A stretch of 64,000 nucleotides of DNA, taken from contig CAWDDT010000005.1 of NCBI GenBank assembly GCA_963801165.1, forward strand, positions 352,001 to 416,000, written 5' to 3'. Source of the stretch: an uncultured bacterium (GTDB lineage Bacteria > Actinomycetota > Acidimicrobiia > Spongiisociales > UBA5794). Both the position numbers and the translations under genes were made by a program. This document shows, one piece after another, positions 1 through 64,000 of this stretch. Within the stretch, counting starts at the first letter, position 1; each line of letters starts with the position of its first letter. Below the pieces are notes generated by a model, which saw only the letters and a list, made by a program, of their open reading frames with translations, searched no databases and had not been told where the DNA came from.

Positions 1-129
1 ATCGCCTTGTAGCACGCATATGGCACGAGAGCGATAGTCCCGGGAAACACCGGCGACGCTACGATCGGTCGTCATGCCATCATCGCTACCGGTTCCCTCC
101 ATCCCGATCGGTTCCCCGAGGTCCCGGCT

Positions 130-846
130 GTGATCTGGCTCGTCGCAGTGGCGGCTCTCCTGCTCGGCTTCAACAAGGCCGGTTTCGCCGGAACACTCGG
201 ACCGTTCGTCACGGTGATCATGGTCCTGGCGATGCCGGCCGACCAAGCGGTCGGTCTGCTGCTACCGATGCTGATTGCGGCCGACAGCTTCTCGGTGGCC
301 GCCTACTGGCGACAGTGGGAGACCAAACTGTTGTGGCCATTATTGGCAGCCGCGGCTGTCGGCATCGCGGCGGGCACGTTCGTCATCTCTCACATCAGCG
401 AGGACGCGCTACGACGTCTCATTGCCATCGCTCTCCTGCTGTTCGCCGTCATCTACGTCAAACAGCGAGGGGTGCGCATTCCCCAGCACCACCATCGTCA
501 GTGGGCGATGGTTGCCGGCACCACCGCCGGCTTCACCTCGTCGATTGCCCATGCCGGGGGCCCGCCGATAATCGTGTACCTGATGGGCGTGGGTCTCGAG
601 CCGAAGCGGTTTGTCGGCACGACAGTTGCGTTGTTCGCGATGATCAACCTTCTCAAGGTGCCGGGCTATCTGCTTGCCGGACTCATCGATGGGCACCTGA
701 TCCTGACGACGATCTGGGGATGGCTGCTGATCCCCGTCGGTGTCGCCCTGGGTCGGCTGCTCATAGGCCGCATCGATCGAACCCGGTTCGAGCGGATCAC
801 TTTCGGGTTGCTCGTCGTCGGGGCGCTTGCGCTACTCGTGTTCTAA
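130..846 (+). CDS. Sulfite exporter TauE/SafE family membrane protein
   Basis: 238 aa, about 8 hydrophobic segments; LLPMLIAAD and AGFTSSIAHAGGPP motifs typical of TauE/SafE. Confidence 0.85.
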   Translation: MIWLVAVAALLLGFNKAGFAGTLGPFVTVIMVLAMPADQAVGLLLPMLIAADSFSVAAYWRQWETKLLWPLLAAAAVGIAAGTFVISHISEDALRRLIAIALLLFAVIYVKQRGVRIPQHHHRQWAMVAGTTAGFTSSIAHAGGPPIIVYLMGVGLEPKRFVGTTVALFAMINLLKVPGYLLAGLIDGHLILTTIWGWLLIPVGVALGRLLIGRIDRTRFERITFGLLVVGALALLVF

Positions 847-936
847 CCCAATGCCGGCGAGCCCGCGTACTGTGATCAGCCGACGGTGGAGGATCAGCTT
901 CCTGAAGCCCGGGGCAAATCGAGCGATGCGCACGTC

Positions 937-1767
937 TCATTGCGGGCTCAGACTATGCGCTTCTCGTGTTGCGACGGCATCGCCGAGCGTCAAGGTCTCT
1001 CCTTGCCGGGCGACCACAGCCCAACCGGGGAGCGATCTCCCGATCTCATCGAGCTCGTCGTCTGTCCTGGCAGGGTCGTGGTGGAAGACGACGAGACGCC
1101 TGACTTCCATCGACGCGGCGAGCCGGACCGCACGCTCGACTGTCGTGTGGCCGAGGTACGCGGTCGTCGGGAATTCTGCGTCGCGATGCTGCCCGTCATG
1201 AATAAGCAGGTCAACGCCGCGGCACAGCTCGCCGACTTCCCGGGTCGGCGAGCTGTCGAAGGCGTGATCGGGCAAATACGCGATCGCCTGCCCGTCGGCC
1301 TCAACGCGGTAACCGAGCGTGAGCCCTCCCTTGTGCGGCACGGGCAGCGCCAGTATCTCGAAACCCTCGCGGCGACACAGTCTCTCTCTTGCCTCGAACT
1401 CCCACGCGCCGCGGAGACCTCCCGGTCCGATAGGGAAATGGGGTGGCCCGAGGATTTGCCGTAGAACGCTGCGGACCGGGATACCCTCGGTCGGTGCTAC
1501 CAGGGTCACCCGGGCCTCAGGGTGGTCGAGCTGGGTAGCAAACGGGATCCCATGGGTGTGGTCCCAATGCCAATGGGTCAGCAGCACCGTACCGTGGAAC
1601 GGGCGGCTTCTCTCGAGGTTGCGTAGACCCGTGCCGGCGTCGAGCAGCAGCGATGGTTCTTCCCCGTCGCGAGCGATCGCGACCGCCGCGGTATCACCGC
1701 CGTAGCGACTGAACGCGGCCCCCGTCGCCGGGAATGAGCCCCGGCAACCGAGAAGACCGACCTTCAT
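937..1767 (-). CDS. MBL-fold metallo-hydrolase (phosphodiesterase-like)
   Basis: Start MKVGLLGCRGSFP (ATG overlaps the upstream TGA); YGGDT, LDAGTG, THWHWDH, DGQ, GHT and FHHDP metal-binding motifs. Confidence 0.85.
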   Translation of the reverse strand: MKVGLLGCRGSFPATGAAFSRYGGDTAAVAIARDGEEPSLLLDAGTGLRNLERSRPFHGTVLLTHWHWDHTHGIPFATQLDHPEARVTLVAPTEGIPVRSVLRQILGPPHFPIGPGGLRGAWEFEARERLCRREGFEILALPVPHKGGLTLGYRVEADGQAIAYLPDHAFDSSPTREVGELCRGVDLLIHDGQHRDAEFPTTAYLGHTTVERAVRLAASMEVRRLVVFHHDPARTDDELDEIGRSLPGWAVVARQGETLTLGDAVATREAHSLSPQ

Positions 1768-2747
1768 GGGTGTTCCCGGTGGTGACCGGCAGCCACATGG
1801 CCCAATGCCTCCGGATCGAGGCGGCCCGGTCTTGCCACCGCCACCTTGACCTCCGTGGTGGCTCGGACCGTCGAGGTACGGAACCCTCTCTCGAGCGCTG
1901 CCCGCTCGCCGATGATTGCTCCCGGAGCGACTGCACCCACCACCACCCCGTCGACGGACACGTCGACCATCCCGTCGAGCAGCAAGAACACCTCGTCGGC
2001 CCGCTCGCCCTGGGTCGTCAATGCCGTGCCCGCAGGATGGGTTCTGATCTCGCACCCGCCGCTCATTATCTCGACCGAAAGCCCGCGTTCAACCGCCGTC
2101 TCGACGCCACCCACCAGCACCGGCCGATCACCCCCGCCCCACGGGGTGTGCTCGTTGTTGGTACCGGACCATGCGGAGAAGTCGATGAGCCCGCTTTTGG
2201 CAACCAACTCGCCCACCTCGTCGTAGACCCAATGCCGGGGGAACGGGGAGGCCCCAACGATCTCGTGGCTCACTGCACCATCGCGTCCGATGGTCAACGC
2301 CAGAGTCGTCCATGCGGTGGGAGCGATGATCCTGAGAAATGGCGCCTCGCTGGACCGGCGAGGAAACGGCGCTCCGGTGCGTCCACCGGCGGACTGGACG
2401 AAGCGAACACCGTTTGGTGTGATCTCGGGCTCGGCCCGCAGATCGGGGAAAGCAGTGGCCTTGACGGTCAACGCCACCGGACCGACCTTCAGCTTGGTCA
2501 CACCGATGATCCCTCCTCCGGTGTAGCCGGCGTCGCTGACCCGATCGCCATCCATCTCGACGTATGCGGACAAGCGGTTGGCGAAGCGGAAGCGGTCGGT
2601 TCGAGCCAGCTCGTCGAGATCGGTCAATCGTGCCGGTGGTGCCTCGTCGTAGTGGCCGATACCGATGTCCATGGGGATCCGCATCGGACCGCTCACGGCC
2701 TCAGACGGGATCCACGAGATCGTGGTAACCGATGCCTCGTATCTCAT
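1764..2747 (-). CDS. Cyclic nucleotide-binding domain protein with an uncharacterised N-terminal domain
   Basis: Start MRYEASVTTISWIPSEA with GGAGG RBS; C-terminal CNB domain QGERADEVFLLLDG...GAIIGERAALERGFRTSTVRA (GE..R phosphate-binding cassette). Confidence 0.85.
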   Translation of the reverse strand: MRYEASVTTISWIPSEAVSGPMRIPMDIGIGHYDEAPPARLTDLDELARTDRFRFANRLSAYVEMDGDRVSDAGYTGGGIIGVTKLKVGPVALTVKATAFPDLRAEPEITPNGVRFVQSAGGRTGAPFPRRSSEAPFLRIIAPTAWTTLALTIGRDGAVSHEIVGASPFPRHWVYDEVGELVAKSGLIDFSAWSGTNNEHTPWGGGDRPVLVGGVETAVERGLSVEIMSGGCEIRTHPAGTALTTQGERADEVFLLLDGMVDVSVDGVVVGAVAPGAIIGERAALERGFRTSTVRATTEVKVAVARPGRLDPEALGHVAAGHHREHP

Positions 2748-2955
2748 TGCACCTCCAGATCCTCCTCCGATCGCAGTTCCTCGCGCGATCGCAATTCCTC
2801 CGGCGATCGTCGAGCACATGGCCCTTTGCCGTAACCGTGGTGGCCACAAGAGGAGGGTGTGGGATTCCTCACCATTCGATTCGAGGTGCCACGGTTCCCG
2901 CGCCCCGGCGGCGTCGGCATGGTGAGGAGGTGTCGAGTAGTCGAAGGAGGTTTTC

Positions 2956-3744
2956 ATGGCACATGCGATTGAAGCAACAGCCGAATCGTCGATCCGGTCC
3001 CTGGTCACGCGCATCGCCGCCGGATTGATCGCGATGTTGGTTCTGGTCGGTCTCGGGTCGGCACCTGCGCTCATCGCCGGGTTCACCGACAGATCGGACG
3101 TTCATGCGTTTCACGGGTTTGAGTGGGGTACGCTGGCGGGTGTTCTGTTCGGTGGTTCGCTGCTCATCGTCGCAGTGAGCGCCGACCACTCGCAGGCTGC
3201 CGTGCGGGCGGCGCTGGCAATCGGCGTCACCTTCCTGGTGGTGGCCGTACTGGCCCGGGTCGTAGGACCCGACACGTTGAGCCCGCTGGTGCTGGCAACT
3301 GTCGTCGCGCTGCTCGGCGGTCTTCCTCTTCTCGCCGGGAACTGGCGGCCCCGCTCGCTCCCCCTCGCTCTGATGTCGCTGGCAGCGTTCGTCGCAGGGG
3401 TGATCAACGCCGCTGTCGAGATCGGCTTCCAACTGGACCGTGTCGATGTGCACTCCGCCGAGCTCCACTACGCCGGCTCCGCTGTGGTCCTTCTGGCCAT
3501 CCCCATCGTCGCATACATCGTGGCGACTCTGCCTGACGGCTACCGGCCGGTGACGTGGCTGGTCGGCTCTGCGGCGACCCTGCTTGGTCTGGGATCGTTG
3601 CTGATCCAGCGCACCGGTGCTTTTGCGGCACTACCTGCCGTGCTCATGATCGTGTGGGGGGTGGCGTTCGTCGCCATCGCCCACTCCGTGCATACGAACG
3701 CCGCGGCCGCTGCCGCCGGCTGGGGGGAGTCCCACAATGCATGA
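2956..3744 (+). CDS. Hypothetical integral membrane protein
   Basis: AAGGAGG RBS; about 8 TM segments; His-containing loops (DVHAFHG, DVHSAELH); overlaps the next gene. Confidence 0.75.
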   Translation: MAHAIEATAESSIRSLVTRIAAGLIAMLVLVGLGSAPALIAGFTDRSDVHAFHGFEWGTLAGVLFGGSLLIVAVSADHSQAAVRAALAIGVTFLVVAVLARVVGPDTLSPLVLATVVALLGGLPLLAGNWRPRSLPLALMSLAAFVAGVINAAVEIGFQLDRVDVHSAELHYAGSAVVLLAIPIVAYIVATLPDGYRPVTWLVGSAATLLGLGSLLIQRTGAFAALPAVLMIVWGVAFVAIAHSVHTNAAAAAAGWGESHNA

Positions 3745-4186
3745 ATTGCTCGTAGTCATCCACGTAATCGCCGCCATGGCGTGGGTCGGTGGAGGTCTTT
3801 ACTCGACGGTGATGTCACAGAAGGCGCTCAGCACCGGTGAGGGATTCGACTTTGTCGCCGCCCAAGCAGAACGCGCTGGTACTCGTCTATTCGCCCCGGC
3901 TTCCGTCCTGGTATTGCTGAGCGGGATCTCGATCGTGCTCACCACCGAATCGTGGCGATTCGGGCAGACATTTGTATGGTCCAGCCTCATACTCGCCGCC
4001 GTTTCATTCATCATCGGAGGCGCGTTCTACGGCCCCACCTGGAAGAAAGTCCGCCATCTCCAGCTCGAGAAGCCCGATAGCCCACAGCTCGTGGCGCTGC
4101 GCCGTCGGGTCATGAGCGTGACCCGGCTCGACACGGCGATCCTGGTCACCGTCGTCGTGCTGATGGTGACCAAGCCGGGGCTGTGA
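3737..4186 (+). CDS. DUF2269-like 4-TM membrane protein
   Basis: IHVIAAMAWVGG N-terminal motif and LMVTKP C-terminus. Confidence 0.75.
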   Translation: MHELLVVIHVIAAMAWVGGGLYSTVMSQKALSTGEGFDFVAAQAERAGTRLFAPASVLVLLSGISIVLTTESWRFGQTFVWSSLILAAVSFIIGGAFYGPTWKKVRHLQLEKPDSPQLVALRRRVMSVTRLDTAILVTVVVLMVTKPGL

Positions 4187-5499
4187 CCATGACCGAGTCG
4201 ATCTCCGTGTTCCTCGCCGACGACAATCTCCTCGTCAGAGAAGGCGTGAGGACGCTGATCGACATGGCTGGAGACTTCGAGATCGTCGGCATGGCCGGTG
4301 ACTTCGACGACCTCGTCGCCGGGGCTACCGCGACCGCGCCGCAGGTGGTGGTGACCGACATCCGTATGCCACCGGACTTCCGGCGGGAGGGCATCGAGGC
4401 GGCCAAGCTGATCCGCAGGCTGCATCCGGGAACCGGGGTCGTCGTGCTCAGCCAGTACGACGACCCCGAGTATGCCGTTTCTCTCCTCTCCGAGGGTGCC
4501 GCCGGTTATGCCTACCTGCTCAAGGACCGCGTTGCCGAGGGGGACCAACTCGCCCGCGCCATCCGTGAGGTGGCAGCGGGGGGATCACTTATCGACCCCA
4601 CCATCGTTGCCGCGCTCACCCGACCGGTGCAACCTGCTGCCGGGCTGGATCCGGAGAGCGAGCGTCTGCTCCATCTGATTGCCGAGGGCACCCCGGTGAA
4701 GGCGATCGCTCTCGCCATCGGCGCTCCCCCGGCCGATGTGGACCGTCGCATCGAGAAGCTGTTCGTGAGTCTGGCCGAGGATGTCTCCACGGGAAGCCTC
4801 GCCGCCATCGACCGTCTCAAGCTTCTCCACCGCGCCATCGTCGACCGAAAGGAGCAGGGCGAAGTGCTGTCGCGGTTGCTGCCAGGCGGTTTGGCGGACA
4901 AACTACGCAACGAGGGAAGAGCCATCGGCGAGACGGAGGAACTGGAGGTGACGGTGCTGATGTCCGACGTACGGGGATACACCACCATCGCCGAGCGCAC
5001 CCACCCCACCGTTCTCGCCGGCCAGCTCAACCGGCATCGTGCCGAGATGAACCGGGCGATCCTCGATCATGGCGGCACCGTCATGCAGTTCGTTGGAGAC
5101 GCCGTGATGGGCGTGTTCGGCGCACCCGATTCGATCCCCGACCACGCCGATTGTGCCCTGGCGGCTGCCCATGCCATGCATGCGGGCCAGCGCTCGGTCA
5201 ACCAGAACTGGCAGGCTGAAGGCCTCGAGCCTTTCGGCCTCGGGATCGGGCTCTCCTCCGGGATGGTCGCCGCCGCGCTCCTCGGCTCCGAGGAGCGAGT
5301 CGAATACAGCGTTGTCGGCGACATCGTGAACCTGACCCAACGGCTGCAGCAATGGGCCGAGCCGGGAGAAACGGTCCTCAGTGAGCCGACCTGGCGTCTG
5401 CTCGCCGGCCGACCCGACGCCGATGAGCTGGAACCGGCCACCGTCAAGGGTCGAGCCGCACCGGTGCGCGCATTTCGGGTTCCCAGGAGGGCCCGATGA
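4183..5499 (+). CDS. Response regulator receiver - degenerate LuxR HTH - class III nucleotide cyclase fusion
   Basis: REC motifs LADD, VVVTDIRMPP, LSQY, YLLK; cyclase motifs MSDVRGYT, QFVGDAVM, YSVVGDIVNLTQRL. Confidence 0.9.
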   Translation: MTMTESISVFLADDNLLVREGVRTLIDMAGDFEIVGMAGDFDDLVAGATATAPQVVVTDIRMPPDFRREGIEAAKLIRRLHPGTGVVVLSQYDDPEYAVSLLSEGAAGYAYLLKDRVAEGDQLARAIREVAAGGSLIDPTIVAALTRPVQPAAGLDPESERLLHLIAEGTPVKAIALAIGAPPADVDRRIEKLFVSLAEDVSTGSLAAIDRLKLLHRAIVDRKEQGEVLSRLLPGGLADKLRNEGRAIGETEELEVTVLMSDVRGYTTIAERTHPTVLAGQLNRHRAEMNRAILDHGGTVMQFVGDAVMGVFGAPDSIPDHADCALAAAHAMHAGQRSVNQNWQAEGLEPFGLGIGLSSGMVAAALLGSEERVEYSVVGDIVNLTQRLQQWAEPGETVLSEPTWRLLAGRPDADELEPATVKGRAAPVRAFRVPRRAR

Positions 5500-7538
5500 T
5501 CGACAGACCTCGTGTCGCCGTAGCGCGGACCATGGCGGTCTTCAGCGTCGCCTCTGCAGCCGTAGGACTCGGCTGGCTGGTCGTCATCGGAGACGGCGGT
5601 GCGGCGTGGCACGACTGGATCGTCCACAGCGCGGTCGTCGCCATCTGCGCCGGCGTGATCACATGGCTCGTCGCCCCATCTCAGCCTCGCAACGGCGCCA
5701 TCTGGGTATTGGCATGGGCGGGTCTGCTCACCGGTTTCGAGACCCTCTCCTATGCCGTCGTGGTGGAATTACAACGGATACACGGGATAGGAGGTTCGGC
5801 CCTTGACCTCGTGCCGGCCGACGTTCCCGTCTCGATGGCGCTGGTCATGCAGCAGACGAACTGGCTCTGGATCGGGGTGCTGCTGACTCTGACGTTGCTC
5901 CCGCTGTTTCCCGATGGGCATCTGCCGTCTGCCAAGTGGCGACCCGTAGTGGCGGCGCAGCTCTTCCTCATTGGTATAACCTCGCTGGGTCTCTTCTGGG
6001 AGGCGCGACCGTCGGGAACATTCGCCCTGCGTCAGACTCAGGATCTCGCCGGTGGCTTCCGCAGCGTCTCTGCCGCCTTTGTGACACTCGGCTACCCGCT
6101 CATCTTCGCCGCCGGCATCGCCGGGGTACCAGCTCTGCTGGTTCGCTACCGACACAGCACTGCGGAGGAACGCCAGCAGTTCCGGTGGGTGGCCTGGGGC
6201 GCATCGTTTCTCGGAGTCTCGCTGGTCGTCGCTCTCCTCGGAGCTGAGGTAGCGGGCCGGCTCGATGTCGCCCTCATAGCCGCGGCGATTGCCCTGGCCG
6301 CCTTCCTTGCTTCCCTTGGCATCGCCATCGGCAGGTACAGGCTCTACGACGTCGACGTCCTCATCTCGCGGTCGTTCGTGTTCGGGACGCTGGCGCTTTT
6401 CATCACGGGCGCTTACGTCGGGGTCGTCGTCGGGGTGGGAGCACTGCTCAACCTGGATCAGTCCAGCGCGGGGCTCGAGATCGTGGCCACCGCCCTGGTG
6501 GCTATCGCGTTCCAGCCGCTGCGCCGCAGGCTGCAACGCATCGCAAACCGGATCGCGTTCGGGAAACGAGCCACTCCCTATGAGGTCCTCTCGGAGTTCT
6601 CCCGCAGAGTCGCCGCGGCAGACGAGACTGCGCTGGCCGACATAGCCAGATCGCTCGTGGAAGGGACCAGTGCCACCCAGGCCGCGGTGTGGGTGGGCCG
6701 GCCCGGGAACCGGCACGCCGCCGCCAGCTGGCCGGATGCGGCCGTCGCCGAGGTGACGCTGGAGCGACCCATAGTCCACGGCGGTGAGGAGCTCGGAGCG
6801 GTGACACTGACCGCGGCTCGCGGTCTCCGGCCGGGGCCGGCCGATGCGCAATTGCTCGAGGAGGTCGCCGCCGGACTGGGGCTGGTGCTGCGAAACCTCC
6901 GGTTGAGCGACACCCTGCAGGATCGGATCGACGAGCTTCGCGCCTCGCGGCGCCGTATTGTGGCCGTGCGCGATCAGACGAGGCGCACTCTGGAGCGGGA
7001 CCTCCACGACGGCGCTCAGCAGCAACTCGTCGCCATCAAGGTGAAGCTCGGGCTCGCTCGCCAGCTGGCGGCGAAATCAGGCGCCACCGAGACAGCACAG
7101 CTCGTCGAGTCCATCGCGGCCGGAACCAATGACGCCATCGATGCTATGCGCGACTTTGCTCGCGGCATCTATCCGCCCTTGCTCGAGGCGGAAGGGCTGG
7201 CGGCGGCCCTGTCGGCGCAGATCCGAAAGCTGCAGCTCGAGGTCTCTCTGGTGGCCGATGGTTTCGGACGCAGGCGCAGCGACGTCGAGTCGACGCTGTA
7301 CTTCTGCGCCGTCGACCTGCTGACGAGTGCCAGACAAGGTGGTGCTCAGGTCCAGTTGCGCCTCGTCGCCGACGGCGAGACGGCCGGCTTCGAGCTAACC
7401 CACCCCGATGGCATGTGGTGGAATGCGTCCACCCTGACCGATCTCGCCGACCGTATCGACGCCGCAGGAGGCTCTTTTCTCGTCGATCAGACAGGCACCG
7501 GTGCCGTCGAGGTTGCGATTCCGGAGGTGGTCGGATGA
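5496..7538 (+). CDS. Membrane sensor kinase, HisKA_3 type; H-box intact, ATPase domain degenerate
   Basis: About 10 TM segments, RYRLYD motif, GAF-like region, ERDLHDGAQQQL H-box; no recognisable N, G1 or G2 box. Confidence 0.85.
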   Translation: MIDRPRVAVARTMAVFSVASAAVGLGWLVVIGDGGAAWHDWIVHSAVVAICAGVITWLVAPSQPRNGAIWVLAWAGLLTGFETLSYAVVVELQRIHGIGGSALDLVPADVPVSMALVMQQTNWLWIGVLLTLTLLPLFPDGHLPSAKWRPVVAAQLFLIGITSLGLFWEARPSGTFALRQTQDLAGGFRSVSAAFVTLGYPLIFAAGIAGVPALLVRYRHSTAEERQQFRWVAWGASFLGVSLVVALLGAEVAGRLDVALIAAAIALAAFLASLGIAIGRYRLYDVDVLISRSFVFGTLALFITGAYVGVVVGVGALLNLDQSSAGLEIVATALVAIAFQPLRRRLQRIANRIAFGKRATPYEVLSEFSRRVAAADETALADIARSLVEGTSATQAAVWVGRPGNRHAAASWPDAAVAEVTLERPIVHGGEELGAVTLTAARGLRPGPADAQLLEEVAAGLGLVLRNLRLSDTLQDRIDELRASRRRIVAVRDQTRRTLERDLHDGAQQQLVAIKVKLGLARQLAAKSGATETAQLVESIAAGTNDAIDAMRDFARGIYPPLLEAEGLAAALSAQIRKLQLEVSLVADGFGRRRSDVESTLYFCAVDLLTSARQGGAQVQLRLVADGETAGFELTHPDGMWWNASTLTDLADRIDAAGGSFLVDQTGTGAVEVAIPEVVG

Positions 7539-9577
7539 AGCGCCTGACGTGGATCGCGACGGCCACCATCGTCATCGCCAGCGTTGCGGCCGGGCTTCTC
7601 TGGAGCGACGGGACCCCGCTGCGTTCGCCATGGATGCTGCCCGCGGCGACCATGACGATCGTCGGGGCAGTGCTCACGTCGAGGGTCCCGGGCAACCCCA
7701 TCGGTCCTCTGTGCCTGTGGTTCGGTCTCGGTGCCGGTGCCACCGCGATCGTTCCTTACAGCCTCCCCTTCTCGTCTGAGAATCAGGCAGCGTGGGCAGA
7801 AGGAATAGGTAGCCTCCTCAACACAGCCTTGGTCGTGCTCACTCTGATCCCCCTCGTGATGCGTTTCCCCGACGGCCATCTGCTCGACCGTCGCTGGCGC
7901 CATGTCGAGCGGGTTGCCGTGCTGGCCGCACTACTCGGTGGGATGGCCGCCCTGATCAACAACGGTTGGGGCGGAGCGCTCGATCAGGCCGTTCGCCAGT
8001 CACCATTGCGCCCGGCATTCGGCGGATTCGCCGACACGGTCGTACCGGTCTTCTATGCGATCCTGAGCCTTCTATTCGCCATCGCCGCTCTGGCCGTGGT
8101 TCTCCGTTTTCGCCGCGCCGACGGTGACGAGCGCGAGCAATTGCGATGGCTCATGTCTGCGGCGGTGATCCTGGTCGTGGCCATCGTCGTCGCCGGACTC
8201 GGCGGCGCCAGCTCGAATGTCGATGCACTCGTGGTAGGTGGGGCGATGTCCCTCGTGCCGGTCGCCATCGCAGTTGCGGTGTTGCGCTACCGGCTCTACG
8301 ACCTCGACCTCGTCATCTCACGCACCCTCCTGTTCGGAATGCTTGTCGTCTTCATCACCGGCGTGTACGCCATTGTCGTTGTCGGGTTGGGGTCGCTTGT
8401 CGGGGGACAGAGGAATCTCGTCCTCTCGATCGGCTCGACCGCTCTTGTGGCGGTTCTCTTCGAGCCGGTTCGCACCAGAACCCAGCGTTGGGCCAACCGG
8501 CTGGTCTTTGGGCGGAAGGCGACCCCATATGAGGTATTGGCCGACCTGACGACCCGGCTGGCCGCGGCCGAGTCATACGAGGGCCTGCTCGAACGGATGG
8601 CGGCGCGCCTGGCAGATGGCATTGGGGCGGCACGCGCAGCAGTCTGGGTCGCCGAGGATGGCGGCTACCGGGCTCTTGCCGCCCATCCGCCGCTTGCGAC
8701 ACGGGAGGTTCTCGCATCGACCATCCCGGGTTGGGTCGTACCGATAGAGCACGACGAAGACACCGTGGGCGTGCTCAGTGTCGAGACCCGGCGAGGCGAG
8801 ATGCTGAGCCCTACCGAGCGCCGCCTCACTGAGGATCTGGCCGGCTCGGCTGGACTCGTCCTCAACAAAGCGAGGCTCGATGCGGCACTGGCGGCAAGGG
8901 CCGCCGATCTGGCGGAGTCGCGACGCCGTCTCGTCGGGGCTGAGGACGCCGAGCGCCGCCACCACGAACAGATTCTCGAAGGCGGGGTGCAGCAGCAACT
9001 GGTCGCCATCAAGCTGCGGCTCGGGATGGCCTCCAGGACCGCGATCGAGGAAGGGGCCGATGCGGTCGGGCAACTACTTCAGGGGATAACCGGTGACGCG
9101 CAGGCCGCTATCGACCAGGTGCGAACGCTGGCCCGAGGCATCTTCCCCCCGCTGCTCGAGACCGAGGGCCTCCGGGCGGCGCTCATCGCGGCCATCGAGC
9201 AGGCTCCGGTCGAGGCTCGGGCCAACATCGACGATGTGGACAGGTTGCCCCGGGATATCGAGGGTGCCGTGTACTTCACCATGTTGGAGGCGATCACCAA
9301 CGCGGTCAAACACGCCGTCGGCCCGATCCACGTGGATCTTCATCGCCGCAAAGACGTTATCGAGTTTGCCGTGGCGGACACCGGCCCCGGTTTCGACCCC
9401 GCGCTCGCTTCGCCCGGTTCGGGCATGGCCAACCTCGCCGACCGGGTCGAGACCGCGGGAGGTGTGTTGCGCATCGAAGCCGCCCCGGGATCACCAACGG
9501 TGATCGCCGGGCGGATCCCCGTCGCCGAGACCACACATATCGCGGCGGCCTCGTACCAGGCCACGGCTCTTGAGTAG
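7535..9577 (+). CDS. Membrane sensor kinase, HisKA_3 type; ATPase intact, phospho-His replaced by Glu
   Basis: Start MKRLTW overlaps the upstream stop (ATGA); EQILEGGVQQQL at the H-box position; EAITNAVKHA, DTGPGF and GSGMANL boxes present. Confidence 0.85.
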   Translation: MKRLTWIATATIVIASVAAGLLWSDGTPLRSPWMLPAATMTIVGAVLTSRVPGNPIGPLCLWFGLGAGATAIVPYSLPFSSENQAAWAEGIGSLLNTALVVLTLIPLVMRFPDGHLLDRRWRHVERVAVLAALLGGMAALINNGWGGALDQAVRQSPLRPAFGGFADTVVPVFYAILSLLFAIAALAVVLRFRRADGDEREQLRWLMSAAVILVVAIVVAGLGGASSNVDALVVGGAMSLVPVAIAVAVLRYRLYDLDLVISRTLLFGMLVVFITGVYAIVVVGLGSLVGGQRNLVLSIGSTALVAVLFEPVRTRTQRWANRLVFGRKATPYEVLADLTTRLAAAESYEGLLERMAARLADGIGAARAAVWVAEDGGYRALAAHPPLATREVLASTIPGWVVPIEHDEDTVGVLSVETRRGEMLSPTERRLTEDLAGSAGLVLNKARLDAALAARAADLAESRRRLVGAEDAERRHHEQILEGGVQQQLVAIKLRLGMASRTAIEEGADAVGQLLQGITGDAQAAIDQVRTLARGIFPPLLETEGLRAALIAAIEQAPVEARANIDDVDRLPRDIEGAVYFTMLEAITNAVKHAVGPIHVDLHRRKDVIEFAVADTGPGFDPALASPGSGMANLADRVETAGGVLRIEAAPGSPTVIAGRIPVAETTHIAAASYQATALE

Positions 9578-9606
9578 GCTTCCCGGTTAGTCACCCTGGG
9601 AATCCG

Positions 9607-10323
9607 ATGAGCACCCACGACAAGCACGTAGTAGCCGAAGAGCCCGCGACCGGGGCCAATGCCACCTCCGAGAGTGAGGAGATGTTCCTCATCACGGTGG
9701 CGCGGGCCATCGAAGACGGACATCCCAGCCCGGTGCCGGTTCCGCTCCTCGCCGACAAGCTGTCCATATCGCGGGTGTCGGCAAACGAGATGACCAAGAA
9801 GCTGGTTGGTAGGGGCTTTGTCGAGTACGAGCCCTATCGCGGGGTCACGCTCACCGCTACGGGAACCGCCGTAGCCAACCGGGTCCTGCGCCGCCGCAGG
9901 CTCTGGGCACTGTTTCTCGCCGAGCATCTTGGTCTGTCCCCTACGGCGGCCGACACCGTTGCCTGCGAGTTCGAGCACATCACGCCGGCGGAGGTAGCCA
10001 CCCGTCTTGCGGGCTTTCTCGGCGACCCTTCGGTCGATCCCGAAGGCAAACCGATACCGGCCGCCGGCAGCTCGATGGGCAACGGCCCGCTCGATCTGGC
10101 TCTTGCCGACCTCGGGGTGGGTCGTCAGAGCGTGGTCACCCGCATCGCCGCTGATTCGGCGATCCGCTCGTTTCTCGAGGATGAGGGAATAGCCGAAGGA
10201 ACCGTGATCACCCTCCTGGCCGTTGGCTCGGACCATGGTTGTCTGGTCGATGGCGGCAACGGCCACGTGCATATGTCGGCCGGGGTTGCAGCCCACGTGC
10301 TCGTCGCTCCGGTGGCCAACTGA
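9607..10323 (+). CDS. DtxR/MntR family metal-dependent regulator with C-terminal FeoA-like domain
   Basis: EEMFL, wHTH with SRVSANEM, YEPYRGVTLT, ACEFEH, DPEGKPIP. Confidence 0.88.
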   Translation: MSTHDKHVVAEEPATGANATSESEEMFLITVARAIEDGHPSPVPVPLLADKLSISRVSANEMTKKLVGRGFVEYEPYRGVTLTATGTAVANRVLRRRRLWALFLAEHLGLSPTAADTVACEFEHITPAEVATRLAGFLGDPSVDPEGKPIPAAGSSMGNGPLDLALADLGVGRQSVVTRIAADSAIRSFLEDEGIAEGTVITLLAVGSDHGCLVDGGNGHVHMSAGVAAHVLVAPVAN

Positions 10324-10331
10324 CCCTCGAC

Positions 10332-10371
10332 TTGACAACATCTCCACCCCGCCTAGATTAGGGCGCCTTAA
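10332..10371 (+). promoter_or_regulatory. Sigma70-type promoter (TTGACA-16-TAGATT) overlapped by a DtxR/MntR-like box TTAGGGCGCCTTAA
   Basis: TTGACA 10332-10337, TAGATT 10354-10359; near-palindrome at 10358-10371 resembling TTAGG-N4-CCTAA, upstream of efeU. Confidence 0.6.
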
Positions 10372-10407
10372 ACAATCGTGTAAGTGTGAGTTAATAACCG
10401 GGTAGGC

Positions 10408-11265
10408 ATGTTCTCCAACTTCCTGATCGGCCTCCGCGAAGGTCTCGAGGCGGTCCTCGTCGTCAGCATCCTGGTTGCGTACCTCGTCAAATCGGGCCGG
10501 GGCGACCAACTGACACGCGTCTGGACCGGAGCAGGTATCGCCGTCGCCGTTTCCCTCGCGACCGGCGCCCTCCTCACCTTCGGCCCGCGCGGTCTGACCT
10601 TCGAAGCCCAGGAGGCCATCGGTGGGTTTCTGTCGCTCCTTGCAGTCGGCTTCATCACGTGGATGATCTTCTGGATGGCCCGGACCGCCCGCAATCTGAA
10701 GGGCGAACTCGAGGAGCAAGCCGGCCTGGCCATCAGTGCCGGCAAATGGGGACTCGTGCTGGTGGCGGCACTGGCCGTCGGTAGGGAGGGTCTGGAGACT
10801 GCTCTGTTCCTATGGACCGCTACTAAGGCGGCGGGGTCCACGCTCGAACCCCTGGTGGGTGCTTTCTTCGGCCTGGCCACTGCGGTAATCCTCGGGCTGC
10901 TCATACACCGTGGTGCGGTGCGGATAGATCTGCGGCGGTTCTTCTCGGTAACCGGAGCCCTGCTGATCATCGTCGCTGCCGGTGTGCTGTCCTACGGGAT
11001 CCACGACCTGCAAGAAGCGGGAATACTCCCCGGTCTCGGTGCGGTGGCGTTCGATGTCTCTGGCGCGATTCCACCGTCGTCGTGGTACGGCACGCTGCTC
11101 AAGGGAACGATCAACTTCTCGCCCCGGTCCACATGGCTCGAGACGGTCACCTGGCTGGCCTACACCATCCCGGTGCTCACCGCATTCATCCGCAAGGTGC
11201 GCCCAACACGACCGGTGCCGGGACGATCTGCCGTGCCGGCGGCGACCTCAGGAGCCGCCCGATGA
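10408..11265 (+). CDS. efeU: FTR1-family iron permease (EfeU-like)
   Basis: Two REGLE motifs, about 7 TM, HDLQEAG. Confidence 0.9.
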   Translation: MFSNFLIGLREGLEAVLVVSILVAYLVKSGRGDQLTRVWTGAGIAVAVSLATGALLTFGPRGLTFEAQEAIGGFLSLLAVGFITWMIFWMARTARNLKGELEEQAGLAISAGKWGLVLVAALAVGREGLETALFLWTATKAAGSTLEPLVGAFFGLATAVILGLLIHRGAVRIDLRRFFSVTGALLIIVAAGVLSYGIHDLQEAGILPGLGAVAFDVSGAIPPSSWYGTLLKGTINFSPRSTWLETVTWLAYTIPVLTAFIRKVRPTRPVPGRSAVPAATSGAAR

Positions 11266-11630
11266 CGCGTCGCACCCTGCTCGCTGCCCTCGCCGTCATG
11301 TCCCTTGCGGTGAGTGGTTGCACCAGCAACGGCGACGCGACCACCACCGTCGAGGTGGTCAGCACCGATAAGGAGTGCCGGGTCGCCGCGACGCAAGCAC
11401 CGGTGGGAACGATCACCTTCGATGTGCGCAATGATGGCAACGACGTAACGGAGTTCTACCTGTATGACGAAGATGGTGCGAAGGTGGTCGGTGAGGTGGA
11501 GAACATCGGCCCCGGCGTCACTCGATCGATGGTCGTCGAAGCGGTGGTGGGCTCCTATGAGACCGCATGCAAGCCGGGGATGGCCGGAGACGGGATAAGA
11601 GCCGCGTTCGAGGTGGTGGACACCGGGTGA
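11262..11630 (+). CDS. Cupredoxin-domain lipoprotein (EfeO N-terminal-like domain only)
   Basis: Lipobox VSGC; TEFY, GEVENIGPG, ACKPGM motifs; ATG overlaps the efeU stop. Confidence 0.82.
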   Translation: MTRRTLLAALAVMSLAVSGCTSNGDATTTVEVVSTDKECRVAATQAPVGTITFDVRNDGNDVTEFYLYDEDGAKVVGEVENIGPGVTRSMVVEAVVGSYETACKPGMAGDGIRAAFEVVDTG

Positions 11631-11642
11631 CATCTGGCCGGG

Positions 11643-12008
11643 TCAGTCGAATATGAGGCTCCACGGGCCAAACTCGGCTTTCGACACAAAGCCGACCGCC
11701 CCGGCCTCGAGAGCGCGCGACTCGTACTCGGCGCTTTCATAAGTCGAGACCACGAGCACCGCAATATCGGGAAACTCGCTGACGATGCGTCTGGTTGCCT
11801 CGAGCCCGTCGATGCCGGGCAGGTTTATGTCCATCAGAACCAGGTCGGGGGCCGTAGCCGCGATCTTGTCGAGCGCCTCTTCAGCCGAGCCCGCCTCGCC
11901 GGCGAACTCAACTCCGTCCGCCAGCTCGACGACGAGTGCCGCCGCCTGACGGAAGGGAGCCTGGTCATCTACGATCAGGACTCGACGCACCTGCTGATCC
12001 AACTTCAT
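11643..12008 (-). CDS. Single-domain response regulator (receiver only)
   Basis: VLIVDD, LVLMDINLPGIDG, VSTY, FVSK; no output domain. Confidence 0.85.
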   Translation of the reverse strand: MKLDQQVRRVLIVDDQAPFRQAAALVVELADGVEFAGEAGSAEEALDKIAATAPDLVLMDINLPGIDGLEATRRIVSEFPDIAVLVVSTYESAEYESRALEAGAVGFVSKAEFGPWSLIFD

Positions 12009-12087
12009 ACCCCCATTGTCATCCAAGCCCGGCGGCTCACCAAGGGCACAGGCACCACACCGGCCGGTGTGGTTTTCCACACCGCTG

Positions 12088-12750
12088 TCACGTCGTCTCG
12101 CCCAGAAATAGAAGCACCGCCTTGACCCGCCGGTTGCCGTCGACGTTTGCTAGTAGATCGAGCTTGGTGAAGATCGAGTTGATGTGCTTCTCCACTGCCC
12201 GCTCCGAGAGGAATAGATCGGCGGCGATGCCGGCATTGGTGCCGCCGGCGGCGACGTGCTCGAGCACTTCCCGCTCCCGGCCCGTCAGCCGTTCCAACTT
12301 GGAACGGCGTCCGGCACTCCGTCCCGCCAGCAACGCGTCGACGACCTTCGGGTCGATCCTCGAACCACCAACCGCAACCCGCTCGATGGCGTCCACCAGC
12401 TCGTTCGCATCACCGAGGCGCTCCTTGAGCAGGTAGGCGAAACCGGAAGACCCGTCCTCCAGCAGGCGGATCGCATACTCCGGCTCGACGTACTGACTCA
12501 GCACGACAACACCGATGTCGGGGTGCAGAGCCCGAATCTCCCGCGCCGCCTTGATGCCCTCGTCGGTACGGCTCGGCGGCATCCTGATGTCGGTAACGAC
12601 AACGTCAGGATGGTGCATCTCGACCGCTTCCAGCAGCTCGTAGTAATTCTCGGCAGTAGCCAGCAGCTCGTACCCGGCGCTTTCCAGCACCAGCTTCTCC
12701 CCCTCGCGTACGATGTAGCTGTCTTCGGCGAGCACCAGCTTGAGACCCAT
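12088..12750 (-). CDS. NarL/LuxR family DNA-binding response regulator
   Basis: REC (VVVTDIRMPP) plus LuxR HTH LTGREREVL...AVEKHINSIFTKL. Confidence 0.93.
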   Translation of the reverse strand: MGLKLVLAEDSYIVREGEKLVLESAGYELLATAENYYELLEAVEMHHPDVVVTDIRMPPSRTDEGIKAAREIRALHPDIGVVVLSQYVEPEYAIRLLEDGSSGFAYLLKERLGDANELVDAIERVAVGGSRIDPKVVDALLAGRSAGRRSKLERLTGREREVLEHVAAGGTNAGIAADLFLSERAVEKHINSIFTKLDLLANVDGNRRVKAVLLFLGETT

Positions 12751-12815
12751 CAGGTCACACTACACAACGGGCGGTCCGCCCGAAGTGGTTAAGGGAGCGC
12801 CTAGTCTTGCTCGCC

Positions 12816-13346
12816 ATGGCCGTACACATCGCGCTACTACGCGGAATCAACGTCGGTGGCAAGAACCGGCTGGCGATGTCACTGCTGCGCACGATCGCCT
12901 CCGACCTCGGCTACACCGACGTTGTCACGTACATACAGAGCGGGAACATCGTGCTGACGAGCCGTGAGGCGAGCCGCACGGTCGCCGGGAAACTCGAAGG
13001 CGCCATTACCGCGACGACCGGTCTCGACGTCCCTGTGATTGCCCGTACGGCCGCGGAATGGTCCACGATGATGGCGGCGAACCCGTTTCCCGTCGCCGAC
13101 GGCAAGAAGCTGCACGTTGTGTTCCTGCCCGGTCCGGCGGGCGACGCATATAGCCGAATCGATTCAGCCGCCCACGGGCCCGAGGACTTCTCCGTCTCGG
13201 GCAGCCACGTCTTCCTGTGGCTCCCCAACGGGATCGGGCGCAGCAAGCTGGCGGCGGCGATCGGCAGGGCCGGTCAACCCGGTACGGCCCGCAACTGGAA
13301 CACCGTGGTGAAGCTGGCGCAGCTGAGCGGCGCCGAGCAACCGTAG
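12816..13346 (+). CDS. DUF1697 domain protein
   Basis: ALLRGINVGGKN, TYIQSGN, TARNWNTV motifs. Confidence 0.88.
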   Translation: MAVHIALLRGINVGGKNRLAMSLLRTIASDLGYTDVVTYIQSGNIVLTSREASRTVAGKLEGAITATTGLDVPVIARTAAEWSTMMAANPFPVADGKKLHVVFLPGPAGDAYSRIDSAAHGPEDFSVSGSHVFLWLPNGIGRSKLAAAIGRAGQPGTARNWNTVVKLAQLSGAEQP

Positions 13347-13466
13347 GTCGTTGCCAAGCCGCACGCCGTCGGGTGTGGCTTGCTCTCTCTCGGTGGGCTT
13401 CGAGTTCACGAAATGTTCCCCGGCAACCCGGCAACAAGCCGGGTGTTGCCTGCCAGGATGCCAACC

Positions 13467-14045
13467 ATGAAAGCCATCACGATGCTCTTGACCGCGCTGC
13501 TGCTAGCCGCATGCGGTAGCTCGAGCGATCAGCACGCGGCCACTGCCACCCCCACCGACGTACAGACACGACTCGACGAGATATCCGGCTACGTCACAGA
13601 CTGGCAACAAGCCGGTGACCTGGCCGCAGCGACCAGCGCAGCCGAGGCCGCCGCCAACCTGGTGGTTGGCCCCAACGGACCCGGTTATGGCGACCGCAAC
13701 GGGGACGGCGAGATCAGTGGAGCCGGCGATGTAGGCCTACTCCCCGGTAGCGACGGCACCCCGACCGGTCTGGTGCTCGACGTCATAGGCGACGTCGAGT
13801 GTGTCCACCAGGACGTTCTCGGTGGCGCGTGGGACGACCCTGCAGCAAGGTGGGGCGAGCTGGCAGCGGCGATCGCAGACTGGGCAGCCGACAACAACAC
13901 ATTCCCGTCGCTGGCGGCGCATCCCATGCGTCTCGTCGGCTGGGCAACCCTGACCCAGACCGCCACTCTCGACGAAGCCCACCAGTACGCAGGCCACGCC
14001 GCGCTCCATGTGAGCGTGGCCGAACAGGCGCTCGCCAACTGCTGA
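13467..14045 (+). CDS. Hypothetical lipoprotein
   Basis: MKAITMLLTALLLAAC lipobox; DRNGDG Ca-binding-like loop. Confidence 0.7.
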   Translation: MKAITMLLTALLLAACGSSSDQHAATATPTDVQTRLDEISGYVTDWQQAGDLAAATSAAEAAANLVVGPNGPGYGDRNGDGEISGAGDVGLLPGSDGTPTGLVLDVIGDVECVHQDVLGGAWDDPAARWGELAAAIADWAADNNTFPSLAAHPMRLVGWATLTQTATLDEAHQYAGHAALHVSVAEQALANC

Positions 14046-14114
14046 AACACGTACACGCCGGGACCCCGTAGCGTGATCACTCGATACCTGCCGTATTGCG
14101 ACCTGCGGGGCCGG

Positions 14115-14984
14115 TTATGCGCTGGTGAGTGGCAGCCGGGGATCAACCGGCTTGCCGTCCCAGGTACCGCGCACCCAGGCGTGAGTGGGATCGTCGCAGA
14201 TCCGCCACGCTCGCTCGGCGCCGGGACCTGCCATGACGTTGAGGTAGTAGAGGTGGTACCCGGGAGCGGCCATCGCCGGACCGTGCCACCCGTACGGAAT
14301 CAAGACGACGTCACCGGTGCGTACTTCCTCGAGCACGTCGATCTCAAACCCGGGGTGCCCATAAACCCGCTGGTAGGCGAAGCCTGGATCGCTCGGCCCG
14401 TCGGCTACCTCGAAGTAATAGACCTCCTCGAGAGCCGTCTCGTTCTCATTTTCCTCGTCGTGCTTGTGCGGGGGATACGAGGACCAGTTGCCGGCGGGCG
14501 TGAGCACCTCGACGGCAATGAGACGGTCGGCCTCAAACGTCTCCGGTGTGCAGAAGTTGACGACCTGACGCGAAGCCTGCCCGGCGCCCCGCAGCTCAAC
14601 CGACACCTCATCGGCCGGGCGGTACCGGAACGGATAGCGTCGTGTCGCCTGCGCCCCGGATATCGAGAACCTGCCTCCCCCCACACTGCTGATCGTGACC
14701 GTGGATTCGATCGGGACATAGACGAAATCCGACACTGCGGAGAAGACCCCGGAGCGGCCCACCAGCTCCCGGCGTTCGCCGTCGCACGCGACGATGCACG
14801 ACCCGGATAGCGGCAGCACGACCATCTCCTCCGACCCGGTCTCGAAGGTCTTCGCTTCTTCGGGTCCCAGGCTCAAGACACGGAAACTCGAATAGCCCCA
14901 TCCCGCCAGCTCCGGTGTGACCTCGAGTTCGAAGCCATTAGCCGTGAGCTCCCCTGCGGGGTAGTAGAACCGTCGTTCGCCCAT
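14115..14984 (-). CDS. iolB: 5-deoxy-glucuronate isomerase
   Basis: GNWSSYPPHKHD, LEEVYYF, YYLNVMAGP motifs of the KduI/IolB family. Confidence 0.92.
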   Translation of the reverse strand: MGERRFYYPAGELTANGFELEVTPELAGWGYSSFRVLSLGPEEAKTFETGSEEMVVLPLSGSCIVACDGERRELVGRSGVFSAVSDFVYVPIESTVTISSVGGGRFSISGAQATRRYPFRYRPADEVSVELRGAGQASRQVVNFCTPETFEADRLIAVEVLTPAGNWSSYPPHKHDEENENETALEEVYYFEVADGPSDPGFAYQRVYGHPGFEIDVLEEVRTGDVVLIPYGWHGPAMAAPGYHLYYLNVMAGPGAERAWRICDDPTHAWVRGTWDGKPVDPRLPLTSA

Positions 14985-15345
14985 TTCCGTTCAACCTCCG
15001 TGCACAAGCTTCACTGCAACGGAAACCCGTGTGTCTGCTGGTGTTTCCGTGGCCGTTGGCGATTCCTACGGACCGTATCACAGCGTCGCCGCTCGGGTCA
15101 CTTCCAACCGCGCCATCGGTGATGTGCGAAGCTGGTTGTGGACGGACATGCCAAATGGATCGTCCCCGGTTCGGGCCATGACGGCGCCGGAACGCCCGTG
15201 GCGTGCCGCGGCGACCGTTGGTTCGTGCCACTCCCGCCGGATGAACTTGCCGAATGCGGTCGCCGATTCCAAACCCGCCGGGTATCGATTTCTGCCCGCT
15301 GAGTGATAACGTCGAATGTCCGTCACGTGACACGGAGAGGGCGAA

Positions 15346-16101
15346 GTGGGAGCGATAACAATCGATGAGCTGGGGGTGACCGTCAACCCGTCGAGCCCGG
15401 TGCCCCTCTACCACCAGATCGCAGACCAGCTACAAAAGGCCATCGAGACCGGCCAGGTCAACAAGGGCGACTACCTACCGAGCGAAGTGGACCTCGCCGA
15501 ACGATGGAGCGTCTCGAGACCGACGACGCGCCGGGCGATCCAGCATCTCGTGGACCACGGCATGGTCGTCCGAAAGCGTGGGGTGGGAACGCAGGTCGTG
15601 GCCTCTCACATCCGTCGCGGCGTCCGGCTGTCCAGCCTCTACGACGACCTCAGTGCCAGCGGCCGTCGACCTACCACCGCCGTCGTCCATCTCGGTGTCG
15701 TCGATGCCGACGAGGAAGTGTCTCGACTCCTCGAGCTCGAGCGCAGCACGCCCGTTGTGACCATCGAGAGGATTCGCTCCGCCGACGGCAGACCCCTGGC
15801 CGTCATGCACAACTGGCTTCCGTACGACATCGGCAAGGACCTCACGGTGGAGGCGTTGTCGAGCGCCGGGCTCTACGCCTTGATGCGGGCAAGCGGGGTA
15901 CGGCCCATGGAAGCGACGCAGGTCATCGAGGCCCGTGGCGCGAGCGCAGCTGAGGCGAGGACGCTCGCGTTGGAACCCGGGGCGCCGATGCTCACCATCC
16001 AGCGGGTGATGCAGGACGAGACCGGACGAAAGGTCGAGCTCGCCCGTCACGCCTACGACGCCCGGCAGTATTCGATCGAGACCACGATGGTCGAGGGCTG
16101 A
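15346..16101 (+). CDS. GntR family regulator (HutC/UTRA type)
   Basis: PVPLYHQI, LPSE, VSRPTTRRA, RKRGVGT; UTRA C-terminus; divergent from iolB. Confidence 0.9.
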   Translation: MGAITIDELGVTVNPSSPVPLYHQIADQLQKAIETGQVNKGDYLPSEVDLAERWSVSRPTTRRAIQHLVDHGMVVRKRGVGTQVVASHIRRGVRLSSLYDDLSASGRRPTTAVVHLGVVDADEEVSRLLELERSTPVVTIERIRSADGRPLAVMHNWLPYDIGKDLTVEALSSAGLYALMRASGVRPMEATQVIEARGASAAEARTLALEPGAPMLTIQRVMQDETGRKVELARHAYDARQYSIETTMVEG

Positions 16102-16125
16102 GAGTCGCTCGACACCAGGACACTC

Positions 16126-16887
16126 CTATGGCCCGGCCACGCTGGTGCCGCCGGCGAGCCCTGATCCCTGGCTGCGCCCCCTCGTTATCGCTCCCCCCTC
16201 GGTCAGCCAGAGCGTGAGCTCCTGCCTCGTCGGCGTGTGCAACGTCCCGTCGCTGACAAACAGCGCCCTATCGACGTAGTTGATCGCGGCGGGGTCGTGC
16301 GATGCCATCAGGACGGTTGTTCCGCTTCGCGCCGCCTGCTGGAGCAGGGTCAGGATGGCAGCCCCGGTTGTCGAGTCGAGCTCGCCGGTCGGCTCGTCGG
16401 CAAGCAGGTAGCCCGGCTCATGGACCATGGCTCGGGCGATGGACACCCGCTGCTGCTCACCACCCGACAGCTCGTCCGGCCGGTGATTGGCCCGGTCGGC
16501 CATGCCCACCGCATCCAACGCGGCGTCGACCCGATCCCGTGCCTTACGACCCCCGGTGCCCAGCAGCCGAAGCGCCACGCCGACGTTCTCGGATGCCGAC
16601 AGCAGAGAAAGCAGGCTTGCGCTCTGAAAGACGAATCCGAGCCGGGTCCGGCGGATCTCGGCGGTACCCGCCTCGGACAGGTTGTCGACCCGTTCCCCGT
16701 CGATACGGACCTCTCCCCTGTCCGGGTGCAGGAGCAGCCCCGCCATCTGCAGCAACGACGTCTTCCCGGAGCCGGAGGGGCCGAACAGGGCTACGAACTC
16801 GCCCGGCTCGGTAACGAGGTTGACGTCTGCTGCCCCAACAGCACCGTTGGGATAGACCTTCGAGACGCTTCTCAGCTCAATGGCCAT
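16126..16887 (-). CDS. ABC transporter ATP-binding protein (LolD/MacB-like)
   Basis: GPSGSGKT, LSGGEQQR, LADEPTGELD, SHD. Confidence 0.9.
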   Translation of the reverse strand: MAIELRSVSKVYPNGAVGAADVNLVTEPGEFVALFGPSGSGKTSLLQMAGLLLHPDRGEVRIDGERVDNLSEAGTAEIRRTRLGFVFQSASLLSLLSASENVGVALRLLGTGGRKARDRVDAALDAVGMADRANHRPDELSGGEQQRVSIARAMVHEPGYLLADEPTGELDSTTGAAILTLLQQAARSGTTVLMASHDPAAINYVDRALFVSDGTLHTPTRQELTLWLTEGGAITRGRSQGSGLAGGTSVAGP

Positions 16888-17719
16888 GGTCTTCCCCGGA
16901 CGGCTCGAGCAGTATTCCCTCGTCAACGACACGAGCCGAAACCCGGTCTTCGATCCCGGCTTCGATCAGCAGGTCACGTGGTATCTGAATCATGCCGCGC
17001 CGGTCGACGGCCAACAGCTCGTGCGTCTCGAATCTGCCCTGGGTCGCCATGCGCCCATCGGCGAGACGCACCACCCGGTCCGTCCGTTGGGCGAGGGCGA
17101 CATCGTGGGTGACCACCAGCACGCTGAGACCTCCCTCGTGGGCCATACGGCGCAGCAACTCGTAGATTCCGAGCGATGTCTCCGTATCGAGCTCCCCGGT
17201 CGGCTCGTCGGCCAGCAGCAGCTGCGGGCCGAGTGCCAGCGCCACACAGAGCGCCAGACGCTGCTGCTCACCGCCGGAGAGGGTGTTCACCTTGGCGTAG
17301 GCGCTGCTGCGCAGGCCAACGGCTTCGAGCAACGCCATCGCTCGCTTCTTCCGCTTACGGGTGGGAACTCCGGCAAGCAGCATGGGCAGCTCGATGTTGT
17401 TGAGCGTCTTGAGGTAGGGCAGCAAGTTGCGGGTGAAGTCCTGCCACAGGAACCCGACTCCCCGGCGGTAATAGGCGACGCGCTGGCGTGCGGTGAGATC
17501 GGACAGGTCGGCACCGGCGACCTCCACCCGGCCCGCCGAGGGCGTCTCGAGACCTGCCAGGATCTGCAACAGTGTCGACTTGCCGGCGCCGGACTTGCCC
17601 ACGATCGAGATGAACTCGCCCTTGTTCATGGCGAAGTCGAGACCCTGGAGGGCCACCACCTCCAGGTTGCCCTGCTTGTGGATCTTGATGAGGTTGTCAC
17701 ATTCGATGATCCGGGTCAT
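16877..17719 (-). CDS. ABC transporter ATP-binding protein (LolD-like) with a short AbrB-like tail
   Basis: GKSGAGKS, LSGGEQQR, DEPTGELD; C-terminal VDRRGMIQIPRDLL. Confidence 0.9.
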   Translation of the reverse strand: MTRIIECDNLIKIHKQGNLEVVALQGLDFAMNKGEFISIVGKSGAGKSTLLQILAGLETPSAGRVEVAGADLSDLTARQRVAYYRRGVGFLWQDFTRNLLPYLKTLNNIELPMLLAGVPTRKRKKRAMALLEAVGLRSSAYAKVNTLSGGEQQRLALCVALALGPQLLLADEPTGELDTETSLGIYELLRRMAHEGGLSVLVVTHDVALAQRTDRVVRLADGRMATQGRFETHELLAVDRRGMIQIPRDLLIEAGIEDRVSARVVDEGILLEPSGEDHGH

Positions 17720-20700
17720 CAGCGATCCACCTCTCGCAACACCTCGCTCATCCGTCTCACCGAGACCCTCCGCGTGGCCCACACTACGGAGAACACCAGC
17801 AGCACGCTGACTATGGCGATGTATCCGAGCAGCACGCTCCAGTTGACCGAGATGAGGATGGGCGGTTCGATGTCGGTGGCGGTCTCTCCGAGCTGGAGGA
17901 AGGGCAGCATCGCCCACATCAGCGCGATGCCGCCATATGTGCCGATCACCGCACCGAGTCCCAGCACCGCGATCTGCTCGACGGTGAAGGTGGCGGCAAC
18001 CCCGCGGCGCGGGAAACCGAGCGCCCGGAGCACGCCCATCTCCCGGGCACGCCGTGCCACCGCCAGCAGTACGTACCCGGTCACTCCGGCCAGGGCCAGA
18101 ACCACCGACACTGCCGCACCGACAAAGAGCACCGCGACCAGACCCACCTGGACCGGTCGGCTGGAGAACTCACCTACAGACTTCTTGAGTGTCACGATGT
18201 CGTCGGGCTCGTGACCGGCGGGGAACTGCGCCTCGATCTGCCGGACGGTGGCGTCGGTGTCGTCGGTCTCGAGCCACAGCTCCTGCGGCGCCTCCACCCG
18301 TGCCAGAGCTGATTGGTAGCTCCAGCTCGGGGTGCCGTTGAGCCAACCGTTCATAGCATCGAGATCGACGATCATGCGGCCCTCGCGACGTGAGTCGAGC
18401 ATGGCCGGAACCCGTCCGACGAAGCCTGCCACTTCCCCGTCGATCAGCTGGGAACCGACTGAGAAAGACGAGTGCTCGCCAACGTCGAGACCGGCGAACG
18501 CGGCAAGATCTTCGTCGACGAGCACTTCGAGATCGGCCAGCGGAGCCCGCAGCGCAGGCACGGATTCGTCGAGAACGTTCCTGACTCCAGGGCCGACCCA
18601 CAGCGTCGCCGTTCCATCCGCATAGAGAGGCGAGCTCCGGATCGTTGCATCGTCGGGGAACCCGACGTCATCGGGCACCTCTTTGTAATACGCATCGGCC
18701 GCTTGCGAGGCGGGGACGTCGGAGCGAAGCTCTAGATCGCCCGTCGGCTCCAACTCATCCACAGCGAACGGAACTTCCGACTGCCCGACCAACCGGAAGT
18801 TGCGGAGCAGCATCGACTCGCCGTTCAGAACCGTGCTGCCTCCGAATTGTGATCGCTCCACCCACAGAGCGTGGACGGTCAACGGCGGCGCCGGATCGGA
18901 CAGGTAGTCGTTGAGACCTTTGGTGAGGTCGAACTCAACGGTGGTCCACTTCGAGTCGACGAAGTCGTTCTCGGCCTGGATGGTCCATGGCCTGCCTTTG
19001 GCATCGAAGGCTTTCATCATCATCCGCAAGCTCGCATCGGGCTTCTCGTCTCCGAGCTCCGCCTGTTCTCGCCAGCTCTTTGGGATTACGACACCGTCCA
19101 CCAACAACCTGGTGGCGTCTGCTGGCAGCTCGACCCCGAGGTCCGGGGCTACCCCGTCGGGCCGCAGCGCCGAGAAGACTTCGCCGGGGCTATCGGCTCC
19201 GAAATCGGAACGCCAGGACACGACGGCGGAAAACTCGTCCGGCCGGATAGCCAGAACTTCGGCCCGGCGGTTGCTCTGACGTGGGGCGCCGTCGGTGCGG
19301 TATACCGCGGCTCCGAGCGCACCCTCAGGCACGTCGAGAAAGCCGGCCTGATCGGCGACGACCCTGACGTCGCTGCCGGAGACGAAGGCGGCCCTGTCCT
19401 GGAACGACTGATTTAGCGTGCCGGCATAGGTGAGCGCGAAAGCGCCCAGCCCCGTGGTCAGCCACACGAGAAGCGCCAACCGACCGTAAGGAACCGGGTT
19501 GCGACCCAGGTGCCACCCGGGGAGGGCCAGCGACAGACCGCGCACCCTGGTCATCAGCCAGCCCACGACCCGCAGGACGAACGGCAGCAGCCGCAGCAAG
19601 ACGAGTGCCCCGGTGAACAGCAACAGCACGGGGAACACGACGGCAAGGGCATCGAGCCGCACCTCTCCTCCCGTTGTGTTGATGAACCCTCGTTGTGCCA
19701 GCTGGAACAGGATGACGAGAGACATTGCGATGGCGAATAGATCGAGGTTGTAACGCTGCCAGATCGAGCTCCCGGATGGTCTCGCCGCCAACGACCGCAG
19801 CTCGAGCACGGGACGTCTGGCGACGGGGAGTATGGCCAGACCCATCGAGAGGAATGTCACGACTGCTCCCCCGAGCACATACGGCGTGATCGAGGCAACC
19901 TGGGAGACTTGTAGCGCCTGCTGTCCAGTCAGGTCCGAAAGCGGCGGCACCCGGCCGGTGACCTCGACGAGCAACCTGGCCACGTAGGGTGCGACCGCGG
20001 CGGCGATGGCGGCGACAACTGCCGACTGTGCGAGGTGGATCCCGGTGGTCTGCCAGGTGCTGGCGCCGCGGGTCTTGAGGAGGGCTATCTCAGGCCCCTC
20101 ACGCTCCAGTGTCAAGGCGGCGGTGTAGATCAGGAAGTAGAGGGCGCCGCCCACAACGAGCGCGAGGATCGCCAGGATCGGAGCACCAACCGTTACCGAC
20201 CGAACGTCGAAGGCATCGAGCAACGAGATCAGCAGGGTCTGGGCCGCCACCTCGCCCCCGCTTTCCTGGCTGATTTTCGCTCGAAACGCGCCCGCCGCTC
20301 CCCGCAGGGCGTCGACCTCCTCCAGCTGGAGCGCATCCGGGTCGAAGTCGATAATCCAGCGCTGGCCCGCGGAAATATCGGGAAAACCGCGGGAGTTACG
20401 CAGCCACGGGTCCTGGGACGATGCAATCGCTACCGGTGCCATCCAGGCGTCGAAAGTCTGTTGGGGTAGGTAGACCATCCGCAAGGGGTCGTCGAGACCC
20501 CAGATCTTCTCTCCTCTGTCGACCGGTGCCACGATGGCTGCGATCTCGACCACTTCGAAAGTGTCGGGGTGTCCTGAAAACGGCTTCATGATGAACACGT
20601 CCCCCACCCCGAGACCGGTGAGTCTCGCCACGTCCTGCCCGACCATGATCGGGAGCGGTGCGGCATTGTCGCCACCCGGGGCTTCGAGCGCCGTCTCGGG

Positions 20701-21252
20701 CCACGCGCCCTCTACGACCTGAACATGCTGGTCGAGGGTCGGGCTGGTGAACAGCCGGATCTGGAGCGCCTCCTGGGGTGGTGTGGGGTAGGGAGGAGGC
20801 GGCACCTCCTGCGGCTCCTCCGTCAGGTTGAGCTTGGAGTTGGCCAGCTCGATCTCGGCCTTCTGCTTCTTCCACTCATTGGCGCGGCCTATCCAATCAA
20901 CTGCTCCCCCGGTGGGGATGACGACGAACTCGCGGGTCTGGGTGCGCTCGACATAGGTCGGGTACCACTCGGAGATGGTCGAGGACTGCAGATTGGTTAC
21001 TAGCTTGCGGTTGGCGGCGGCGTCGGTGGAGAGGTAGTCGGTGGTCCGCCACCCGACCTCGAAGTCGACCTGATCGGCGAGCGCGCTATGAGTGGAGAAG
21101 CGCAGATCAACGGCTCTGACCGAATCCTGGTAGAGGGGAACGACAACGAGCAGGGCGATGACCAGAGTTGCCCCAAGCAACGACCCGATGAGTATCCCGC
21201 GCTTGGCCCACAAGCGCCGCGCCACAAGCCCAATGTAGGTGACGAGCTTCAC
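17719..21252 (-). CDS. Large FtsX-like ABC permease
   Basis: 1177 aa; two FtsX-type TM blocks (EIALLKTRGAS; REMGVLRALGF) with large extracytoplasmic loops. Confidence 0.88.
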   Translation of the reverse strand: MKLVTYIGLVARRLWAKRGILIGSLLGATLVIALLVVVPLYQDSVRAVDLRFSTHSALADQVDFEVGWRTTDYLSTDAAANRKLVTNLQSSTISEWYPTYVERTQTREFVVIPTGGAVDWIGRANEWKKQKAEIELANSKLNLTEEPQEVPPPPYPTPPQEALQIRLFTSPTLDQHVQVVEGAWPETALEAPGGDNAAPLPIMVGQDVARLTGLGVGDVFIMKPFSGHPDTFEVVEIAAIVAPVDRGEKIWGLDDPLRMVYLPQQTFDAWMAPVAIASSQDPWLRNSRGFPDISAGQRWIIDFDPDALQLEEVDALRGAAGAFRAKISQESGGEVAAQTLLISLLDAFDVRSVTVGAPILAILALVVGGALYFLIYTAALTLEREGPEIALLKTRGASTWQTTGIHLAQSAVVAAIAAAVAPYVARLLVEVTGRVPPLSDLTGQQALQVSQVASITPYVLGGAVVTFLSMGLAILPVARRPVLELRSLAARPSGSSIWQRYNLDLFAIAMSLVILFQLAQRGFINTTGGEVRLDALAVVFPVLLLFTGALVLLRLLPFVLRVVGWLMTRVRGLSLALPGWHLGRNPVPYGRLALLVWLTTGLGAFALTYAGTLNQSFQDRAAFVSGSDVRVVADQAGFLDVPEGALGAAVYRTDGAPRQSNRRAEVLAIRPDEFSAVVSWRSDFGADSPGEVFSALRPDGVAPDLGVELPADATRLLVDGVVIPKSWREQAELGDEKPDASLRMMMKAFDAKGRPWTIQAENDFVDSKWTTVEFDLTKGLNDYLSDPAPPLTVHALWVERSQFGGSTVLNGESMLLRNFRLVGQSEVPFAVDELEPTGDLELRSDVPASQAADAYYKEVPDDVGFPDDATIRSSPLYADGTATLWVGPGVRNVLDESVPALRAPLADLEVLVDEDLAAFAGLDVGEHSSFSVGSQLIDGEVAGFVGRVPAMLDSRREGRMIVDLDAMNGWLNGTPSWSYQSALARVEAPQELWLETDDTDATVRQIEAQFPAGHEPDDIVTLKKSVGEFSSRPVQVGLVAVLFVGAAVSVVLALAGVTGYVLLAVARRAREMGVLRALGFPRRGVAATFTVEQIAVLGLGAVIGTYGGIALMWAMLPFLQLGETATDIEPPILISVNWSVLLGYIAIVSVLLVFSVVWATRRVSVRRMSEVLREVDR

Positions 21253-21316
21253 GTCATGACGTCCCTTGCCTCCGGACCGGCATCACCTTAGTCCCGACCC
21301 CGTCCGGGGAACCAGG

Positions 21317-22435
21317 TCATACGCCCTGGAGATCGAGCTCGACCGCACGCACACAGGCAACCTCGCCGGGAGGGGCGGGCAGCAACGGCGGAGCGGCCTC
21401 CGAGCAGCCGGCGACGGCGTAGGGGCAGCGGGGCACGAGGGTGCATTCGCCCTCGGGAACGTCTGTGAGCTTGGGCACGTCACCGGCGATGGGACGAAGC
21501 CGGCTGACCCCGGGCCGGGGCAGAGCACCGAGCAAACCTTCGGTATACGGATGCTGCGGGTTACGGAACACCGCGTCCACCGGACCGGTCTCCACGATCC
21601 TGCCCCCGTACATGATCGCGACCCTGGTGGCCAGTGATGCCACCCGGGCGAGGTCGTGGGTGATGAAGATCATCGCCATTCCCCGCTCCCGGGTCATGTC
21701 TCGGATGAGATCGAGCACCGCGGCCGCAACGGCCGAGTCGAGACCGGTCAGCGGCTCGTCGGCCACGAGCAACCGGGGACCTTTCACGAGCGCCGCAGCC
21801 AGCATCGCCCGCTGTGCCTGCCCACGGCTCAGCTCATTGGGGAACGCCAGGTATTTCGACGTCTTGGGCAGCTTCACCTGACCGAGCGCATCGAGAACCC
21901 GCTCTTCGATCTCACCCAAGGACAGCTCGGTGTGGGCATCGAGCGCCTCTCCCGCCTGCTCACCGATGATCTCCACCGGGTTCCAGCCGCCGATGGCATC
22001 CTGGAACAGAACGCCCACCTCGGTCCCCATGATCCGCCGCCAATCGTCGTCAAGCAGCTCCTCCAAGAACCTCTCCCGCTTGCGTGGCCTGCGCCGGCGC
22101 CACCGCCTGGAGGCGCGCTGATCCTCAGTTGCGGTAGGACGGATGCGCGTCCCATCGAAGGACACCTCACCGCGAACCACCTTCGCTCCCACACCGAGTA
22201 GCCCGAGACTCCCCATCGCCGCCAGCGTCTTGCCGCTGCCCGACTCGCCGACGATGGCGAGCACCTCCTCCGGGTAGACGGAAAAGCTGACGTCTTTGAT
22301 CGCATCGACCCACCCGTATGGGAGCATCGGTCCGTACGGCTCCACCATCACGCCTCTCTGGCTGCGCCGCCGGGCGGCCTCGAGGTCGTACACGGCGACC
22401 CCCAGGTTCTGTACCTCAAAGATTGGCCGGGGCAC
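21317..22435 (-). CDS. Oligopeptide/dipeptide-type ABC ATP-binding protein (DppD-like)
   Basis: GESGSGKT, DEP, ITHDL, HPYT and C-terminal Cys cluster; GTG start with GAGGAGG RBS. Confidence 0.82.
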   Translation of the reverse strand: MPRPIFEVQNLGVAVYDLEAARRRSQRGVMVEPYGPMLPYGWVDAIKDVSFSVYPEEVLAIVGESGSGKTLAAMGSLGLLGVGAKVVRGEVSFDGTRIRPTATEDQRASRRWRRRRPRKRERFLEELLDDDWRRIMGTEVGVLFQDAIGGWNPVEIIGEQAGEALDAHTELSLGEIEERVLDALGQVKLPKTSKYLAFPNELSRGQAQRAMLAAALVKGPRLLVADEPLTGLDSAVAAAVLDLIRDMTRERGMAMIFITHDLARVASLATRVAIMYGGRIVETGPVDAVFRNPQHPYTEGLLGALPRPGVSRLRPIAGDVPKLTDVPEGECTLVPRCPYAVAGCSEAAPPLLPAPPGEVACVRAVELDLQGV

Positions 22436-23294
22436 CAAGCACCTCCTCATCCGCCCGGTCACCGGCAGCCAGAAGGCCACCGGCGATCACCAACCCTATA
22501 CCGAGCCACTGCCATCGCGAAGGTGTCTCGTCGAGAAACACCAGTGCCAGTACGACGGCAGACGCAGGCTCCACGTGCATCAGCACGCTCACCACCGCAA
22601 CTGGAAGCTCGCTCGTGGCCGTCCAGAAGATGAGGAACCCGAGCCCGGTCAGCACGATTCCCAGGATCAGCAACGGCACGGGATCGTCTCTGAGCCCCCC
22701 GACGGCCGAGCCGAGAAACGGGGAGAGAACGATCGACGCGGTGATCATCTCTCCTGTAGTGACGGGAAGTGGACCGACAGCATCGACCGCGGCCTTTGAT
22801 ACGAGTAACAGCGCGGCGACTGTTAGCGCCGAGACGATGGCTACCACGACCCCGCGTCCGGTGGTTGCGGTGGCGTCGCCACCTTCGGAGGCCACGACGA
22901 AAACGACGCCGGTGAACGCCACGGCAAGGGCCCCGTAGACCCGCGGGCGAACGCGCTCGCTGAGGAAGTACGGAGCCAGGACCGCGGCGGAAACCGGACC
23001 CAGGTAGACAACGGCAAGAGTCACCGCGACCGACGTCAGCTTCAACGCCCAGAAGAAGGTCGCCCAATGAACCGCAAGAAGAACACCGGCGACGGCGATC
23101 TGTGGCCGGTGGGTGGCCGGCAGCCGCAGACGCCTCCGTGCGATCATGATCGCCAGCAGGGTCATCGCCCCCAACCAGACCCGAACGGTCACCAGCCCTT
23201 GCCAGGGAACGTCTTCGCGAACGATCAGCGGGATCGCTCCCCAACCGACGGCAAGCGCCGACAGGGCGATCATGGCAAGCGAGCGTCGCGACAT
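22416..23294 (-). CDS. DMT/EamA family transporter
   Basis: 10 TM in two EamA repeats; AVHWATFF, HVEPASA. Confidence 0.88.
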   Translation of the reverse strand: MSRRSLAMIALSALAVGWGAIPLIVREDVPWQGLVTVRVWLGAMTLLAIMIARRRLRLPATHRPQIAVAGVLLAVHWATFFWALKLTSVAVTLAVVYLGPVSAAVLAPYFLSERVRPRVYGALAVAFTGVVFVVASEGGDATATTGRGVVVAIVSALTVAALLLVSKAAVDAVGPLPVTTGEMITASIVLSPFLGSAVGGLRDDPVPLLILGIVLTGLGFLIFWTATSELPVAVVSVLMHVEPASAVVLALVFLDETPSRWQWLGIGLVIAGGLLAAGDRADEEVLGAPANL

Positions 23295-23503
23295 CGCCTC
23301 AGACTAGGAGCGAGACCAGAACCGGTGTTGTCGCACGGACCAGTCACTTCAGAAAGAAGAGAAATGGTCCTTTCGCGGAACGGCATACCTGCCGACAGAA
23401 GGGGTACATAACCCGGGCGGTTTGTTCCAACTCCACGGGAACAACTTAGGAGGTCCCCTTCCCTCCGACTCATCCTCAGAGCGGCCGTCGGGGTATTGCG
23501 CAG

Positions 23504-23534
23504 ATGCAGCCCCCCTCGTGGGGGCTGCATTTTT
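23504..23534 (+). terminator. Intrinsic terminator hairpin
   Basis: ATGCAGCCCCC-CTCGT-GGGGGCTGCAT 11-bp stem followed by TTTT on the + strand. Confidence 0.7.
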
Positions 23535-23654
23535 CTCAGCCCTACTCAGGTACCCATTCGCAATCCGCAAGCAGGCATCGTTGCCGGAGTTATGCCGTTG
23601 AGCGTGTTTCTAGAAGTAACTGCGTGAGTATTCGCCCGCAGGGCGAATGCGCGT

Positions 23655-24788
23655 CTAGCCCCAGACGACACCGAGCTCGCCGCTCAGGACCATGGCGGCG
23701 GCTCCGAGAACAACTCCCGACGATCCCAGGCGTGTCGTGGTCACCTCGGGACACCAACCGGCTCGCGACGCGATGCCCTTTGCGACATGATCGGGAACCG
23801 ACGCCCACTCGCCCATCTGGCCACCGACCACCACCCGGTCGGCATCGACCGCCATGACAATCGGCGCCAGCGCCTCCCCCAGGTACTCGGCTGCCCGATC
23901 GATCCCGGGTGTCGTCTCGACCGCCAGCCGTTTCCTGGCCTCGGTGCTGATATCGAGTTGATCCGCGCCCAGAATCTCGATCATGGACACCCGTGACCCG
24001 AGGCAGCCTTCTTGCCCACAGCCGCACGCATCTCGCCACCCGGGCATACGCAGGTGGGTGAGATCGCCACCATGGGTCGGAGTGGGGTTGAGCCGATCGT
24101 TGGTGACGAGCGCCACCGAGATCCGATCGTCCACTTTCACATACACCATCCGGCCGAGAGGGTCCGACCCGGTGCGGCCAACTTCAGCTGCGGCGGCAGC
24201 CTCGGCGTCGCCCACGACATAGCAGGGCAGGCCGTACACGTCCTCGAGCTCGTCACGTAGGGGGGCGTCGAACCATTCCAGCTGTGCGGCAGCGACGATG
24301 TGACCATCGGCGGCGACGGTGCCCGGCACACCCAATCCGATGCCGAGCGCCGGCGTGGTCGCCGTCCCCATCAGGTCGGCAATGACACGGTGCAGCTCCT
24401 GCATTGCGACCCGGCCGACCGCGGCAAGGGTCTTACCGGTAGCCCGCGCCTCGATCCGACCCCGCAGGTTCAGCAGTGCCGCCTCGATCGGATGTCGCGA
24501 CAGATCAACGGCCAGAGTGACCCGACCGGCCGGGTCGAGCTCGAGCATCGTGGGGGGCTTACCACCGGTCGATTGTCCTGGCCCGGACTCCACTATGAGT
24601 CCCTGACCAATCAGGTCGGCAGCGATCTCCGAGACGGTTGCCCGGCCCAGCCCCGTAGCCCGGGCGAGATCGGCCCGACTGATCGGTCCCGCGTCGAACA
24701 CGCTCTGCAGCAGCAGCCGGCGATTGCTGCGTCTGGTTTCCTCGTGCAGGGTCTTGCCCTGCGGGTGGAGCCCCGGAGTGAGAGTCAT
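23655..24788 (-). CDS. ROK family transcriptional regulator
   Basis: HTH SRADLARATGLGRATVS, GGKPP, GVPG, CGCGQEGC. Confidence 0.88.
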   Translation of the reverse strand: MTLTPGLHPQGKTLHEETRRSNRRLLLQSVFDAGPISRADLARATGLGRATVSEIAADLIGQGLIVESGPGQSTGGKPPTMLELDPAGRVTLAVDLSRHPIEAALLNLRGRIEARATGKTLAAVGRVAMQELHRVIADLMGTATTPALGIGLGVPGTVAADGHIVAAAQLEWFDAPLRDELEDVYGLPCYVVGDAEAAAAAEVGRTGSDPLGRMVYVKVDDRISVALVTNDRLNPTPTHGGDLTHLRMPGWRDACGCGQEGCLGSRVSMIEILGADQLDISTEARKRLAVETTPGIDRAAEYLGEALAPIVMAVDADRVVVGGQMGEWASVPDHVAKGIASRAGWCPEVTTTRLGSSGVVLGAAAMVLSGELGVVWG

Positions 24789-24806
24789 TGTCTTGGGTCG
24801 ACAAGC

Positions 24807-24835
24807 AAACGGCGCCCGGATTCCGGGCGCCGTTT
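24807..24835 (-). terminator. Hairpin terminator after the sugar ABC ATPase
   Basis: AAACGGCGCCCGGA-T-TCCGGGCGCCGTTT perfect inverted repeat just past the stop codon. Confidence 0.7.
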
Positions 24836-24852
24836 CTCATCGTGACCGTTGG

Positions 24853-26064
24853 CTACGCTTTGGCGCCTATCCGCGTGCCTGTGGACGGATCGAAGAAGTG
24901 CATCTTCGAAGTGTCCACGGTGACCGTGATCTGCTCTCCGAGCGACACCGGCACATCCGAGCTGACACGGGCCGTGAACTTGGTCGTGTTACCCAGCGAG
25001 GACACGTCGGCACCGGTGTCGGCGAGGAGTTCCTCGATATCGGGGGTCACCACAGGGGTAACTTCGAGCTCGAAGTGCACGTACGTCTCGGAACCGAGAA
25101 TCTCCGCAACGGTCACCGTGGCGGTGATGGTCCGGTCCTGGGCGGGGCCGGTGATGGACTCGGCCTCGAAGTTGCCCGGACGAATGCCCATGACGAGCGG
25201 CTTGCCTACCCAGTCGCGGAGACCGGGGTGCCGTTCGATGGCGGCTGCGTCGACAACGACACGCTCGTTGGCGAACTTCACGTATAGGCCGGTGGCATCG
25301 GTTTCGAGAGTCGCGTTGGCCATGTTCATGGCAGGGCTGCCGATGAAACCTGCGACGAACATGTTCACCGGATTGGAATACAGCTCGGTCGGTGAGGCAA
25401 CCTGCTGGAGGTTGTCCGGTCGGGCCGCGCTGACCGGCTTGAGAACAGCAACCCTGTGACCGAGGGTCATTGCCTCGATCTGATCGTGGGTCACATAGAC
25501 GGTGGTGGTGCGGAGACGATTGTGTAGCTCGCTCAGTTCGGTCCGCATCTGGACGCGCAGCTTCGCATCGAGGTTCGACAAGGGCTCGTCCATGAGAAAA
25601 GCCTTTGGCTCGCGAACGATGGCGCGGCCCATCGCGACACGCTGCCGCTGCCCTCCGGAAAGAGCCTTCGGCTTGCGGTCGAGGAAGTCGGTGATCTCGA
25701 GTACCTGGGCGGCTTCCTTGACACGACGATCGATCTCGTCCTTGTCCATCTTCCGCAGCTTCAGACCGAATGCCATGTTGTCGTACACCGTCATGTGCGG
25801 GTACAGGGCATAGTTCTGGAACACCATGGCGATGTCGCGGTCCTTAGGCTGAACGTCATTGACGAGGGTCTCGCCGATGTACATCTCGCCTTCCGAGATC
25901 TCCTCGAGCCCGGCGATCATCCGCAGGATCGTGGACTTGCCACAACCCGACGGGCCCACCAGCACGAGGAACTCACCGTCTTTGATCTCGAGATCGACGT
26001 CACCGACGGCGCGGGTGCCGTCCGGATAGATCTTTCCGAGATCCTTCATCGTGATACTTGCCAT
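24853..26064 (-). CDS. Sugar ABC transporter ATP-binding protein (MsiK/MalK/UgpC family)
   Basis: [43 protein letters not shown] tail. Confidence 0.93.
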
Positions 26065-26245
26065 AACCCCTCTCTAGGTCGACGGCTTTGATCGGAACCC
26101 ATACTAAGTCCTTTGCACCAAGATTGCACATCGATTGTCGTGGGGCGCCCGAGGACCAATCGACCCCACCGGACGTCGCCTCGCCGAACCATCTTCGGGA
26201 CGAATGCCCCTATGAGGGGGACCGGCTGGGGGAGAAGATTCTGGT

Positions 26246-27091
26246 ATGCAACGCCGTTTTTACGACTGTCACACTCATCTGTTCCCGACAGATCGCATGG
26301 ACGGATTGATGCGTTGGGTCCATCGCGCCGTATTGCATTTCGATGTCCCGATAGACATCACTGCCGAACAGGCTGTCACCGATCTCCTCGATGCCGGCGC
26401 TGTCGGCCTGGCGAATCTCCTGTTTCCGCTCAGCCCCGACGAGGCACCCGGTCTCCATGCCTGGGGACGCCAACTGGCGGACCGATTCCCCGAGGTCGTA
26501 CCGTTTGGCGGAGTCCACGTAGACGACCAGAACCCGCTCGGCGTGGTGCAGGAAGCGGTCGAGGTCTACCACATGGCGGGTTTGAAGTTCCACCCGATGG
26601 TGCAGGGTTTCTACCCGTGGCACCCGCGTCTGGCGGCGGTGTTGTCGTATCTGAATAGCCGTGGGCTGCCCATGTACGTGCACACCGGCTATGACAAGTG
26701 GTACGGCTTCGAGTACGACCGAGTCGGGCTCGAGGAAATGCTCGATCGCTATCCGGAGCTGCCGGTGGTGCTGTCCCACGTCGGTTTCCCCGATCTCAAG
26801 TGGGGATTCGCATTGGCGGATCGGTTCCCTCAGGTGTGGCTCGATCTCACCAACCTCCCCGGATCGTTCGATTGGTCGAACTCCCCGTCCGAGCTGGTCA
26901 ACATGTTCCAAACCGGAGTAGGCCTGTTCTCCGACCGAGTATTGCTGGGAACCGACTACCCGGCAGGGATCGGAACACTGGACGAGATCTTCACGCAGCT
27001 CGAGTCGATCGGTCTCGACGACGGCCTCGTAGAGCACGTGCTGGTGACCAGTCCCGAGAGGTTCTTCACCCGCTTTGGGAGTCGGGGCTGA
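26246..27091 (+). CDS. Amidohydrolase family 2 protein
   Basis: DCHTH, GLKFHP, VHTG, SHVG, LGTDYP. Confidence 0.87.
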   Translation: MQRRFYDCHTHLFPTDRMDGLMRWVHRAVLHFDVPIDITAEQAVTDLLDAGAVGLANLLFPLSPDEAPGLHAWGRQLADRFPEVVPFGGVHVDDQNPLGVVQEAVEVYHMAGLKFHPMVQGFYPWHPRLAAVLSYLNSRGLPMYVHTGYDKWYGFEYDRVGLEEMLDRYPELPVVLSHVGFPDLKWGFALADRFPQVWLDLTNLPGSFDWSNSPSELVNMFQTGVGLFSDRVLLGTDYPAGIGTLDEIFTQLESIGLDDGLVEHVLVTSPERFFTRFGSRG

Positions 27092-28082
27092 CCGGCATCG
27101 TCGAGGTACGGGCGATCAGCTCCAGGGGAAGCTCGACCTCCTCGGCGGTTCGCACCTTCGTCTGCATCTGCTCGACCAGCATCCGCACCCCTCGTGCCCC
27201 TGATTCGTAAAGTGGCTGACGCACCGTGCTGAGACCGAGATGCTCGGCGATCTCGAGGTCGTCGAATCCGATCACCGATAGATCCTCCGGCACCCGCACC
27301 CCGTGCGCTCTCGCCGTCTCGGCCACGATCATGGCGTGCGAGTCGGCCGAGGCGACGATGGCGGTAGGTGGTTCGGTGAGCGCGAGGAGCGCCTCGGTGG
27401 CTGCCCGGGTCACCATATGGTCGTGCGGGCCGGTTCGCACGTACGCCCCGGGTATCTCGACGCCGGCATCGGCCATCGTCTTCAAGTAGCCGACGCGGCG
27501 TTTTGCGGTTGGCCGGAAACCAATGGTGTCCTCCCAGTCACCGACAAACGCAATCCGTTTGTGCCCGAGCGCGAGCAGATGCTCGGTCGCCATCCTCCCG
27601 CCCCGCTCATCGTCGACGTAGAGCCCTGAGATGCCCGGTAGCCGGCCGTCGACTACAACAACAGGCACCGGATTGTCGGCCAGGGTGGCAATTTCCTCAT
27701 CGTCCGGCTTGATCGACACGAGAAGACCGCCGGCGCATCGGTCGGGCCGGAGCAGACCACGGACCTGATCGCGATAGTCGTCGACGCTGTTGACATTGTG
27801 CAGGATCACGTCGAACCCGGCCTGGGAAGCAACATCGAGGATGCCCCTGAGCCGTTGCAGGGCAGACGCCGACGTCATGCGCTGTACGACCGCGGCGAGC
27901 ACGCCCGCAGTTCCGATGGAGAGACCGCGCGCAAGCGCGCTGGGGCGGTAGTTCATCTCCTCGATGACGGCGAGCACCCGGGCACGGGTGCGGTCGCTGA
28001 CGAGGGGGCTGTTGTTGAGGACCCGGGATACGGTCCCCACCCCTACCCCGGCCCTGGCGGCGACATCCGCGATGGTTGCCAT
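27066..28082 (-). CDS. LacI family transcriptional regulator
   Basis: TIADVAARAGVGVGTVSRVLN; VPEDLSVIGFDD. Confidence 0.93.
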   Translation of the reverse strand: MATIADVAARAGVGVGTVSRVLNNSPLVSDRTRARVLAVIEEMNYRPSALARGLSIGTAGVLAAVVQRMTSASALQRLRGILDVASQAGFDVILHNVNSVDDYRDQVRGLLRPDRCAGGLLVSIKPDDEEIATLADNPVPVVVVDGRLPGISGLYVDDERGGRMATEHLLALGHKRIAFVGDWEDTIGFRPTAKRRVGYLKTMADAGVEIPGAYVRTGPHDHMVTRAATEALLALTEPPTAIVASADSHAMIVAETARAHGVRVPEDLSVIGFDDLEIAEHLGLSTVRQPLYESGARGVRMLVEQMQTKVRTAEEVELPLELIARTSTMPVSPDSQSG

Positions 28083-28089
28083 GGCACTC

Positions 28090-28105
28090 CTGGAACTGGT
28101 TCCAG
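28090..28105. promoter_or_regulatory. LacI-type operator CTGGAACTGGTTCCAG
   Basis: Palindrome 8 bp upstream of the LacI start; probably autoregulatory. Confidence 0.6.
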
Positions 28106-28255
28106 CACGGTAGCAGCTATACACTTCTGGCCTTCTGGACGTTCGTGTGGTGGGAGACGCGGCCAAGCCCCCTCTATGGGGTGGAGGAAAGAGGAACGAG
28201 TGAGCGTCACTGCAACCTCAACGTAGACAGTGTCTCCCTCCGGTACAGTCCCGGG

Positions 28256-29107
28256 ATGACCTTGCGCACCCTGGCTCTCGGCGGCATCGCCTGGAACACC
28301 ATGGTCTACCTCGACCGTTTCCCCGAGCCCCGCCCCCAGACCGTGTTCGCCCGCGGCAGTCACACCACGGTGGGGTCGAGCGGTGCCGGCAAGGCCCTCA
28401 ACTTTGCCAGCCTGGGGGCGCACTCGTCACTGTGGGGTCTGGTCGGTGACGACGAGCCGGGCGACCGGGTTCGCGAGTACCTGGCAGCGCACGGCGTCGA
28501 GCTCATCCCCGAGGTCGATCCGCTGGGGACGATGCGTCACGTCAACCTCATGGACACCGCAGGCGAGCGGATCTCGATCTTCGCCAACCCGGGATCGCAT
28601 GAGTTCCCTGTCGACGTCGAGAAGATCAGGCCGGTTGCGCGCACAGCCGATGTTGTCTCCGTCACGATCATGAACTACGGCCGGGCGTTCCTGCCGATGT
28701 TGCAGGGCATGGGCAAGCCCATCTGGATCGACATCCACGACTACGACGGGGTCAACCTCCACCACCAGGAGTTCATCGAGGCGGCCGACTTTCTCTTCAT
28801 GAGCTCCCAGCTTCATCCTGGCTGGCGCGGCTTCCTCGAGGACCGGGTGGGTGCGGGAACGACGGTTGCCGTAGCAACCCACGGTGCCGCAGGCGCCAGC
28901 GGGATCACAGCAAGCGAAGGTTGGATCGAGGTGGAGGCGTTGCCTCCCCGGCAGATGGTCGACACGAACGGAGCCGGTGACGCGTTCTTCGCCGGCTTCG
29001 CCGTCGAGTGGATGGGCCGGGCCAACCTGCGGGCTGCTCTCGAGGCAGGCGCGTTGCACGCCTCTCAGGCCGTAGCCTCACCGGATCTGGCACCGCCGCA
29101 TCCTTAG
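28256..29107 (+). CDS. PfkB family carbohydrate kinase
   Basis: GSSGAGKALN, VGDD, DTNGAGDAFFAGF. Confidence 0.88.
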   Translation: MTLRTLALGGIAWNTMVYLDRFPEPRPQTVFARGSHTTVGSSGAGKALNFASLGAHSSLWGLVGDDEPGDRVREYLAAHGVELIPEVDPLGTMRHVNLMDTAGERISIFANPGSHEFPVDVEKIRPVARTADVVSVTIMNYGRAFLPMLQGMGKPIWIDIHDYDGVNLHHQEFIEAADFLFMSSQLHPGWRGFLEDRVGAGTTVAVATHGAAGASGITASEGWIEVEALPPRQMVDTNGAGDAFFAGFAVEWMGRANLRAALEAGALHASQAVASPDLAPPHP

Positions 29108-29444
29108 CTCGAGACACCGGGCTCACCCACACCGCCCCGGTGACGAGGCCGACGGACCGGTCGCCGATGGTCGAGCTCGTTTCAATGTATGTAACGCTGT
29201 GTGGTCGTCTTGCTGCTGACCGAACACGGGTAGTAAGCACCTTCACATGGCCCGTGGCACGTCAGCCGATCGACTGCGGACTGGTCAATCTACAGTATCT
29301 CGCTGTACGTTCAGCAGATTGGACGGGTACGTGGGGGCCGCGATCGGCTCGCCGAATCGTCACCCATCTTCCCGCCCACTGCGCTCAGAGGCGCGCCGGA
29401 TCGGGCAGGGGCTGCCCGATGGGGAATATAGGAAGGTGGGAACG

Positions 29445-32400
29445 ATGAGCATTTCTGCTCTAAGACGTTGGCGAAGCAGTCTCGCTGCAACATGCACGAT
29501 GACGCTGCTCGCCGCCCTAATGGCGTTCGTCGGGGTGAGCCCGGCCAACGCGGCAACTGAGGTGAGCTTCTCGGGCACAGAGCTACTCGGCACGCCAACA
29601 GATACATCGATTGCGATCAACGTGGTGCCCGATGCGAACATCGACCTGTACTACGAGTACGGGACAAGCCCCGGCACATACACGGCCAGCACCTCAACGG
29701 AGTTGGCCGTTGCCGACCAGCCTCACGAGACGACCGTCTCTGGCTTGAGCCCGGACACCCGGTACTACTACAGAATGCAGTACCAGATCCCTGGCGACAG
29801 CGGGTGGGTCGTGCGTGACGAGCACACGTTCCACACTGCCCGTGCCTCGGGGGAGGACTTCGTCTTCACCGTGACATCGGACTCGCACCTCGGGATGATG
29901 GGTTCCTCGGCAACCTACGAGAACACAACGCTGAATGTTGCTGCCGATCAGCCGGACCTCAGTTTCGACCTGGGCGACACGTTCATCACCAACAACACAT
30001 CCAGCCAGGCGGACGTCGACCAGGTCTATCTGACCCAAAGGCCGTACATCGGCAACTACGGCGACTCGACGCCGGTGTTCTTGACGCCGGGAAACCATGA
30101 GAACGAAGAGGGGTGGAACTGGGACGACTCGCCGTTCAGCAAGGCAGTGGCCAGCATTCAGGCTCGCAAGGCGCTCTATCCCACGCCAAACCCAACGACG
30201 CCCGGTAGCTTCTACACCACCGACAGCGTGGTGCATCCGGAGATCGCCGGCGACGGCTATGCAGAGGGCTACTACGCGTTCGAATGGGGCGACGCCCTCT
30301 TCGTCGTGATCAATCCATTCCACTTCACCATGACGAACCCGTATGGCGCAACAGCCGGCGAGGACAACGACGAGGTCGTCTCCGGCGACCAGTGGGTGTG
30401 GACCCTGGGTGCCGACCAGTACAACTGGCTCAAGCAGACACTTCAGAACAGCGATGCCCCGTTCAAGTTCGTGTTCTCACACCAAGTCACCGGCGGTCAG
30501 TTGGTGACCGGCGGGTCGGCGGGTGCCCCTTCGTACGTACGGGGTGGCGCCAACGCCGCCGACTACTGGGAGTGGGGTGGCCACGACGGCACGGGCGCCT
30601 ATACGTTCGACACCGAGCGCCCCGGATGGGGAGAGCCGATCCAGGACCTGTTCGTGGACAATGGCGTGACCGCCTACTTCCACGGCCACGACCACCAGTA
30701 CGCCTATGAGATAGTCGACGGTGTCGTGTACCAGTCGATGCCTTCGGCGAGCATGACCGATAGCAACGGATTCAACCTCTACTCCGAGAGTGATCCGGAG
30801 ACCTACAAGGTGCTCCCGAGCGCCGGTTACTTGCGTGTCACCGTCTCGCCCACAACCGGGCTGGCGACGGCCGACTACGTGCGATCCAGCTCCACAGGTG
30901 GGGGCATCAACGGCACCGTGTCGTACACCTATACGATGGCCGAAGGTGAAGAGTCTGCCAGCCCGATCCTGTACCGGGTCAACGCTGGTGGGTCTACGCT
31001 CACAGGTCTGTCCGGCCCCGACTATGTGGGGATCAGCGCCGACGGCACCACCGGTGGAATCACAGTCAGTGGCACGACCTCGAACTCGACCACCAACGCG
31101 GTAGATCTCTCCGGCGTGTCGCTGGATCTCGGCTCCGCGGCGGCCGAGGATCTGTTCCAGTCCACCCTGTACACCACCAGCTCGATGTCATGGGCATTTG
31201 ATGTACCGGACGGCAACTACGACGTGAAGCTGTACATGATCGAGCAGCAGGCCAACTTCGAACCCGGCGACCGCGTGTTCGACGTGTCATTCGAGGGCGA
31301 CGTCCTGCTCGACGACTTCGATGTGCTGGCAAACAACGGTGGCGTCGCCATGAAGGCGTATACCGAGACCGTCCCGGTCACGGTGAGCGACGGCGAGCTC
31401 AACATCGACTTCACCAACGGCGTGAGCTACGCCAACGTCCGCGGTATCGAGGTCATTCAGACAGAGGGACCGGATGAGACACCGCCTGTGATCACCCTGA
31501 GCGGCGCTGCCGAGATGTGGGTCGAGGTTGGTGGTTCATTCGTCGACCCCGGGGCAACTGCCTACGACGCCGTCGACGGCAGCGTTCTTGTTGTGGTGGG
31601 TGGCGACACCGTCGACACCTCGACCATCGGTGACTATGTGATCACCTACAACGCCGTCGACGCTGCAGACAACCACGCCATCGAGAAGACGCGAACCCTC
31701 CACGTCACGCCCGAGACCGGCATTGTCTATCGCGTCAATGCGGGCGGTTCCACCCTCGCCTCTACCTACGGACCATCGTTCACCGGTATCAGCGGTGACG
31801 GCACGTCCGGTGGCATCACGGTGAGCGGGACCACCTCTAACTCGACCACAGAGGCGGTCAACCTGTCCGCGGTCGACCTCGATCTGACCGACGCCAACGC
31901 CGAGGACCTGTTCCAAAGCACGCTGTACACGACTGACTCCATGTCGTTTGGCTTCGACGTCGCCAACGGGATCTACCAGGTCAAGCTGCACCTCATCGAG
32001 CAGCAGGCCGACTTCGTAAAGGGCGACCGACTCGTTGACGTATCGATGGAGGGTGCCGTCCGACTCAACGACCTCGATGTGTACGACGAGGCCGGCGGCA
32101 TCATGAAGGCGCTGACCAAGTCCGTGCTGGTCGCGGTCGAAGACGGCGAGCTCAACATCGACTTTGCCAACGTCGAGAGCTACGCAAACATTCGCGGAAT
32201 CGAAATCATCGAAGCCGAGGACGACGAAGCGCCCGTCATCTCCTTGTTGGGTGCCAACCCGATGACGGTAGAAGCCGGTAGCTCGTTCACCGATCCGGGT
32301 GCGACGGTGACCGACAACGTCGACCCGACCACGACCATCACAGGCGTTTCGACGGTCAACACGGGAATTCCGGGCGACTACACGGTCACCTACAACCACA

Positions 32401-33746
32401 CCGACGCCGTCGGGAACGCGGCGACCACCGTGGTTCGCGATGTCGAGGTCGTTGACACGACAGCCCCGGTGATCACGCTGCTCGGTAGCAACCCGTTGTA
32501 CGTGCTCCAGGGGACGAGCTTCTCCGATCCAGGAGCGACGGCAACGGACACGGTCGACGGCAATCTGACTCCGGCAATCGTCGTCGGCGGCGACACGGTG
32601 AACACGGAGGTCGCTGGCGACTACGGCGTCACCTACAACGTCTGCGACAGCGCATACAACTGCGCCGACGAGGTCACCAGGACAGTCACAGTCACGTCGG
32701 ACCTTCCCCCGGAGATCACCCTGCTCGGGAGCAACCCGCAGGTGATTGAGGGCGGTGATGCGTACGTGGAAGCCGGGGCAACGGCTACCGACCATGAGGA
32801 CGGCAACCTGACGGCATCGATCGTGATCGATGCCACGGCGGTCGACACCAGCAAGGTAGGTGACTACGGGGTCGAGTACTCGGCGACCGATTCCTCCGGC
32901 AACACGACGACCGAGACCAGAACGGTCCGCGTTGTCGACACGACGGCGCCGGTGATCACTCTGCTCGGTACCAACCCGATGACGATCGATGTCGGCGGCG
33001 CGTTCACCGACCCGGGGGCGTCTGTCAGCGACAACGTCGACGCCACGTCGACGATCGTCGGCGCAGGCACGGTCAACACCGGGACACCCGGCAACTACTC
33101 GGTGGCATACGACGACACCGATAATGCGGGGAACGCGGCCATCACGGTGATCCGCACCGTGTCGGTCGTCGACAGCACTCCCCCGCCGACATTCACCGAC
33201 GATGACGGCTCGGTCTTCGAGGCCGACATCGAGTGGCTGGCGGGCCAGGGGATCACCCGGGGATGCAACCCGCCGGTGAACGACATGTTCTGTCCCGATG
33301 CTCCGACGACCCGCGGCCAGATGGCTGCATTCTTCCACCGGGCCTTGGGCGACGTCATCCCGGTTGATCTCGACAACGTCATCGTGTTCGACGACACCCG
33401 TGCGAGCGTCTTCATGAGCGACATCGAGTGGCTGAGCGCAACCGGTATCACCAGGGGCTGCAACCCGCCCGCCAACGACATGTTCTGCCCGGAGGGCAAT
33501 GTCACCAGAGGCCAGATGGCTGCGTTCATCCGTCGAGCTTTCGGCGACATGATCCCGACACCGGCGTCGAGCGGCCTTGTGTTTACTGATACACAGGGAA
33601 ACGTGTTCGCCAGCGACATCCAGTGGCTGGCCGATACCGGCATCACCAAGGGGTGCGGCGCAGATACGTTCTGCCCGAACGCCAACGTGACCAGGGGCGA
33701 GATGGCTGCGTTCTTCAGAAGAGCGTTCACGGCCGCAGGGCTATAG
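29445..33746 (+). CDS. Secreted multidomain surface protein: FN3/purple acid phosphatase-type metallophosphoesterase, 2 malectin-like domains, 5 DUF5011-type Ig repeats, 3 SLH-like repeats
   Basis: Signal peptide ending ANA; SDSH, DLGD, GNHE, GHDH; two YRVNAGG...RxxDV malectin-like units; DTTAPVITLLG-type repeats; three FxD...DIxWL...GITxGC...TRGxMAAF. Confidence 0.85.
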   Translation: MSISALRRWRSSLAATCTMTLLAALMAFVGVSPANAATEVSFSGTELLGTPTDTSIAINVVPDANIDLYYEYGTSPGTYTASTSTELAVADQPHETTVSGLSPDTRYYYRMQYQIPGDSGWVVRDEHTFHTARASGEDFVFTVTSDSHLGMMGSSATYENTTLNVAADQPDLSFDLGDTFITNNTSSQADVDQVYLTQRPYIGNYGDSTPVFLTPGNHENEEGWNWDDSPFSKAVASIQARKALYPTPNPTTPGSFYTTDSVVHPEIAGDGYAEGYYAFEWGDALFVVINPFHFTMTNPYGATAGEDNDEVVSGDQWVWTLGADQYNWLKQTLQNSDAPFKFVFSHQVTGGQLVTGGSAGAPSYVRGGANAADYWEWGGHDGTGAYTFDTERPGWGEPIQDLFVDNGVTAYFHGHDHQYAYEIVDGVVYQSMPSASMTDSNGFNLYSESDPETYKVLPSAGYLRVTVSPTTGLATADYVRSSSTGGGINGTVSYTYTMAEGEESASPILYRVNAGGSTLTGLSGPDYVGISADGTTGGITVSGTTSNSTTNAVDLSGVSLDLGSAAAEDLFQSTLYTTSSMSWAFDVPDGNYDVKLYMIEQQANFEPGDRVFDVSFEGDVLLDDFDVLANNGGVAMKAYTETVPVTVSDGELNIDFTNGVSYANVRGIEVIQTEGPDETPPVITLSGAAEMWVEVGGSFVDPGATAYDAVDGSVLVVVGGDTVDTSTIGDYVITYNAVDAADNHAIEKTRTLHVTPETGIVYRVNAGGSTLASTYGPSFTGISGDGTSGGITVSGTTSNSTTEAVNLSAVDLDLTDANAEDLFQSTLYTTDSMSFGFDVANGIYQVKLHLIEQQADFVKGDRLVDVSMEGAVRLNDLDVYDEAGGIMKALTKSVLVAVEDGELNIDFANVESYANIRGIEIIEAEDDEAPVISLLGANPMTVEAGSSFTDPGATVTDNVDPTTTITGVSTVNTGIPGDYTVTYNHTDAVGNAATTVVRDVEVVDTTAPVITLLGSNPLYVLQGTSFSDPGATATDTVDGNLTPAIVVGGDTVNTEVAGDYGVTYNVCDSAYNCADEVTRTVTVTSDLPPEITLLGSNPQVIEGGDAYVEAGATATDHEDGNLTASIVIDATAVDTSKVGDYGVEYSATDSSGNTTTETRTVRVVDTTAPVITLLGTNPMTIDVGGAFTDPGASVSDNVDATSTIVGAGTVNTGTPGNYSVAYDDTDNAGNAAITVIRTVSVVDSTPPPTFTDDDGSVFEADIEWLAGQGITRGCNPPVNDMFCPDAPTTRGQMAAFFHRALGDVIPVDLDNVIVFDDTRASVFMSDIEWLSATGITRGCNPPANDMFCPEGNVTRGQMAAFIRRAFGDMIPTPASSGLVFTDTQGNVFASDIQWLADTGITKGCGADTFCPNANVTRGEMAAFFRRAFTAAGL

Positions 33747-33846
33747 GAGGTCGTTGATTAATCGCGGTAAAGGCTCGCAGGGCCCCGAGAAATGGGTGTT
33801 GTCGAAATGCCACGAGACTGAACTCGGATTCTTCAACGGTCTCCTA
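33744..33846. mobile_element. MITE-like or IS-end remnant (about 103 bp) with imperfect 20-bp terminal inverted repeats
   Basis: TAGGAGGTCGTTGATTAATC (33744-33763) vs reverse complement of 33827-33846 TAGGAGACCGTTGAAGAATC, 16/20 identical; no ORF inside. Confidence 0.4.
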
Positions 33847-33861
33847 GGAGGTCCTTGATCT

Positions 33862-33897
33862 GGAACGGTCACGTCCGGCAACGGGCGTGGCCGTTCC
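33862..33897. terminator. Hairpin between convergent genes
   Basis: GGAACGGTCACGTCCG-GCAA-CGGGCGTGGCCGTTCC, 16-bp stem with G-U pairs and a GNRA loop. Confidence 0.6.
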
Positions 33898-33924
33898 TCC
33901 AGTACCAGGGCTCTGGTCACCGTC

Positions 33925-34404
33925 TCACTCCGATGGCCAGTGTGCGACGAGTCGATCCAGCACTACGCCCCAGGCATCCTCGAAGTAGGCCAGGTATTCG
34001 TCCCAGTCGGGCCCGGTGAGAAACCCGGTGTGGACCAACCGGACCCGGGTGCCGGCATCGGTGGGGGTGAACGTCAAGACCACCCAGGTGTTTGTCTGCC
34101 GCAAGGACAAGTGCGGCGGAGCGTTCCAGGTGAATGAGAACGACTCGCCCGGCACGTAGGACAGAATGCGGCAGCCCTCCGAACCCTGTTTGCCCGGTGG
34201 GGCGTCGCTCAGGAACAGCAACTCGAACGGTCCGCCGATCCGTAGCTCGATGTTGGATCGAGGCGGGCCCCACCAGGACGCGATCCCCTCGCTCGATGTC
34301 CACGCGCTCCACACGTCGCGGGGAGCGGCACCCACCTCCACCTCCTTGGCGACGGACCGGATGTCGGCACCTGCAGCGGCAATCGTCGAGGTGTCGATCG
34401 TCAT
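33925..34404 (-). CDS. SRPBCC/AHSA1 domain protein
   Basis: Start MTIDTST; VWSAWT...WWGP, GGPFE, FTWNAPP, TRVRLVHTG. Confidence 0.85.
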   Translation of the reverse strand: MTIDTSTIAAAGADIRSVAKEVEVGAAPRDVWSAWTSSEGIASWWGPPRSNIELRIGGPFELLFLSDAPPGKQGSEGCRILSYVPGESFSFTWNAPPHLSLRQTNTWVVLTFTPTDAGTRVRLVHTGFLTGPDWDEYLAYFEDAWGVVLDRLVAHWPSE

Positions 34405-34787
34405 TGCCTCTCCTGGCTCGTTCGATAGAACGCAAACGCACCGACCATCGCGACCACGACCCCGCCGAGTGTCGCCGCGATGCTGTCGCTCACCAGGACC
34501 ACCGCGGCGAGCGGGACGACTTCGAGAAGTAGAAGCCCGCCCAGAATCGAAAACAGCCTCGATAGCAACCCCGCTGTGGAGCGGGCAACAAGCCACTGCG
34601 CCGGCAGGAGCCCGGGAGCGACGATGAACTGCCCTCCGAACGACAGCAGGATGACGATGCTGAATCCTCCGAAGACGACCAGCCCGATCTGGATGAAGGC
34701 AGCTCTCCAGCCACCCGTGTTGATGATGCTGCTGATTTCCATATCTACAACATACGCGATGACACCGACAGATTCAGCCGCAGACAA
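34401..34787 (-). CDS. Hypothetical small membrane protein (start may be ATG at 34742)
   Basis: Hydrophobic ORF whose stop overlaps the SRPBCC start (ATGA). Confidence 0.55.
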   Translation of the reverse strand: MSAAESVGVIAYVVDMEISSIINTGGWRAAFIQIGLVVFGGFSIVILLSFGGQFIVAPGLLPAQWLVARSTAGLLSRLFSILGGLLLLEVVPLAAVVLVSDSIAATLGGVVVAMVGAFAFYRTSQERQ

Positions 34788-34857
34788 GTGACAAACGGCA
34801 CGTTGCGCGGCAACTGCCCATCGTTACTCTGAGCAGAGGCCCGTCCTGGAGGTTTCG

Positions 34858-35154
34858 GTGAAGGTGCGTCGTCTAGTCCCGCTCGTTGTGCTGCTCGTCT
34901 TGTTGCTCGCTGCCTGTTCGGCGGGAGCCAATCCCGAAACCGGGGTTGCCGCTGTAGACGGTCGCGTTGCCGGGTTCTGGCTCGGTCTGTGGCATGGTCT
35001 GATTGCCCCGATCGCGTTCTTGATCTCGCTCTTCAGGGACACGGTCAACGTCTACGACGTGCACAACAGCGGCAACTGGTACGACTTCGGATTCGTACTC
35101 GGCGTCAGCACTGCGTTTGGCGGTGCCTCCCGGGGAGCCAGGAAGCGGCGCTAG
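34858..35154 (+). CDS. Hypothetical lipoprotein/membrane protein
   Basis: GGAGG RBS, LLAAC lipobox, AGFWLGLWHG...YDFGF motif. Confidence 0.75.
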   Translation: MKVRRLVPLVVLLVLLLAACSAGANPETGVAAVDGRVAGFWLGLWHGLIAPIAFLISLFRDTVNVYDVHNSGNWYDFGFVLGVSTAFGGASRGARKRR

Positions 35155-35155
35155 C

Positions 35156-37792
35156 TCAGATGACCGGTGTGTCCCGGCCCATATCCGAGAACAAGGTGAA
35201 CTCGGGGAGGAAGGTCAGGTCGACCCGGCCCACGGAACCCTGGCGGTGCTTGGCGATGGCAACCTCGGCGATTCCCTTAGTCTCGACGGCTTCGGGGTGG
35301 TAGTACTCGTGCCGGTAGATGAACAGGACGACGTCCGCATCTTGTTCTATCGCGCCGGAATTGTGCACGACAATTCCGTTGGCAAGGAAGTTGTGCGTGC
35401 CAGCAACTCGAGCATCGAAGACCTCTTCGACCCCATCGGGCTCGATCGACTTGATCTCGTCCCAAAGGACATCGCTGTTGGCAAGCTTTGTGAAATCATC
35501 ACCCGGGACAGCCTCGGCGACGCGCCCCAGCCGCTCGCGAGACATGCTCGACTTGAACAGTGCCGACCCGCAATAGCTCATCCCCAAGTGACTTGCGAGC
35601 TGTCGGTGCGTCACGCCGGCCTCAGCCATGCTGCTGCGTACCGCGTTCCATACCTCCAGCGGCACCGTATCAACGTTCGTGTTGGAGGATCGTCCCTGGA
35701 GCGCGACGCGTGCCTCGCCCACGTTCTTAGCGCGAGCCCCATGGACCCCGATCTCGCTGAGGAACCGACGCTGTTGATCAGCCCCTGAGATCCACAATTG
35801 ATGCGCCGGCGCGTACTGCCCCTGCGCCACAACGTGGAGACGAGGTATGAACCCCACCCGCAGCAGCAGCGTCTGGATATCCGCCGCGAGGCCAGGACTC
35901 GCTGTTGAATAGTAAACCGAAACGCGGTCCGAACTTCGCTGCACCGTAACGGATCCGTCCGTAGCCCATAGATGCCTCAGAAACAGGCGGATCTGCCGAT
36001 CTGGGAGCGAGAAGACCTTCTCTGGCACCCTCTTCGTCTTAGACCTTTGGCCGAAAACGCCGAGGTCATCGAGCCAGGCAGCAATGGGGTTGCGCCGACC
36101 GCGTGTGAGATGATAAGGCGCCGGCAGAAGTGTTTGCCATGCCCGACCCCGAAGCGGCACGGGACGGCGACGAACGCCGAAGCGAGCGCCTGCAGCGAGC
36201 ATGACAAAGCCATGGTTCTCGGGGTCCATACTCGTATATCTCAACGGCTGCCGCCGCACATAGGAACCATCGCCGATCAGATGAGCGAGCAGGCCAATCT
36301 CCTCCTCGTTCATCTCTTGAGGACGGTCTGGCGCGGGCAACCGGCGCGGGACGGCGATCCGATCACCGACGCTCAGGTCACCGACCATCGTCCAGCCGGC
36401 GTAGGTTCTCAGCGGATGGTTCTCTGTCGCCCGCAGACTGCGTCCCGACCTGGTTGTGATCTTGAACACAGGCTTCACTCCGGTCGACCACGCCTCGGAC
36501 ATGACACCGGGCACCAGCTTGTATTCGTCGCTCAGGCTCCACACTGGTATGTCCGTCTGTCCGGATCGCGCCAGATCAGCGATCGATACCGCTGCCCCGG
36601 TGTCGCGGCGCCTGATCTGAGTGTCGGCGGCAAGACACTCGCGTAGATCACCGAGACGGGGCCGCTTGTCCTCGCGTTGCTCCAGAGAGCGGTTCAGCTG
36701 GGAGACACCGATAACGGGGACCTCGAGCTCTCTGGCCAGGCTCTTGAGGCTTCTACTGATGATGGCGATCTCCTGCTGGCGGTTCTCGCCACCGCTGCCG
36801 TGCATCAGCTGGAGATAGTCCACCACCACCAGCCCCAGCCCATGACGGCGCTTCAGCCTGCGGCATTTGGCGCGAATCTCGGTGACGGTGAGCCCGGACG
36901 AGTCGTCCACATAGATCGGCTTCTTGTAGAGCACGTTCGCCGCACTAGAAAGCTTCGAGAAATCGCCTTCGGTGAGCCGTCCCGTGCGCAGCCGCTGGGA
37001 GTCGATCCGCCCCTGCGAACAGAGCATCCTCGTGACGATCTCCTCGCGACTCATCTCCATGGTAAAGATCGCCACCGGATCGCCCTGGATCGCAATGTGC
37101 TGTGCGATCCCGATCGCCATAGTTGTCTTCCCCATCCCCGGTCGGGCCGCGATGACGATGAGGTTTCCTGAATGCAGACCGGCCAGCTTCCTGTCGAGGT
37201 CACGCAGACCTGTCGAGAGCCCGATCACCTCCTGACCCAGCCGGTGCAGCTCCTCGGCTCGTTCGATCGCCGGGCCCAGCAGCGGGTCGATGGGTGCCAG
37301 CCCGTCACCAACCCGCTTCTCCGACACAGCAAACACCGACTGCTCTGCCTTGTCGATAACGTCGCCTATCGGCTCGCTGACCTCGGTGGCGAGCTTCGCT
37401 ATGTCACCGCCGACCCGGAGCAGCTTTCGTCGGAGCGCATGCTCCTCGACGATCGCCGCGTACTGCTCGATATTGGAGGTAGCCGGAACGGCGTCGAGCA
37501 GTTGGGTCAGGTAGGCGAGACCGCCGACACGTTCCAACATGTCGCTGCGGCGCAGACCCTCGGCGACCGTGACCGCATCGACCGGCTCGTTTTTGTTGAA
37601 CAGGTCGAGCACGACATCGAATATCGCCTGGTGAGAGGGGCGATAGAAGTCATCAGGTTGGAGCCGCTCGAGCGCGATGTTGGCGGCGTCGCTGTCGAGC
37701 AGAACAGCGCCGAGAACCGACTCCTCGGCCTCGACGCTGTGTGGAGGAACGCGCAGGGAACCCGATCGAGGATCGTCGATTCCCAATGCCAT
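35156..37792 (-). CDS. dnaB: Replicative DNA helicase, intein-containing
   Basis: PPHSVEAEESVLG, AARPGMGKT, VVVDYLQLM, SQLNR, DLRE/SGAIEQDAD interrupted by an intein. Confidence 0.97.
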   Translation of the reverse strand: MALGIDDPRSGSLRVPPHSVEAEESVLGAVLLDSDAANIALERLQPDDFYRPSHQAIFDVVLDLFNKNEPVDAVTVAEGLRRSDMLERVGGLAYLTQLLDAVPATSNIEQYAAIVEEHALRRKLLRVGGDIAKLATEVSEPIGDVIDKAEQSVFAVSEKRVGDGLAPIDPLLGPAIERAEELHRLGQEVIGLSTGLRDLDRKLAGLHSGNLIVIAARPGMGKTTMAIGIAQHIAIQGDPVAIFTMEMSREEIVTRMLCSQGRIDSQRLRTGRLTEGDFSKLSSAANVLYKKPIYVDDSSGLTVTEIRAKCRRLKRRHGLGLVVVDYLQLMHGSGGENRQQEIAIISRSLKSLARELEVPVIGVSQLNRSLEQREDKRPRLGDLRECLAADTQIRRRDTGAAVSIADLARSGQTDIPVWSLSDEYKLVPGVMSEAWSTGVKPVFKITTRSGRSLRATENHPLRTYAGWTMVGDLSVGDRIAVPRRLPAPDRPQEMNEEEIGLLAHLIGDGSYVRRQPLRYTSMDPENHGFVMLAAGARFGVRRRPVPLRGRAWQTLLPAPYHLTRGRRNPIAAWLDDLGVFGQRSKTKRVPEKVFSLPDRQIRLFLRHLWATDGSVTVQRSSDRVSVYYSTASPGLAADIQTLLLRVGFIPRLHVVAQGQYAPAHQLWISGADQQRRFLSEIGVHGARAKNVGEARVALQGRSSNTNVDTVPLEVWNAVRSSMAEAGVTHRQLASHLGMSYCGSALFKSSMSRERLGRVAEAVPGDDFTKLANSDVLWDEIKSIEPDGVEEVFDARVAGTHNFLANGIVVHNSGAIEQDADVVLFIYRHEYYHPEAVETKGIAEVAIAKHRQGSVGRVDLTFLPEFTLFSDMGRDTPVI
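35360..36637 (-). mobile_element. Intein (426 aa) with LAGLIDADG homing endonuclease
   Basis: N-terminal CLAADT; block B TENHP; LLAHLIGDGS and FLRHLWATDGS; C-terminal HNFLANGIVVHN followed by +1 Ser. Confidence 0.93.
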
Positions 37793-37819
37793 GCCTTCCT
37801 TGCCCGTCTACCCGGGCCG

Positions 37820-38266
37820 TTATGCGGGGATCACGTCGAGGGTCACGCTGAACTCCACTTCTTCGTGGGGTCTGATGGTCACCTCGTGCAGCCCGATCTC
37901 CTTGATCGGTGTCGGGATCTCGATGTATGCGTTCGGGATCTCGACACCACTGACTTTCCTCACCGCCTCGGCGATGTCATGACTCCCGACAGAGCCGAAC
38001 AGCTTGCCCTCGTCGCCCGAACGGGCAGCGATGACGATCCGGGAGCCAACCAGGTTCCTGGCCAGTTCTTCAGCCTCGGTCTTCAGCTTGGCAGCCACCT
38101 CGATCCGCTGCCTGCGCACCGTATCCGCCTGCCGGATAGCACCGGCGGTGGCCTTTGTTGCCAGCTTCCTCGGAAGCAGGTAGTTGCGTGCGTATCCGTC
38201 GGCGACATCGACGATGTCGCCCTTGCCGCCGAGCTCGGCGACGTCCTTCAGCAATATGACGTTCAT
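37820..38266 (-). CDS. rplI: 50S ribosomal protein L9
   Basis: [35 protein letters not shown]. Confidence 0.97.
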
Positions 38267-38532
38267 CAGCCCCTCTGTGAGATATAGGGCAGCAGCGCCA
38301 TCTCGCGGGCGTTCTTGATTGCAACCGCCAGCTCACGCTGATGCTTGGGACAAGCACCGGTCACCCTGCGCGCCCGGATCTTGCCCCGGTCGGACATGTA
38401 CTTACGGAGCACCGCAACTTCCTTGTAGTCGATGAAGCGCGTCTTTTCCTTGCAAAACTGACACACCTTTGGACGGCGCCGGGAATCGGCAGCCGACATG
38501 CGACGGCGCTTGGTCCGTGCTTTCGGGGGCAT
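38266..38532 (-). CDS. rpsR: 30S ribosomal protein S18 (Zn-binding form)
   Basis: [34 protein letters not shown]. Confidence 0.96.
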
Positions 38533-38625
38533 AAGTGTTCTCCTTGGGGAAGTCGATGATTCTTTCTGCTGCTCGACATCTGGCGGCACCGACCCCGGGT
38601 CGACGCACCGCTGCCGACCAACTTC

Positions 38626-39108
38626 CTAAAACGGGGCCTCGTCCGGGCCGTAGTCGTCACGGGCGACCGGGGCAGGGGGCACGGAGCCTCCGCCGGCACC
38701 ACCGCCGCCGCTGTCGCCGCTGCCGCCGTTCCAGTCTCCGCCGCCGCCGCTGCGAGGCGTTCTGGTGACCGAGGCGGTTGCCCAACGTACCGAGGGACCG
38801 ATGTCGTCGATGCGGATCTCGATGGTGGAGCGCTTCTCGCCATCCTGGTTCTCCCACGACCGCTGCTCGAGGCTGCCCACGACGATGATGCGCATCCCCT
38901 TCTGCAGCGACTCGGCGACGTTCTCGGCCATGTCACGCCAGCAGGTACCGCCGAAGAAGCTGGTCTCTTCCTGCCACTCCTTGTTCCGATCTTGGAAGCG
39001 ACGGCTGACGGCGAAACGGACACGAGCCATGGCAACACCGTTGGGGGTGAACCGCAACTCGGGGTCATCGACGAGGTTGCCGACGAGGGTCACACTGTTA
39101 TCTCTCAT
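38626..39108 (-). CDS. ssb: Single-stranded DNA-binding protein
   Basis: VTLVGNLVDDPELRFTP; Gly-rich linker; DEAPF tail. Confidence 0.96.
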   Translation of the reverse strand: MRDNSVTLVGNLVDDPELRFTPNGVAMARVRFAVSRRFQDRNKEWQEETSFFGGTCWRDMAENVAESLQKGMRIIVVGSLEQRSWENQDGEKRSTIEIRIDDIGPSVRWATASVTRTPRSGGGGDWNGGSGDSGGGGAGGGSVPPAPVARDDYGPDEAPF

Positions 39109-39175
39109 CACCTAATCTCTCTACTTTCCGCGCACTCACTGACAGTGTGCAACAAAGGTGTGACAGGTTCTCGGG

Positions 39176-39463
39176 CTACTTGCGCCCGAGCCTGGTGATC
39201 TTGTGACGAACAACCGCATCGTGAAGACCCAGGGCCCGGTCGAGCGTCTCCACGGTGTCGGTCTCTGATTCGAATTCAATGACCGAGTAGAAGCCCTCGT
39301 GCAGATGGTCGATCTCGTAAGCGAATCGGCGTTTGCCCCAGAAATTCGTACCGGTCACGGCGCCGGCACCGGCGATCACACCTTCCACCTCGCCGACGAG
39401 AGTCCGCACATCGGGCTCCGTCAGCTCGGGACGATGAATCATCATTAACTCATACGAACGCAA
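39176..39463 (-). CDS. rpsF: 30S ribosomal protein S6
   Basis: TTG start with AGGAGG RBS; RSYELMMI, WGKRRFAYEI. Confidence 0.94.
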   Translation of the reverse strand: MRSYELMMIHRPELTEPDVRTLVGEVEGVIAGAGAVTGTNFWGKRRFAYEIDHLHEGFYSVIEFESETDTVETLDRALGLHDAVVRHKITRLGRK

Positions 39464-39465
39464 TA

Positions 39466-39530
39466 TCTCACCTCCTGTGGACAGTCGCTTGTTGCGAGAG
39501 GCCCCCGGTCTCTCCGGGAGCAGGGGTTTG
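39466..39530 (-). promoter_or_regulatory. Putative S6:S18 ribosomal leader RNA
   Basis: On the - strand CCCTGCTCCC...CCACAGGAGGTG directly precedes rpsF; the pyrimidine tract could pair with the SD, as in S6:S18-binding leaders. Confidence 0.45.
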
Positions 39531-39827
39531 GGAGGGTGCCGGGCTGGTGATGCCCGACGCACTCCTCGTGCGGGTAGCGAGTGTAACGGGACGGAGGCCA
39601 TTTAGCCACATCGCGAAAGGTGGCTGTGCCGGACGATCTCATCGCCGTCCGGCACAGCCCGGGAGGATCCCGGTGACGCATCTTCCCCCTGGGTGAGTGC
39701 TGAGGAACCACTCTCCTGACCCGACCCGTCCCCGGTCCGTATACAGGAGTCACCTCCGCCCCCCGTGATACGGCCAACTAACCGGGATTCGACATGAACG
39801 CGGAAGAACTCCTGTGTCGGGCCCGCG

Positions 39828-41078
39828 TCACCCGGTCAGGCGGCTGCGCTTTCTGATGAGAAACCGACGCTCGACCTCGTTTTCGGTCAGCTCTATCGCC
39901 CGGTCGTATTCGAATCGAGCGGAGTCCACGTCCCCTGCCCGGGCGAACAGATCGGCGCTTGCGGCGTGGAATGGCTGGTACTCGTCGAGCTGCCCGGCTT
40001 CAACCTCGCCGAGGGCGGCAAGACCGGCGACGGGCCCATCGAGCTCACCGACGGCGATCGCCCGGTTCATCGCCACCACCCCATTGGGGCGGAGCATGTA
40101 GAGCTGGTCGTACAGCGCAACGATCTGCGCCCAATCCGTAGCCTCTGCGTTCGCGGCATCGGCGTGCACAGCCGCGATCGCCGCCTGGATCTGATACTGC
40201 CCGGGCTGGTTGCGACGTAGACAGGCACGCACCAGCGCGTGCCCCTCGGCGATCAGATCGCGGTCCCACAGTCCACGGTCCTGGTCGCGCAGCGGGACCA
40301 GCTCACCGTCTGCCGTGGTCCGCGCCCGGCGTCGGGCATCGGTCAACAACAACAGCGCCAGAAGACCGGCCGCTTCCGGCTCGTCGGGCATCAGCCCCAC
40401 CAGTACCCGGGTCAGTCTGATCGCTTCCTCCGACAAATCAGCGCGTACCAGCTCGTCAGATTCCGGGGCGGTGTGCCCGGCGGTGAAGACGAGGTAGATG
40501 ACGGCGAGCACGGCTCGAAGCCGGTCGGGGAGCTCGGCGGCCGACGGGACACGGTACGGGGCGTGGTTATCCCGAAGCTTGTGCTTGGCCCGAACGATCC
40601 GCTGCGCCATCGTCGCCTCCGGGATGAGAAACGAGCGGGCGATCTCGGGGGTGCTCAGCCCGCCGAGCAGCCGGAGCGTAAGGGCGACCCGGGCATCTGC
40701 CGACAGGGCGGGGTGACAGCACAGAAACATCAATCTGAGCTGATCATCCGGCACCACATCGACGAAGGCGTCGAGTGCCTGCATCTCAGGGGATTCGTCG
40801 TAATCCATGGTCTCGTTCAGTCGGTGGGCGGCGATGTGACGATCCGTTCGTGTCGACTCGCGGCGCAGCCAGTCGATCGCCCGGTTGCGTGCCGTGGTCG
40901 TTATCCAGCCGCCCGGGTTTGGCGGGATCCCTGTCACCGGCCACTTCTCGGCTGCGATCACAAAAGCCTCGGCTACCGCATCCTCGGCGAGATCTATGTC
41001 GCCGAGGATGCGGATGAGTGTTGCGGTGCAACGACCGGCCTCATGCTGGAAGACGGCGGCAAGCGACGGGTCGTTCAC
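39828..41078 (-). CDS. ECF sigma factor with C-terminal DUF6596/TPR-like extension (YciI-associated)
   Basis: GWITTTARNRAID, LRLMFLCCHPAL, AQRIVRAK, YQIQAAIAAVH; GTG overlaps the yciI stop. Confidence 0.9.
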   Translation of the reverse strand: MNDPSLAAVFQHEAGRCTATLIRILGDIDLAEDAVAEAFVIAAEKWPVTGIPPNPGGWITTTARNRAIDWLRRESTRTDRHIAAHRLNETMDYDESPEMQALDAFVDVVPDDQLRLMFLCCHPALSADARVALTLRLLGGLSTPEIARSFLIPEATMAQRIVRAKHKLRDNHAPYRVPSAAELPDRLRAVLAVIYLVFTAGHTAPESDELVRADLSEEAIRLTRVLVGLMPDEPEAAGLLALLLLTDARRRARTTADGELVPLRDQDRGLWDRDLIAEGHALVRACLRRNQPGQYQIQAAIAAVHADAANAEATDWAQIVALYDQLYMLRPNGVVAMNRAIAVGELDGPVAGLAALGEVEAGQLDEYQPFHAASADLFARAGDVDSARFEYDRAIELTENEVERRFLIRKRSRLTG

Positions 41079-41422
41079 CCTTCGAACGGGCGAACCTCGA
41101 CCGGCCCCTCGCATGCAGCGGCGCCGCGGCGTGCCCAATCGAGAGCGGCGTCGAGATCCGGGGCCTCGATGACCCAGAAGCCACCCATCTGCTCCTTCGA
41201 TTCCGCATAGGGGCCGTCGGTCATCGATACCTCGTCACCGACGGTGCGGACCACGGTCGCCGAAGTCGCCGGGTGCAGCCCACCGGCGAAGACCCACGAT
41301 CCTGAGGCCCGGAGCTTGTTGTTGAAGTCGTCGACCTGAGCAACAACTCGCTTCATCTCGTCGCTGCTGAAATCGACCTCATAGGTGTCGTCGTGCCACA
41401 CCGAGAGCAGATACTGAGCCAT
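41075..41422 (-). CDS. YciI family protein (DGPF type)
   Basis: TDGPYAESKEQMGGFWVI, EVRPF. Confidence 0.92.
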   Translation of the reverse strand: MAQYLLSVWHDDTYEVDFSSDEMKRVVAQVDDFNNKLRASGSWVFAGGLHPATSATVVRTVGDEVSMTDGPYAESKEQMGGFWVIEAPDLDAALDWARRGAAACEGPVEVRPFEG

Positions 41423-41568
41423 TGCGATCCTCCTTCGTTGGGACCTGTGCCGGAACTTCCGACACCATGTCCACGAACGGGCCCCGGGAAATCGACACGA
41501 TTCCTGCGAGATTTCTTCTTTGCCGCCGGTTCATTATCACCGGCTCAGAATCAGGTTGGCGACGATCG

Positions 41569-42270
41569 TCAACTCGGTGTGACCAGCGGCAGCTGCTCCT
41601 CCGAAACACCGTCGCCGAGACGGTAGACCCGGTACGCGGCGGCGTCGCCGTCGACCGACACAGCCGTCTTCAGCTCGGTACCGACAAAGTGCACCGCGGT
41701 TCCGTCCTCGCATGCGTATCCGGCCGGCAGGGCGCCGGCGGCCACCAGCCCGAGATACTCGGGTCGGCGCGACGGCTCGGACGAGTAGTGCGGGCAGAAG
41801 CTGCCGGGGATGAACCCGAGACCGTCGCGGAGAGGATCGGCGTTGCCGATCAGGTACGAGTCGGTGGTCGACGAGTCGAACCAGCAGTTGGCGCCCGCGC
41901 TCAACCCGCTGAGAACAACACCGGCATACCAGGCTTCCTCGAGATCCCCGTCGACACCGTGAAGCCGCCACACCGCCAGCATGTTGGCGGTGTTTCCGCC
42001 GCCTACGTAAACCATGTCCATACCAAGGAGGAAGCTGCGAACGTCGGCGATCTCCCGGTTGAACAGACTGAGGACGTACGGATCGCATCCGTAGCTCGAA
42101 TACGCCTGGTAGAAAGCGAGCGTGTAGCCGGCGTCGTCACCACTTGCCGTCGGGATGAAGCACACCCGGGGCCGGTCGGCATGCACCAGCGAGAGCGCAT
42201 ACCGGTCGAGGGTGCGGTTACCGGAGCTGAACCCGCCGCCGCCCATCGCCACGATGTTTCGTTCGGCCAC
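41569..42270 (-). CDS. Peptidase E (family S51)
   Basis: FIPTASGD, VGGGNT, GLSAGA, CPHY. Confidence 0.9.
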   Translation of the reverse strand: MAERNIVAMGGGGFSSGNRTLDRYALSLVHADRPRVCFIPTASGDDAGYTLAFYQAYSSYGCDPYVLSLFNREIADVRSFLLGMDMVYVGGGNTANMLAVWRLHGVDGDLEEAWYAGVVLSGLSAGANCWFDSSTTDSYLIGNADPLRDGLGFIPGSFCPHYSSEPSRRPEYLGLVAAGALPAGYACEDGTAVHFVGTELKTAVSVDGDAAAYRVYRLGDGVSEEQLPLVTPS

Positions 42271-42279
42271 TGCCGTCTC

Positions 42280-42792
42280 CTATCGGTCGACTGTGATGTG
42301 CTCGACGCCTTCCGGCATCGCACCCGCCGGCATCTCGAGGGCGAACCGGTATGAACGGTCGGGGCGATACGAGGTGCACGGGTCGGAGGTGCACTGCTCC
42401 ATGGCAAACCCATCTACGTAATCCCCCGCTGCGGTGAAGAACGCTATGTCGAGCGGGATTAGCGTGTCCTTCATCCAGAACGCGGCGGACACGTCCTCGT
42501 CGAAAACAAAGAGCATGCCGTCGAGATCACCGAGATCGGTCACCCCCATCAGGCCTTGCCGGCGTGTGTTGCCGTCATCGGCCACGGCAACCAGCAAGTC
42601 CTCCCCGTCGAGGCTCACAGTCGTCACGGCAAAGCCGCTGAGCTCGTCGGGGATCGGCGGCGTACTGGAGGTCGTTGCCCCGACGGTGGTTGTCGTGGCC
42701 GCAGGAGCAATGGAGTCGAACGACCCGGCCCCAGAGGCGGAGTCGCACCCGGCGACGAGGACGAAGAGCAGCACCAGCCCAACACGGAACAT
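42280..42792 (-). CDS. DUF192 domain lipoprotein
   Basis: VAGC lipobox; QGLM, GMLFVF, FWMKDTLIPLDIAF, ALEMPAG. Confidence 0.88.
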   Translation of the reverse strand: MFRVGLVLLFVLVAGCDSASGAGSFDSIAPAATTTTVGATTSSTPPIPDELSGFAVTTVSLDGEDLLVAVADDGNTRRQGLMGVTDLGDLDGMLFVFDEDVSAAFWMKDTLIPLDIAFFTAAGDYVDGFAMEQCTSDPCTSYRPDRSYRFALEMPAGAMPEGVEHITVDR

Positions 42793-42827
42793 GGCTCCGA
42801 GCGTAGTTGCCTCCCCCACACGCGGCG

Positions 42828-43835
42828 TCACGGGATCCGGCGAGGCGGACCGGTAGTGGCCCGAATAACGAGCGATGGGGGGACGACAACGTGACTGGCG
42901 ATGGTGCGGTTGTCACGCAGACGTTCCAGAACCAGCCTGACGGCATCCTCGCCGAGCCGGGCCCGGGGCTGACCCACCGTCGTCAGCGAGATCCTGGGGA
43001 GACCGGCGATACCGAGGTTGTCATACCCGATCAGGGAGATGTCGTCCGGGATAGCGAGTCCGGCGGAGTCGATGACGTCCATGGCGCCGAGCGCCGCCGC
43101 GTCGTTGGGTGCGAAAACGGCCGTGGGAACGTCACCGCTGTTGAGGATATCGGCCATCGCCTTGGCCCCGCCTGCTTCCGTGAACGCACCGGGGAAGCTG
43201 CGGACGCTGTCGGCGAGACCGTGCGTGGTCATCGCCTGCTCGTATCCGGCGCACCGGCGCGGTGCGCCTGCCGCCGTTCCGGCGTGGATATGGACGATGT
43301 TGCGGTGACCCAACTCGATCAGGTACTCGACCGCTTCCCGCGCGCCTGCAACGTCGTCGACACCCACCATGTCGATGGCGGGAGACTCCGTGTAGCGGCC
43401 GACGACCGTCACGGGGACGATCTTGGCGAATTCCTCGAGATCACCGATGTCCATCGTCGCTCCGGTCACGATCAGGGCGTCGACCCTTCGCTCGAGTAGC
43501 GTCTCGACCGACGCCTTCTCCCGATCCGGGCTGAGGTATCCGGAGGACAGCATGGTGCGGAACCCGGCACCTGTGGCGGCGACCTCGATGCCGTCGGCTA
43601 CGTCTGCATAGAAGGGGTTGTGGAGATCCGCCAGCACAACGCCGATAACATGCGATCGCTGCTGCACCAGACTTCTGGCGACCGCGTTTGGGCGGTACCC
43701 GAGCTCGGAAGCCGCCTTCAGCACCGCCTCCCGGCTGGCGTCGCTGACCCGGTCCGGATCACGCATGACGAGCGAGACCAGTGATTTGGAGACACCGGCC
43801 CGTTCGGCAACGTCGAGGATGGTGGGTCGCTTCAC
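42828..43835 (-). CDS. LacI family transcriptional regulator (likely regulator of the adjacent iol-type cluster)
   Basis: PTILDVAERAGVSKSLVSLVM; IPDDISLIGYDN. Confidence 0.93.
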   Translation of the reverse strand: MKRPTILDVAERAGVSKSLVSLVMRDPDRVSDASREAVLKAASELGYRPNAVARSLVQQRSHVIGVVLADLHNPFYADVADGIEVAATGAGFRTMLSSGYLSPDREKASVETLLERRVDALIVTGATMDIGDLEEFAKIVPVTVVGRYTESPAIDMVGVDDVAGAREAVEYLIELGHRNIVHIHAGTAAGAPRRCAGYEQAMTTHGLADSVRSFPGAFTEAGGAKAMADILNSGDVPTAVFAPNDAAALGAMDVIDSAGLAIPDDISLIGYDNLGIAGLPRISLTTVGQPRARLGEDAVRLVLERLRDNRTIASHVVVPPSLVIRATTGPPRRIP

Positions 43836-43871
43836 AAGTACCTCTTGGCTTCGGGCAATGCTAGCAACGAA

Positions 43872-43883
43872 TGGAACGTTCCA
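43872..43883. promoter_or_regulatory. LacI-type operator TGGAACGTTCCA (copy 1)
   Basis: Perfect palindrome upstream of the LacI gene; identical copies at 47595 and 53296. Confidence 0.75.
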
Positions 43884-43902
43884 GATACAACCCCGAGACC
43901 CG

Positions 43903-44889
43903 TCAATACGACGAGTACCAGCGCTCGGTCACGTCATCGAGGGCGACCACGTCGCCCCAATCCCTTCCATAGTCGACAGCGAGTCGCGACAACTCGGCGA
44001 GGCGCGGCCGGACGGTCTGCTCCATGACCCGGGCTCTTCGCTCGGGAGGAGCGGCTACGAAATCCCCCCACAGTGCCCTGCCCACGAGGAAACCCGACGC
44101 CCCGGCCCGGCAGGCAATGTCCAACTGGTCACGGAACAGCTCGTACGGATCGCCTCCGGAAAGCAACACCCAGGGAACGAGGGTCGCCTCATCGAGCTCC
44201 GCGCAGGCGTCGGCCCAGACTGCCCGATCGGTCTCATACATGGTGGCAACCGGGAAAGGAACCTTCAACACGTCCGGGCCAAGGGCAGCCAGACGCCGCA
44301 CGGTTTCGATGATGACCCTGCGCCGAATCGCAGCGAACCCGGGAGCGTCGACACTTCCGTGCCCATCCATACGGTACGGCAGCGGTTCGAGGAACAGCGG
44401 AATGTCGTACCTGGCGCAGTCGGCGACCACCTGCATGATCAACTCGTCCTGCTCCTCGGTGACGGCTCCTGCGTCGGGCCGGTACAGGACGAGCAGCTTG
44501 ATCGCGCTCGCACCTACCCGCTTCGCCTTCTCCACCGACCAGCCCTCGAGCAGCGAAGTCTTGCGAGCTGCCGGATTCCCGAGGTAACCCTGAGCCTCGA
44601 TCGCAGCGATGAAGCCGATGGATCCCGGGAGCGAGCGGGTCATGATCGCCTGACCGATGCTGTATTCCGGTTCGAGCATCACGGCCGTCGTCTCGCATCC
44701 GAGTTGCCGGAGCAGATCTAGCTTCAGCCCGGTCAGGTCGGACGACGACACGGCAGAGGGATTGCCCGGTGAGATGAGCACCCGCATCGAATCGCGGTGA
44801 TCCAGCGCGAGGACCTTGAAGATACCCTCCGGAGAGGAGGTCGCACTGAGACCGCGGGTCTTGCCGGGAGTGAGGTTGCGACGAGTCAT
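43903..44889 (-). CDS. Tagatose-1,6-bisphosphate aldolase-like class I aldolase (LacD family)
   Basis: ALDHRDS, LEPEYS, GASAIKLL, DVLKVPFP, WVLLSGG, GFLVGRALW. Confidence 0.85.
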   Translation of the reverse strand: MTRRNLTPGKTRGLSATSSPEGIFKVLALDHRDSMRVLISPGNPSAVSSSDLTGLKLDLLRQLGCETTAVMLEPEYSIGQAIMTRSLPGSIGFIAAIEAQGYLGNPAARKTSLLEGWSVEKAKRVGASAIKLLVLYRPDAGAVTEEQDELIMQVVADCARYDIPLFLEPLPYRMDGHGSVDAPGFAAIRRRVIIETVRRLAALGPDVLKVPFPVATMYETDRAVWADACAELDEATLVPWVLLSGGDPYELFRDQLDIACRAGASGFLVGRALWGDFVAAPPERRARVMEQTVRPRLAELSRLAVDYGRDWGDVVALDDVTERWYSSY

Positions 44890-45746
44890 GATCGTGGCTT
44901 CTCGATAGCATCGGAGCCCGGGCCTACATGGGGCAGCTCCATCTCGTTCAGATCCCAGTTGCCGTCGATCCAGCGGTACTCGGGTTGGAAGAACGGTGGA
45001 ATCGATCTGTCCTCTCCCGTGGGATCGCCTGCCAGATAGTTGAGGAAATACATATGACTGCCCGGGGCGGCCGCACTCGAGTGGAAGCCTTGTGTGACCA
45101 TGACCACGTCGCGGTCGGCCACGGCGAAGCTCTCGTCGAATGCTGTGTCCACCCGGTAGTTGCGGTGCATACCCCATCCGTTCGGAGGGTCGAACCGGAA
45201 GTAGTAGGTCTCCTCGAGATAGGGTGATCCCTCGTAGCCGTCGTGACAGTGTGGCGGCCAACCCGACCACTTGCCCCGCGGCACATACACCTCATAGAGG
45301 ATGAGTCGCTCGGCCGGGAGCGGGTGCGCCAGGATGTGGTTCACCTGACGCTGCGCCCCACCGCCGCCGCGTACCTCGGTCTTCATCTCGTCGGGTCTGA
45401 TCAGCCGGACCGGGTACATGCCTTCGGCCGGGGCTCCGCCAATCGCAAACTCGCTCCGCTCCACAGCGTCCACCCGAAACACCGTGCCCGGGGGGAGGTA
45501 GAGCACGGCTGCCATCTCGGCGAAGACACCGGCCCGGCCCATCGGGAAGATCTCGCCGTCGATATCGATGGCGAATTCGCCCTGTTGCGGAACGATGGCG
45601 ACCTCCCGTACTCCCGTATCGCCCATCCAAAACTCGCCCGCCTCCAAAGCCACGATGGAGAAGTCGAGTGTCCGCCATCCGGCGACCTCCGGGGTTACCT
45701 CGAGGATCACCCCCGAACCTGGAGCAGGGTTCAGATGATGATTCAT
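44886..45746 (-). CDS. iolB: 5-deoxy-glucuronate isomerase (second, divergent paralogue)
   Basis: WSGWPPHCHD, YLEETYYF, YFLNYLAG. Confidence 0.85.
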   Translation of the reverse strand: MNHHLNPAPGSGVILEVTPEVAGWRTLDFSIVALEAGEFWMGDTGVREVAIVPQQGEFAIDIDGEIFPMGRAGVFAEMAAVLYLPPGTVFRVDAVERSEFAIGGAPAEGMYPVRLIRPDEMKTEVRGGGGAQRQVNHILAHPLPAERLILYEVYVPRGKWSGWPPHCHDGYEGSPYLEETYYFRFDPPNGWGMHRNYRVDTAFDESFAVADRDVVMVTQGFHSSAAAPGSHMYFLNYLAGDPTGEDRSIPPFFQPEYRWIDGNWDLNEMELPHVGPGSDAIEKPRS

Positions 45747-46744
45747 TGCTCCCGCTCGGTAGATTCGATGAAGGCGGCTATCTCATCAGCCGTCGGAAAG
45801 GCCACCGAGCAGCCATGCCGGGTGACCTCGATCGCACCGCAGGCGTTTGCCTGTCGACATGCCTGTATCCAGTCGTCGCCGGCGTTTCGCCGCCAGATGA
45901 GGCCAGCGGCAAACGCATCACCAGCCCCCACGGTATTCACCGGATCGACGGGGAATCCGGGCACCTCGGTTCTGGTGCCGGCGTTGAGCACCGTCGCACC
46001 TGCCGAACCCCGCTTCACCACCACGGTCTCGACAGTCCTCGTGTCGAGTAGCACTTCGACCAACTGCTCCAGCACCTCTCGATCGACGGATGTGATCCTG
46101 GCTCCAACCGCCACCGGGCCCGGGTCCGGGGCGAGCAGCGCATAGAATTCCTCTTCTGTGCCGATCACAACATCGACCCACGGAAGCACCGGACGCAGGG
46201 TCAGGCCGAATGCATGGGGATGCAACCACTCGCTCGGTCGTAGGTCCAGATCCATGTACGTCGTTGTGTCGTACTGCGCTGCGGTCTGTGCGATCTTGCG
46301 GGCCGCGTCGGCTGTCGTACCGCGGCTGAACGCATCACCTGAGAGCAGCACCGCCTTCGTGTCGGCCATCGGCACCGCGGCCGCGTCGTCGATTGTGAGA
46401 TGAGTGTCCGCGGGGTCCTCGCGATAGAAGGTAAGCGGGAAGCGGTCGGGGGGTTGTACCCCGACCAGAGCGAGCGACGTATGCGTCCCCGTCTTCACCG
46501 AGACGTAGTCGATGCCCACGCCCATGTCGCGCAGATACCGCAGCACCAACTCGCCGACGGTGTCGTCCCCGACGGCAGTGAACGCGGCCGATCTGAGCCC
46601 GAGGCGGCCGGCGGCCATGGCGATGTTCGTCGGCGAACCGCCTACGGCCGCGTCGAAACCGGTCACGTCGGCGAACTCCGCCCCGATGTCCTGTGCGAAC
46701 AGATCGAGGTTCACCCGGCCGACCGTGATCAGATCGATACTCAC
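45743..46744 (-). CDS. iolC: 5-dehydro-2-deoxygluconokinase
   Basis: GRVNLDL, GGSPTNIA, PPDRFPLTFYRE, NTVGAGDAF; lies between iolB and iolD. Confidence 0.87.
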   Translation of the reverse strand: MSIDLITVGRVNLDLFAQDIGAEFADVTGFDAAVGGSPTNIAMAAGRLGLRSAAFTAVGDDTVGELVLRYLRDMGVGIDYVSVKTGTHTSLALVGVQPPDRFPLTFYREDPADTHLTIDDAAAVPMADTKAVLLSGDAFSRGTTADAARKIAQTAAQYDTTTYMDLDLRPSEWLHPHAFGLTLRPVLPWVDVVIGTEEEFYALLAPDPGPVAVGARITSVDREVLEQLVEVLLDTRTVETVVVKRGSAGATVLNAGTRTEVPGFPVDPVNTVGAGDAFAAGLIWRRNAGDDWIQACRQANACGAIEVTRHGCSVAFPTADEIAAFIESTEREQ

Positions 46745-47550
46745 GGGGTCATGTCACGCTTCGGTATCGGTTGGTAGCCGGCGCCGATCACGGACTGGTC
46801 ATAGTCGATGACAGACCCGGTCATCACACCTGCCTCGCCGGAGGCGACGAACGCGATCAGCGCCGCAATCTCATCTAGTTTGATGATCTTGCCAAACGGC
46901 ATTGCTGCCTCGGCCCTCTCGAGCCAGTTGTCATCGCTGCCCTCGACCTGCTTCTGGATCACGTCTTCGCCCGGTGTATCCATCCAACCGGCATTGACGC
47001 AGTTGACGCGGATGCGGTCCCAAGCCACGGAATACGCGACGTTCTTGGTGAGCACGGCCAGGCCGGCCTTGGAGACGGCGTATGGCATCAGCCTCGGGAT
47101 ACTGCCGTGAGAGGAAATGGATCCGACGTTGACGATCGCACCGCCCCGGCCCTCGCGGCGCATGATCTCGATAGCGCCCTGCATCAGCAGGAATGGGGCA
47201 CGGACGTTGATGTTCATCATGTCGTCCCACAACTCGACGGTCGTGTCGACGATGGTGCCTCTCAGCGTGAGGCCGGCAGAGTTGACCAGGATATCGATAC
47301 GGCCGAGTGCGGCATCGGTCTCGGCGATGAGCCTCCTGCAGCTGTCTGCGTCGGCTAGCTCGACCTGGACGAATCGAGCAGTGGCGCCCTGTGCTGCCAG
47401 GTCCGCGGCGACCGCCTCTCCCCGCTCTCGATTGCGGCCGCACACGACGATGCCCCGCGCCCCTTCGGCGGCGAGTCGGCGAGCGACGGCCTCGCCGACC
47501 CCCTGGGTGCTTCCTGTTATGAGTGCCGTCTTACCGTCAAACCGACCCAT
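46741..47550 (-). CDS. SDR family oxidoreductase
   Basis: TGSTQGVG, NSAG, YAVSK. Confidence 0.9.
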   Translation of the reverse strand: MGRFDGKTALITGSTQGVGEAVARRLAAEGARGIVVCGRNRERGEAVAADLAAQGATARFVQVELADADSCRRLIAETDAALGRIDILVNSAGLTLRGTIVDTTVELWDDMMNINVRAPFLLMQGAIEIMRREGRGGAIVNVGSISSHGSIPRLMPYAVSKAGLAVLTKNVAYSVAWDRIRVNCVNAGWMDTPGEDVIQKQVEGSDDNWLERAEAAMPFGKIIKLDEIAALIAFVASGEAGVMTGSVIDYDQSVIGAGYQPIPKRDMTP

Positions 47551-47594
47551 GGTTCCTCCCGCCTCGATCTCCAGTGCAGTATATCCCCCAGACT

Positions 47595-47606
47595 TGGAAC
47601 GTTCCA
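47595..47606. promoter_or_regulatory. LacI-type operator TGGAACGTTCCA (copy 2)
   Basis: Perfect palindrome in the gap upstream of the SDR-iolC-iolB-aldolase unit. Confidence 0.75.
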
Positions 47607-47675
47607 GGGATCGGCCGCACACAACTAGCGCAACGACAGCCCTCCCGGGGCGCCTCCCTTGTCGTTCCGTCGAGT

Positions 47676-48476
47676 TCAGACACCGGGTGGATACGGGTGG
47701 TTCACAAACGCCTGACCCATTGCTTCGGGGCCGACGGAGTCATATCCGCAATCAACTGCGAGATCGGCTCCGGTGATGGCAGACGCCCTATCCGAGCAAA
47801 GGAAGACGACCGCGTCTCCCGCCTCGGAGGGGTCGACCATACGCCCCATCAGCTGGAACTCGGCGGCGAAGGCGTCCGCAGCTTCCCTGGTCCCACGCCT
47901 GCGCTCGATGTTGCGGCTCCACGTCCAGCCCAGAGTGATGAGGTTGGCCCGGATGTGATCCGGTGCCAGAGCGTGGGCCATGTTCCGGGTCAACCCGAGC
48001 AACGCCGCCTTGGTCGTCGGGTAGACGATCCGGTTCGGCTGGGAGTGCTTGCCGGAGATCGATCCGATGATGACCACCGCTCCACCGCCCCGCCGCCGCA
48101 TGTGCGGGATGGCCTTCTCGATGAGCATCGCATTGCCGATCACATTCACGTCGAAGGACCGTCGCCAATTGTCGCGGGTTGTCTCCAGCATGCCACAGTC
48201 GAAGATCGCGGCCGCGGTGACTACGAAGTCAATACCGCCGAAGCGGGTGACCGCGGCGTCGACCATGTCGTCGAGATCGTCGTCGCTGGTCACGTCGGCA
48301 CGGACGAACACGGCCGAGTCACCGAGCGGTGCCAGTGCCTCAGCCCCGTTTTGCTCGTTTCGGCCACCGAGGACGACCCGGGCTCCAGCCTCGACGAGCT
48401 TGGCGGCAATGGCGGCGCCGACAAATGAGCCGGCGCCGCTCAACAACGCAACTTTGCCTTCGAGCTCAGCGGCCAC
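47676..48476 (-). CDS. SDR family oxidoreductase
   Basis: SGAGSFVG, YPTTK, ITGADLAVD. Confidence 0.88.
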   Translation of the reverse strand: MAAELEGKVALLSGAGSFVGAAIAAKLVEAGARVVLGGRNEQNGAEALAPLGDSAVFVRADVTSDDDLDDMVDAAVTRFGGIDFVVTAAAIFDCGMLETTRDNWRRSFDVNVIGNAMLIEKAIPHMRRRGGGAVVIIGSISGKHSQPNRIVYPTTKAALLGLTRNMAHALAPDHIRANLITLGWTWSRNIERRRGTREAADAFAAEFQLMGRMVDPSEAGDAVVFLCSDRASAITGADLAVDCGYDSVGPEAMGQAFVNHPYPPGV

Positions 48477-50320
48477 TACACGCCTACTCGCTGGTGCTTC
48501 TTCTCGGCATCGAGTTCGGCCCGGGCCACCCGCACCTGTTCCCGATCACTGACCTCAGGGATGCCGACCTCCCACCATGCTCCGCCTTCGGTCCACGTGT
48601 ACTCGTCGATATCGACGACGATCACGTAGCTGCGATCGGCGGCCTTGGCCCTGGCGAATGCCGCAGGCAGGTCTTCGAGCTTTTCGACCTTCTCGGCAAT
48701 GGCGCCCATCGACTCGGCGTGCTTGACGAAGTCGATCTGCACATACCGCACCTGCTTGGTGTCCCGGAGCAGACAGTTGAACTCGACGCCACCGACGTTC
48801 ATCTGCAACCTGTTGATGACGGCAAACCCGCCGTTGTCACAGACCATGAAGATGACCTTGTCGCCGGTCATCACCGTGGAGTAGATGTCCGAGTTCATCA
48901 TCAGATACGAGCCGTCCCCGGTCCAGGCGATGACGTCTCCGTCGCCCCTGGCGATCTTGGCGCCCCAGGCGCCTGCAATCTCGTAGCCCATGGTCGAGTA
49001 GCCGTATTCGGAGTCGAACGAGCCGACAGACCTCGACCGCCACCCCATCACCAGCTCGCCGGGGAGACCGCCGGCCGCCGACAGGCAGTAGTCGTCTTCG
49101 TCACAGATGTCATTGACGACCTGGATCACCTGGGCATACGCGGGCTTGCCATCTTGCGGCTTGCTCTTCCACGAGTCGAGGTACTCGTGCCATTCGGCGA
49201 TGCGCTTCTGGGCAAACGCCAGCCAGTCCCCGGGTGCCTTGTAGTCGCCGATGGCGGCGTCGAGGGCTTCGATCCCGGCCCTGGCGTCGGCGATCACCGG
49301 CAGCGACTGTTGCTTGTAGGCATCCCACCGCGTGGTGTTGATCGCAACGAACCTGGTGTCGGGGTTCTTGAACACCGTCCACGAACCGGTGGTGAAGTCC
49401 TGGAGCCGGGTGCCGACGGCGAGCACCAGATCTGCATCCTCGGCGACCGCATTGGCAGCTTCCGATCCGGTAACACCGATCGGGCCCGCATAGTTGGGGT
49501 GGTTGTGGACGAACGCCGCCTTCCCGGCAACCGTCTCGACGACAGGGATTCCCCGTCTGACTGCAAAATCGGTGAGCTCGGCAACGGCGTCGGAATAGTG
49601 AACGCCACCACCGGCGATGATCATCGGCTTGTCTGCCTTCATCAACAGATCGGCTGCGGCTGCGATATCCCGCGGATCGGGCCCCGGCCGCCGCACGTAG
49701 TGAATCTTCTTCTCGAAGAACTTCGCCGGGTAGTCGTATGCCTCGGCCTGGATGTCCTGAGGCAGGGCGAAGAACACCGGCCCGCGAGTTCCCGGGTCGA
49801 GCATCACCGCAAGTGCCTGCGGGAACGACTGGATGACCTGCTCGGGACGGCTGATCCGATCCCAGTAGCGAGTTACGGGCTTGAAAGCGTCCGCGGCGGT
49901 GACAGTGGGATCCTCGAAATTCTCCACCTGCTGTAGGACTGGATCGACGATGCGGTGCTGGAAGGTGTCGCCGGAGAAGAGCAACACGGGGATGCGGTTG
50001 GCGTGTGCGGCTGCTGCGGCTGTGACCATGTTGGTGCTTCCCGGACCGATCGAGGAGCTGGCAATCATGATCCGCCGTCCCCGCATCGCCTTGCCGTAGG
50101 CAACGGCAGCGAGAGCCATGGACTGCTCGTTGTGCCCGCGGTAGGTGGGCAACTGTTCCTGGACGGGCTCGAGAGCCTCAGCCAGACAGGTCACATTGCC
50201 ATGACCGAAGATGCCGAAGAGACCGGCGAAGACGCAGACCTCTTCACCGTCGACAACGGTTCGCTGCGCCAGCAGCCACTTGACGATGGCCTGGGCTGTG
50301 GTCAAACGGATTGTTTCCAC
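48476..50320 (-). CDS. iolD: 3D-(3,5/4)-trihydroxycyclohexane-1,2-dione acylhydrolase
   Basis: TIRLTTAQA, GIFGHGNV, HNEQSMA, GDGSYLM TPP motif, WWEVGIPEVS. Confidence 0.95.
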   Translation of the reverse strand: METIRLTTAQAIVKWLLAQRTVVDGEEVCVFAGLFGIFGHGNVTCLAEALEPVQEQLPTYRGHNEQSMALAAVAYGKAMRGRRIMIASSSIGPGSTNMVTAAAAAHANRIPVLLFSGDTFQHRIVDPVLQQVENFEDPTVTAADAFKPVTRYWDRISRPEQVIQSFPQALAVMLDPGTRGPVFFALPQDIQAEAYDYPAKFFEKKIHYVRRPGPDPRDIAAAADLLMKADKPMIIAGGGVHYSDAVAELTDFAVRRGIPVVETVAGKAAFVHNHPNYAGPIGVTGSEAANAVAEDADLVLAVGTRLQDFTTGSWTVFKNPDTRFVAINTTRWDAYKQQSLPVIADARAGIEALDAAIGDYKAPGDWLAFAQKRIAEWHEYLDSWKSKPQDGKPAYAQVIQVVNDICDEDDYCLSAAGGLPGELVMGWRSRSVGSFDSEYGYSTMGYEIAGAWGAKIARGDGDVIAWTGDGSYLMMNSDIYSTVMTGDKVIFMVCDNGGFAVINRLQMNVGGVEFNCLLRDTKQVRYVQIDFVKHAESMGAIAEKVEKLEDLPAAFARAKAADRSYVIVVDIDEYTWTEGGAWWEVGIPEVSDREQVRVARAELDAEKKHQRVGV

Positions 50321-50332
50321 GAGTTCTCCTCC

Positions 50333-51097
50333 TCAGCCGCGCACCGCGGACAAATAGGCTTGCATTCCTTGCTTAATGAATCCTTCGACGCCCGACGTGA
50401 AATAGCGGGCACCCTTGTCGTACCACTCGGCAGCGAACTCCGGCGTTCCCGCATAGATGCCAAGGGTCTTGTCCGACTTCGTCACCACATCCGCCACCCG
50501 CTCCATGGCCTCCTTCACCTCGGGATGGCCCGGGTTGCCGGGATGACCGAGCGAGTGGGAGAGATCGGTGGGACCAATGAACAGCACGTCTACGCCGTCG
50601 ATCGTCGTGTAGTCCTCCACTGCGGCCACGGCATCGGTGGTTTCGATGTGAATGATGACCATGGTCTCCCGATTGGCGCGGGCGGTGAAGTCGGCCAGTG
50701 ACTCGGTGTTGCCCCAGCCACCCTGCCGACTCCCGGCCAGACCGCGGAGCCCGCGCGGCCCGTACTTTACGGAGCGGACCACCTGCTCAACGGCTTCTGC
50801 AGTGTTCACCCACGGCACCTGGACGCCGTGCGCCCCCGCATCGAGGAAGCGCAGGATCGTGGATGGCTCGTTGGTGGTGACGCGCGCTATAGGGGTCACC
50901 CCGTGTAACTCGGCGGCACGGGAGAGCCCTTCGATGTCACGGGCTTCGAGCGAACCGTGCTCGGCATCGAAGATGATGAAGTCCCAGCCCTGCATGGCGA
51001 CGTGCTCGGCCAGCGATGGCTCGGCGTATCGGAAGAACAAGCCGTAGACGGCCTCGCCGTTCTCGAGCTTCTTCCTGGTTGTGTTGGTTGTGAGCAT
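50333..51097 (-). CDS. HpcH/HpaI aldolase family protein
   Basis: DAEHG, LDAGAHGVQVP, HIET, FIGPTDLS. Confidence 0.88.
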   Translation of the reverse strand: MLTTNTTRKKLENGEAVYGLFFRYAEPSLAEHVAMQGWDFIIFDAEHGSLEARDIEGLSRAAELHGVTPIARVTTNEPSTILRFLDAGAHGVQVPWVNTAEAVEQVVRSVKYGPRGLRGLAGSRQGGWGNTESLADFTARANRETMVIIHIETTDAVAAVEDYTTIDGVDVLFIGPTDLSHSLGHPGNPGHPEVKEAMERVADVVTKSDKTLGIYAGTPEFAAEWYDKGARYFTSGVEGFIKQGMQAYLSAVRG

Positions 51098-51105
51098 GTG
51101 CTTCC

Positions 51106-52281
51106 TCAGTCGATACGCAAGCTGACGACGTCCTCCCACTTTCCGGACTCGAAGGACCGGATCATGGCGGCCATCACTGAGGCTACGTTGAGCGCGTCGT
51201 TGAAGTTGGGGTAGTTCGTGCCACCTGCGGCCACGGCCGTCATGAACTCCAGTGCCTCGATCACCTTCAAGTCCTCGTAGCCGATGGAGTTGCCGCCACC
51301 GGGGACGAAATTGCCGTGGTGAGGGAATTGGTCGCCGGACAAGACCTCGATGAAGCCATCCGCCGGCTGCTCCTCGGGGAGATACAGCTGGAGCTGGTTG
51401 AGCTTTTCGTGGTCCCACATCGCGGCGCCCTTGGCTCCGTTGACCTCGAAGCGCATTTGACTCTGCGGCCCGAAGATCGAGCGGTCTGCTTCGAGCGTGC
51501 CGCGCGCTCCGTTCTCGAACTCGACCAGAGCACCGACGTAGTCTTCGTTGGTGACCTCCCCCATCGGGTCACCCGGCTTGCCCCGGTCGTAGTGGGTGCC
51601 TTTGCCCGGTGTCGGCAGGGGACGCTGTTTGACGAAGATCTCCTTGGTGGCCACGACTCTCTTGATCGGCCCGCTGATGTAGTGGGCCATGTCGAGAGCG
51701 TGGGACATGATGTCTGCGAGCACCCCGTATCCGGCCGCCTCCTGCTTGAAGCGCCATGAAAGGAGACCTAGCCGATCACGCCCGTACATCGAGAAGAACC
51801 GGCCCCGATAGTGAGTCAGCTCGCCGAGCCTGCCGTCGTCGATGAGCCGGCGGGTGTATTGCACGAGCGGTGCCTGGCGGTAGTTGTAGCCGCAGCCGGT
51901 GACAACGCCGGCGTCCCGTGCCGCCTTCTCGATGACGGCCGTGGCCTGGGGGGAGATGCCGACGGGCTTCTCACACGTGATGTGCTTGCCCGCGGCTGCG
52001 GCGGCTACCGCAAGCTCTTCGTGCATGCTGGTGGGAGCGGTGATGTCGATGACATCGATGTCGTCCCGTTCCAGCAGGTCATGCCAATCAGCGGTTCCGG
52101 ATTCGAACCCGAAGTTGCTGATGGCCAGATCGACCCGTTCCGGGACGTTGTCGGCGATGGCAACGAGCCTGGGGGCGAGGCCTCGCTCCGGGAAGTACGC
52201 CGGGATGCTGCGATAGGCGCGGCTGTGTGACTGCCCCATCCATCCGAAACCGATGACGCCGACACCGATAGTCTTACTCAC
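51106..52281 (-). CDS. Gfo/Idh/MocA oxidoreductase (inositol dehydrogenase-like)
   Basis: GFGWMG, CEKP, GYNYR, DIMSHALD. Confidence 0.88.
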   Translation of the reverse strand: MSKTIGVGVIGFGWMGQSHSRAYRSIPAYFPERGLAPRLVAIADNVPERVDLAISNFGFESGTADWHDLLERDDIDVIDITAPTSMHEELAVAAAAAGKHITCEKPVGISPQATAVIEKAARDAGVVTGCGYNYRQAPLVQYTRRLIDDGRLGELTHYRGRFFSMYGRDRLGLLSWRFKQEAAGYGVLADIMSHALDMAHYISGPIKRVVATKEIFVKQRPLPTPGKGTHYDRGKPGDPMGEVTNEDYVGALVEFENGARGTLEADRSIFGPQSQMRFEVNGAKGAAMWDHEKLNQLQLYLPEEQPADGFIEVLSGDQFPHHGNFVPGGGNSIGYEDLKVIEALEFMTAVAAGGTNYPNFNDALNVASVMAAMIRSFESGKWEDVVSLRID

Positions 52282-52289
52282 TGTTTCTC

Positions 52290-53255
52290 CTATCTAGCCC
52301 ACACCTCAGGGTTGACGAGATGTGGTGGTCTTTGTCCGTTCACGACCTGGATGACCTGGTCGAAAGCTGAGTTGAAGATGCGCCGCTTGGCACCCGCCGT
52401 CCCGGCGGCCACGTGTGCGGTGACGACGACGTCAAGGCGGTGCAGCAGCGGATGATCGGGGGGCAGCGGCTCCGGGTCGGTGACGTCCAGCCCCGCCCCA
52501 AAGAGGTGGCCGGAGTCGAGAGCCGTTGCCAGCGCTTCCGCATCCACCAGTCCGCCGCGCGCCGTGTTGATGAGAATGGCACCCGGCTTCATCGCGGCGA
52601 GAAGGTCATGGCCGACCAGCCCTGCACTCGCTTCGGTCAGTGGGATGTGAAGCGACAGCACATCTGAGATTTGCGCAAGCTCCTCGACGGTGTCGCTGCG
52701 GGTGACCCCATCGAACCGGTCGGGATCGAGATAGGGGTCGTAAGCCGCGATGCTCATGCCGAGGCCCGAAGTGATTTCTGCGACCCGCCGGGCAATCCTC
52801 CCGTAGCCGACCAGACCCAGCGTCAACCCGGCAAGCTCGATTCCGACGTGGCGTGCGTAGAAGTCCGAGCCGCCTCCCCGCAGTTCACTCTCAGAGCGTT
52901 TGACGTTCTTGGCGGCCATCATCAGGAGCGTGACGGCGTGCTCTGCAGTGGAGATGGTGGGAGCATCCGGCGTGTTGGTGACCGCGATTCCGCGCTCCGT
53001 GGCGGCAGCAACATCCACCTTGTCGTAGCCGATCCCGGTGCGGGCAATGACTCGGAGACCAGGGGCGAGATCCATCAGCGCACCGTCGTAGACGTGCTGG
53101 GAAGCGACGATACCCAACGCCCCCGGAAGGCCCGCATAGGGATCGTCTGGAGTAGCCGAGGCCGGTCCGAGGATGGTTGCCTCCCCGGCGACGCGGGCGC
53201 GCAGATCCGGCAGGATCTCTCGTTCAAACCATACAGGCGGCAACGACGCGGGCAA
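52290..53255 (-). CDS. D-isomer specific 2-hydroxyacid dehydrogenase
   Basis: GIGYD, GYGRIA, INTARG, LDVTDPEP, TAHVA. Confidence 0.88.
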   Translation of the reverse strand: MPASLPPVWFEREILPDLRARVAGEATILGPASATPDDPYAGLPGALGIVASQHVYDGALMDLAPGLRVIARTGIGYDKVDVAAATERGIAVTNTPDAPTISTAEHAVTLLMMAAKNVKRSESELRGGGSDFYARHVGIELAGLTLGLVGYGRIARRVAEITSGLGMSIAAYDPYLDPDRFDGVTRSDTVEELAQISDVLSLHIPLTEASAGLVGHDLLAAMKPGAILINTARGGLVDAEALATALDSGHLFGAGLDVTDPEPLPPDHPLLHRLDVVVTAHVAAGTAGAKRRIFNSAFDQVIQVVNGQRPPHLVNPEVWAR

Positions 53256-53295
53256 TCAGGTCCTCCGATTGTCCTGCCATACTACATCGTGCGAT

Positions 53296-53307
53296 TGGAA
53301 CGTTCCA
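53296..53307. promoter_or_regulatory. LacI-type operator TGGAACGTTCCA (copy 3)
   Basis: Palindrome extends to TTGGAACGTTCCAA (53295-53308) at the head of the cluster. Confidence 0.75.
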
Positions 53308-53365
53308 AGCCGAGTAGGTGCCTTCTGCCCGGGCGCGTCGCACCCGCGGCTAGGCTCATCCGGCC

Positions 53366-53740
53366 ATGACTCAGCAACCGGAAAGAATCCAGGATCGCAT
53401 GCGTGCTGCATTGCCCGCAGCCATGAAGGCGCGTGACAAGATCACCGTCGCCGCGTTGCGATCCGCGCTGGCCGCGATCGAGAATGCCGGGGCGGTGGCT
53501 ACCCCGGACGCCCCTACCCCCCTGATCGGCAACAGCGGGGTCGCCGGTGCTGCCATCGGCGTCGGCGCCACGGAGGTTGCCCGCCGTGATCTCAGCGAAG
53601 CCCACGTCACCGAGATCGTGCGCGGCGAGATAGCCGAACGGCAACGGGCCGCCGCAACCTACGAGCAAGCCGGACGGTACGACCGGGCGCGGGCACTCCA
53701 CGACGAGGCCGCCGTGCTCACCGCGCACCTCGGTCGCTGA
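53366..53740 (+). CDS. GatB/YqeY-like domain protein
   Basis: AAMKARDK..VAALRSALAAIENA, TEVARRDLS. Confidence 0.78.
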   Translation: MTQQPERIQDRMRAALPAAMKARDKITVAALRSALAAIENAGAVATPDAPTPLIGNSGVAGAAIGVGATEVARRDLSEAHVTEIVRGEIAERQRAAATYEQAGRYDRARALHDEAAVLTAHLGR

Positions 53741-53927
53741 CGGCGCCGGGCGGATCCGTCCCAACCATTCGGAGCGATTGACCCGTACGGTGGTTGTCCC
53801 GACAGGGCGAAGGAAGACGTCATGCCCGACAGTGCCGCACGCAGAACCGCCACGGCTGACTCCTTCCTCTACTTGTCTGATGGTGCGAGGGGTTGGATCC
53901 ACTCCCTCGTGTTGAAGTCGATTTCCC

Positions 53928-54027
53928 GGACGTCTGGTGGGACGTCTGGCGGGATGTCTGGTGGGACGTCTGGTGGGACGTCTGGTGGGACGTCTGGTGG
54001 GACGTCTGGTGGGACGTCTGGTGGGAC
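53928..54027. repeat. 12-bp tandem repeat GGACGTCTGGTG x8.3
   Basis: Eight full units (two with single substitutions) plus GGAC. Confidence 0.93.
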
Positions 54028-54106
54028 TAAGGATCTGCCAAATCAAACCGGATCCTGGTTGAGACTGGTCACTAGCCTTGACGGGGCACCCAATAGGGAG
54101 CGATGC

Positions 54107-54586
54107 ATGCCAGACGATCGCAAGAAGCCGGCCCGGATTCCCCCACGATGGTTCGTTCGCACCGCCTGGTCCGTGCACCGCGGCTTGTACCGCGTGACCG
54201 GTCACCGGTTCGGGCTGCGCCGGGTGAAGGGCAGCCGCTGGGGAATGATGCATCTCACCACCATCGGGCGTCGCACCGGGCAGGAACGAGGGGTCATCCT
54301 CGGCTACTTCGACGACGGACCGAACCTGGTCACGATGGCGATGAACGGCTGGGGCGAAGCCGAACCCGCCTGGTGGCTCAACCTACAGGCGCACCCGGAC
54401 GTCACCGTCAATCTCGTCGGCGGCAGCCGCAACGTCAGGGGCCGAGCCGCAAAGGGATACGAACGGGAACGACTGTGGGACCGCTGGCGAGAGTTCGACG
54501 CAAAACTCGATGACTACGCGGCGCTCCGATCCGGTGAGACCACCGTCGTCGTCCTCGAACCGTCGACCGGCACCAGAGGCCTCTAG
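54107..54586 (+). CDS. Deazaflavin (F420)-dependent nitroreductase family protein
   Basis: LTTIGRRTGQER, NGWGEAEPAWWLNL, VVVLEP. Confidence 0.85.
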   Translation: MPDDRKKPARIPPRWFVRTAWSVHRGLYRVTGHRFGLRRVKGSRWGMMHLTTIGRRTGQERGVILGYFDDGPNLVTMAMNGWGEAEPAWWLNLQAHPDVTVNLVGGSRNVRGRAAKGYERERLWDRWREFDAKLDDYAALRSGETTVVVLEPSTGTRGL

Positions 54587-54607
54587 CGTCGCAAGAAACG
54601 GCAGGGG

Positions 54608-55489
54608 TCAGCCGGCGAACACCGGCTCGGGTAGGCCACCGACGCCGGGGTCGAATACGAAGAGGCCGCCGTGGGGGCCGGGACCGTCCTTTTCCGGGTC
54701 GCGTACTCCGATGCTGGTGATGTACATCGTGTCGAGGTTCGGGCCACCGAACGCAGGCATTGTCGGGCGAATTACCGGCACGTCGACCACCCGGTCGACA
54801 GCACCGTTCGGCGTGATCCGCGCCACCGCCGCCCCACCGACACACGCCACCCAGTAGCAGCCCGTCTCGTCGACACATGCGCCGTCCGGCTTTCCGGGAA
54901 GCCCCGCAGCTCCGAACTCCAGGAACACCCGCTCGTTGTGTCGTTCACCCGTGTCGACGTCGTAGTCGTATGCGAACACGGTCTTGTCCAGGGTCTCCGC
55001 CCAGTACATCGTCTTGCCGTCGGGCGAGAAGGCCGTGCCGTTGGCGCAGCCGACATGGTCACGAACCGTCGCGAAGCTCCCGTCGGGCTCCACCCGGTGC
55101 AGGTAGGACACGTACTGCATAGCGGACGTCGGGTCGTAGATGCCGCCCACCCAGAAGCGACCTGCCGGATCGCACCGCCCGTCGTTGAGCCGGACGTTCG
55201 GCTGCGTCTCCTCGAGCGTCATCCACGGCGTCAGCTCGCCGTTGTCGAGGTCCAGCCAGGCCATCCCGACGTCGACGGCAACCAACAGACGTGACGGGTC
55301 GGCCGTCTTGCCGAGCGCGGTCGGCTTGCCTTCCAGATCCCACTTGCGGTCGTCTCCCGTCTCCGGTGAGAAGGCGTGCACCGCACAGCCGTCGATATCG
55401 ACCCAGTAGAGGACACCCTGCTCCGCGCTCCACACCGGGCTCTCGCCCAGCTTGGCGCCTGCGTCGAGGATCAGCTCGGCCGATGCCAT
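54608..55489 (-). CDS. SMP-30/gluconolactonase family protein
   Basis: LGESPVW, RLNDGRCDPAGRFW, ANGTAFSPDG, PDGACVD. Confidence 0.9.
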   Translation of the reverse strand: MASAELILDAGAKLGESPVWSAEQGVLYWVDIDGCAVHAFSPETGDDRKWDLEGKPTALGKTADPSRLLVAVDVGMAWLDLDNGELTPWMTLEETQPNVRLNDGRCDPAGRFWVGGIYDPTSAMQYVSYLHRVEPDGSFATVRDHVGCANGTAFSPDGKTMYWAETLDKTVFAYDYDVDTGERHNERVFLEFGAAGLPGKPDGACVDETGCYWVACVGGAAVARITPNGAVDRVVDVPVIRPTMPAFGGPNLDTMYITSIGVRDPEKDGPGPHGGLFVFDPGVGGLPEPVFAG

Positions 55490-55490
55490 G

Positions 55491-56444
55491 TCACACCCCC
55501 GCCAGTTCGTGGTGCTCCACCTCGTGCCGGAAGGTTGCTAGGAACCGCTCCAGATCTGGGAGGTCGTAGTCGAGCGCTAATGCGGTGGCACCTGCATCGA
55601 GCGTCGTGTCGATGGGGATGCGCATCCCTCCGGTGCCGCTGAAGTCGCCGGTGCTTGTAGTGATCAACCCGGGATCGAGGTCGAAAGCCTCTGCGGTTGC
55701 CGTGGCGAGAGCGACCCTTCCGATGCTGAAGCCGCCAACGCAGTGGAACACCCCGCGCACATCCTTCTCGATGATGCGCATGATCATCTCGGCGCTCTCG
55801 CTGGCCAGGCTCGGCGTCGCCCTCATGTTGAGCTGTCCGGTCCACACCGGGAATTGCCGCCCGGCCTGCAACTCGTGCACCACGGCACCGACGAAGTACC
55901 CCATTCCGACGTTCTGGGTGGGCACCCAATCCTCCCGCGCCCAGTGGGTCCCGCTCACCGCGGCCACCCGGGCGACCACCCCGTTGTCGGCAGTGGCCTG
56001 CACCAGCGTTTCGCAGACGACCTTGAGCACGCCGTACAGGTTGGTCGGGTTGGGTGGCGTTGCCTCCGTCGCCCCGGGTTGCGCACCGTCGAAGACCCAG
56101 TCGGTGGAGACAAGCACCATCTTGGCCCCGACCTCGTTGGAGGCATCGATCAGGGTCCTGGTGGCCTCTACGTATACGTTCCAGGCGGACATCCGATCCT
56201 TGTGCATCGCGTCCCAGTCCAAAGTCGCCGCCGAGTGCACAATGGCGTCGGGTTGAGCATCGAGCACCGCGGTGCGCATGGCGTCACGGTCGGTCATGTC
56301 GAGGTTCACGATCGAGAACTGCTCTCTGCCGTCACTGCGATAGCTGTGTGCCGTGGTGATCACGTCGGCGCCGTGCCGTTCGGCGGCCACCTTCACGATG
56401 TTGCTGCCGACGAATCCTGTCCCCCCGGTCACAAATAACTTCAC
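55491..56444 (-). CDS. RmlD-like NAD(P)-dependent sugar reductase (extended SDR)
   Basis: TGGTGFVG, STDWVFDG, YGVLK. Confidence 0.82.
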   Translation of the reverse strand: MKLFVTGGTGFVGSNIVKVAAERHGADVITTAHSYRSDGREQFSIVNLDMTDRDAMRTAVLDAQPDAIVHSAATLDWDAMHKDRMSAWNVYVEATRTLIDASNEVGAKMVLVSTDWVFDGAQPGATEATPPNPTNLYGVLKVVCETLVQATADNGVVARVAAVSGTHWAREDWVPTQNVGMGYFVGAVVHELQAGRQFPVWTGQLNMRATPSLASESAEMIMRIIEKDVRGVFHCVGGFSIGRVALATATAEAFDLDPGLITTSTGDFSGTGGMRIPIDTTLDAGATALALDYDLPDLERFLATFRHEVEHHELAGV

Positions 56445-56578
56445 AGCTCCTCCAGAGGGGACAGCTCCCGCGATCATATACAGGGCATCACCGCGAGATG
56501 GCGAGCCGGGTGGGAATCTCGACACGTTCCTCCGATTCTTCGGGGAGGTCCGTAGCATTGGGGGTGGAGGTGTGTGTG

Positions 56579-57667
56579 GTGACACTCGAATCAACCGTTC
56601 CCACCGTCTACTGGCATGAGTTGGACGACGGGCGTGTTCAATGTGACCTGTGCCCGCGGCAGTGCAAGCTCCGCGAAGGCCAGCGTGGCCTGTGCTACGT
56701 GCGGACCCGGGAAGACGACCAGATTGTCCTCACCACCTACGGGCGCTCCAGCGGATTCTGCATCGACCCCATCGAGAAGAAGCCGCTCAACCACTTCCTG
56801 CCCGGCACTCCGGTGCTGTCGTTTGGGACCGCAGGATGCAACCTCGCCTGCCGGTTCTGCCAGAACTGGGACATCTCCAAGTCGAAGGAGTTCGACACCC
56901 TCAGCGACCAGGCTTCACCGGAGCAGATCGCAGCTGCCGCCAAAGCGACCGGGTGCCGGAGCATCGCCTTCACCTACAACGACCCGGTGATCTTCCACGA
57001 GTACGCCATCGACGCCGCAGACGCGGCCAGGGACCAGGGCTTGAAAGCGGTGGCGGTGACGGCCGGGTATGTGATGCCGGATCCGCGCCGCGAGTTCTAC
57101 GAGCACATGGATGCTGCCAACATCGACCTCAAGGCCTTCACCGACGAGTTCTATCACCGTGTCTCCGCCGCCGCCCTCCGCCCCGTTCTCGACACGCTCG
57201 AATATGTCGCCAACGAGACCGACGTCTGGCTGGAGATCACAACGCTCCTCATCCCCGGGTACAACGACTCCATAGAGGAGATCGACGAGATGACCCGTTG
57301 GGTCGTCACCAACCTCGGCCCCGACATACCTCACCATTTCTCCGCTTTCCACCCCGACTTCAAGATGCTCGACGTTCCCCGCACGCCGCCGGCGACATTG
57401 ACCCGGGCTCGCCGGATCGCTCTCGACAACGGCGAGCGCTACGTGTACACCGGGAACGTCCACGACCCGGACGGTCAGACCACCTATTGCCACAACTGTG
57501 GAACCGCCCTTATCGAGCGCGACTGGTACCGGCTCGGCGACTGGCGGCTCGACGGCAACGGTCGCTGCACATCCTGCGGGACCGGATGCGCCGGCGTGTT
57601 CGAGTCGCAGCCGGGAACATGGGGAGCGGCCCGCCGCCCGGTCCGGATCAGCGGCTACAAATCCTGA
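56579..57667 (+). CDS. amrS: AmmeMemoRadiSam system radical SAM enzyme
   Basis: CDLCPRQC, DPIEKKPLNHF, CNLACRFCQN radical SAM motif. Confidence 0.92.
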   Translation: MTLESTVPTVYWHELDDGRVQCDLCPRQCKLREGQRGLCYVRTREDDQIVLTTYGRSSGFCIDPIEKKPLNHFLPGTPVLSFGTAGCNLACRFCQNWDISKSKEFDTLSDQASPEQIAAAAKATGCRSIAFTYNDPVIFHEYAIDAADAARDQGLKAVAVTAGYVMPDPRREFYEHMDAANIDLKAFTDEFYHRVSAAALRPVLDTLEYVANETDVWLEITTLLIPGYNDSIEEIDEMTRWVVTNLGPDIPHHFSAFHPDFKMLDVPRTPPATLTRARRIALDNGERYVYTGNVHDPDGQTTYCHNCGTALIERDWYRLGDWRLDGNGRCTSCGTGCAGVFESQPGTWGAARRPVRISGYKS

Positions 57668-57681
57668 GCCGCATTCCGGCT

Positions 57682-58464
57682 TCAGAGTCCCAGGACGAAC
57701 GCTCCGTATCCCACCACCCGATCGGATGGCCCGGCCGTGTCGCCCGAGTTTCTCAGGTCGAGCATCGTCACCCGATAGCCGAGACGGGTCGCCAGCTCCA
57801 ATGCAATCTGGATGGCCGTGCGCCCGCAGGCGGACTCATGCTCGAGCGCGGCCCAGTCGAGCCGGACGATGGCCGCGGCGGTGGCCGCGTCGAGGCGACG
57901 TGCAATCTTCGAGTCGTAGTAGTGCGAGAGATCCGAAGAGACGAGCAGCAATGTCTTGTCATCGAGAAGGGGGGCAACGACGTCGGCTCCCTGCCTGGGT
58001 GTTATCGCTCCGGTCAGCAGCGGCACCACCGAAACGCCCGGTGTCACCACCTGGAGGAACGGGAGCTGCACCTCGAGCGAATGCTCGCGCCTATGGGCCT
58101 CCGGGTCCTCGGTGACCAGCGAATCCGCCAACAGTCCGCGGCATGCATCCGCGTCGATCGAGACGATCCCGAGCGGTGTCTCCATACCGTCCGCCCCGGG
58201 CAACGTCATCCCGGCAAAAGGCACGTAGTGTGCCGGACCGAGCAGCACCACCCTCTCGACCGGCACGTTCTCGAGACACCGGTATGCGCGAGCCGCCACC
58301 GGTCCGGAGTAGATGTATCCCGCATGGGGAACAATCAGCATGCGCACCGACGAGTCGGGTTGCGGCACCCCTGCCGCGTCGAGGTGCGCCCGGACGTCGC
58401 CCTCCAGCCGGACGGGATCGGAGGGATAGAAAGTGCCTGCAACCGCAGCTCGGCGTGTCGACAT
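57682..58464 (-). CDS. amrB: AmmeMemoRadiSam system protein B (Memo-like)
   Basis: AVAGTFYP, PHAGYIYSG, EHSLEVQLPF, SSDLSHY, VVGYG. Confidence 0.92.
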   Translation of the reverse strand: MSTRRAAVAGTFYPSDPVRLEGDVRAHLDAAGVPQPDSSVRMLIVPHAGYIYSGPVAARAYRCLENVPVERVVLLGPAHYVPFAGMTLPGADGMETPLGIVSIDADACRGLLADSLVTEDPEAHRREHSLEVQLPFLQVVTPGVSVVPLLTGAITPRQGADVVAPLLDDKTLLLVSSDLSHYYDSKIARRLDAATAAAIVRLDWAALEHESACGRTAIQIALELATRLGYRVTMLDLRNSGDTAGPSDRVVGYGAFVLGL

Positions 58465-58545
58465 ACGACTCCTTCTTCTCAAGGGTACGCTCGCCCGTCA
58501 CCACCGACAAGGTGTGGTCAACCGAGCGACTGACCCCTACACCGC

Positions 58546-59160
58546 TCAGTCGTTCTCGACACAGTGCGGTGTGCCCGCATCAATCGGCCAGATGGCTTCG
58601 GCGTCCGCAGCGCGAGCTCGCAGTTCGGTGGCGTCGATCACGAGACGGCATTCCGGAATGGCGAAAGCCGGCCACTCGGCGACGATAGTCAGCGGTCCCG
58701 CCGGCGGCAGAGGCCACACCCAGTACTGCATGTTGTAGGAATCCTCTCCCCCTCCGCCCCGGCGAAAGCCGATAATCGGTTGCTTGGGTCGGTCGTCGGC
58801 GTGCTTGGGCTGCCACCGTCGCTCGAGATTTGTCCACTTCGTCCCGTCCGCCAGCATCACCCCCAAACGAAGAAAGTCATCCGAAAGCGGTTGCGATCGC
58901 GGTCCGTGCAGATCGAAAACGAGATCACCCTGATAGTCCTCCGGGTTGCGAAAGCGGACATGAAGGGTGAACTCGAGACCGTTCGGGTAGACCAGGAAAC
59001 GGTGGGCCATCATGAACACCTGGTCGGTCTTGAACACCTGAGCGTTCTGCGCCGACACACCCGGCAGCATGCCGGGTGGCGGTCCCAGCCACTCCGGCTG
59101 CTGCCCTCCCGGCCATCGAGGCGGTTCGGGAGGTGGAGCAGGAACCTCGAAGAAGCTCAC
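58546..59160 (-). CDS. Hypothetical protein
   Basis: GTG start MSFFEVPAPPPEPP; WVWPLPPAGPL motif; fills the gap between amrB and amrA. Confidence 0.65.
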   Translation of the reverse strand: MSFFEVPAPPPEPPRWPGGQQPEWLGPPPGMLPGVSAQNAQVFKTDQVFMMAHRFLVYPNGLEFTLHVRFRNPEDYQGDLVFDLHGPRSQPLSDDFLRLGVMLADGTKWTNLERRWQPKHADDRPKQPIIGFRRGGGGEDSYNMQYWVWPLPPAGPLTIVAEWPAFAIPECRLVIDATELRARAADAEAIWPIDAGTPHCVEND

Positions 59161-59214
59161 GCCGGAACAATAGCGAGCCTGGTGGTTGTCGCCTCGTGGC
59201 GATACATTGGAGCC

Positions 59215-59742
59215 ATGGACGAGCATCCCTACGTGCAGCTGGCCAGACAGGCGATCGAGCGCTACGTGAAGGACAACGAGCTGATTCGCCCGGACGCCGA
59301 GCCCGGCGATCCGCCGCCGGTGGCATTGTTTGTCTCGATTCACGAGCGACCCGAACCCGGGGAGGCCGAAGGACGCTTGCGAGGATGCATCGGATCTACC
59401 GTTCCCACAGAGCCGACTCTGCGTAGCCAAATCGCCCGCTTGGCCGTATCGGCAGCCGTGTCCGACCCGAGGTTCCCACCGCTGACACCGGGTGAGCTGG
59501 AAGGACTCGACATAACCGTCTACCTGCTCGGCGAGCGAGAGCAGGTGGCTGATCTCTCTCAGCTCGACCCTGCCCGCTACGGCGTCATCGTCGAGAAGCA
59601 CGGGCGCATAGGCCTTCTGCTGCCTGCGATCCCATCGATCACGACCCCGGAACAGCAGGTCGCAATTGCCCGGCAGAAGGGACGCTTCCGCCCCGACGAG
59701 GACTTAGCCATGTACCGTTTCGAGGCAACGATCCTGCATTGA
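59215..59742 (+). CDS. amrA: AmmeMemoRadiSam system protein A (AMMECR1 domain)
   Basis: LRGCIG, DPRFPPL, GLLLP, KG. Confidence 0.9.
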   Translation: MDEHPYVQLARQAIERYVKDNELIRPDAEPGDPPPVALFVSIHERPEPGEAEGRLRGCIGSTVPTEPTLRSQIARLAVSAAVSDPRFPPLTPGELEGLDITVYLLGEREQVADLSQLDPARYGVIVEKHGRIGLLLPAIPSITTPEQQVAIARQKGRFRPDEDLAMYRFEATILH

Positions 59743-59804
59743 TCGGCGTGTTTTGCGTCGCACATCTCTCCTAGGCTGGCTCTTCACGCGATAGAGGAGC
59801 TTGC

Positions 59805-60371
59805 ATGGCTGTGGAATCGACAATGCTCGCGCTGGGAACCGCGGCGCCCGATTTCGATCTCGTTGACACAGTGAGTGGCCAACCCGTCAGCTTGGCCGAC
59901 CATTCTTCCAAGGCGCTCGTGGTCATGTTCATCTGCAACCACTGCCCATACGTCAAGCACGTCCAACAAGGTCTGGTCGAGTTCGGTCGTGACTATGCGG
60001 ACGCCGATGTGGACATCGTGGCCATAAGCTCCAACGACGCCACTGCCTACCCGGACGACGCCCCCAACGAGCTAGCCGCAACCGCCAGGAGGTTGGGCTA
60101 CCCCTTCCCGGTCCTCTACGACGAGACGCAAGAGGTGGCCAGGGCGTACACCGCGGCGTGCACACCGGACTTCTTTGTCTTTGGTCCCGAGCGCACCCTC
60201 GTATATCGCGGTCGCTTCGACGAATCGCGCCCCGACTCCGGCCTCCCGGTTACGGGCGCCGACCTACGAGCTGCGGTCGATTCCGTAATCGCTGGTGAGT
60301 CGGTCGCCGATATGCAGTACCCCTCGATGGGATGCAGCATCAAGTGGGCCCCGGGAAACGAGCCGTACTGA
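59805..60371 (+). CDS. Thioredoxin family protein (AhpC/TSA-like)
   Basis: FICNHCPYV, AACTPDFF, SMGCSIKW. Confidence 0.9.
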   Translation: MAVESTMLALGTAAPDFDLVDTVSGQPVSLADHSSKALVVMFICNHCPYVKHVQQGLVEFGRDYADADVDIVAISSNDATAYPDDAPNELAATARRLGYPFPVLYDETQEVARAYTAACTPDFFVFGPERTLVYRGRFDESRPDSGLPVTGADLRAAVDSVIAGESVADMQYPSMGCSIKWAPGNEPY

Positions 60372-60392
60372 TCCCATGACCTGACTCGTACC

Positions 60393-61388
60393 TCAGCCGG
60401 TGACCTGCTCCATCCACGCGACCAGCTCGTCGGGAAGGTCGATACCCTCGGCCGCAGAGCGCTCTCTGTTGCCGAGACGGCGGCTGCCGGGAATCCGGGT
60501 GCCCGGCTGGTCGGTGACGGCATCGAGCAGCACCTCGAGCCGCTCCGTATAGCTGCCTCCACTGAGCGGACCGGGATCGAAGCCCAATAGGAACTGCCCT
60601 ACCCGCGGCGGCTCACCTTCGGTCTCGAAGAACGAGGACGCCTCGAAACCAAAGTTGGCGCCTGTCATTGCAGCCGCCATGATCTCGACGGCCAGCACCA
60701 GGGCCGCACCCTTAGCGTCGCCGAGTGGCAGCATCGAGCCGCCGAGCGCGGCCGCAGCGTCGGTGGTTGGCTTGCCGGCGGCGTCCAATGCCCACCCCTC
60801 AGGTATCTCCCGTCCCGTGTCGGCGGCGAGCTTCACCTTGCCCCGGGCTTGTTTCGAGAGTGACAGATCGACAACCACTGGAGGAGCAGCCGTCCGCGGG
60901 AATCCGAATGCCATCGGGTTGGTGCCAAAAAGCGGTCGGAACCCACCCCACGGAGCAATGCCCGCAGGCGAGTTTCCGACCACCATCCCGACAGCGCCCC
61001 TCTCGGCGAGCCGCTCCACGTGGTGACCCGCTACGCCGAAGTGATGCGAGTTGGTGATGGCGATCCCGGCGATGGGCGTCACGGCCAGCATGTCGACCAT
61101 CGTCTCGATCGCCAGATCGAGGGCCGGGAAGGCAAACCCCTCCCGGGCGTCGATGCGGGCCGCCGAAGGGCCCAGTATCTCGAGCTCGGGGACGGCGCTA
61201 CCGGCGACCTTGCCCGTCGTCACCTGACCGGAGTATGCCCGGAGCCGTGCCAGTCCGTGTGAGTGGAGACCGTCGGCGTCGGCCCGAACCAGCGCCAGGG
61301 CCACCGACCCTGCCGCCGGCTCGGATGTGCCTGCGTTCACCAGCACCCGCCTGGCGAGCTCCACGAGCTGTTCCGCAGTGCGGATCAT
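60393..61388 (-). CDS. Ldh_2 family oxidoreductase, ComC-like (R)-sulfolactate dehydrogenase
   Basis: SHGLARL, SHHFG, FGTNP, DAKGAAL; directly downstream of suyAB-like genes. Confidence 0.78.
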   Translation of the reverse strand: MIRTAEQLVELARRVLVNAGTSEPAAGSVALALVRADADGLHSHGLARLRAYSGQVTTGKVAGSAVPELEILGPSAARIDAREGFAFPALDLAIETMVDMLAVTPIAGIAITNSHHFGVAGHHVERLAERGAVGMVVGNSPAGIAPWGGFRPLFGTNPMAFGFPRTAAPPVVVDLSLSKQARGKVKLAADTGREIPEGWALDAAGKPTTDAAAALGGSMLPLGDAKGAALVLAVEIMAAAMTGANFGFEASSFFETEGEPPRVGQFLLGFDPGPLSGGSYTERLEVLLDAVTDQPGTRIPGSRRLGNRERSAAEGIDLPDELVAWMEQVTG

Positions 61389-61397
61389 CGCCGTCTC

Positions 61398-62561
61398 CTA
61401 TGCAGACTGGTACAGCTTGGTGAAGATGAATTCACGATGGCCGAGCGTCTCGGCTGCAGTGTTCCGTCCGTTCGCCGTACGCACGACCATGTCGATCAGC
61501 GCGTCACCGGCCTCATCGAGAGTCATCTCGCCGCTGAGCAGACCAGAGACGTCGAGGTCGACGTGGTCGGCCATGAGCCGGGCGGTACGGGGATTCGCCG
61601 TCACCTTGATCACGGGCATTACCGGGTTGCCGATGATGTTGCCCTGACCCGTGGTGAAGATATGAAGCGCAAACCCGGCCGCAGCCTGAAGCGTGTTGCA
61701 CTCGGCGGCTGCAGACGACGTGTCCATGAAGTACAGCCCCGGCCCCTTGGTCGGGGGCTGGGCCGGTACCAGCACATCGATGTACCTGGTGGCCTTCCCG
61801 ATCTTCTGCAGGTTGCCGAACGCCTTCTCCTCGATCGTGGTCAGACCACCTTCGATGTTGCCTGCGGTCGGCTGGCTCTCCGACAGATCGCTCGTCTTGT
61901 GTTGGTTGATCATGTCGTTGTAGGCGTTCCAGGTATCCAGGAACTTCTGCCGTACCTCGGGAGTGGCCGCCCGTTCGGCGCACACCATCTCGGCGCCGGT
62001 CAGCTCGGAGGTCTCCCCAAAGCAGAGGTATTGGCCCTCAGGCTCGAGTTTGTCCATCAGGTTGCCGACGGTCGGGTTGCTGGCGAGACCGGAGGTCGTG
62101 TCCGACTCACCGCATTTGGCGGCGATCCACAACTCGCTCAGTGGTACCTCTTCGCGCTGAAGCTCGGTCGCGTACTGAACGAACTCCTGCGCCTTGCGGC
62201 CGGCCATTGCCGCGGTCTCGAGATCGCCATGCCGCTCGATGGAAAACCCGGCGACCGGTTTCCCGGTGGCGGCGATGCCGTCGACTACCCGCTGGGTCCA
62301 CTTGGGCTCGATCCCGATGACGATGGCGGCAGCGACGTTCGGGTTGGACCCGGTACCGATGAGCGTGTCGAAGGTCAGTTCGAGGTCGGGGCCGAACTGG
62401 AGACGGCCGTAGGCATGGGGCAGGGCGATGGTACCGACGATGTTGTTGGCGACTTTCTCTGCGCACACGTTCGAGATGTCATCGACCGGGAGAATGATCA
62501 CGTGGTTGCGGATGCCGACGCGGCCGTTCTTGCGCCGGTAGGCGTTGATGGTTCGAGTCAT
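61398..62561 (-). CDS. suyB: UxaA-family hydro-lyase large subunit, probable (R)-sulfolactate sulfo-lyase beta subunit
   Basis: [54 protein letters not shown]; 387 aa, resembling SuyB as recalled. Confidence 0.78.
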
Positions 62562-62572
62562 CGTTTCCTCCT

Positions 62573-62857
62573 TCACCACTTCTTGGTCTTGACGTTATGG
62601 ATGTGAACGTGATGGCCGGTGGAAATGTCGTCGGTCACCAACCCGATGTCGTACCCGTACTTGATCAGGGTGTCGCCCCTGGCGAGATCGACGAGCGCGA
62701 TCTTGTGACCGAGCGGGATCGGCTCCTGCGCCTTCATCGACCTGCTCTCGTTTGTGTCCATGACCCAGACGGTCAGGTCCTGGCCCGTCTCGATCCCTTC
62801 AACAACAGCGACTCCGACCGAGTCGGAACTGTCGTGGATGACTATGTCCGGTTTCAT
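62573..62857 (-). CDS. suyA: SAF-domain small subunit, probable sulfolactate sulfo-lyase alpha subunit
   Basis: 94 aa; [37 protein letters not shown]. Confidence 0.78.
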
Positions 62858-62875
62858 TGTTGCTGCACCTCCGGT

Positions 62876-62909
62876 AGGCGGTTTGCCAGGCGGTTTGCCA
62901 GGCGGTTTG
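62876..62909. repeat. 12-bp tandem repeat AGGCGGTTTGCC x2.8
   Basis: Direct inspection of the suyA leader. Confidence 0.75.
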
Positions 62910-62917
62910 TTGTGCGT

Positions 62918-62931
62918 TGGTACCGGTTCCA
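62918..62931. promoter_or_regulatory. LacI-type operator-like palindrome TGGTACCGGTTCCA
   Basis: One mismatch from TGGAACCGGTTCCA, upstream of suyA. Confidence 0.45.
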
Positions 62932-62973
62932 TTGGCACACGCCGCCGACTGTAGCAGGGTGTGCCGAACGTTT

Positions 62974-64000
62974 TCAGGACATGTCCTCGCCGAGGACCTC
63001 CGTCATCATCACAGGGCGACCCTCGTCTATTGACAGGTGGGCCGCCTGCCCGACCGCGACCGCCAGCAGCCCGTCTTCGAGCGTGACAGAAGCCGGCGTC
63101 CCGGTGCGGATCGCGGTGGCGAAGTCGAGATGCTCCAGATAGGACGCACCCTCGTGGAGACCGCGGTAGGCGACGTGATCCTCGGACACGGCGACCTCCC
63201 TGACAGAGCGCTCTGCGCGTCTCCCGACCCGCATCACGGCATCGGGGACGAACGACTCCACCTTGCCGACGTCGCCGGTCACCGCAAGCTCCTGCTCGTT
63301 GCGTGACCCCTCGGCGAACATGCACAGGTCGAGCAGCGCCCTGATGCCGTTCTCGAAGTCGACGATGACAAAGGCGTTGTCGAGCAGATCCGGGGTCTCA
63401 CCGTTGTACCGCTCCTGGAGATGGTTGACGTCCTGGGCACCCGAGCCGTACACCCGGACCGGGCGCGACTCGGCAATGAGGGTCATCAGGTCGAAGAAGT
63501 GGCAACACTTCTCTACGAGAGTCCCGCCGGTGTTGCGGTTGAACCTGTTCCAATCCCCCACTTTGACCAGGAAGGGGAACCGGTGTTCGCGGATGGCGAT
63601 CATCTTGATGTTGCCGACCGCCCCGGCACGCACCTGCTTGATCAGCGCCTGGATCGGCGGCTTGTATCGATACTCGAGCCCCATCCAGATGATGCCCTTG
63701 TGCCCCTCAGCGGCCTTCAGGATGCGCCGGCATTCGGCAACTGTTGTCCCGAGCGGCTTCTCCACCATCACGTGGACGTCGGTGGCGAGGATGTCCTCCA
63801 TGATGTCGGCGTGTGTGTGATTCGGTGATACGAGAACCACCGCATCACACACACCGGCCGCCAGAAGATCCCGATGAGACTCGAAGACCATGTTGTCCGC
63901 GATGTCCGCGGTGTTCTGACCGAACTTGCGCGACCGGGGATCCGGGTCCGAGATCGCCACGACACTGGCCCCATCGATTGCATTGACGTTGTTTATGTGC
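62974..64000 (-). CDS. Gfo/Idh/MocA-fold protein, probable NAD+-dependent sulfoquinovosidase (GH188-like); 5' end outside the window
   Basis: Frame open to the window edge (HINNVNAIDGA...); VEKP, GLEYRY, REHRFPFLVK, GGTLVEKCCHFFDLM; adjacent to suyAB. Confidence 0.7.
   Translation of the reverse strand, partial: HINNVNAIDGASVVAISDPDPRSRKFGQNTADIADNMVFESHRDLLAAGVCDAVVLVSPNHTHADIMEDILATDVHVMVEKPLGTTVAECRRILKAAEGHKGIIWMGLEYRYKPPIQALIKQVRAGAVGNIKMIAIREHRFPFLVKVGDWNRFNRNTGGTLVEKCCHFFDLMTLIAESRPVRVYGSGAQDVNHLQERYNGETPDLLDNAFVIVDFENGIRALLDLCMFAEGSRNEQELAVTGDVGKVESFVPDAVMRVGRRAERSVREVAVSEDHVAYRGLHEGASYLEHLDFATAIRTGTPASVTLEDGLLAVAVGQAAHLSIDEGRPVMMTEVLGEDMS

Follow-up and report, generated by a model that had tools for sequence, protein, structure and literature searches.

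The stretch of DNA analysed here, a window of 64,000 nucleotides from an uncultured bacterium (Actinomycetota; Acidimicrobiia; Spongiisociales; UBA5794; GCA_963801165.1, contig CAWDDT010000005.1, positions 352,001 to 416,000 of the forward strand), probably carries one copy of a conserved cyclic-nucleotide circuit which is gated by a two-component system with a split kinase, HK1/HK2. Judging from their motifs, HK1 and HK2 appear to be a natural split kinase, each protein lacking the half-reaction that the other keeps. This pair with complementary losses is a new observation.

Two genes are read leftward: that of a 276-residue MBL-fold hydrolase (937–1767, minus strand; Pfam Lactamase_B_2) and that of a 327-residue CNB protein, the candidate cyclic-nucleotide receptor (1764–2747, minus strand; Pfam cNMP_binding, 49.2 bits), joined by an ATGA overlap at 1764–1767. 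A divergent intergenic control region of 208 bp (2748–2955) separates them from five plus-strand genes, which encode a membrane protein of 262 residues (2956–3744), a DUF2269 membrane protein of 149 residues (3737–4186; Pfam DUF2269, 35.6 bits), the REC-cyclase or candidate writer (4183–5499; Pfam Response_reg, 54.6 bits, and Guanylate_cyc, 72.4 bits), the membrane sensor kinase HK1 (5496–7538; Pfam HisKA_3, 44.7 bits) and its paralog HK2 (7535–9577; Pfam HATPase_c, 30.2 bits). The first two of these genes overlap by 8 bp and each following pair by 4 bp (ATGA between HK1 and HK2). Gene order, overlaps of 4–8 bp and divergent gap are as the first-pass annotation described them, and Pfam bears out all of its domain calls. 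Its description of the module as self-contained was overstated: the genome has five cyclase and seven CNB domains, and the conserved set extends to a stand-alone receiver protein (11643–12080, minus strand; Pfam Response_reg, 85.7 bits) and a NarL-type response regulator (12088–12750, minus strand; Pfam REC, 63.2 bits, and GerE, 49.7 bits).

The 208-bp gap contains three tandem 18-nt repeats (2756–2809) and a core (about 2828–2901) with the inverted repeat AACCGTG...CACGGTT; this core is conserved in the closest relative, locus L009. Among the 83 loci described below, L009 is also the only one with an ortholog of the 262-residue membrane protein, whose Mpo1-like Pfam match is under the cut-off (18.5 vs 24 bits). 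Orthologs of the DUF2269 protein are found in L009 and L036 only. These two membrane proteins are accessory and lie outside the conserved set.

The arrangement exceeds chance, since it is found again in related DNA and this genome has it twice. Among 83 loci seeded on the CNB gene, the REC-cyclase is present in 44, the MBL in 35 and both in 24. When the count is made on the 21 related CNB loci with adequate flank, the REC-cyclase lies within 4 kb of the CNB gene in 17, and the MBL is found in 10 and absent from 11. In cyclase-seeded loci the CNB gene is within 1.5 kb in 13 of 21 cases, and 19 of the 21 genomes with a close REC-cyclase (at least 55% identity) have the CNB protein. The two are uncoupled in some families: of the 22 genomes of family f27, 17 have the cyclase and none the CNB protein, and of the 21 genomes of family f19, 17 have the CNB protein and 1 the cyclase. 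The paralogous module of the same genome, on contig C1, comprises a CNB gene, a REC-cyclase at 70% identity, a NarL response regulator, a lone REC, an MBL and a histidine kinase. The module had first been read as the sensor, writer, reader and eraser of a second messenger; this reading is supported in part: the genes co-occur in other loci, with the reservation that the MBL is not in all of them.

In the REC-cyclase, a NarL-type receiver is followed by a decayed segment resembling a LuxR HTH and by a class III nucleotidyl cyclase domain. Residues 7–197 are 42% identical to the sibling NarL regulator, through its HTH, and a Pfam search for GerE in the REC-cyclase gave no match. All catalytic residues of the cyclase and the phospho-site residues of the receiver are invariant in 29 orthologs (D13, D14, D59, S90, K114, D262, D306, N383 and R387). 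As far as motifs can tell, the protein joins a NarL-type regulator to a class III domain with a complete catalytic set. The cyclase domain aligns with CyaC (1wc0) and CyaB (3r5g) with E values of 1e-23 to 2e-28. Its best solved relative is 2w01, which we take to be the guanylyl cyclase Cya2 and which has Glu at the base-selecting site. PDB alignments place Gln302 of the REC-cyclase at this Lys/Glu site. This Gln is present in 29 of 29 orthologs, and the second base-selecting site is Thr in 20 and Ser in 9. With this Gln, more than one product of the cyclase is conceivable.

Cyanobacterial CyaC and similar enzymes are receiver-regulated class III cyclases. Dictyostelium ACR is another, according to the accessible text of PMC3009899. 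As in these proteins, a REC domain would control a class III catalytic domain whose catalytic residues are complete, here on the evidence of the sequence. Unlike them, the receiver part is a whole NarL-type regulator in which the HTH has decayed into a linker, separate HisKA_3 kinases would serve the cyclase, and Gln replaces the base-selecting Lys. The Mycobacterium tuberculosis class III cyclase Rv0386 reportedly uses a Gln-Asn substrate pair (Castro et al., in 2005). It shares with the window cyclase the Gln at the adenine-selecting Lys position, but the partner residue is Asn in Rv0386 and Thr/Ser in the window enzyme, and Rv0386, which has no receiver, differs in domain architecture. A glutamine-asparagine pair with guanylyl side activity is mentioned in the available part of bioRxiv 10.1101/2024.03.06.583649.

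The CNB protein is composed of an all-β N-domain (about residues 1–215) followed by a C-terminal CNB domain, and its AF2 model has a pLDDT of 87.2. The C-terminal part matches the CNB fold with Z 12–14 and its phosphate-binding cassette is intact: across 41 sequences G280, E281, R282, A283 and R290 do not vary and T291 hardly does. The protein is a predicted cyclic-nucleotide receptor. The 215-residue N-domain belongs to no known family; Pfam and PDB sequence searches gave zero matches, and its sole fold match is 3c5p_A (Z 12.0), a structure of unknown function.

The MBL-fold hydrolase matches Lactamase_B_2 (PF12706) with 77.5–78.7 bits, its AF2 model has a pLDDT of 90.9 and its metal ligands are intact (H65, H67, D69, H70, H145, D167, H207 and H229 are invariant in 26 orthologs). 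It had been proposed to be a typical class II phosphodiesterase, which does not agree with its sequence: PF02112 gave no match, and the protein has HWHWDH instead of HxHLDH. The full motif, THWHWDH, fits the pattern [T/S]HxHxDH, in which Gly replaces T/S in some orthologs. The hydrolase is a candidate atypical class-II cNMP phosphodiesterase of the Rv1339/YhfI type. The accessible text of PMC9293780 describes this group (Rv1339, B. subtilis YhfI and C. glutamicum CpdA) as MBL-fold, PF12706 proteins of about 270 residues, with the [T/S]HxHxDH motif, shown to hydrolyse cAMP/cGMP; they are related to RNase Z, from which they might have evolved, and the window MBL also resembles RNase Z. Unlike the window MBL, which is only remotely similar to them in sequence and is operon-coupled to a CNB receptor, they are housekeeping enzymes. 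YhfI (6kns) is among the top fold matches (Foldseek E 3.9e-13, TM 0.69/0.77), with a phmmer E value of 0.25.

The MBL directly follows the CNB gene in 23 of the 76 loci whose downstream flank reaches 400 bp or more; it is a frequent, not universal, partner of the CNB/cyclase set. The genome has three MBL paralogs, each with a CNB gene and a class III cyclase as neighbours, the third (contig C6) adjoining a CNB-kinase and a cyclase. A flavin amine-oxidase-like gene is found next to or after the MBL/CNB pair in 13 of the 83 loci.

The NarL regulator at 12088–12750 is, by its sequence, a sibling of the receiver part of the REC-cyclase. A similar regulator occurs in 18 of the 83 CNB-seeded loci and adjoins the cyclase in 18 of 20 regions (L149–L168). 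The lone receiver recurs beside such a regulator in related loci and in the C1 module; short REC matches resembling it are seen in L001, L003, L011, L037, L042, L058 and L078. The NarL regulator is likely a second output of HK1/HK2.

HK1 is a membrane sensor with a GAF-like region and a HisKA_3 domain in which both the DxxxQ motif and His504, the phospho-acceptor, are retained. The ATP-binding domain of HK1 has decayed: the N-box Asn and G1 are lost, the G2/ATP-lid stretch is shortened and lacks GxG, and Pfam finds no HATPase_c. HK2, which is 35% identical to HK1, has the reverse pattern, with Glu482 in place of the phospho-acceptor His, Gly in place of the phosphatase Asp, and intact N, G1 and G2 boxes. 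Positions 6900–9577 are also covered, at about 98% identity and with zero indels, by contigs from three further public runs (X3, X4 and X7); the reading frames of HK1 and HK2 are therefore not assembly artefacts. At 40 of the 54 strain-variant sites, the HK1 C-terminal region has 8 synonymous and 8 non-synonymous changes, and HK2 has 16 and 8. The HK1 counts fit relaxed constraint.

HK2 orthologs lack the His and keep N/G1/G2 in the three complete tandem pairs (3/3), and HK1 orthologs keep the His in 4 of 4. As to the ATPase motifs of HK1, L036 has them intact, L003 has an altered set (Ala for Glu in the N-box), and both the window and L009 have lost them. L009, the closest relative, is the only locus seen to share the reciprocal loss with the window. 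In most tandem kinase arrays next to a REC-cyclase, every copy keeps both functions. A model of the HK1–HK2 DHp/CA heterodimer scores 0.62, vs 0.04 for the best of 3 controls, its runs agree in at least 98% of contacts with partner pLDDT of at least 79, and it passes a mark which 116 of 157 solved complexes, and 2 of 215 mismatched pairs, also pass. This result may just reflect likeness to homodimers, because solved histidine-kinase homodimers exist, and the model cannot tell a heterodimer from homodimers.

The accessible part of PMC3591291 describes CheA3/CheA4, a split kinase from Rhodobacter sphaeroides, as well as split kinases predicted from HisKA-only proteins. There, as in HK1/HK2, one protein has the phosphorylatable His and the phosphatase function and the other the ATP-binding catalytic domain, and neither should autophosphorylate alone (for HK1/HK2, by motifs). 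In contrast to CheA3/CheA4, HK1 and HK2 are full-length paralogous transmembrane HisKA_3 sensors with their own sensor regions, and their losses come from point changes and a small deletion rather than from domain loss.

HK2 could instead be a regulatory pseudokinase, which heterodimerises with or scaffolds HK1 and tunes its phosphatase or phosphotransfer activity, as RetS does on GacS or DivL in Caulobacter, the receivers obtaining their phosphoryl group from another kinase or acetyl phosphate; we consider this possible, at rather long odds. DivL is reportedly a pseudo-histidine kinase. The His-bearing neighbour has a complete ATPase, and would need no HK2, in L036, L149, L152, L155 and L165; since the partner is a complete kinase elsewhere, HK2-type proteins may do something other than donate phosphoryl groups. 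The genome also holds other HisKA_3 kinases, which could supply the receivers. Pseudo-histidine kinases in networks are a recognised class (PMC12632262, in its accessible part) and RetS–GacS is an inhibitory kinase heterodimer (PMC12189002, likewise); HK2 resembles DivL and RetS as a His-less paralog inside a two-component pathway, with heterodimerisation through the DHp domain in those cases. However, the His-less state is frequent in the HK2 family, 35 of 121 sequences against 0.3% of HisKA_3 domains in general (PMC12632262). That these 35 retain the N, G1 and G2 boxes points to selection for ATP binding or catalysis, and the 7 His-less genes with visible genomic context are all in tandem with a His-bearing paralog (7/7), which in the window has no ATPase. 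By its motifs the HK1 of the window is unable to load itself, and translation of HK2 is coupled to that of HK1. HK2 is unlikely to act as a phosphatase because it lacks the Asp of DxxxQ.

As for the MBL, it is unlikely that its substrate is a different phosphodiester (a PhnP-type cyclic phosphate, an RNA 3' end, or a product or substrate of the CNB N-domain) and that other enzymes or export clear the cNMP. By fold and by profile the MBL is best matched by a PhnP-family diphosphatase and RNase Z, with ELAC1, YhfI and PhnP also among the best folds, and by fold it is equally near PhnP-family enzymes, RNase Z and PqqB. The profile search gives YhfI an E value of 0.00091, vs 2.8e-11 for RNase Z, and the score against NF041851 (NCBIfam "cyclic nucleotide-degrading phosphodiesterase") is far under the cut-off (41.6 vs 400 bits). 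About half of the well-flanked loci lack the MBL, and the amine-oxidase-like neighbour hints at a metabolic function. Yet the positions of all three paralogs, the stop-start overlap with the CNB gene, and PF12706 with [T/S]HxHxDH, as in the cAMP/cGMP-hydrolysing enzymes of the RNase Z-related group (PMC9293780, accessible text), speak for an eraser. An anti-phage cassette of the Pycsar kind, in which the cyclase would raise a nucleotide alarm and a CNB effector would kill the cell or arrest it, is very improbable. PADLOC gives domain-level matches to PycC (66.8 bits, cyclase domain) and PycTIR (37 bits, CNB domain), and among the fold matches of the MBL Apyc1 appears as a distant relative (ranks 41 and 49). 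These PADLOC matches span only the generic domains, however, and the MBL, HK1 and HK2 have none; a TIR or transmembrane effector domain is absent, a two-component system would govern the cyclase alongside a sibling transcription factor, and the cassette is chromosomal, duplicated and spread widely and vertically across families.

For the two-component-gated circuit with a split kinase, we infer the biochemical steps from the observed gene order, domains, motif states and conservation. The co-translated membrane sensors HK1 and HK2 would form one kinase, in which HK2 binds ATP and its catalytic domain passes the phosphoryl group to His504 of HK1. Since HK2 lacks the acceptor His and the ATP-binding domain of HK1 is dead, phosphorylation would occur in trans, most simply inside an HK1–HK2 heterodimer. 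Phosphorylated HK1 would then modify NarL-type receivers, the REC-cyclase foremost, and probably also the sibling NarL regulator and the lone REC (11643–12750). The phosphorylated receiver would dimerise and activate the class III cyclase, which would produce a 3',5'-cNMP, most probably cAMP, with the Gln at the base-selecting site leaving alternatives. The divergently transcribed CNB protein would bind this nucleotide and switch its own N-domain, and the MBL, translationally coupled to it, would hydrolyse the nucleotide and reset the circuit.

The cassette is arranged on either side of a divergent gap of 208 bp (2748-2955). To its left, the reverse strand carries the gene of a cyclic-nucleotide receptor candidate of 327 aa (the CNB protein, 1764-2747) and that of an MBL-fold hydrolase of 276 aa (the MBL, 937-1767), which are joined by an ATGA stop-start overlap. 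To its right, five genes follow one another on the forward strand: a membrane protein of 262 aa (2956-3744), a DUF2269 protein (3737-4186), whose gene overlaps the preceding one by 8 bp, and the REC-cyclase (4183-5499), the kinase HK1 (5496-7538) and the kinase HK2 (7535-9577), each with a 4-bp overlap with the gene before it. The ORF map and the sequence agree with the gene models, the overlaps and the gap described in the first-pass annotation, and Pfam upheld every domain that it had called.

The gap itself has two distinct elements. Directly upstream of the CNB start codon, three 18-nt repeats lie head to tail (2756-2809: CAGATCCTCCTCCGATCG and two 78% copies), each with a terminal palindrome CGATCG; they are missing in the closest relative, L009. 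Further on, an intergenic core, some 70 nt long (2828-2901), contains the inverted repeat AACCGTG...CACGGTT with an inner CCACA...TGTGG. This core is much better kept in L009 than its flanks and is a candidate for a shared operator or promoter. A shared motif was also sought in 80 CNB upstream regions, where the top 8-mers turned out to be coding sequence of the divergent cyclase. The sole Rfam match in 2600-3100, CcsR1, was discarded (21.1 bits for a gathering threshold of 65.3). Both small membrane proteins (2956-3744 and 3737-4186) have orthologs in the nearest relatives only. The one encoded at 2956-3744 gives an Mpo1-like match below threshold (18.5 bits).

The proposed circuit runs from HK1 and HK2 through the REC-cyclase and its nucleotide to the CNB protein, with the MBL as candidate eraser. 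The first-pass annotation suggested checking it by gene co-occurrence across Actinomycetota, and the genes do recur together. A set of 83 loci was seeded with the CNB protein (3 from genomes and 80 from metagenomes, many of them on short contigs): an ortholog of the REC-cyclase (at least 58% identity) is found in 44/83, the MBL in 35/83 and both in 24/83. Where at least 400 bp are available downstream (76 loci), the MBL is the next gene after the CNB gene, on the same strand, in 23. In the 21 well-flanked loci, which have at least 1.7 kb upstream and at least 3.2 kb downstream of the CNB gene, the cyclase lies within 4 kb in 17, the exceptions being L033, L045, L059 and L072, and the MBL lies within 7.4 kb in 10.

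A second survey, which started from the cyclase, covered 401 genomes of the phylum. A full-length cyclase match (E <= 1e-60) occurs in 50 of them, 21 at 55% identity or more and 29 at 42-49%; the CNB protein (E <= 1e-30) occurs in 46, and 21 genomes have both. The CNB protein is present in 19 of the 21 close-cyclase genomes (all but G305 and G231 (69% completeness)), and its gene is at most 1.5 kb from the cyclase in 13 of the 21; these counts are given without statistics because related genomes are not independent. The tallies take in genomes flagged as unpublished (G148, G120, G239, G018, G226 and G048); without G148 and G120, the two values become 17/19 and 12/19. The coupling of cyclase and CNB protein depends on the clade: in one family of genomes (f27) the cyclase is present in 17/22 and this CNB protein in 0/22, and in another (f19) the CNB protein is present in 17/21, frequently as several copies, against 1/21 for the cyclase. 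Overall, conservation speaks strongly for the circuit reading. Each part of the cassette is of a known kind; their combination, the Gln-type cyclase, the N-terminal domain of the receptor and the reciprocal kinase pair are uncharacterised. A literature search, with subscription journals outside its scope, found no account of the cassette or of reciprocal kinase pairs.

The REC-cyclase (438 aa) keeps the catalytic residues of a class III enzyme. It matches Guanylate_cyc (PF00211) with 72.4 bits for a gathering cut-off of 21.9, and the positions set by alignment to 2w01, 3r5g and 1wc0, namely the metal ligands D262 and D306 and the transition-state residues N383 and R387, are invariant in 29/29 orthologs. 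The residues that select the base are of another kind. Position 302 is Gln in all 29 orthologs, where CyaB (3r5g) and CyaC (1wc0) have Lys and the best match, 2w01, has Glu, and the second site is occupied by Thr (20 orthologs) or Ser (9). The Lys of adenylyl cyclases and the Glu of guanylyl cyclases are thus both absent, and the site corresponds to neither canonical pair (Lys-Asp/Thr or Glu-Cys/Gly); with Gln302 and a Thr/Ser partner, the product is therefore not readable from the sequence. We take Rv0386 to be a precedent for a Gln-bearing cyclase. An excerpt of a preprint ties a glutamine-asparagine pair to guanylyl side activity (bioRxiv 10.1101/2024.03.06.583649). We lean towards cAMP as the product; cGMP seems unlikely, and some other nucleotide unlikelier still.

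The receiver domain of the same protein keeps D13, D14, D59, S90 and K114 in all 29 orthologs. Its matches to NarL-family NCBIfam models (e.g., MctR, 86 bits) are under the cut-off. Residues 7-197 share 42% identity with the NarL-type regulator encoded at 12088-12750, HTH included, and a Pfam search of residues 141-256 gave no GerE match at E up to 5.

The CNB protein combines a cyclic-nucleotide-binding domain with an N-terminal one of no known family. The former matches cNMP_binding (PF00027) with 49.2 bits for a cut-off of 27.5, and its fold resembles solved CNB domains with Z of 12-14; in the phosphate-binding cassette, G280, E281 and R290 are invariant and T291 nearly so in 41 sequences. 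In the predicted model (pLDDT 87.2), the first 215 residues fold into an all-beta domain. This domain has no Pfam match at E up to 5 and, as a single sequence, no PDB match; its profile gave only chance matches in the PDB (E 0.36 and 2.2), and Foldseek returned CNB matches only. Its sole fold match is 3c5p_A (Z 12.0, rmsd 3.6, 173 residues aligned), a structural-genomics protein (BAS0735) of unassigned function, on which a search found no literature. The profile of the domain nevertheless retrieves 1,435 representative clusters at E <= 1e-3, in which it stands alone, with one or two CNB domains, or once with CNB and an Mpo1-like domain. The last case is P0251, a single representative in which the receptor (N-domain and CNB) is fused to an Mpo1-like domain (48.4 bits); it has no BLASTP similarity to the membrane protein encoded at 2956-3744. 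An apparent CNB-MBL fusion of 622 aa, P0377, was set aside as a gene-calling or frameshift artefact, with its long Arg/Pro-rich stretches that look out of frame.

The first-pass annotation had proposed the MBL as a candidate phosphodiesterase on the ground that class II enzymes have this fold. The metal ligands are all invariant in 26 orthologs (pLDDT of the predicted model, 90.9). The protein is not a typical member of that class: PF02112 is absent, Lactamase_B_2, Lactamase_B and Lactamase_B_3 being the sole Pfam matches at E up to 5, and the motif reads HWHWDH instead of HxHLDH. It matches PF12706 with 78.7 bits, and the full motif is THWHWDH in the window; in orthologs it starts with T, S or G. 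An excerpt of Thomson et al. describes an atypical class-II group, related to RNase Z, with PF12706 and the motif [T/S]HxHxDH, in which Rv1339 hydrolyses 3',5'-cAMP, 3',5'-cGMP and 2',3'-cNMPs (PMC9293780). By its motifs, the MBL fits this description and is a candidate atypical class-II phosphodiesterase (Rv1339/YhfI/CpdA group). Fold and profile searches place it among RNase Z, ELAC1, PhnP-family enzymes, YhfI and 1zkp, with Apyc1 more distant. These fold matches do not separate substrates, and the NCBIfam model for cyclic-nucleotide-degrading phosphodiesterases (NF041851) gives 41.6 bits for a cut-off of 400; both points weaken a simple phosphodiesterase assignment.

The two kinases are paralogs (35% identity) in which the losses are reciprocal. 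HK1 keeps the phospho-accepting position His504 and the DxxxQ phosphatase motif (LHDGAQQ); it has no HATPase_c match and has lost the N-box Asn, G1 and G2, with a shortened G2/ATP-lid stretch that shows as a gap relative to HK2. HK2 has Glu482 in place of His and Gly in place of Asp (LEGGVQQ), and its HisKA_3 match (23.3 bits) is under the cut-off of 24 bits; its N (EAITNAVKH), G1 (DTGPGF) and G2 (GSGM) boxes are intact. By motif criteria, neither protein is a complete HisKA_3 sensor kinase, and the His-bearing and ATP-binding functions would lie on separate polypeptides, as in a split kinase. The reading frames are real, because three other public runs, labelled as soil and salt-marsh metagenomes, yield contigs that span 6900-9577 with about 98% identity and zero insertions or deletions. 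Among the 40 of 54 variant sites listed for this stretch, none falls in the HK1 His codon (7005-7007) or in the HK2 Glu482 codon (8978-8980).

In complete tandem pairs, the HK2 orthologs lack the His in 3/3 cases (Glu, Glu, Asn) and the HK1 orthologs have it in 4/4. The ATPase part of HK1 varies more: it is degenerate in the window and in L009, has an altered N-box Glu in L003 and is intact in L036. A DHp-DHp dimer is predicted for HK1 (455-680) and HK2 (440-670) with a score of 0.62, the best of 3 controls giving 0.04; since solved kinase homodimers exist, this score may come from likeness to them and does not speak for specificity. The mark used for such models was reached by 116/157 solved complexes and 2/215 mismatched pairs. 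In the HK1-HK2 model, contacts agree to at least 98% and the partner pLDDT is at least 79.

His-less kinases are frequent in this family. The HK2-family set comprises 121 proteins, namely P0003, P0004 and the 119 matches listed out of 1,202 proteins at E <= 1e-40, and motif classes were assigned by simple patterns. His and ATPase motifs are intact in 78/121; among the matches listed, 35/121 lack the His and keep the ATPase motifs (Asn 13, Asp 12, Glu 4, Arg 3, Gln 3) and 6/121 keep the His with failing ATPase motifs. The other two fall outside these classes: P0153 carries Asn in place of both the His and the G1 Asp, and P0212 is misaligned, with a gap at the His column. In a recent survey of HisKA_3 domains, those without His amount to 0.3% (56/16,025; PMC12632262). 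Tandem arrays with His-less copies also occur in genomes G160, G398, G029 and G196. All seven His-less genes seen in context adjoin a His-bearing paralog on the same strand; six lie directly downstream of it and the seventh, in L165, is flanked by two His-bearing paralogs. In the kinase arrays beside the more distant cyclase clade, mostly both functions are found in each copy.

Such pairs may be understood in several ways. The nearest idea described so far covers the split kinase CheA3/CheA4 and HisKA-only split kinases that have been predicted (PMC3591291). In a split kinase, two different transmembrane/GAF sensors would pair, the catalytic domain of HK2 would phosphorylate the His of HK1 in trans, and kinase and phosphatase functions would be segregated on different subunits. 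The rival frame is that of inhibitory heterodimers of the RetS-GacS kind (PMC12189002) and of pseudo-histidine kinases (PMC12632262). For the cassette as a whole, the Pycsar anti-phage system, which pairs a stand-alone cyclase with a CNB effector bearing a TIR or transmembrane killing domain, was considered and rejected: PADLOC matches are confined to the cyclase and CNB domains, the N-domain belongs to no TIR or transmembrane family, and the cyclase carries a receiver.

The design is repeated elsewhere in the same genome. A paralogous module (L170) occupies positions 6909-16349 of contig C1. On one strand, an operon starts with a CNB gene (47% identity at the protein level) and continues with genes for an ABC ATPase, a MacB/FtsX permease and a HisKA_3 kinase; the divergent side holds a REC-cyclase (70%), a NarL regulator accompanied by a lone REC, and an MBL (45%). 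A third MBL paralog lies in a signalling cluster on contig C6 (286132-291914, L169), next to a CNB-HATPase_c protein without HisKA match, a cyclase-TPR protein and a flavoprotein in which REC is fused to a pyridine-nucleotide disulfide oxidoreductase. Thus, all three MBL paralogs found in this genome with the window MBL as query have genes of a CNB protein and of a class III cyclase beside them. The whole genome encodes 5 cyclase domains and 7 CNB domains, so the description of the module as self-contained in the first-pass annotation was too strong.

The surroundings of the cassette also recur in part. A NarL-type regulator and a lone receiver accompany the cyclase in related loci, and the window copies are at 11643-12750. 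Between HK2 and this pair lie a DtxR/IdeR-like iron-dependent repressor (9607-10323, Fe_dep_repress domains) and an FTR1 iron permease (10408-11265), which seem to have been inserted into the signalling set (9607-11265). The gene of a DUF1697 protein (12807-13346, 136.8 bits) and that of the NarL regulator are transcribed divergently. MacB-type permease and ATPase genes are near the cassette in 9/83 and 7/83 loci, respectively. In 13/83 loci, the gene immediately after the MBL or the CNB gene encodes a flavin amine-oxidase-like protein of about 480 aa (NAD_binding_8 / Amino_oxidase; L079:11848-13272, L037:7906-9360, L078:10968-12581 and 10 further loci); this gene is missing in the window. For the receptor, the protein may be a target or a partner.

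It is possible, if doubtful, that HK1 and HK2 form an obligate reciprocal split sensor kinase, a two-input gate that drives a Gln-type cyclase, which makes a nucleotide, possibly other than cAMP, for a new family of effector domains. If this is true, the His-less, ATPase-intact HisKA_3 paralogs of tandem arrays would be a general class of dedicated "ATP-donor" subunits. If HK1 and HK2 work as one enzyme, they would be the natural equivalent of classic experiments on complementation in trans, and the family-specific excess of His-less HisKA_3 domains (35/121 with the listed matches, compared to 0.3% generally) would have a function.

The cAMP signalling of Actinomycetota is known mainly from mycobacteria, corynebacteria and streptomycetes. 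In this cassette, Acidimicrobiia-like bacteria of soil and salt marsh have a compact and conserved circuit in which two-component input, writer, reader and probable eraser are found together; each step is therefore open to tests with purified proteins. The points of interest are the nucleotide made by a Gln-type class III cyclase and the role of the 215-residue N-terminal domain of the receptor.

Follow-up and report, generated by a model that had tools for sequence, protein, structure and literature searches.

The question raised by this locus is whether two adjacent sensor kinases, neither of which, judging from its motifs, combines an acceptor histidine with a competent ATPase, could function together as a single enzyme. 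Histidine kinases are textbook homodimers, and the question of whether their two active sites act in trans, and one at a time, was settled with laboratory mutants in the His or the ATP site. In the window, that is, the whole stretch of 64,000 nucleotides analyzed here, the same two defects are found in neighboring genes, and comparison with related genomes was used to establish how far this arrangement extends.

Two tandem kinases with reciprocal motif losses

The genes HK1 (HKa type, 5496..7538) and HK2 (HKb type, 7535..9577) lie on the plus strand and encode multi-TM sensor kinases of 680 aa each, with approximately 7-9 hydrophobic segments and zero internal stops. They overlap by the ATGA tetranucleotide at 7535-7538, the upstream receiver-cyclase gene overlaps HK1 in the same manner at 5496-5499, and Shine-Dalgarno-like sequences precede both HK1 (aggagg, 5485-5490) and HK2 (ggaggtgg, 7523-7530). 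Aligned over 678 columns, the proteins show 35% identity (E 4e-89), and both contain the RYRLYD motif (aa 280-285 in HK1 and aa 251-256 in HK2). Thus the initial sequence-only reading of the locus, which had described full-length, translationally coupled paralogs in tandem, is borne out in every coordinate.

HK1 retains the acceptor histidine and has lost the ATP-binding motifs. Its H-box ERDLHDG (6993..7013, plus strand) contains His504, encoded by CAC at 7005-7007; the Pfam family HisKA_3 matches aa 496-561 (E 2e-11, 44.7 bits), and in the HKa profile the acceptor His of this type aligns with His188 of DesK. Within HDGAQQQ, HK1 has also kept the D and the Q, which presumably make up the HisKA_3 phosphatase motif. 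In the C-terminal domain (aa 571-680; 7206..7535, plus strand) the N, G1, and G2 boxes are degenerate: the N-box region (7317-7337) has Ser in place of Asn, and the G1 (7398-7424) and G2 (7425-7445) regions read THPDGMWWN and ASTLTDL, respectively, with the glycines gone. Zero Pfam matches to HATPase_c families were obtained for HK1, even at E<=1, and the HK1 C-terminus alone had zero matches among PDB sequences at E<=0.01, although the HKa profile did reach DesK. Nevertheless, the modeled C-terminal 250 aa (mean pLDDT 80.7) match DesK and also the CA domain of VraS (TMt 0.71), and the pseudo-ATPase domain is therefore predicted to retain its fold.

HK2 has the opposite defect. The families HATPase_c (E 6.1e-7) and HATPase_c_2 (E 3.4e-8) are both found, and the ATP-binding motifs (9287..9436, plus strand) are complete, comprising the N-box EAITNAVKHA with Asn589, G1 DTGPGF (615-620), and G2 GSGMANL (628-634). 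The HisKA_3 match, in turn, starts only at profile position 13, being truncated at the H-box, and its score falls just short of the cut-off of 24 bits in the whole protein (23.4 bits, E 8.9e-5) and just above it in the C-terminal fragment alone (25.5 bits). The H-box is reduced to EQILEGG (8966..8986, plus strand), where Glu482 (GAA, 8978-8980) takes the place of the His and is followed by Gly at +1; Glu482 aligns with residue 188 of DesK, including the DesKC_H188E variant. Pfam, the alignments, and the codon positions thus uphold the motif states first read from the letters of both genes. The same reading had mentioned the pair His476-His477 of HK2 (8960..8965, plus strand) as a possible alternative acceptor. 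This candidate was rejected as unlikely, because positions -6 and -5 relative to Glu482 would be off the helix face of position 0 and because the pair is unconserved, the closest rows of the HK2 clade carrying K-L and R-L in these columns.

Distribution of the reciprocal pattern

The succession of a His+/ATPase- kinase and a His-less/ATPase+ kinase was observed across many related uncultured Actinomycetota. Altogether, 16 full-length His+/ATPase- kinases were found. For three of them (L039, L053, and L087) a contig end interrupts the locus; the downstream gene is readable for the other 13, namely the window, L038, and 11 pairs in ten loci (L057, L062, L063, L067, L068, L071, L076 with two pairs, L080, L082, and L099). 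All 13 are directly followed by a His-less/ATPase+ paralog, a count that stands for about three independent events and not for 13. Hence the search of related genomes proposed in the sequence-only reading did recover the same pairing. Two further genomes (G027 and G038) yielded weak matches only.

The division between the two types is sharp. Among C-terminal 250-aa fragments, HisKA_3 was detected in 15/15 HKa proteins and HATPase_c in one of them (E 4.5e-4), whereas HATPase_c was detected in 14/14 and HisKA_3 in 11/14 HKb proteins. All 14 HKb members retain every ATP-binding motif, and, having no His of their own, they would therefore need an external acceptor. The DHp domain is similarly conserved in both types (within-clade mean identity 71% in HKa and 67% in HKb), whereas the pseudo-ATPase of HKa is more divergent than the live ATPase of HKb (39% versus 58%). 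The residue that replaces the histidine also differs between contexts: it is Asp or Glu in all 13 His-less/ATPase+ members of reciprocal pairs, and Asn, Asn, Gly, or Ala in the four His-less kinases that adjoin a fully intact kinase (G015, G023, L075, and L102), with three origins underlying these counts. Two of the latter loci, G015 and G023, represent an intermediate state, with HKa intact and the His of HKb replaced by Asn.

The loci with an intact neighbor bear on a different reading of the pair, in which HK2 donates no phosphate and serves as a pseudokinase, modulator, or phosphatase, and HK1, acting either in phosphotransfer or as a phosphatase, is supplied by another kinase or, via the receivers, by small phosphodonors. 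His-less kinases such as DivL are modulators, and in G015, G023, L075, and L102 the intact kinase needs no help from its His-less paralog. Short soluble His+/ATPase- proteins that follow the cyclase gene in L105 and L124, with the ATPase+ partner absent nearby, would fit this reading as well, as would the retention of the putative phosphatase residues in HK1. The partner kinase in modulation of the DivL or RetS type is complete, as in the four loci with an intact neighbor; the ATP-binding motifs of HK1 are gone. Moreover, modulation leaves unexplained why 14 of 14 HKb proteins preserve all ATP-binding motifs and why the HKa ATPase is lost just where a His-less/ATPase+ partner is present (13 of 13), and the host genome of the window offers only three further HK1 relatives, which are far weaker (E 1e-28 to 5e-18). 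We consider this reading unlikely, although it has a precedent in RetS, which heterodimerizes with GacS and inhibits it, according to PMC12189002.

Origins of the pairs and the possibility of decay

In the phylogenetic tree, two clades (14 and 11 rows, SH-aLRT 99) stand apart and are reciprocal throughout, with 14 rows being His+/ATPase- and 11 rows having the His replaced by Asp and the ATPase retained. HK1 and HK2 of the window fall in other clades, which are mostly intact: the ATPase motifs are kept in 5/7 HK1-type rows and the His in 3/7 HK2-type rows. Since most relatives in these clades are intact, the state in the window is lineage-specific. A single clade for all 16 ATPase- rows was rejected by the AU test (p-AU 0.003, for a group that was chosen only after the tree had been seen). 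These results indicate that the ATPase of HKa was lost more than once, and the His of the second gene appears to have been lost first and the ATPase of the first gene later.

Lineage-specific states amid mostly intact clades could also mean that the pair in the window is decaying, the redundant paralogs gathering inactivating changes before their loss. The sequence-only reading had named mostly intact orthologs as the sign of such strain-specific decay, and the first half of this expectation was indeed observed; the second half was not. Both frames are full length, and stops or frameshifts are absent from the window, from L126, and from the contigs of four sequencing runs of four studies, which cover the HK1/HK2 pair with zero indels. 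All motif states of the window are shared by one metagenome contig that is 99% identical. Between the two, pN/pS is 0.14-0.31 depending on the region, with 0.15 for codons 1-570 of HK1 and 0.14 for HK2, values that cover short-range constraint alone, as the exact state of the window is known from these two sequences. In favor of decay, all eight non-synonymous differences in HK1 lie in codons 535-665, that is, in the dead ATPase domain and just ahead of it. However, the defects are exactly reciprocal and not random, and the same end state has been stably inherited through the large sister clade. Because both the gene module to which the kinases belong and the reciprocal pattern recur in relatives, we regard strain-specific decay as very improbable. 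The metagenome scan with HK1 gave three loci, of which one, the 99% identical contig, is a true relative, and zero moderately diverged orthologs of the pair.

If these assignments are correct, nature has more than once fixed the two classical laboratory mutant types side by side in neighboring genes, and the intermediate stages live in related genomes. Such pairs could serve as a ready-made system for testing trans-phosphorylation and half-of-sites asymmetry, and for probing what role a negative charge in place of the His plays. The route from a duplicated homomer to an obligate heteromer could be tested with them as well, with constructive neutral evolution set against selection for two sensory inputs. 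In addition, automatic counts of "kinases" and of "orphan or pseudo kinases" in genomes of Actinomycetota misread pairs of this kind.

A candidate heteromeric histidine kinase

We favor the interpretation that HK1 and HK2 probably constitute one obligate heteromeric histidine kinase, in which the ATPase of HK2 would phosphorylate His504 of HK1 in trans. In the proposed sequence of events, ATP would be bound by HK2, which has no His of its own; the phosphoryl group would be placed on His504 of HK1; and phosphorylated HK1 would pass it on within the module, to at least one of its three receivers (REC-cyclase, single receiver, and NarL-type regulator). With an acidic side chain where the His would be (Glu in the window, Asp elsewhere), HK2 may mimic phospho-His and thereby build in the asymmetry of the active dimer. 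Autophosphorylation in trans would be carried over to this subfamily by analogy with DesK. Both proteins retain full-length sensor regions, and it is pure conjecture on our part that they might integrate two inputs in the manner of an AND gate.

The assembly would most likely be a heterodimer formed via the DHp helices. The sequence-only reading had proposed exactly this complementation, and the reciprocity of the sister clade, the repeated origin, and the adjacency in 13 of 13 cases argue for it. A complex prediction for the dimer that it also proposed gave weak support and is counted neither for nor against it. The median ipSAE for HK1/HK2 was 0.58 (runs 0.58, 0.56, and 0.60), compared to 0.00 for the best control, and passes a mark that 58 of 80 solved complexes also reached, as did two of 110 mismatched pairs; yet values up to 0.60 comprise just seven of those 80 complexes and both passing mismatches. 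The runs share at least 94% of contacts, with partner pLDDT of at least 76, for the heterodimer as the only assembly modeled, and the pass may reflect memory, because kinase dimers have already been solved.

The same chemistry could proceed in another assembly, where an HK2 homodimer phosphorylates an HK1 homodimer within a transient or higher-order complex, as CheA4 does with CheA3 or as in the feeding of GacS by LadS. The present data fit a heterodimer and a dimer of dimers alike, and the weak score of the heterodimer leaves room for the latter. On the other hand, both proteins possess a complete and conserved DHp domain, and the translational coupling of paralogs favors co-assembly. Further, the P1 domain of CheA-type kinases is a mobile substrate, whereas a DHp histidine buried in a homodimer would probably be phosphorylated only poorly by a foreign CA domain. 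A complex of two homodimers thus seems quite improbable to us.

Comparison with known systems

In the literature covered, which consisted mostly of articles outside subscription journals and without supplements, no description was found of paired full-length kinases that have reciprocally lost their His and ATPase motifs. The logic of the proposed heteromer, with the ATPase coming from one subunit and the His from the other, is that of EnvZ, NtrB, and CheA, whose His-minus and ATP-binding-minus mutants complement each other in vitro, but these are laboratory mutants. In Mycobacterium tuberculosis, Rv0600c and Rv0601c show the same division of labor; there, a gene is split into domain-sized proteins, and no full-length paralog pair is involved.

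Two systems are precedents. In group A Streptococcus, the fasBCAX products FasB and FasC are proposed to form a heterodimer that needs H246 of FasC but can dispense with the FasC kinase domain, FasB supplying the kinase domain (Mol Microbiol 2025, PMC12675982). As in HK1/HK2, the genes are adjacent, encode multi-TM kinase-like proteins, and share an operon with a regulator. According to the same paper, however, both Fas proteins have predicted DHp and HATPase domains, FasB has a candidate His (H284), and the asymmetry emerges from genetics and not from motifs; the membrane part of FasB is dispensable, whereas HK1 and HK2 both retain sensor regions; the regulator is ComE-like, whereas the HisKA_3 kinases considered here accompany NarL-type, single-receiver, and cyclase regulators; and Fas is a system of one species, whereas the HK1/HK2 pattern recurs over many lineages. 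The second precedent is CheA3/CheA4 of Rhodobacter sphaeroides, where neither protein autophosphorylates alone and labeling occurs only in the mixture, the ATP-binding partner phosphorylating the His-bearing one, which serves the regulator and acts as a phosphatase (PMC3591291). These are soluble array components that miss whole domains (P1, or P3-P4), while HK1 and HK2 are full-length membrane sensors that have lost motifs alone.

The nearest solved relatives by both sequence and fold are structures of DesK from Bacillus subtilis (PDB 3gie, 3gif, 5iuj, and others), in which each CA domain is described as resting on helix alpha1 of the DHp of the partner protomer, and H188E as a phosphomimetic that yields a highly asymmetric state (PMC5231405). 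DesK itself is catalytically complete and homodimeric; the replacement of His by Glu in HK2 is natural, and its partner is devoid of ATP binding motifs. Pairing of sensor kinases via DHp domains is exemplified by GacS/RetS of Pseudomonas and by the paralogous actinobacterial kinases ChrS and HrrS of Corynebacterium, which heterodimerize in two-hybrid assays (PMC9491836). RetS inhibits a complete kinase, ChrS and HrrS are each complete, and reciprocal loss is seen in neither pair. The two kinases AbrC1/AbrC2 of Streptomyces, which share one regulator, were rejected as a parallel, as both have the His and autophosphorylate (PMC4428217).

A more general statement, which we offer tentatively and hold to be doubtful in this full form, is that, in a sensor kinase family of Actinomycetota, duplication of a homodimer may have led several times to an obligate asymmetric heterodimer of a His-only and an ATPase-only subunit, where Asp or Glu, as a permanent mimic of phospho-His, would lock the asymmetric, kinase-competent shape that DesK adopts only once phosphorylated, and three receivers would be fed.

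The five-gene module and its candidate receivers

The two kinases are part of a five-gene module that recurs in Acidimicrobiia and neighboring groups in the order receiver-cyclase, HKa, HKb, single receiver, and NarL-type regulator. In the window, the single-domain receiver (11643..12080) and the NarL/LuxR-type response regulator (12088..12750) are encoded on the minus strand, convergently with the kinases. Homologs of the former, 49-63% identical, directly follow HKb in related loci, and homologs of the latter, 58-67% identical, are found beside the single receiver downstream of HKb. The first gene of the module (4183..5499, plus strand) encodes a protein with a REC domain (Response_reg, E 1.4e-14), a GerE-like stretch, and a class III nucleotide cyclase domain (Guanylate_cyc, E 4.6e-20). 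This receiver-cyclase is highly conserved (63-73% identity to its relatives in the best 80 loci), and the residues specifying the base, Gln and Ser, are unusual.

Reciprocal Defects of the Paired Kinases

The gene for a response regulator whose output domain is a cyclase (receiver-cyclase, 4183-5499) and those of the sensor kinases HK1 (5496-7538) and HK2 (7535-9577) lie on the plus strand and are joined by ATGA overlaps, with Shine-Dalgarno-like sequences immediately 5' of both kinase starts. The in-frame ATG at 7535 was taken as the HK2 start (680 aa; the ORF list has an earlier GTG), and with this start HK2 and HK1 align over their full lengths (35% identity, E 4e-89). Each kinase has some 7-9 hydrophobic segments, the motif RYRLYD, a weakly GAF-like region, the dimerisation region (DHp), and a C-terminal alpha/beta domain. 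Upstream of the receiver-cyclase are two membrane-protein genes (2956-4186), the second of which matches DUF2269 (E 1.2e-8) and overlaps the receiver-cyclase start by four bases; neither was found in the related loci described below.

The sequence-only reading had noted that HK1 retains the acceptor His and has lost the ATP-binding motifs, and that HK2 shows the reverse state. Pfam matches and pairwise alignment confirm this, and all its coordinates are right on the DNA: His504 of HK1 (CAC, 7005-7007), Glu482 at the same place in HK2 (GAA, 8978-8980), and the His pair of HK2 (8960-8965). HK1 matches HisKA_3 (E 2e-11), and a Pfam scan found no HATPase family in it with the threshold relaxed to E<=1. 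For HK2 the scan gave HATPase_c (E 6.1e-7) and HATPase_c_2 (E 3.4e-8), and the HisKA_3 match of HK2 begins only at profile position 13, beyond the H-box. Aligned to HK2, where N-box, G1 (DxGxG), and G2 are all present, HK1 shows Ser in place of the N-box Asn, HPDGMWW where DxGxG is expected, and ASTLTDL at the G2 box.

The solved structures nearest to HK2 are VraS and DesK. Glu482 aligns on DesK residue 188, and among DesK chains the engineered H188E variant matches best. A single-sequence search of PDB with the HK1 C-terminus gave no match; a profile built from C-termini of the HK1 type did align with DesK across DHp and the ATP-binding domain (CA), placing the acceptor His at DesK His188, with a gap of eight residues in the region of the ATP lid. 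The best fold match of the AlphaFold2 model of this C-terminus (mean pLDDT 80.7) is DesK, and the ATP-binding domain of VraS also matches (TMt 0.71, rmsd 2.4). Since the model keeps the DesK/VraS fold, HK1 is predicted to carry a pseudo-ATPase domain, not a deletion.

Pairing Pattern across Related Loci

Apart from this pair, the genome has just three much weaker relatives, and 23 of the 41 surrounding genomes searched have a match at E<=1e-20; the gene order cyclase regulator-kinase-kinase is repeated in several genera. The cyclase regulator, much more strongly conserved than the kinases, served as the anchor of a scan covering one genome per species. The scan yielded 596 stretches with a relative; the 80 highest-ranking loci, at 63-73% identity, were retained and are mostly labelled Acidimicrobiia, with some Nitriliruptorales, Nocardioidaceae, Streptosporangiaceae, Dormibacteria, and Gaiellaceae. 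ORFs were called in all 80, and 81 kinase C-termini covering DHp-CA were read at the acceptor His position and at the N, G1, and G2 boxes; L063 and L071, whose contigs are also those of the G013 and G024 loci from the genome search, were counted once.

The related loci also contain counterparts of a single-domain receiver (11643-12080) and a NarL-type regulator (12088-12750), both on the minus strand in the window. Elsewhere these genes are convergent to the second kinase and directly follow it; in the window three genes intervene (9607-11630), encoding a FeoA-containing regulator of the DtxR family, a permease that by eye resembles FTR1, and a small ORF. None has a counterpart in the related loci, which suggests that the three were inserted into the module.

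A first kinase with His and without ATPase motifs is followed by an ATPase-positive kinase with Asp for His in L057, L062, L063, L067, L068, L071, L076, L080, L082, and L099, and the reciprocal pattern also occurs in G021 and G025. In L053 and L087 such a first kinase is present and the next gene is truncated at the contig end. Altogether, 16 full-length kinases have the His and no ATPase; the downstream gene is readable for 13, and in 13 of 13 it is a paralogue of the opposite state, two of these cases being flawed (the second kinase of L038 is divided between two ORFs, and in L080 a single open frame contains no more of the first kinase than its C-terminal 384 codons). Pfam HATPase_c was detected in one of 15 first-type C-termini (E 4.5e-4) versus 14 of 14 second-type ones, and HisKA_3 in all 15 of the former and 11 of the 14 latter. 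L076 has two reciprocal pairs (2992-13590), one upstream and one downstream of a single receiver-cyclase gene, and the pairs come from different clades.

Other states were also observed. All adjacent kinases are intact in L048, L050, and L125 (two kinases each) and in L106 (three). A His-less, ATPase-positive kinase lies beside an intact kinase or has an unreadable neighbour in L075 (Gly), L102 (Ala), and L113 (Arg); in L056 and L086 it has Ala, and the neighbour is cut or also has Ala. The first kinase is intact and the second has Asn for His in G015 and G023, and in G036 the second kinase is intact. Many of the 80 loci have a single intact kinase that is more distant, or no kinase. Finally, short proteins following the receiver-cyclase in L105 (4507-6675) and L124 (8611-9408) have an intact H-box and no ATP-binding motifs, and an ATPase-positive paralogue was not found nearby; these two do not fit the pair model.

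Origins and Constraint

In a quick maximum-likelihood tree (82 rows, 463 columns, SH-aLRT support only), HK1 falls into a clade of seven rows (support 97), five of which keep the ATPase motifs, and HK2 into a separate clade of seven (support 96) with His in three, Asn in two, and Asp and Glu in one each. The uniformly reciprocal pairs form two further clades of 14 and 11 rows (support 99 each). The best tree grouping all 16 ATPase-less rows is 67 log-likelihood units worse (p-AU 0.003), this group having been chosen after viewing the tree and the degenerate columns, which would if anything draw these rows together, having been retained. We read the fully reciprocal state as having about three origins: one in the large pair of clades, one in the window, and one in the second L076 pair, which is on long branches. 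The existence of intermediates with an intact first kinase and a His-less second one suggests that the His of the second gene was lost first, followed by the ATPase of the first gene. The Asp-type first-gene clade joins the second-gene clade of the window, and conversely (SH-aLRT 93 and 87 only); either the two genes changed places after duplication, or the tree does not resolve its deep branches.

Within the large clades, mean pairwise identity for first and second genes, respectively, is 29% and 29% in the membrane part, 52% and 63% in the linker/GAF part, 71% and 67% in DHp, and 39% and 58% in the C-terminal domain. By these regional identities, the dead ATPase domain of the first gene is relaxed yet retained, and the His-bearing DHp is the best-conserved part. 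The sole other copy of the window's pair found, on a metagenome contig with 99% identity, has identical motif states. HK1 differs from it at 12 synonymous and 8 non-synonymous codons, all of the latter within codons 535-665, and HK2 at 25 and 9; from these small counts, pN/pS is 0.15 for HK1 codons 1-570, 0.31 for its pseudo-ATPase domain, and 0.14 for HK2. Contigs from four runs of four studies (labelled soil and salt-marsh metagenomes) align to the pair with zero insertions or deletions.

Proposed Heteromeric Kinase

The HK2-type ATPase, intact in every member and lacking its own His, would need an external acceptor, and the HK1-type His, kept in every member without its own ATPase, would need an external ATPase. 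Given these complementary needs, and given that the paralogues HK1 and HK2 are translationally coupled and belong to a dimeric class of enzyme, the most economical reading, which we consider rather probable, is that they would form one heteromeric kinase in which His504 of HK1 is phosphorylated in trans. The complementarity proposed from the sequence alone is strengthened by conservation and recurrence; it is the best available interpretation and is unproven. In DesK, the CA of one protomer is reported to sit on helix alpha1 of the other, with strong asymmetry when the protein is phosphorylated or bears H188E (PMC5231405).

All 13 second-type kinases with an ATPase-less partner have Asp or Glu at the His position, versus Asn, Asn, Gly, and Ala in the four with a readable intact partner (one of these pairings, in G023, being inferred across two contig ends). 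The acidic residue would fit a built-in mimic of phospho-His, a suggestion that rests on three origins. Since both kinases retain their membrane parts, a two-input AND gate, as also proposed earlier, is possible.

On this reading, HK1 and HK2 would join the known histidine kinases that are heteromeric or split. Among published cases, FasB/FasC of group A Streptococcus comes closest; there, genetics and two-hybrid data are reported to support a heterodimer, FasC supplying the needed His and FasB the needed kinase domain (PMC12675982). CheA3/CheA4 is described as a split kinase with biochemical proof (PMC3591291), and heterodimerisation of kinases is documented for GacS/RetS (PMC12189002) and ChrS/HrrS (PMC9491836). 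AbrC1/AbrC2 was rejected as a parallel, each being described as a complete kinase (PMC4428217). Reciprocal motif loss in paired full-length kinases was not found described in the literature searched, supplementary survey tables being outside its scope; pairs of the HK1/HK2 type offer an unusually clean natural experiment.

Related Modules and the Cyclase

A profile of second-type C-termini matches 11,237 library proteins at E<=1e-30. The best 150 of these contain 166 DHp-CA modules, and the residue at the acceptor position is His (122), Asp (20), Arg (8), Asn (7), Gln (3), Ser (2), or Gly, Leu, Glu, and Ala (one each). As 20 of 166 modules read Asp, the Asp type is a sizeable family of its own. 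Sixteen of the best 150 proteins (P0001-P0150) have tandem DHp-CA modules in one chain, and in P0014, P0019, P0021, P0053, and P0090 the first module lacks both the His and the ATP-binding motifs. Such chains may be the fused counterpart of the two-gene arrangement.

The receiver-cyclase (4183-5499) is very well conserved, the best 80 of its 596 relatives, at 63-73% identity, representing several classes. It has a GerE-like stretch between receiver and cyclase, and the metal-binding Asp residues of the predicted cyclase are present (by eye). The first specificity position is Lys in adenylyl cyclases and Glu in the guanylyl cyclase Cya2; here the first position reads Gln and the second Ser.
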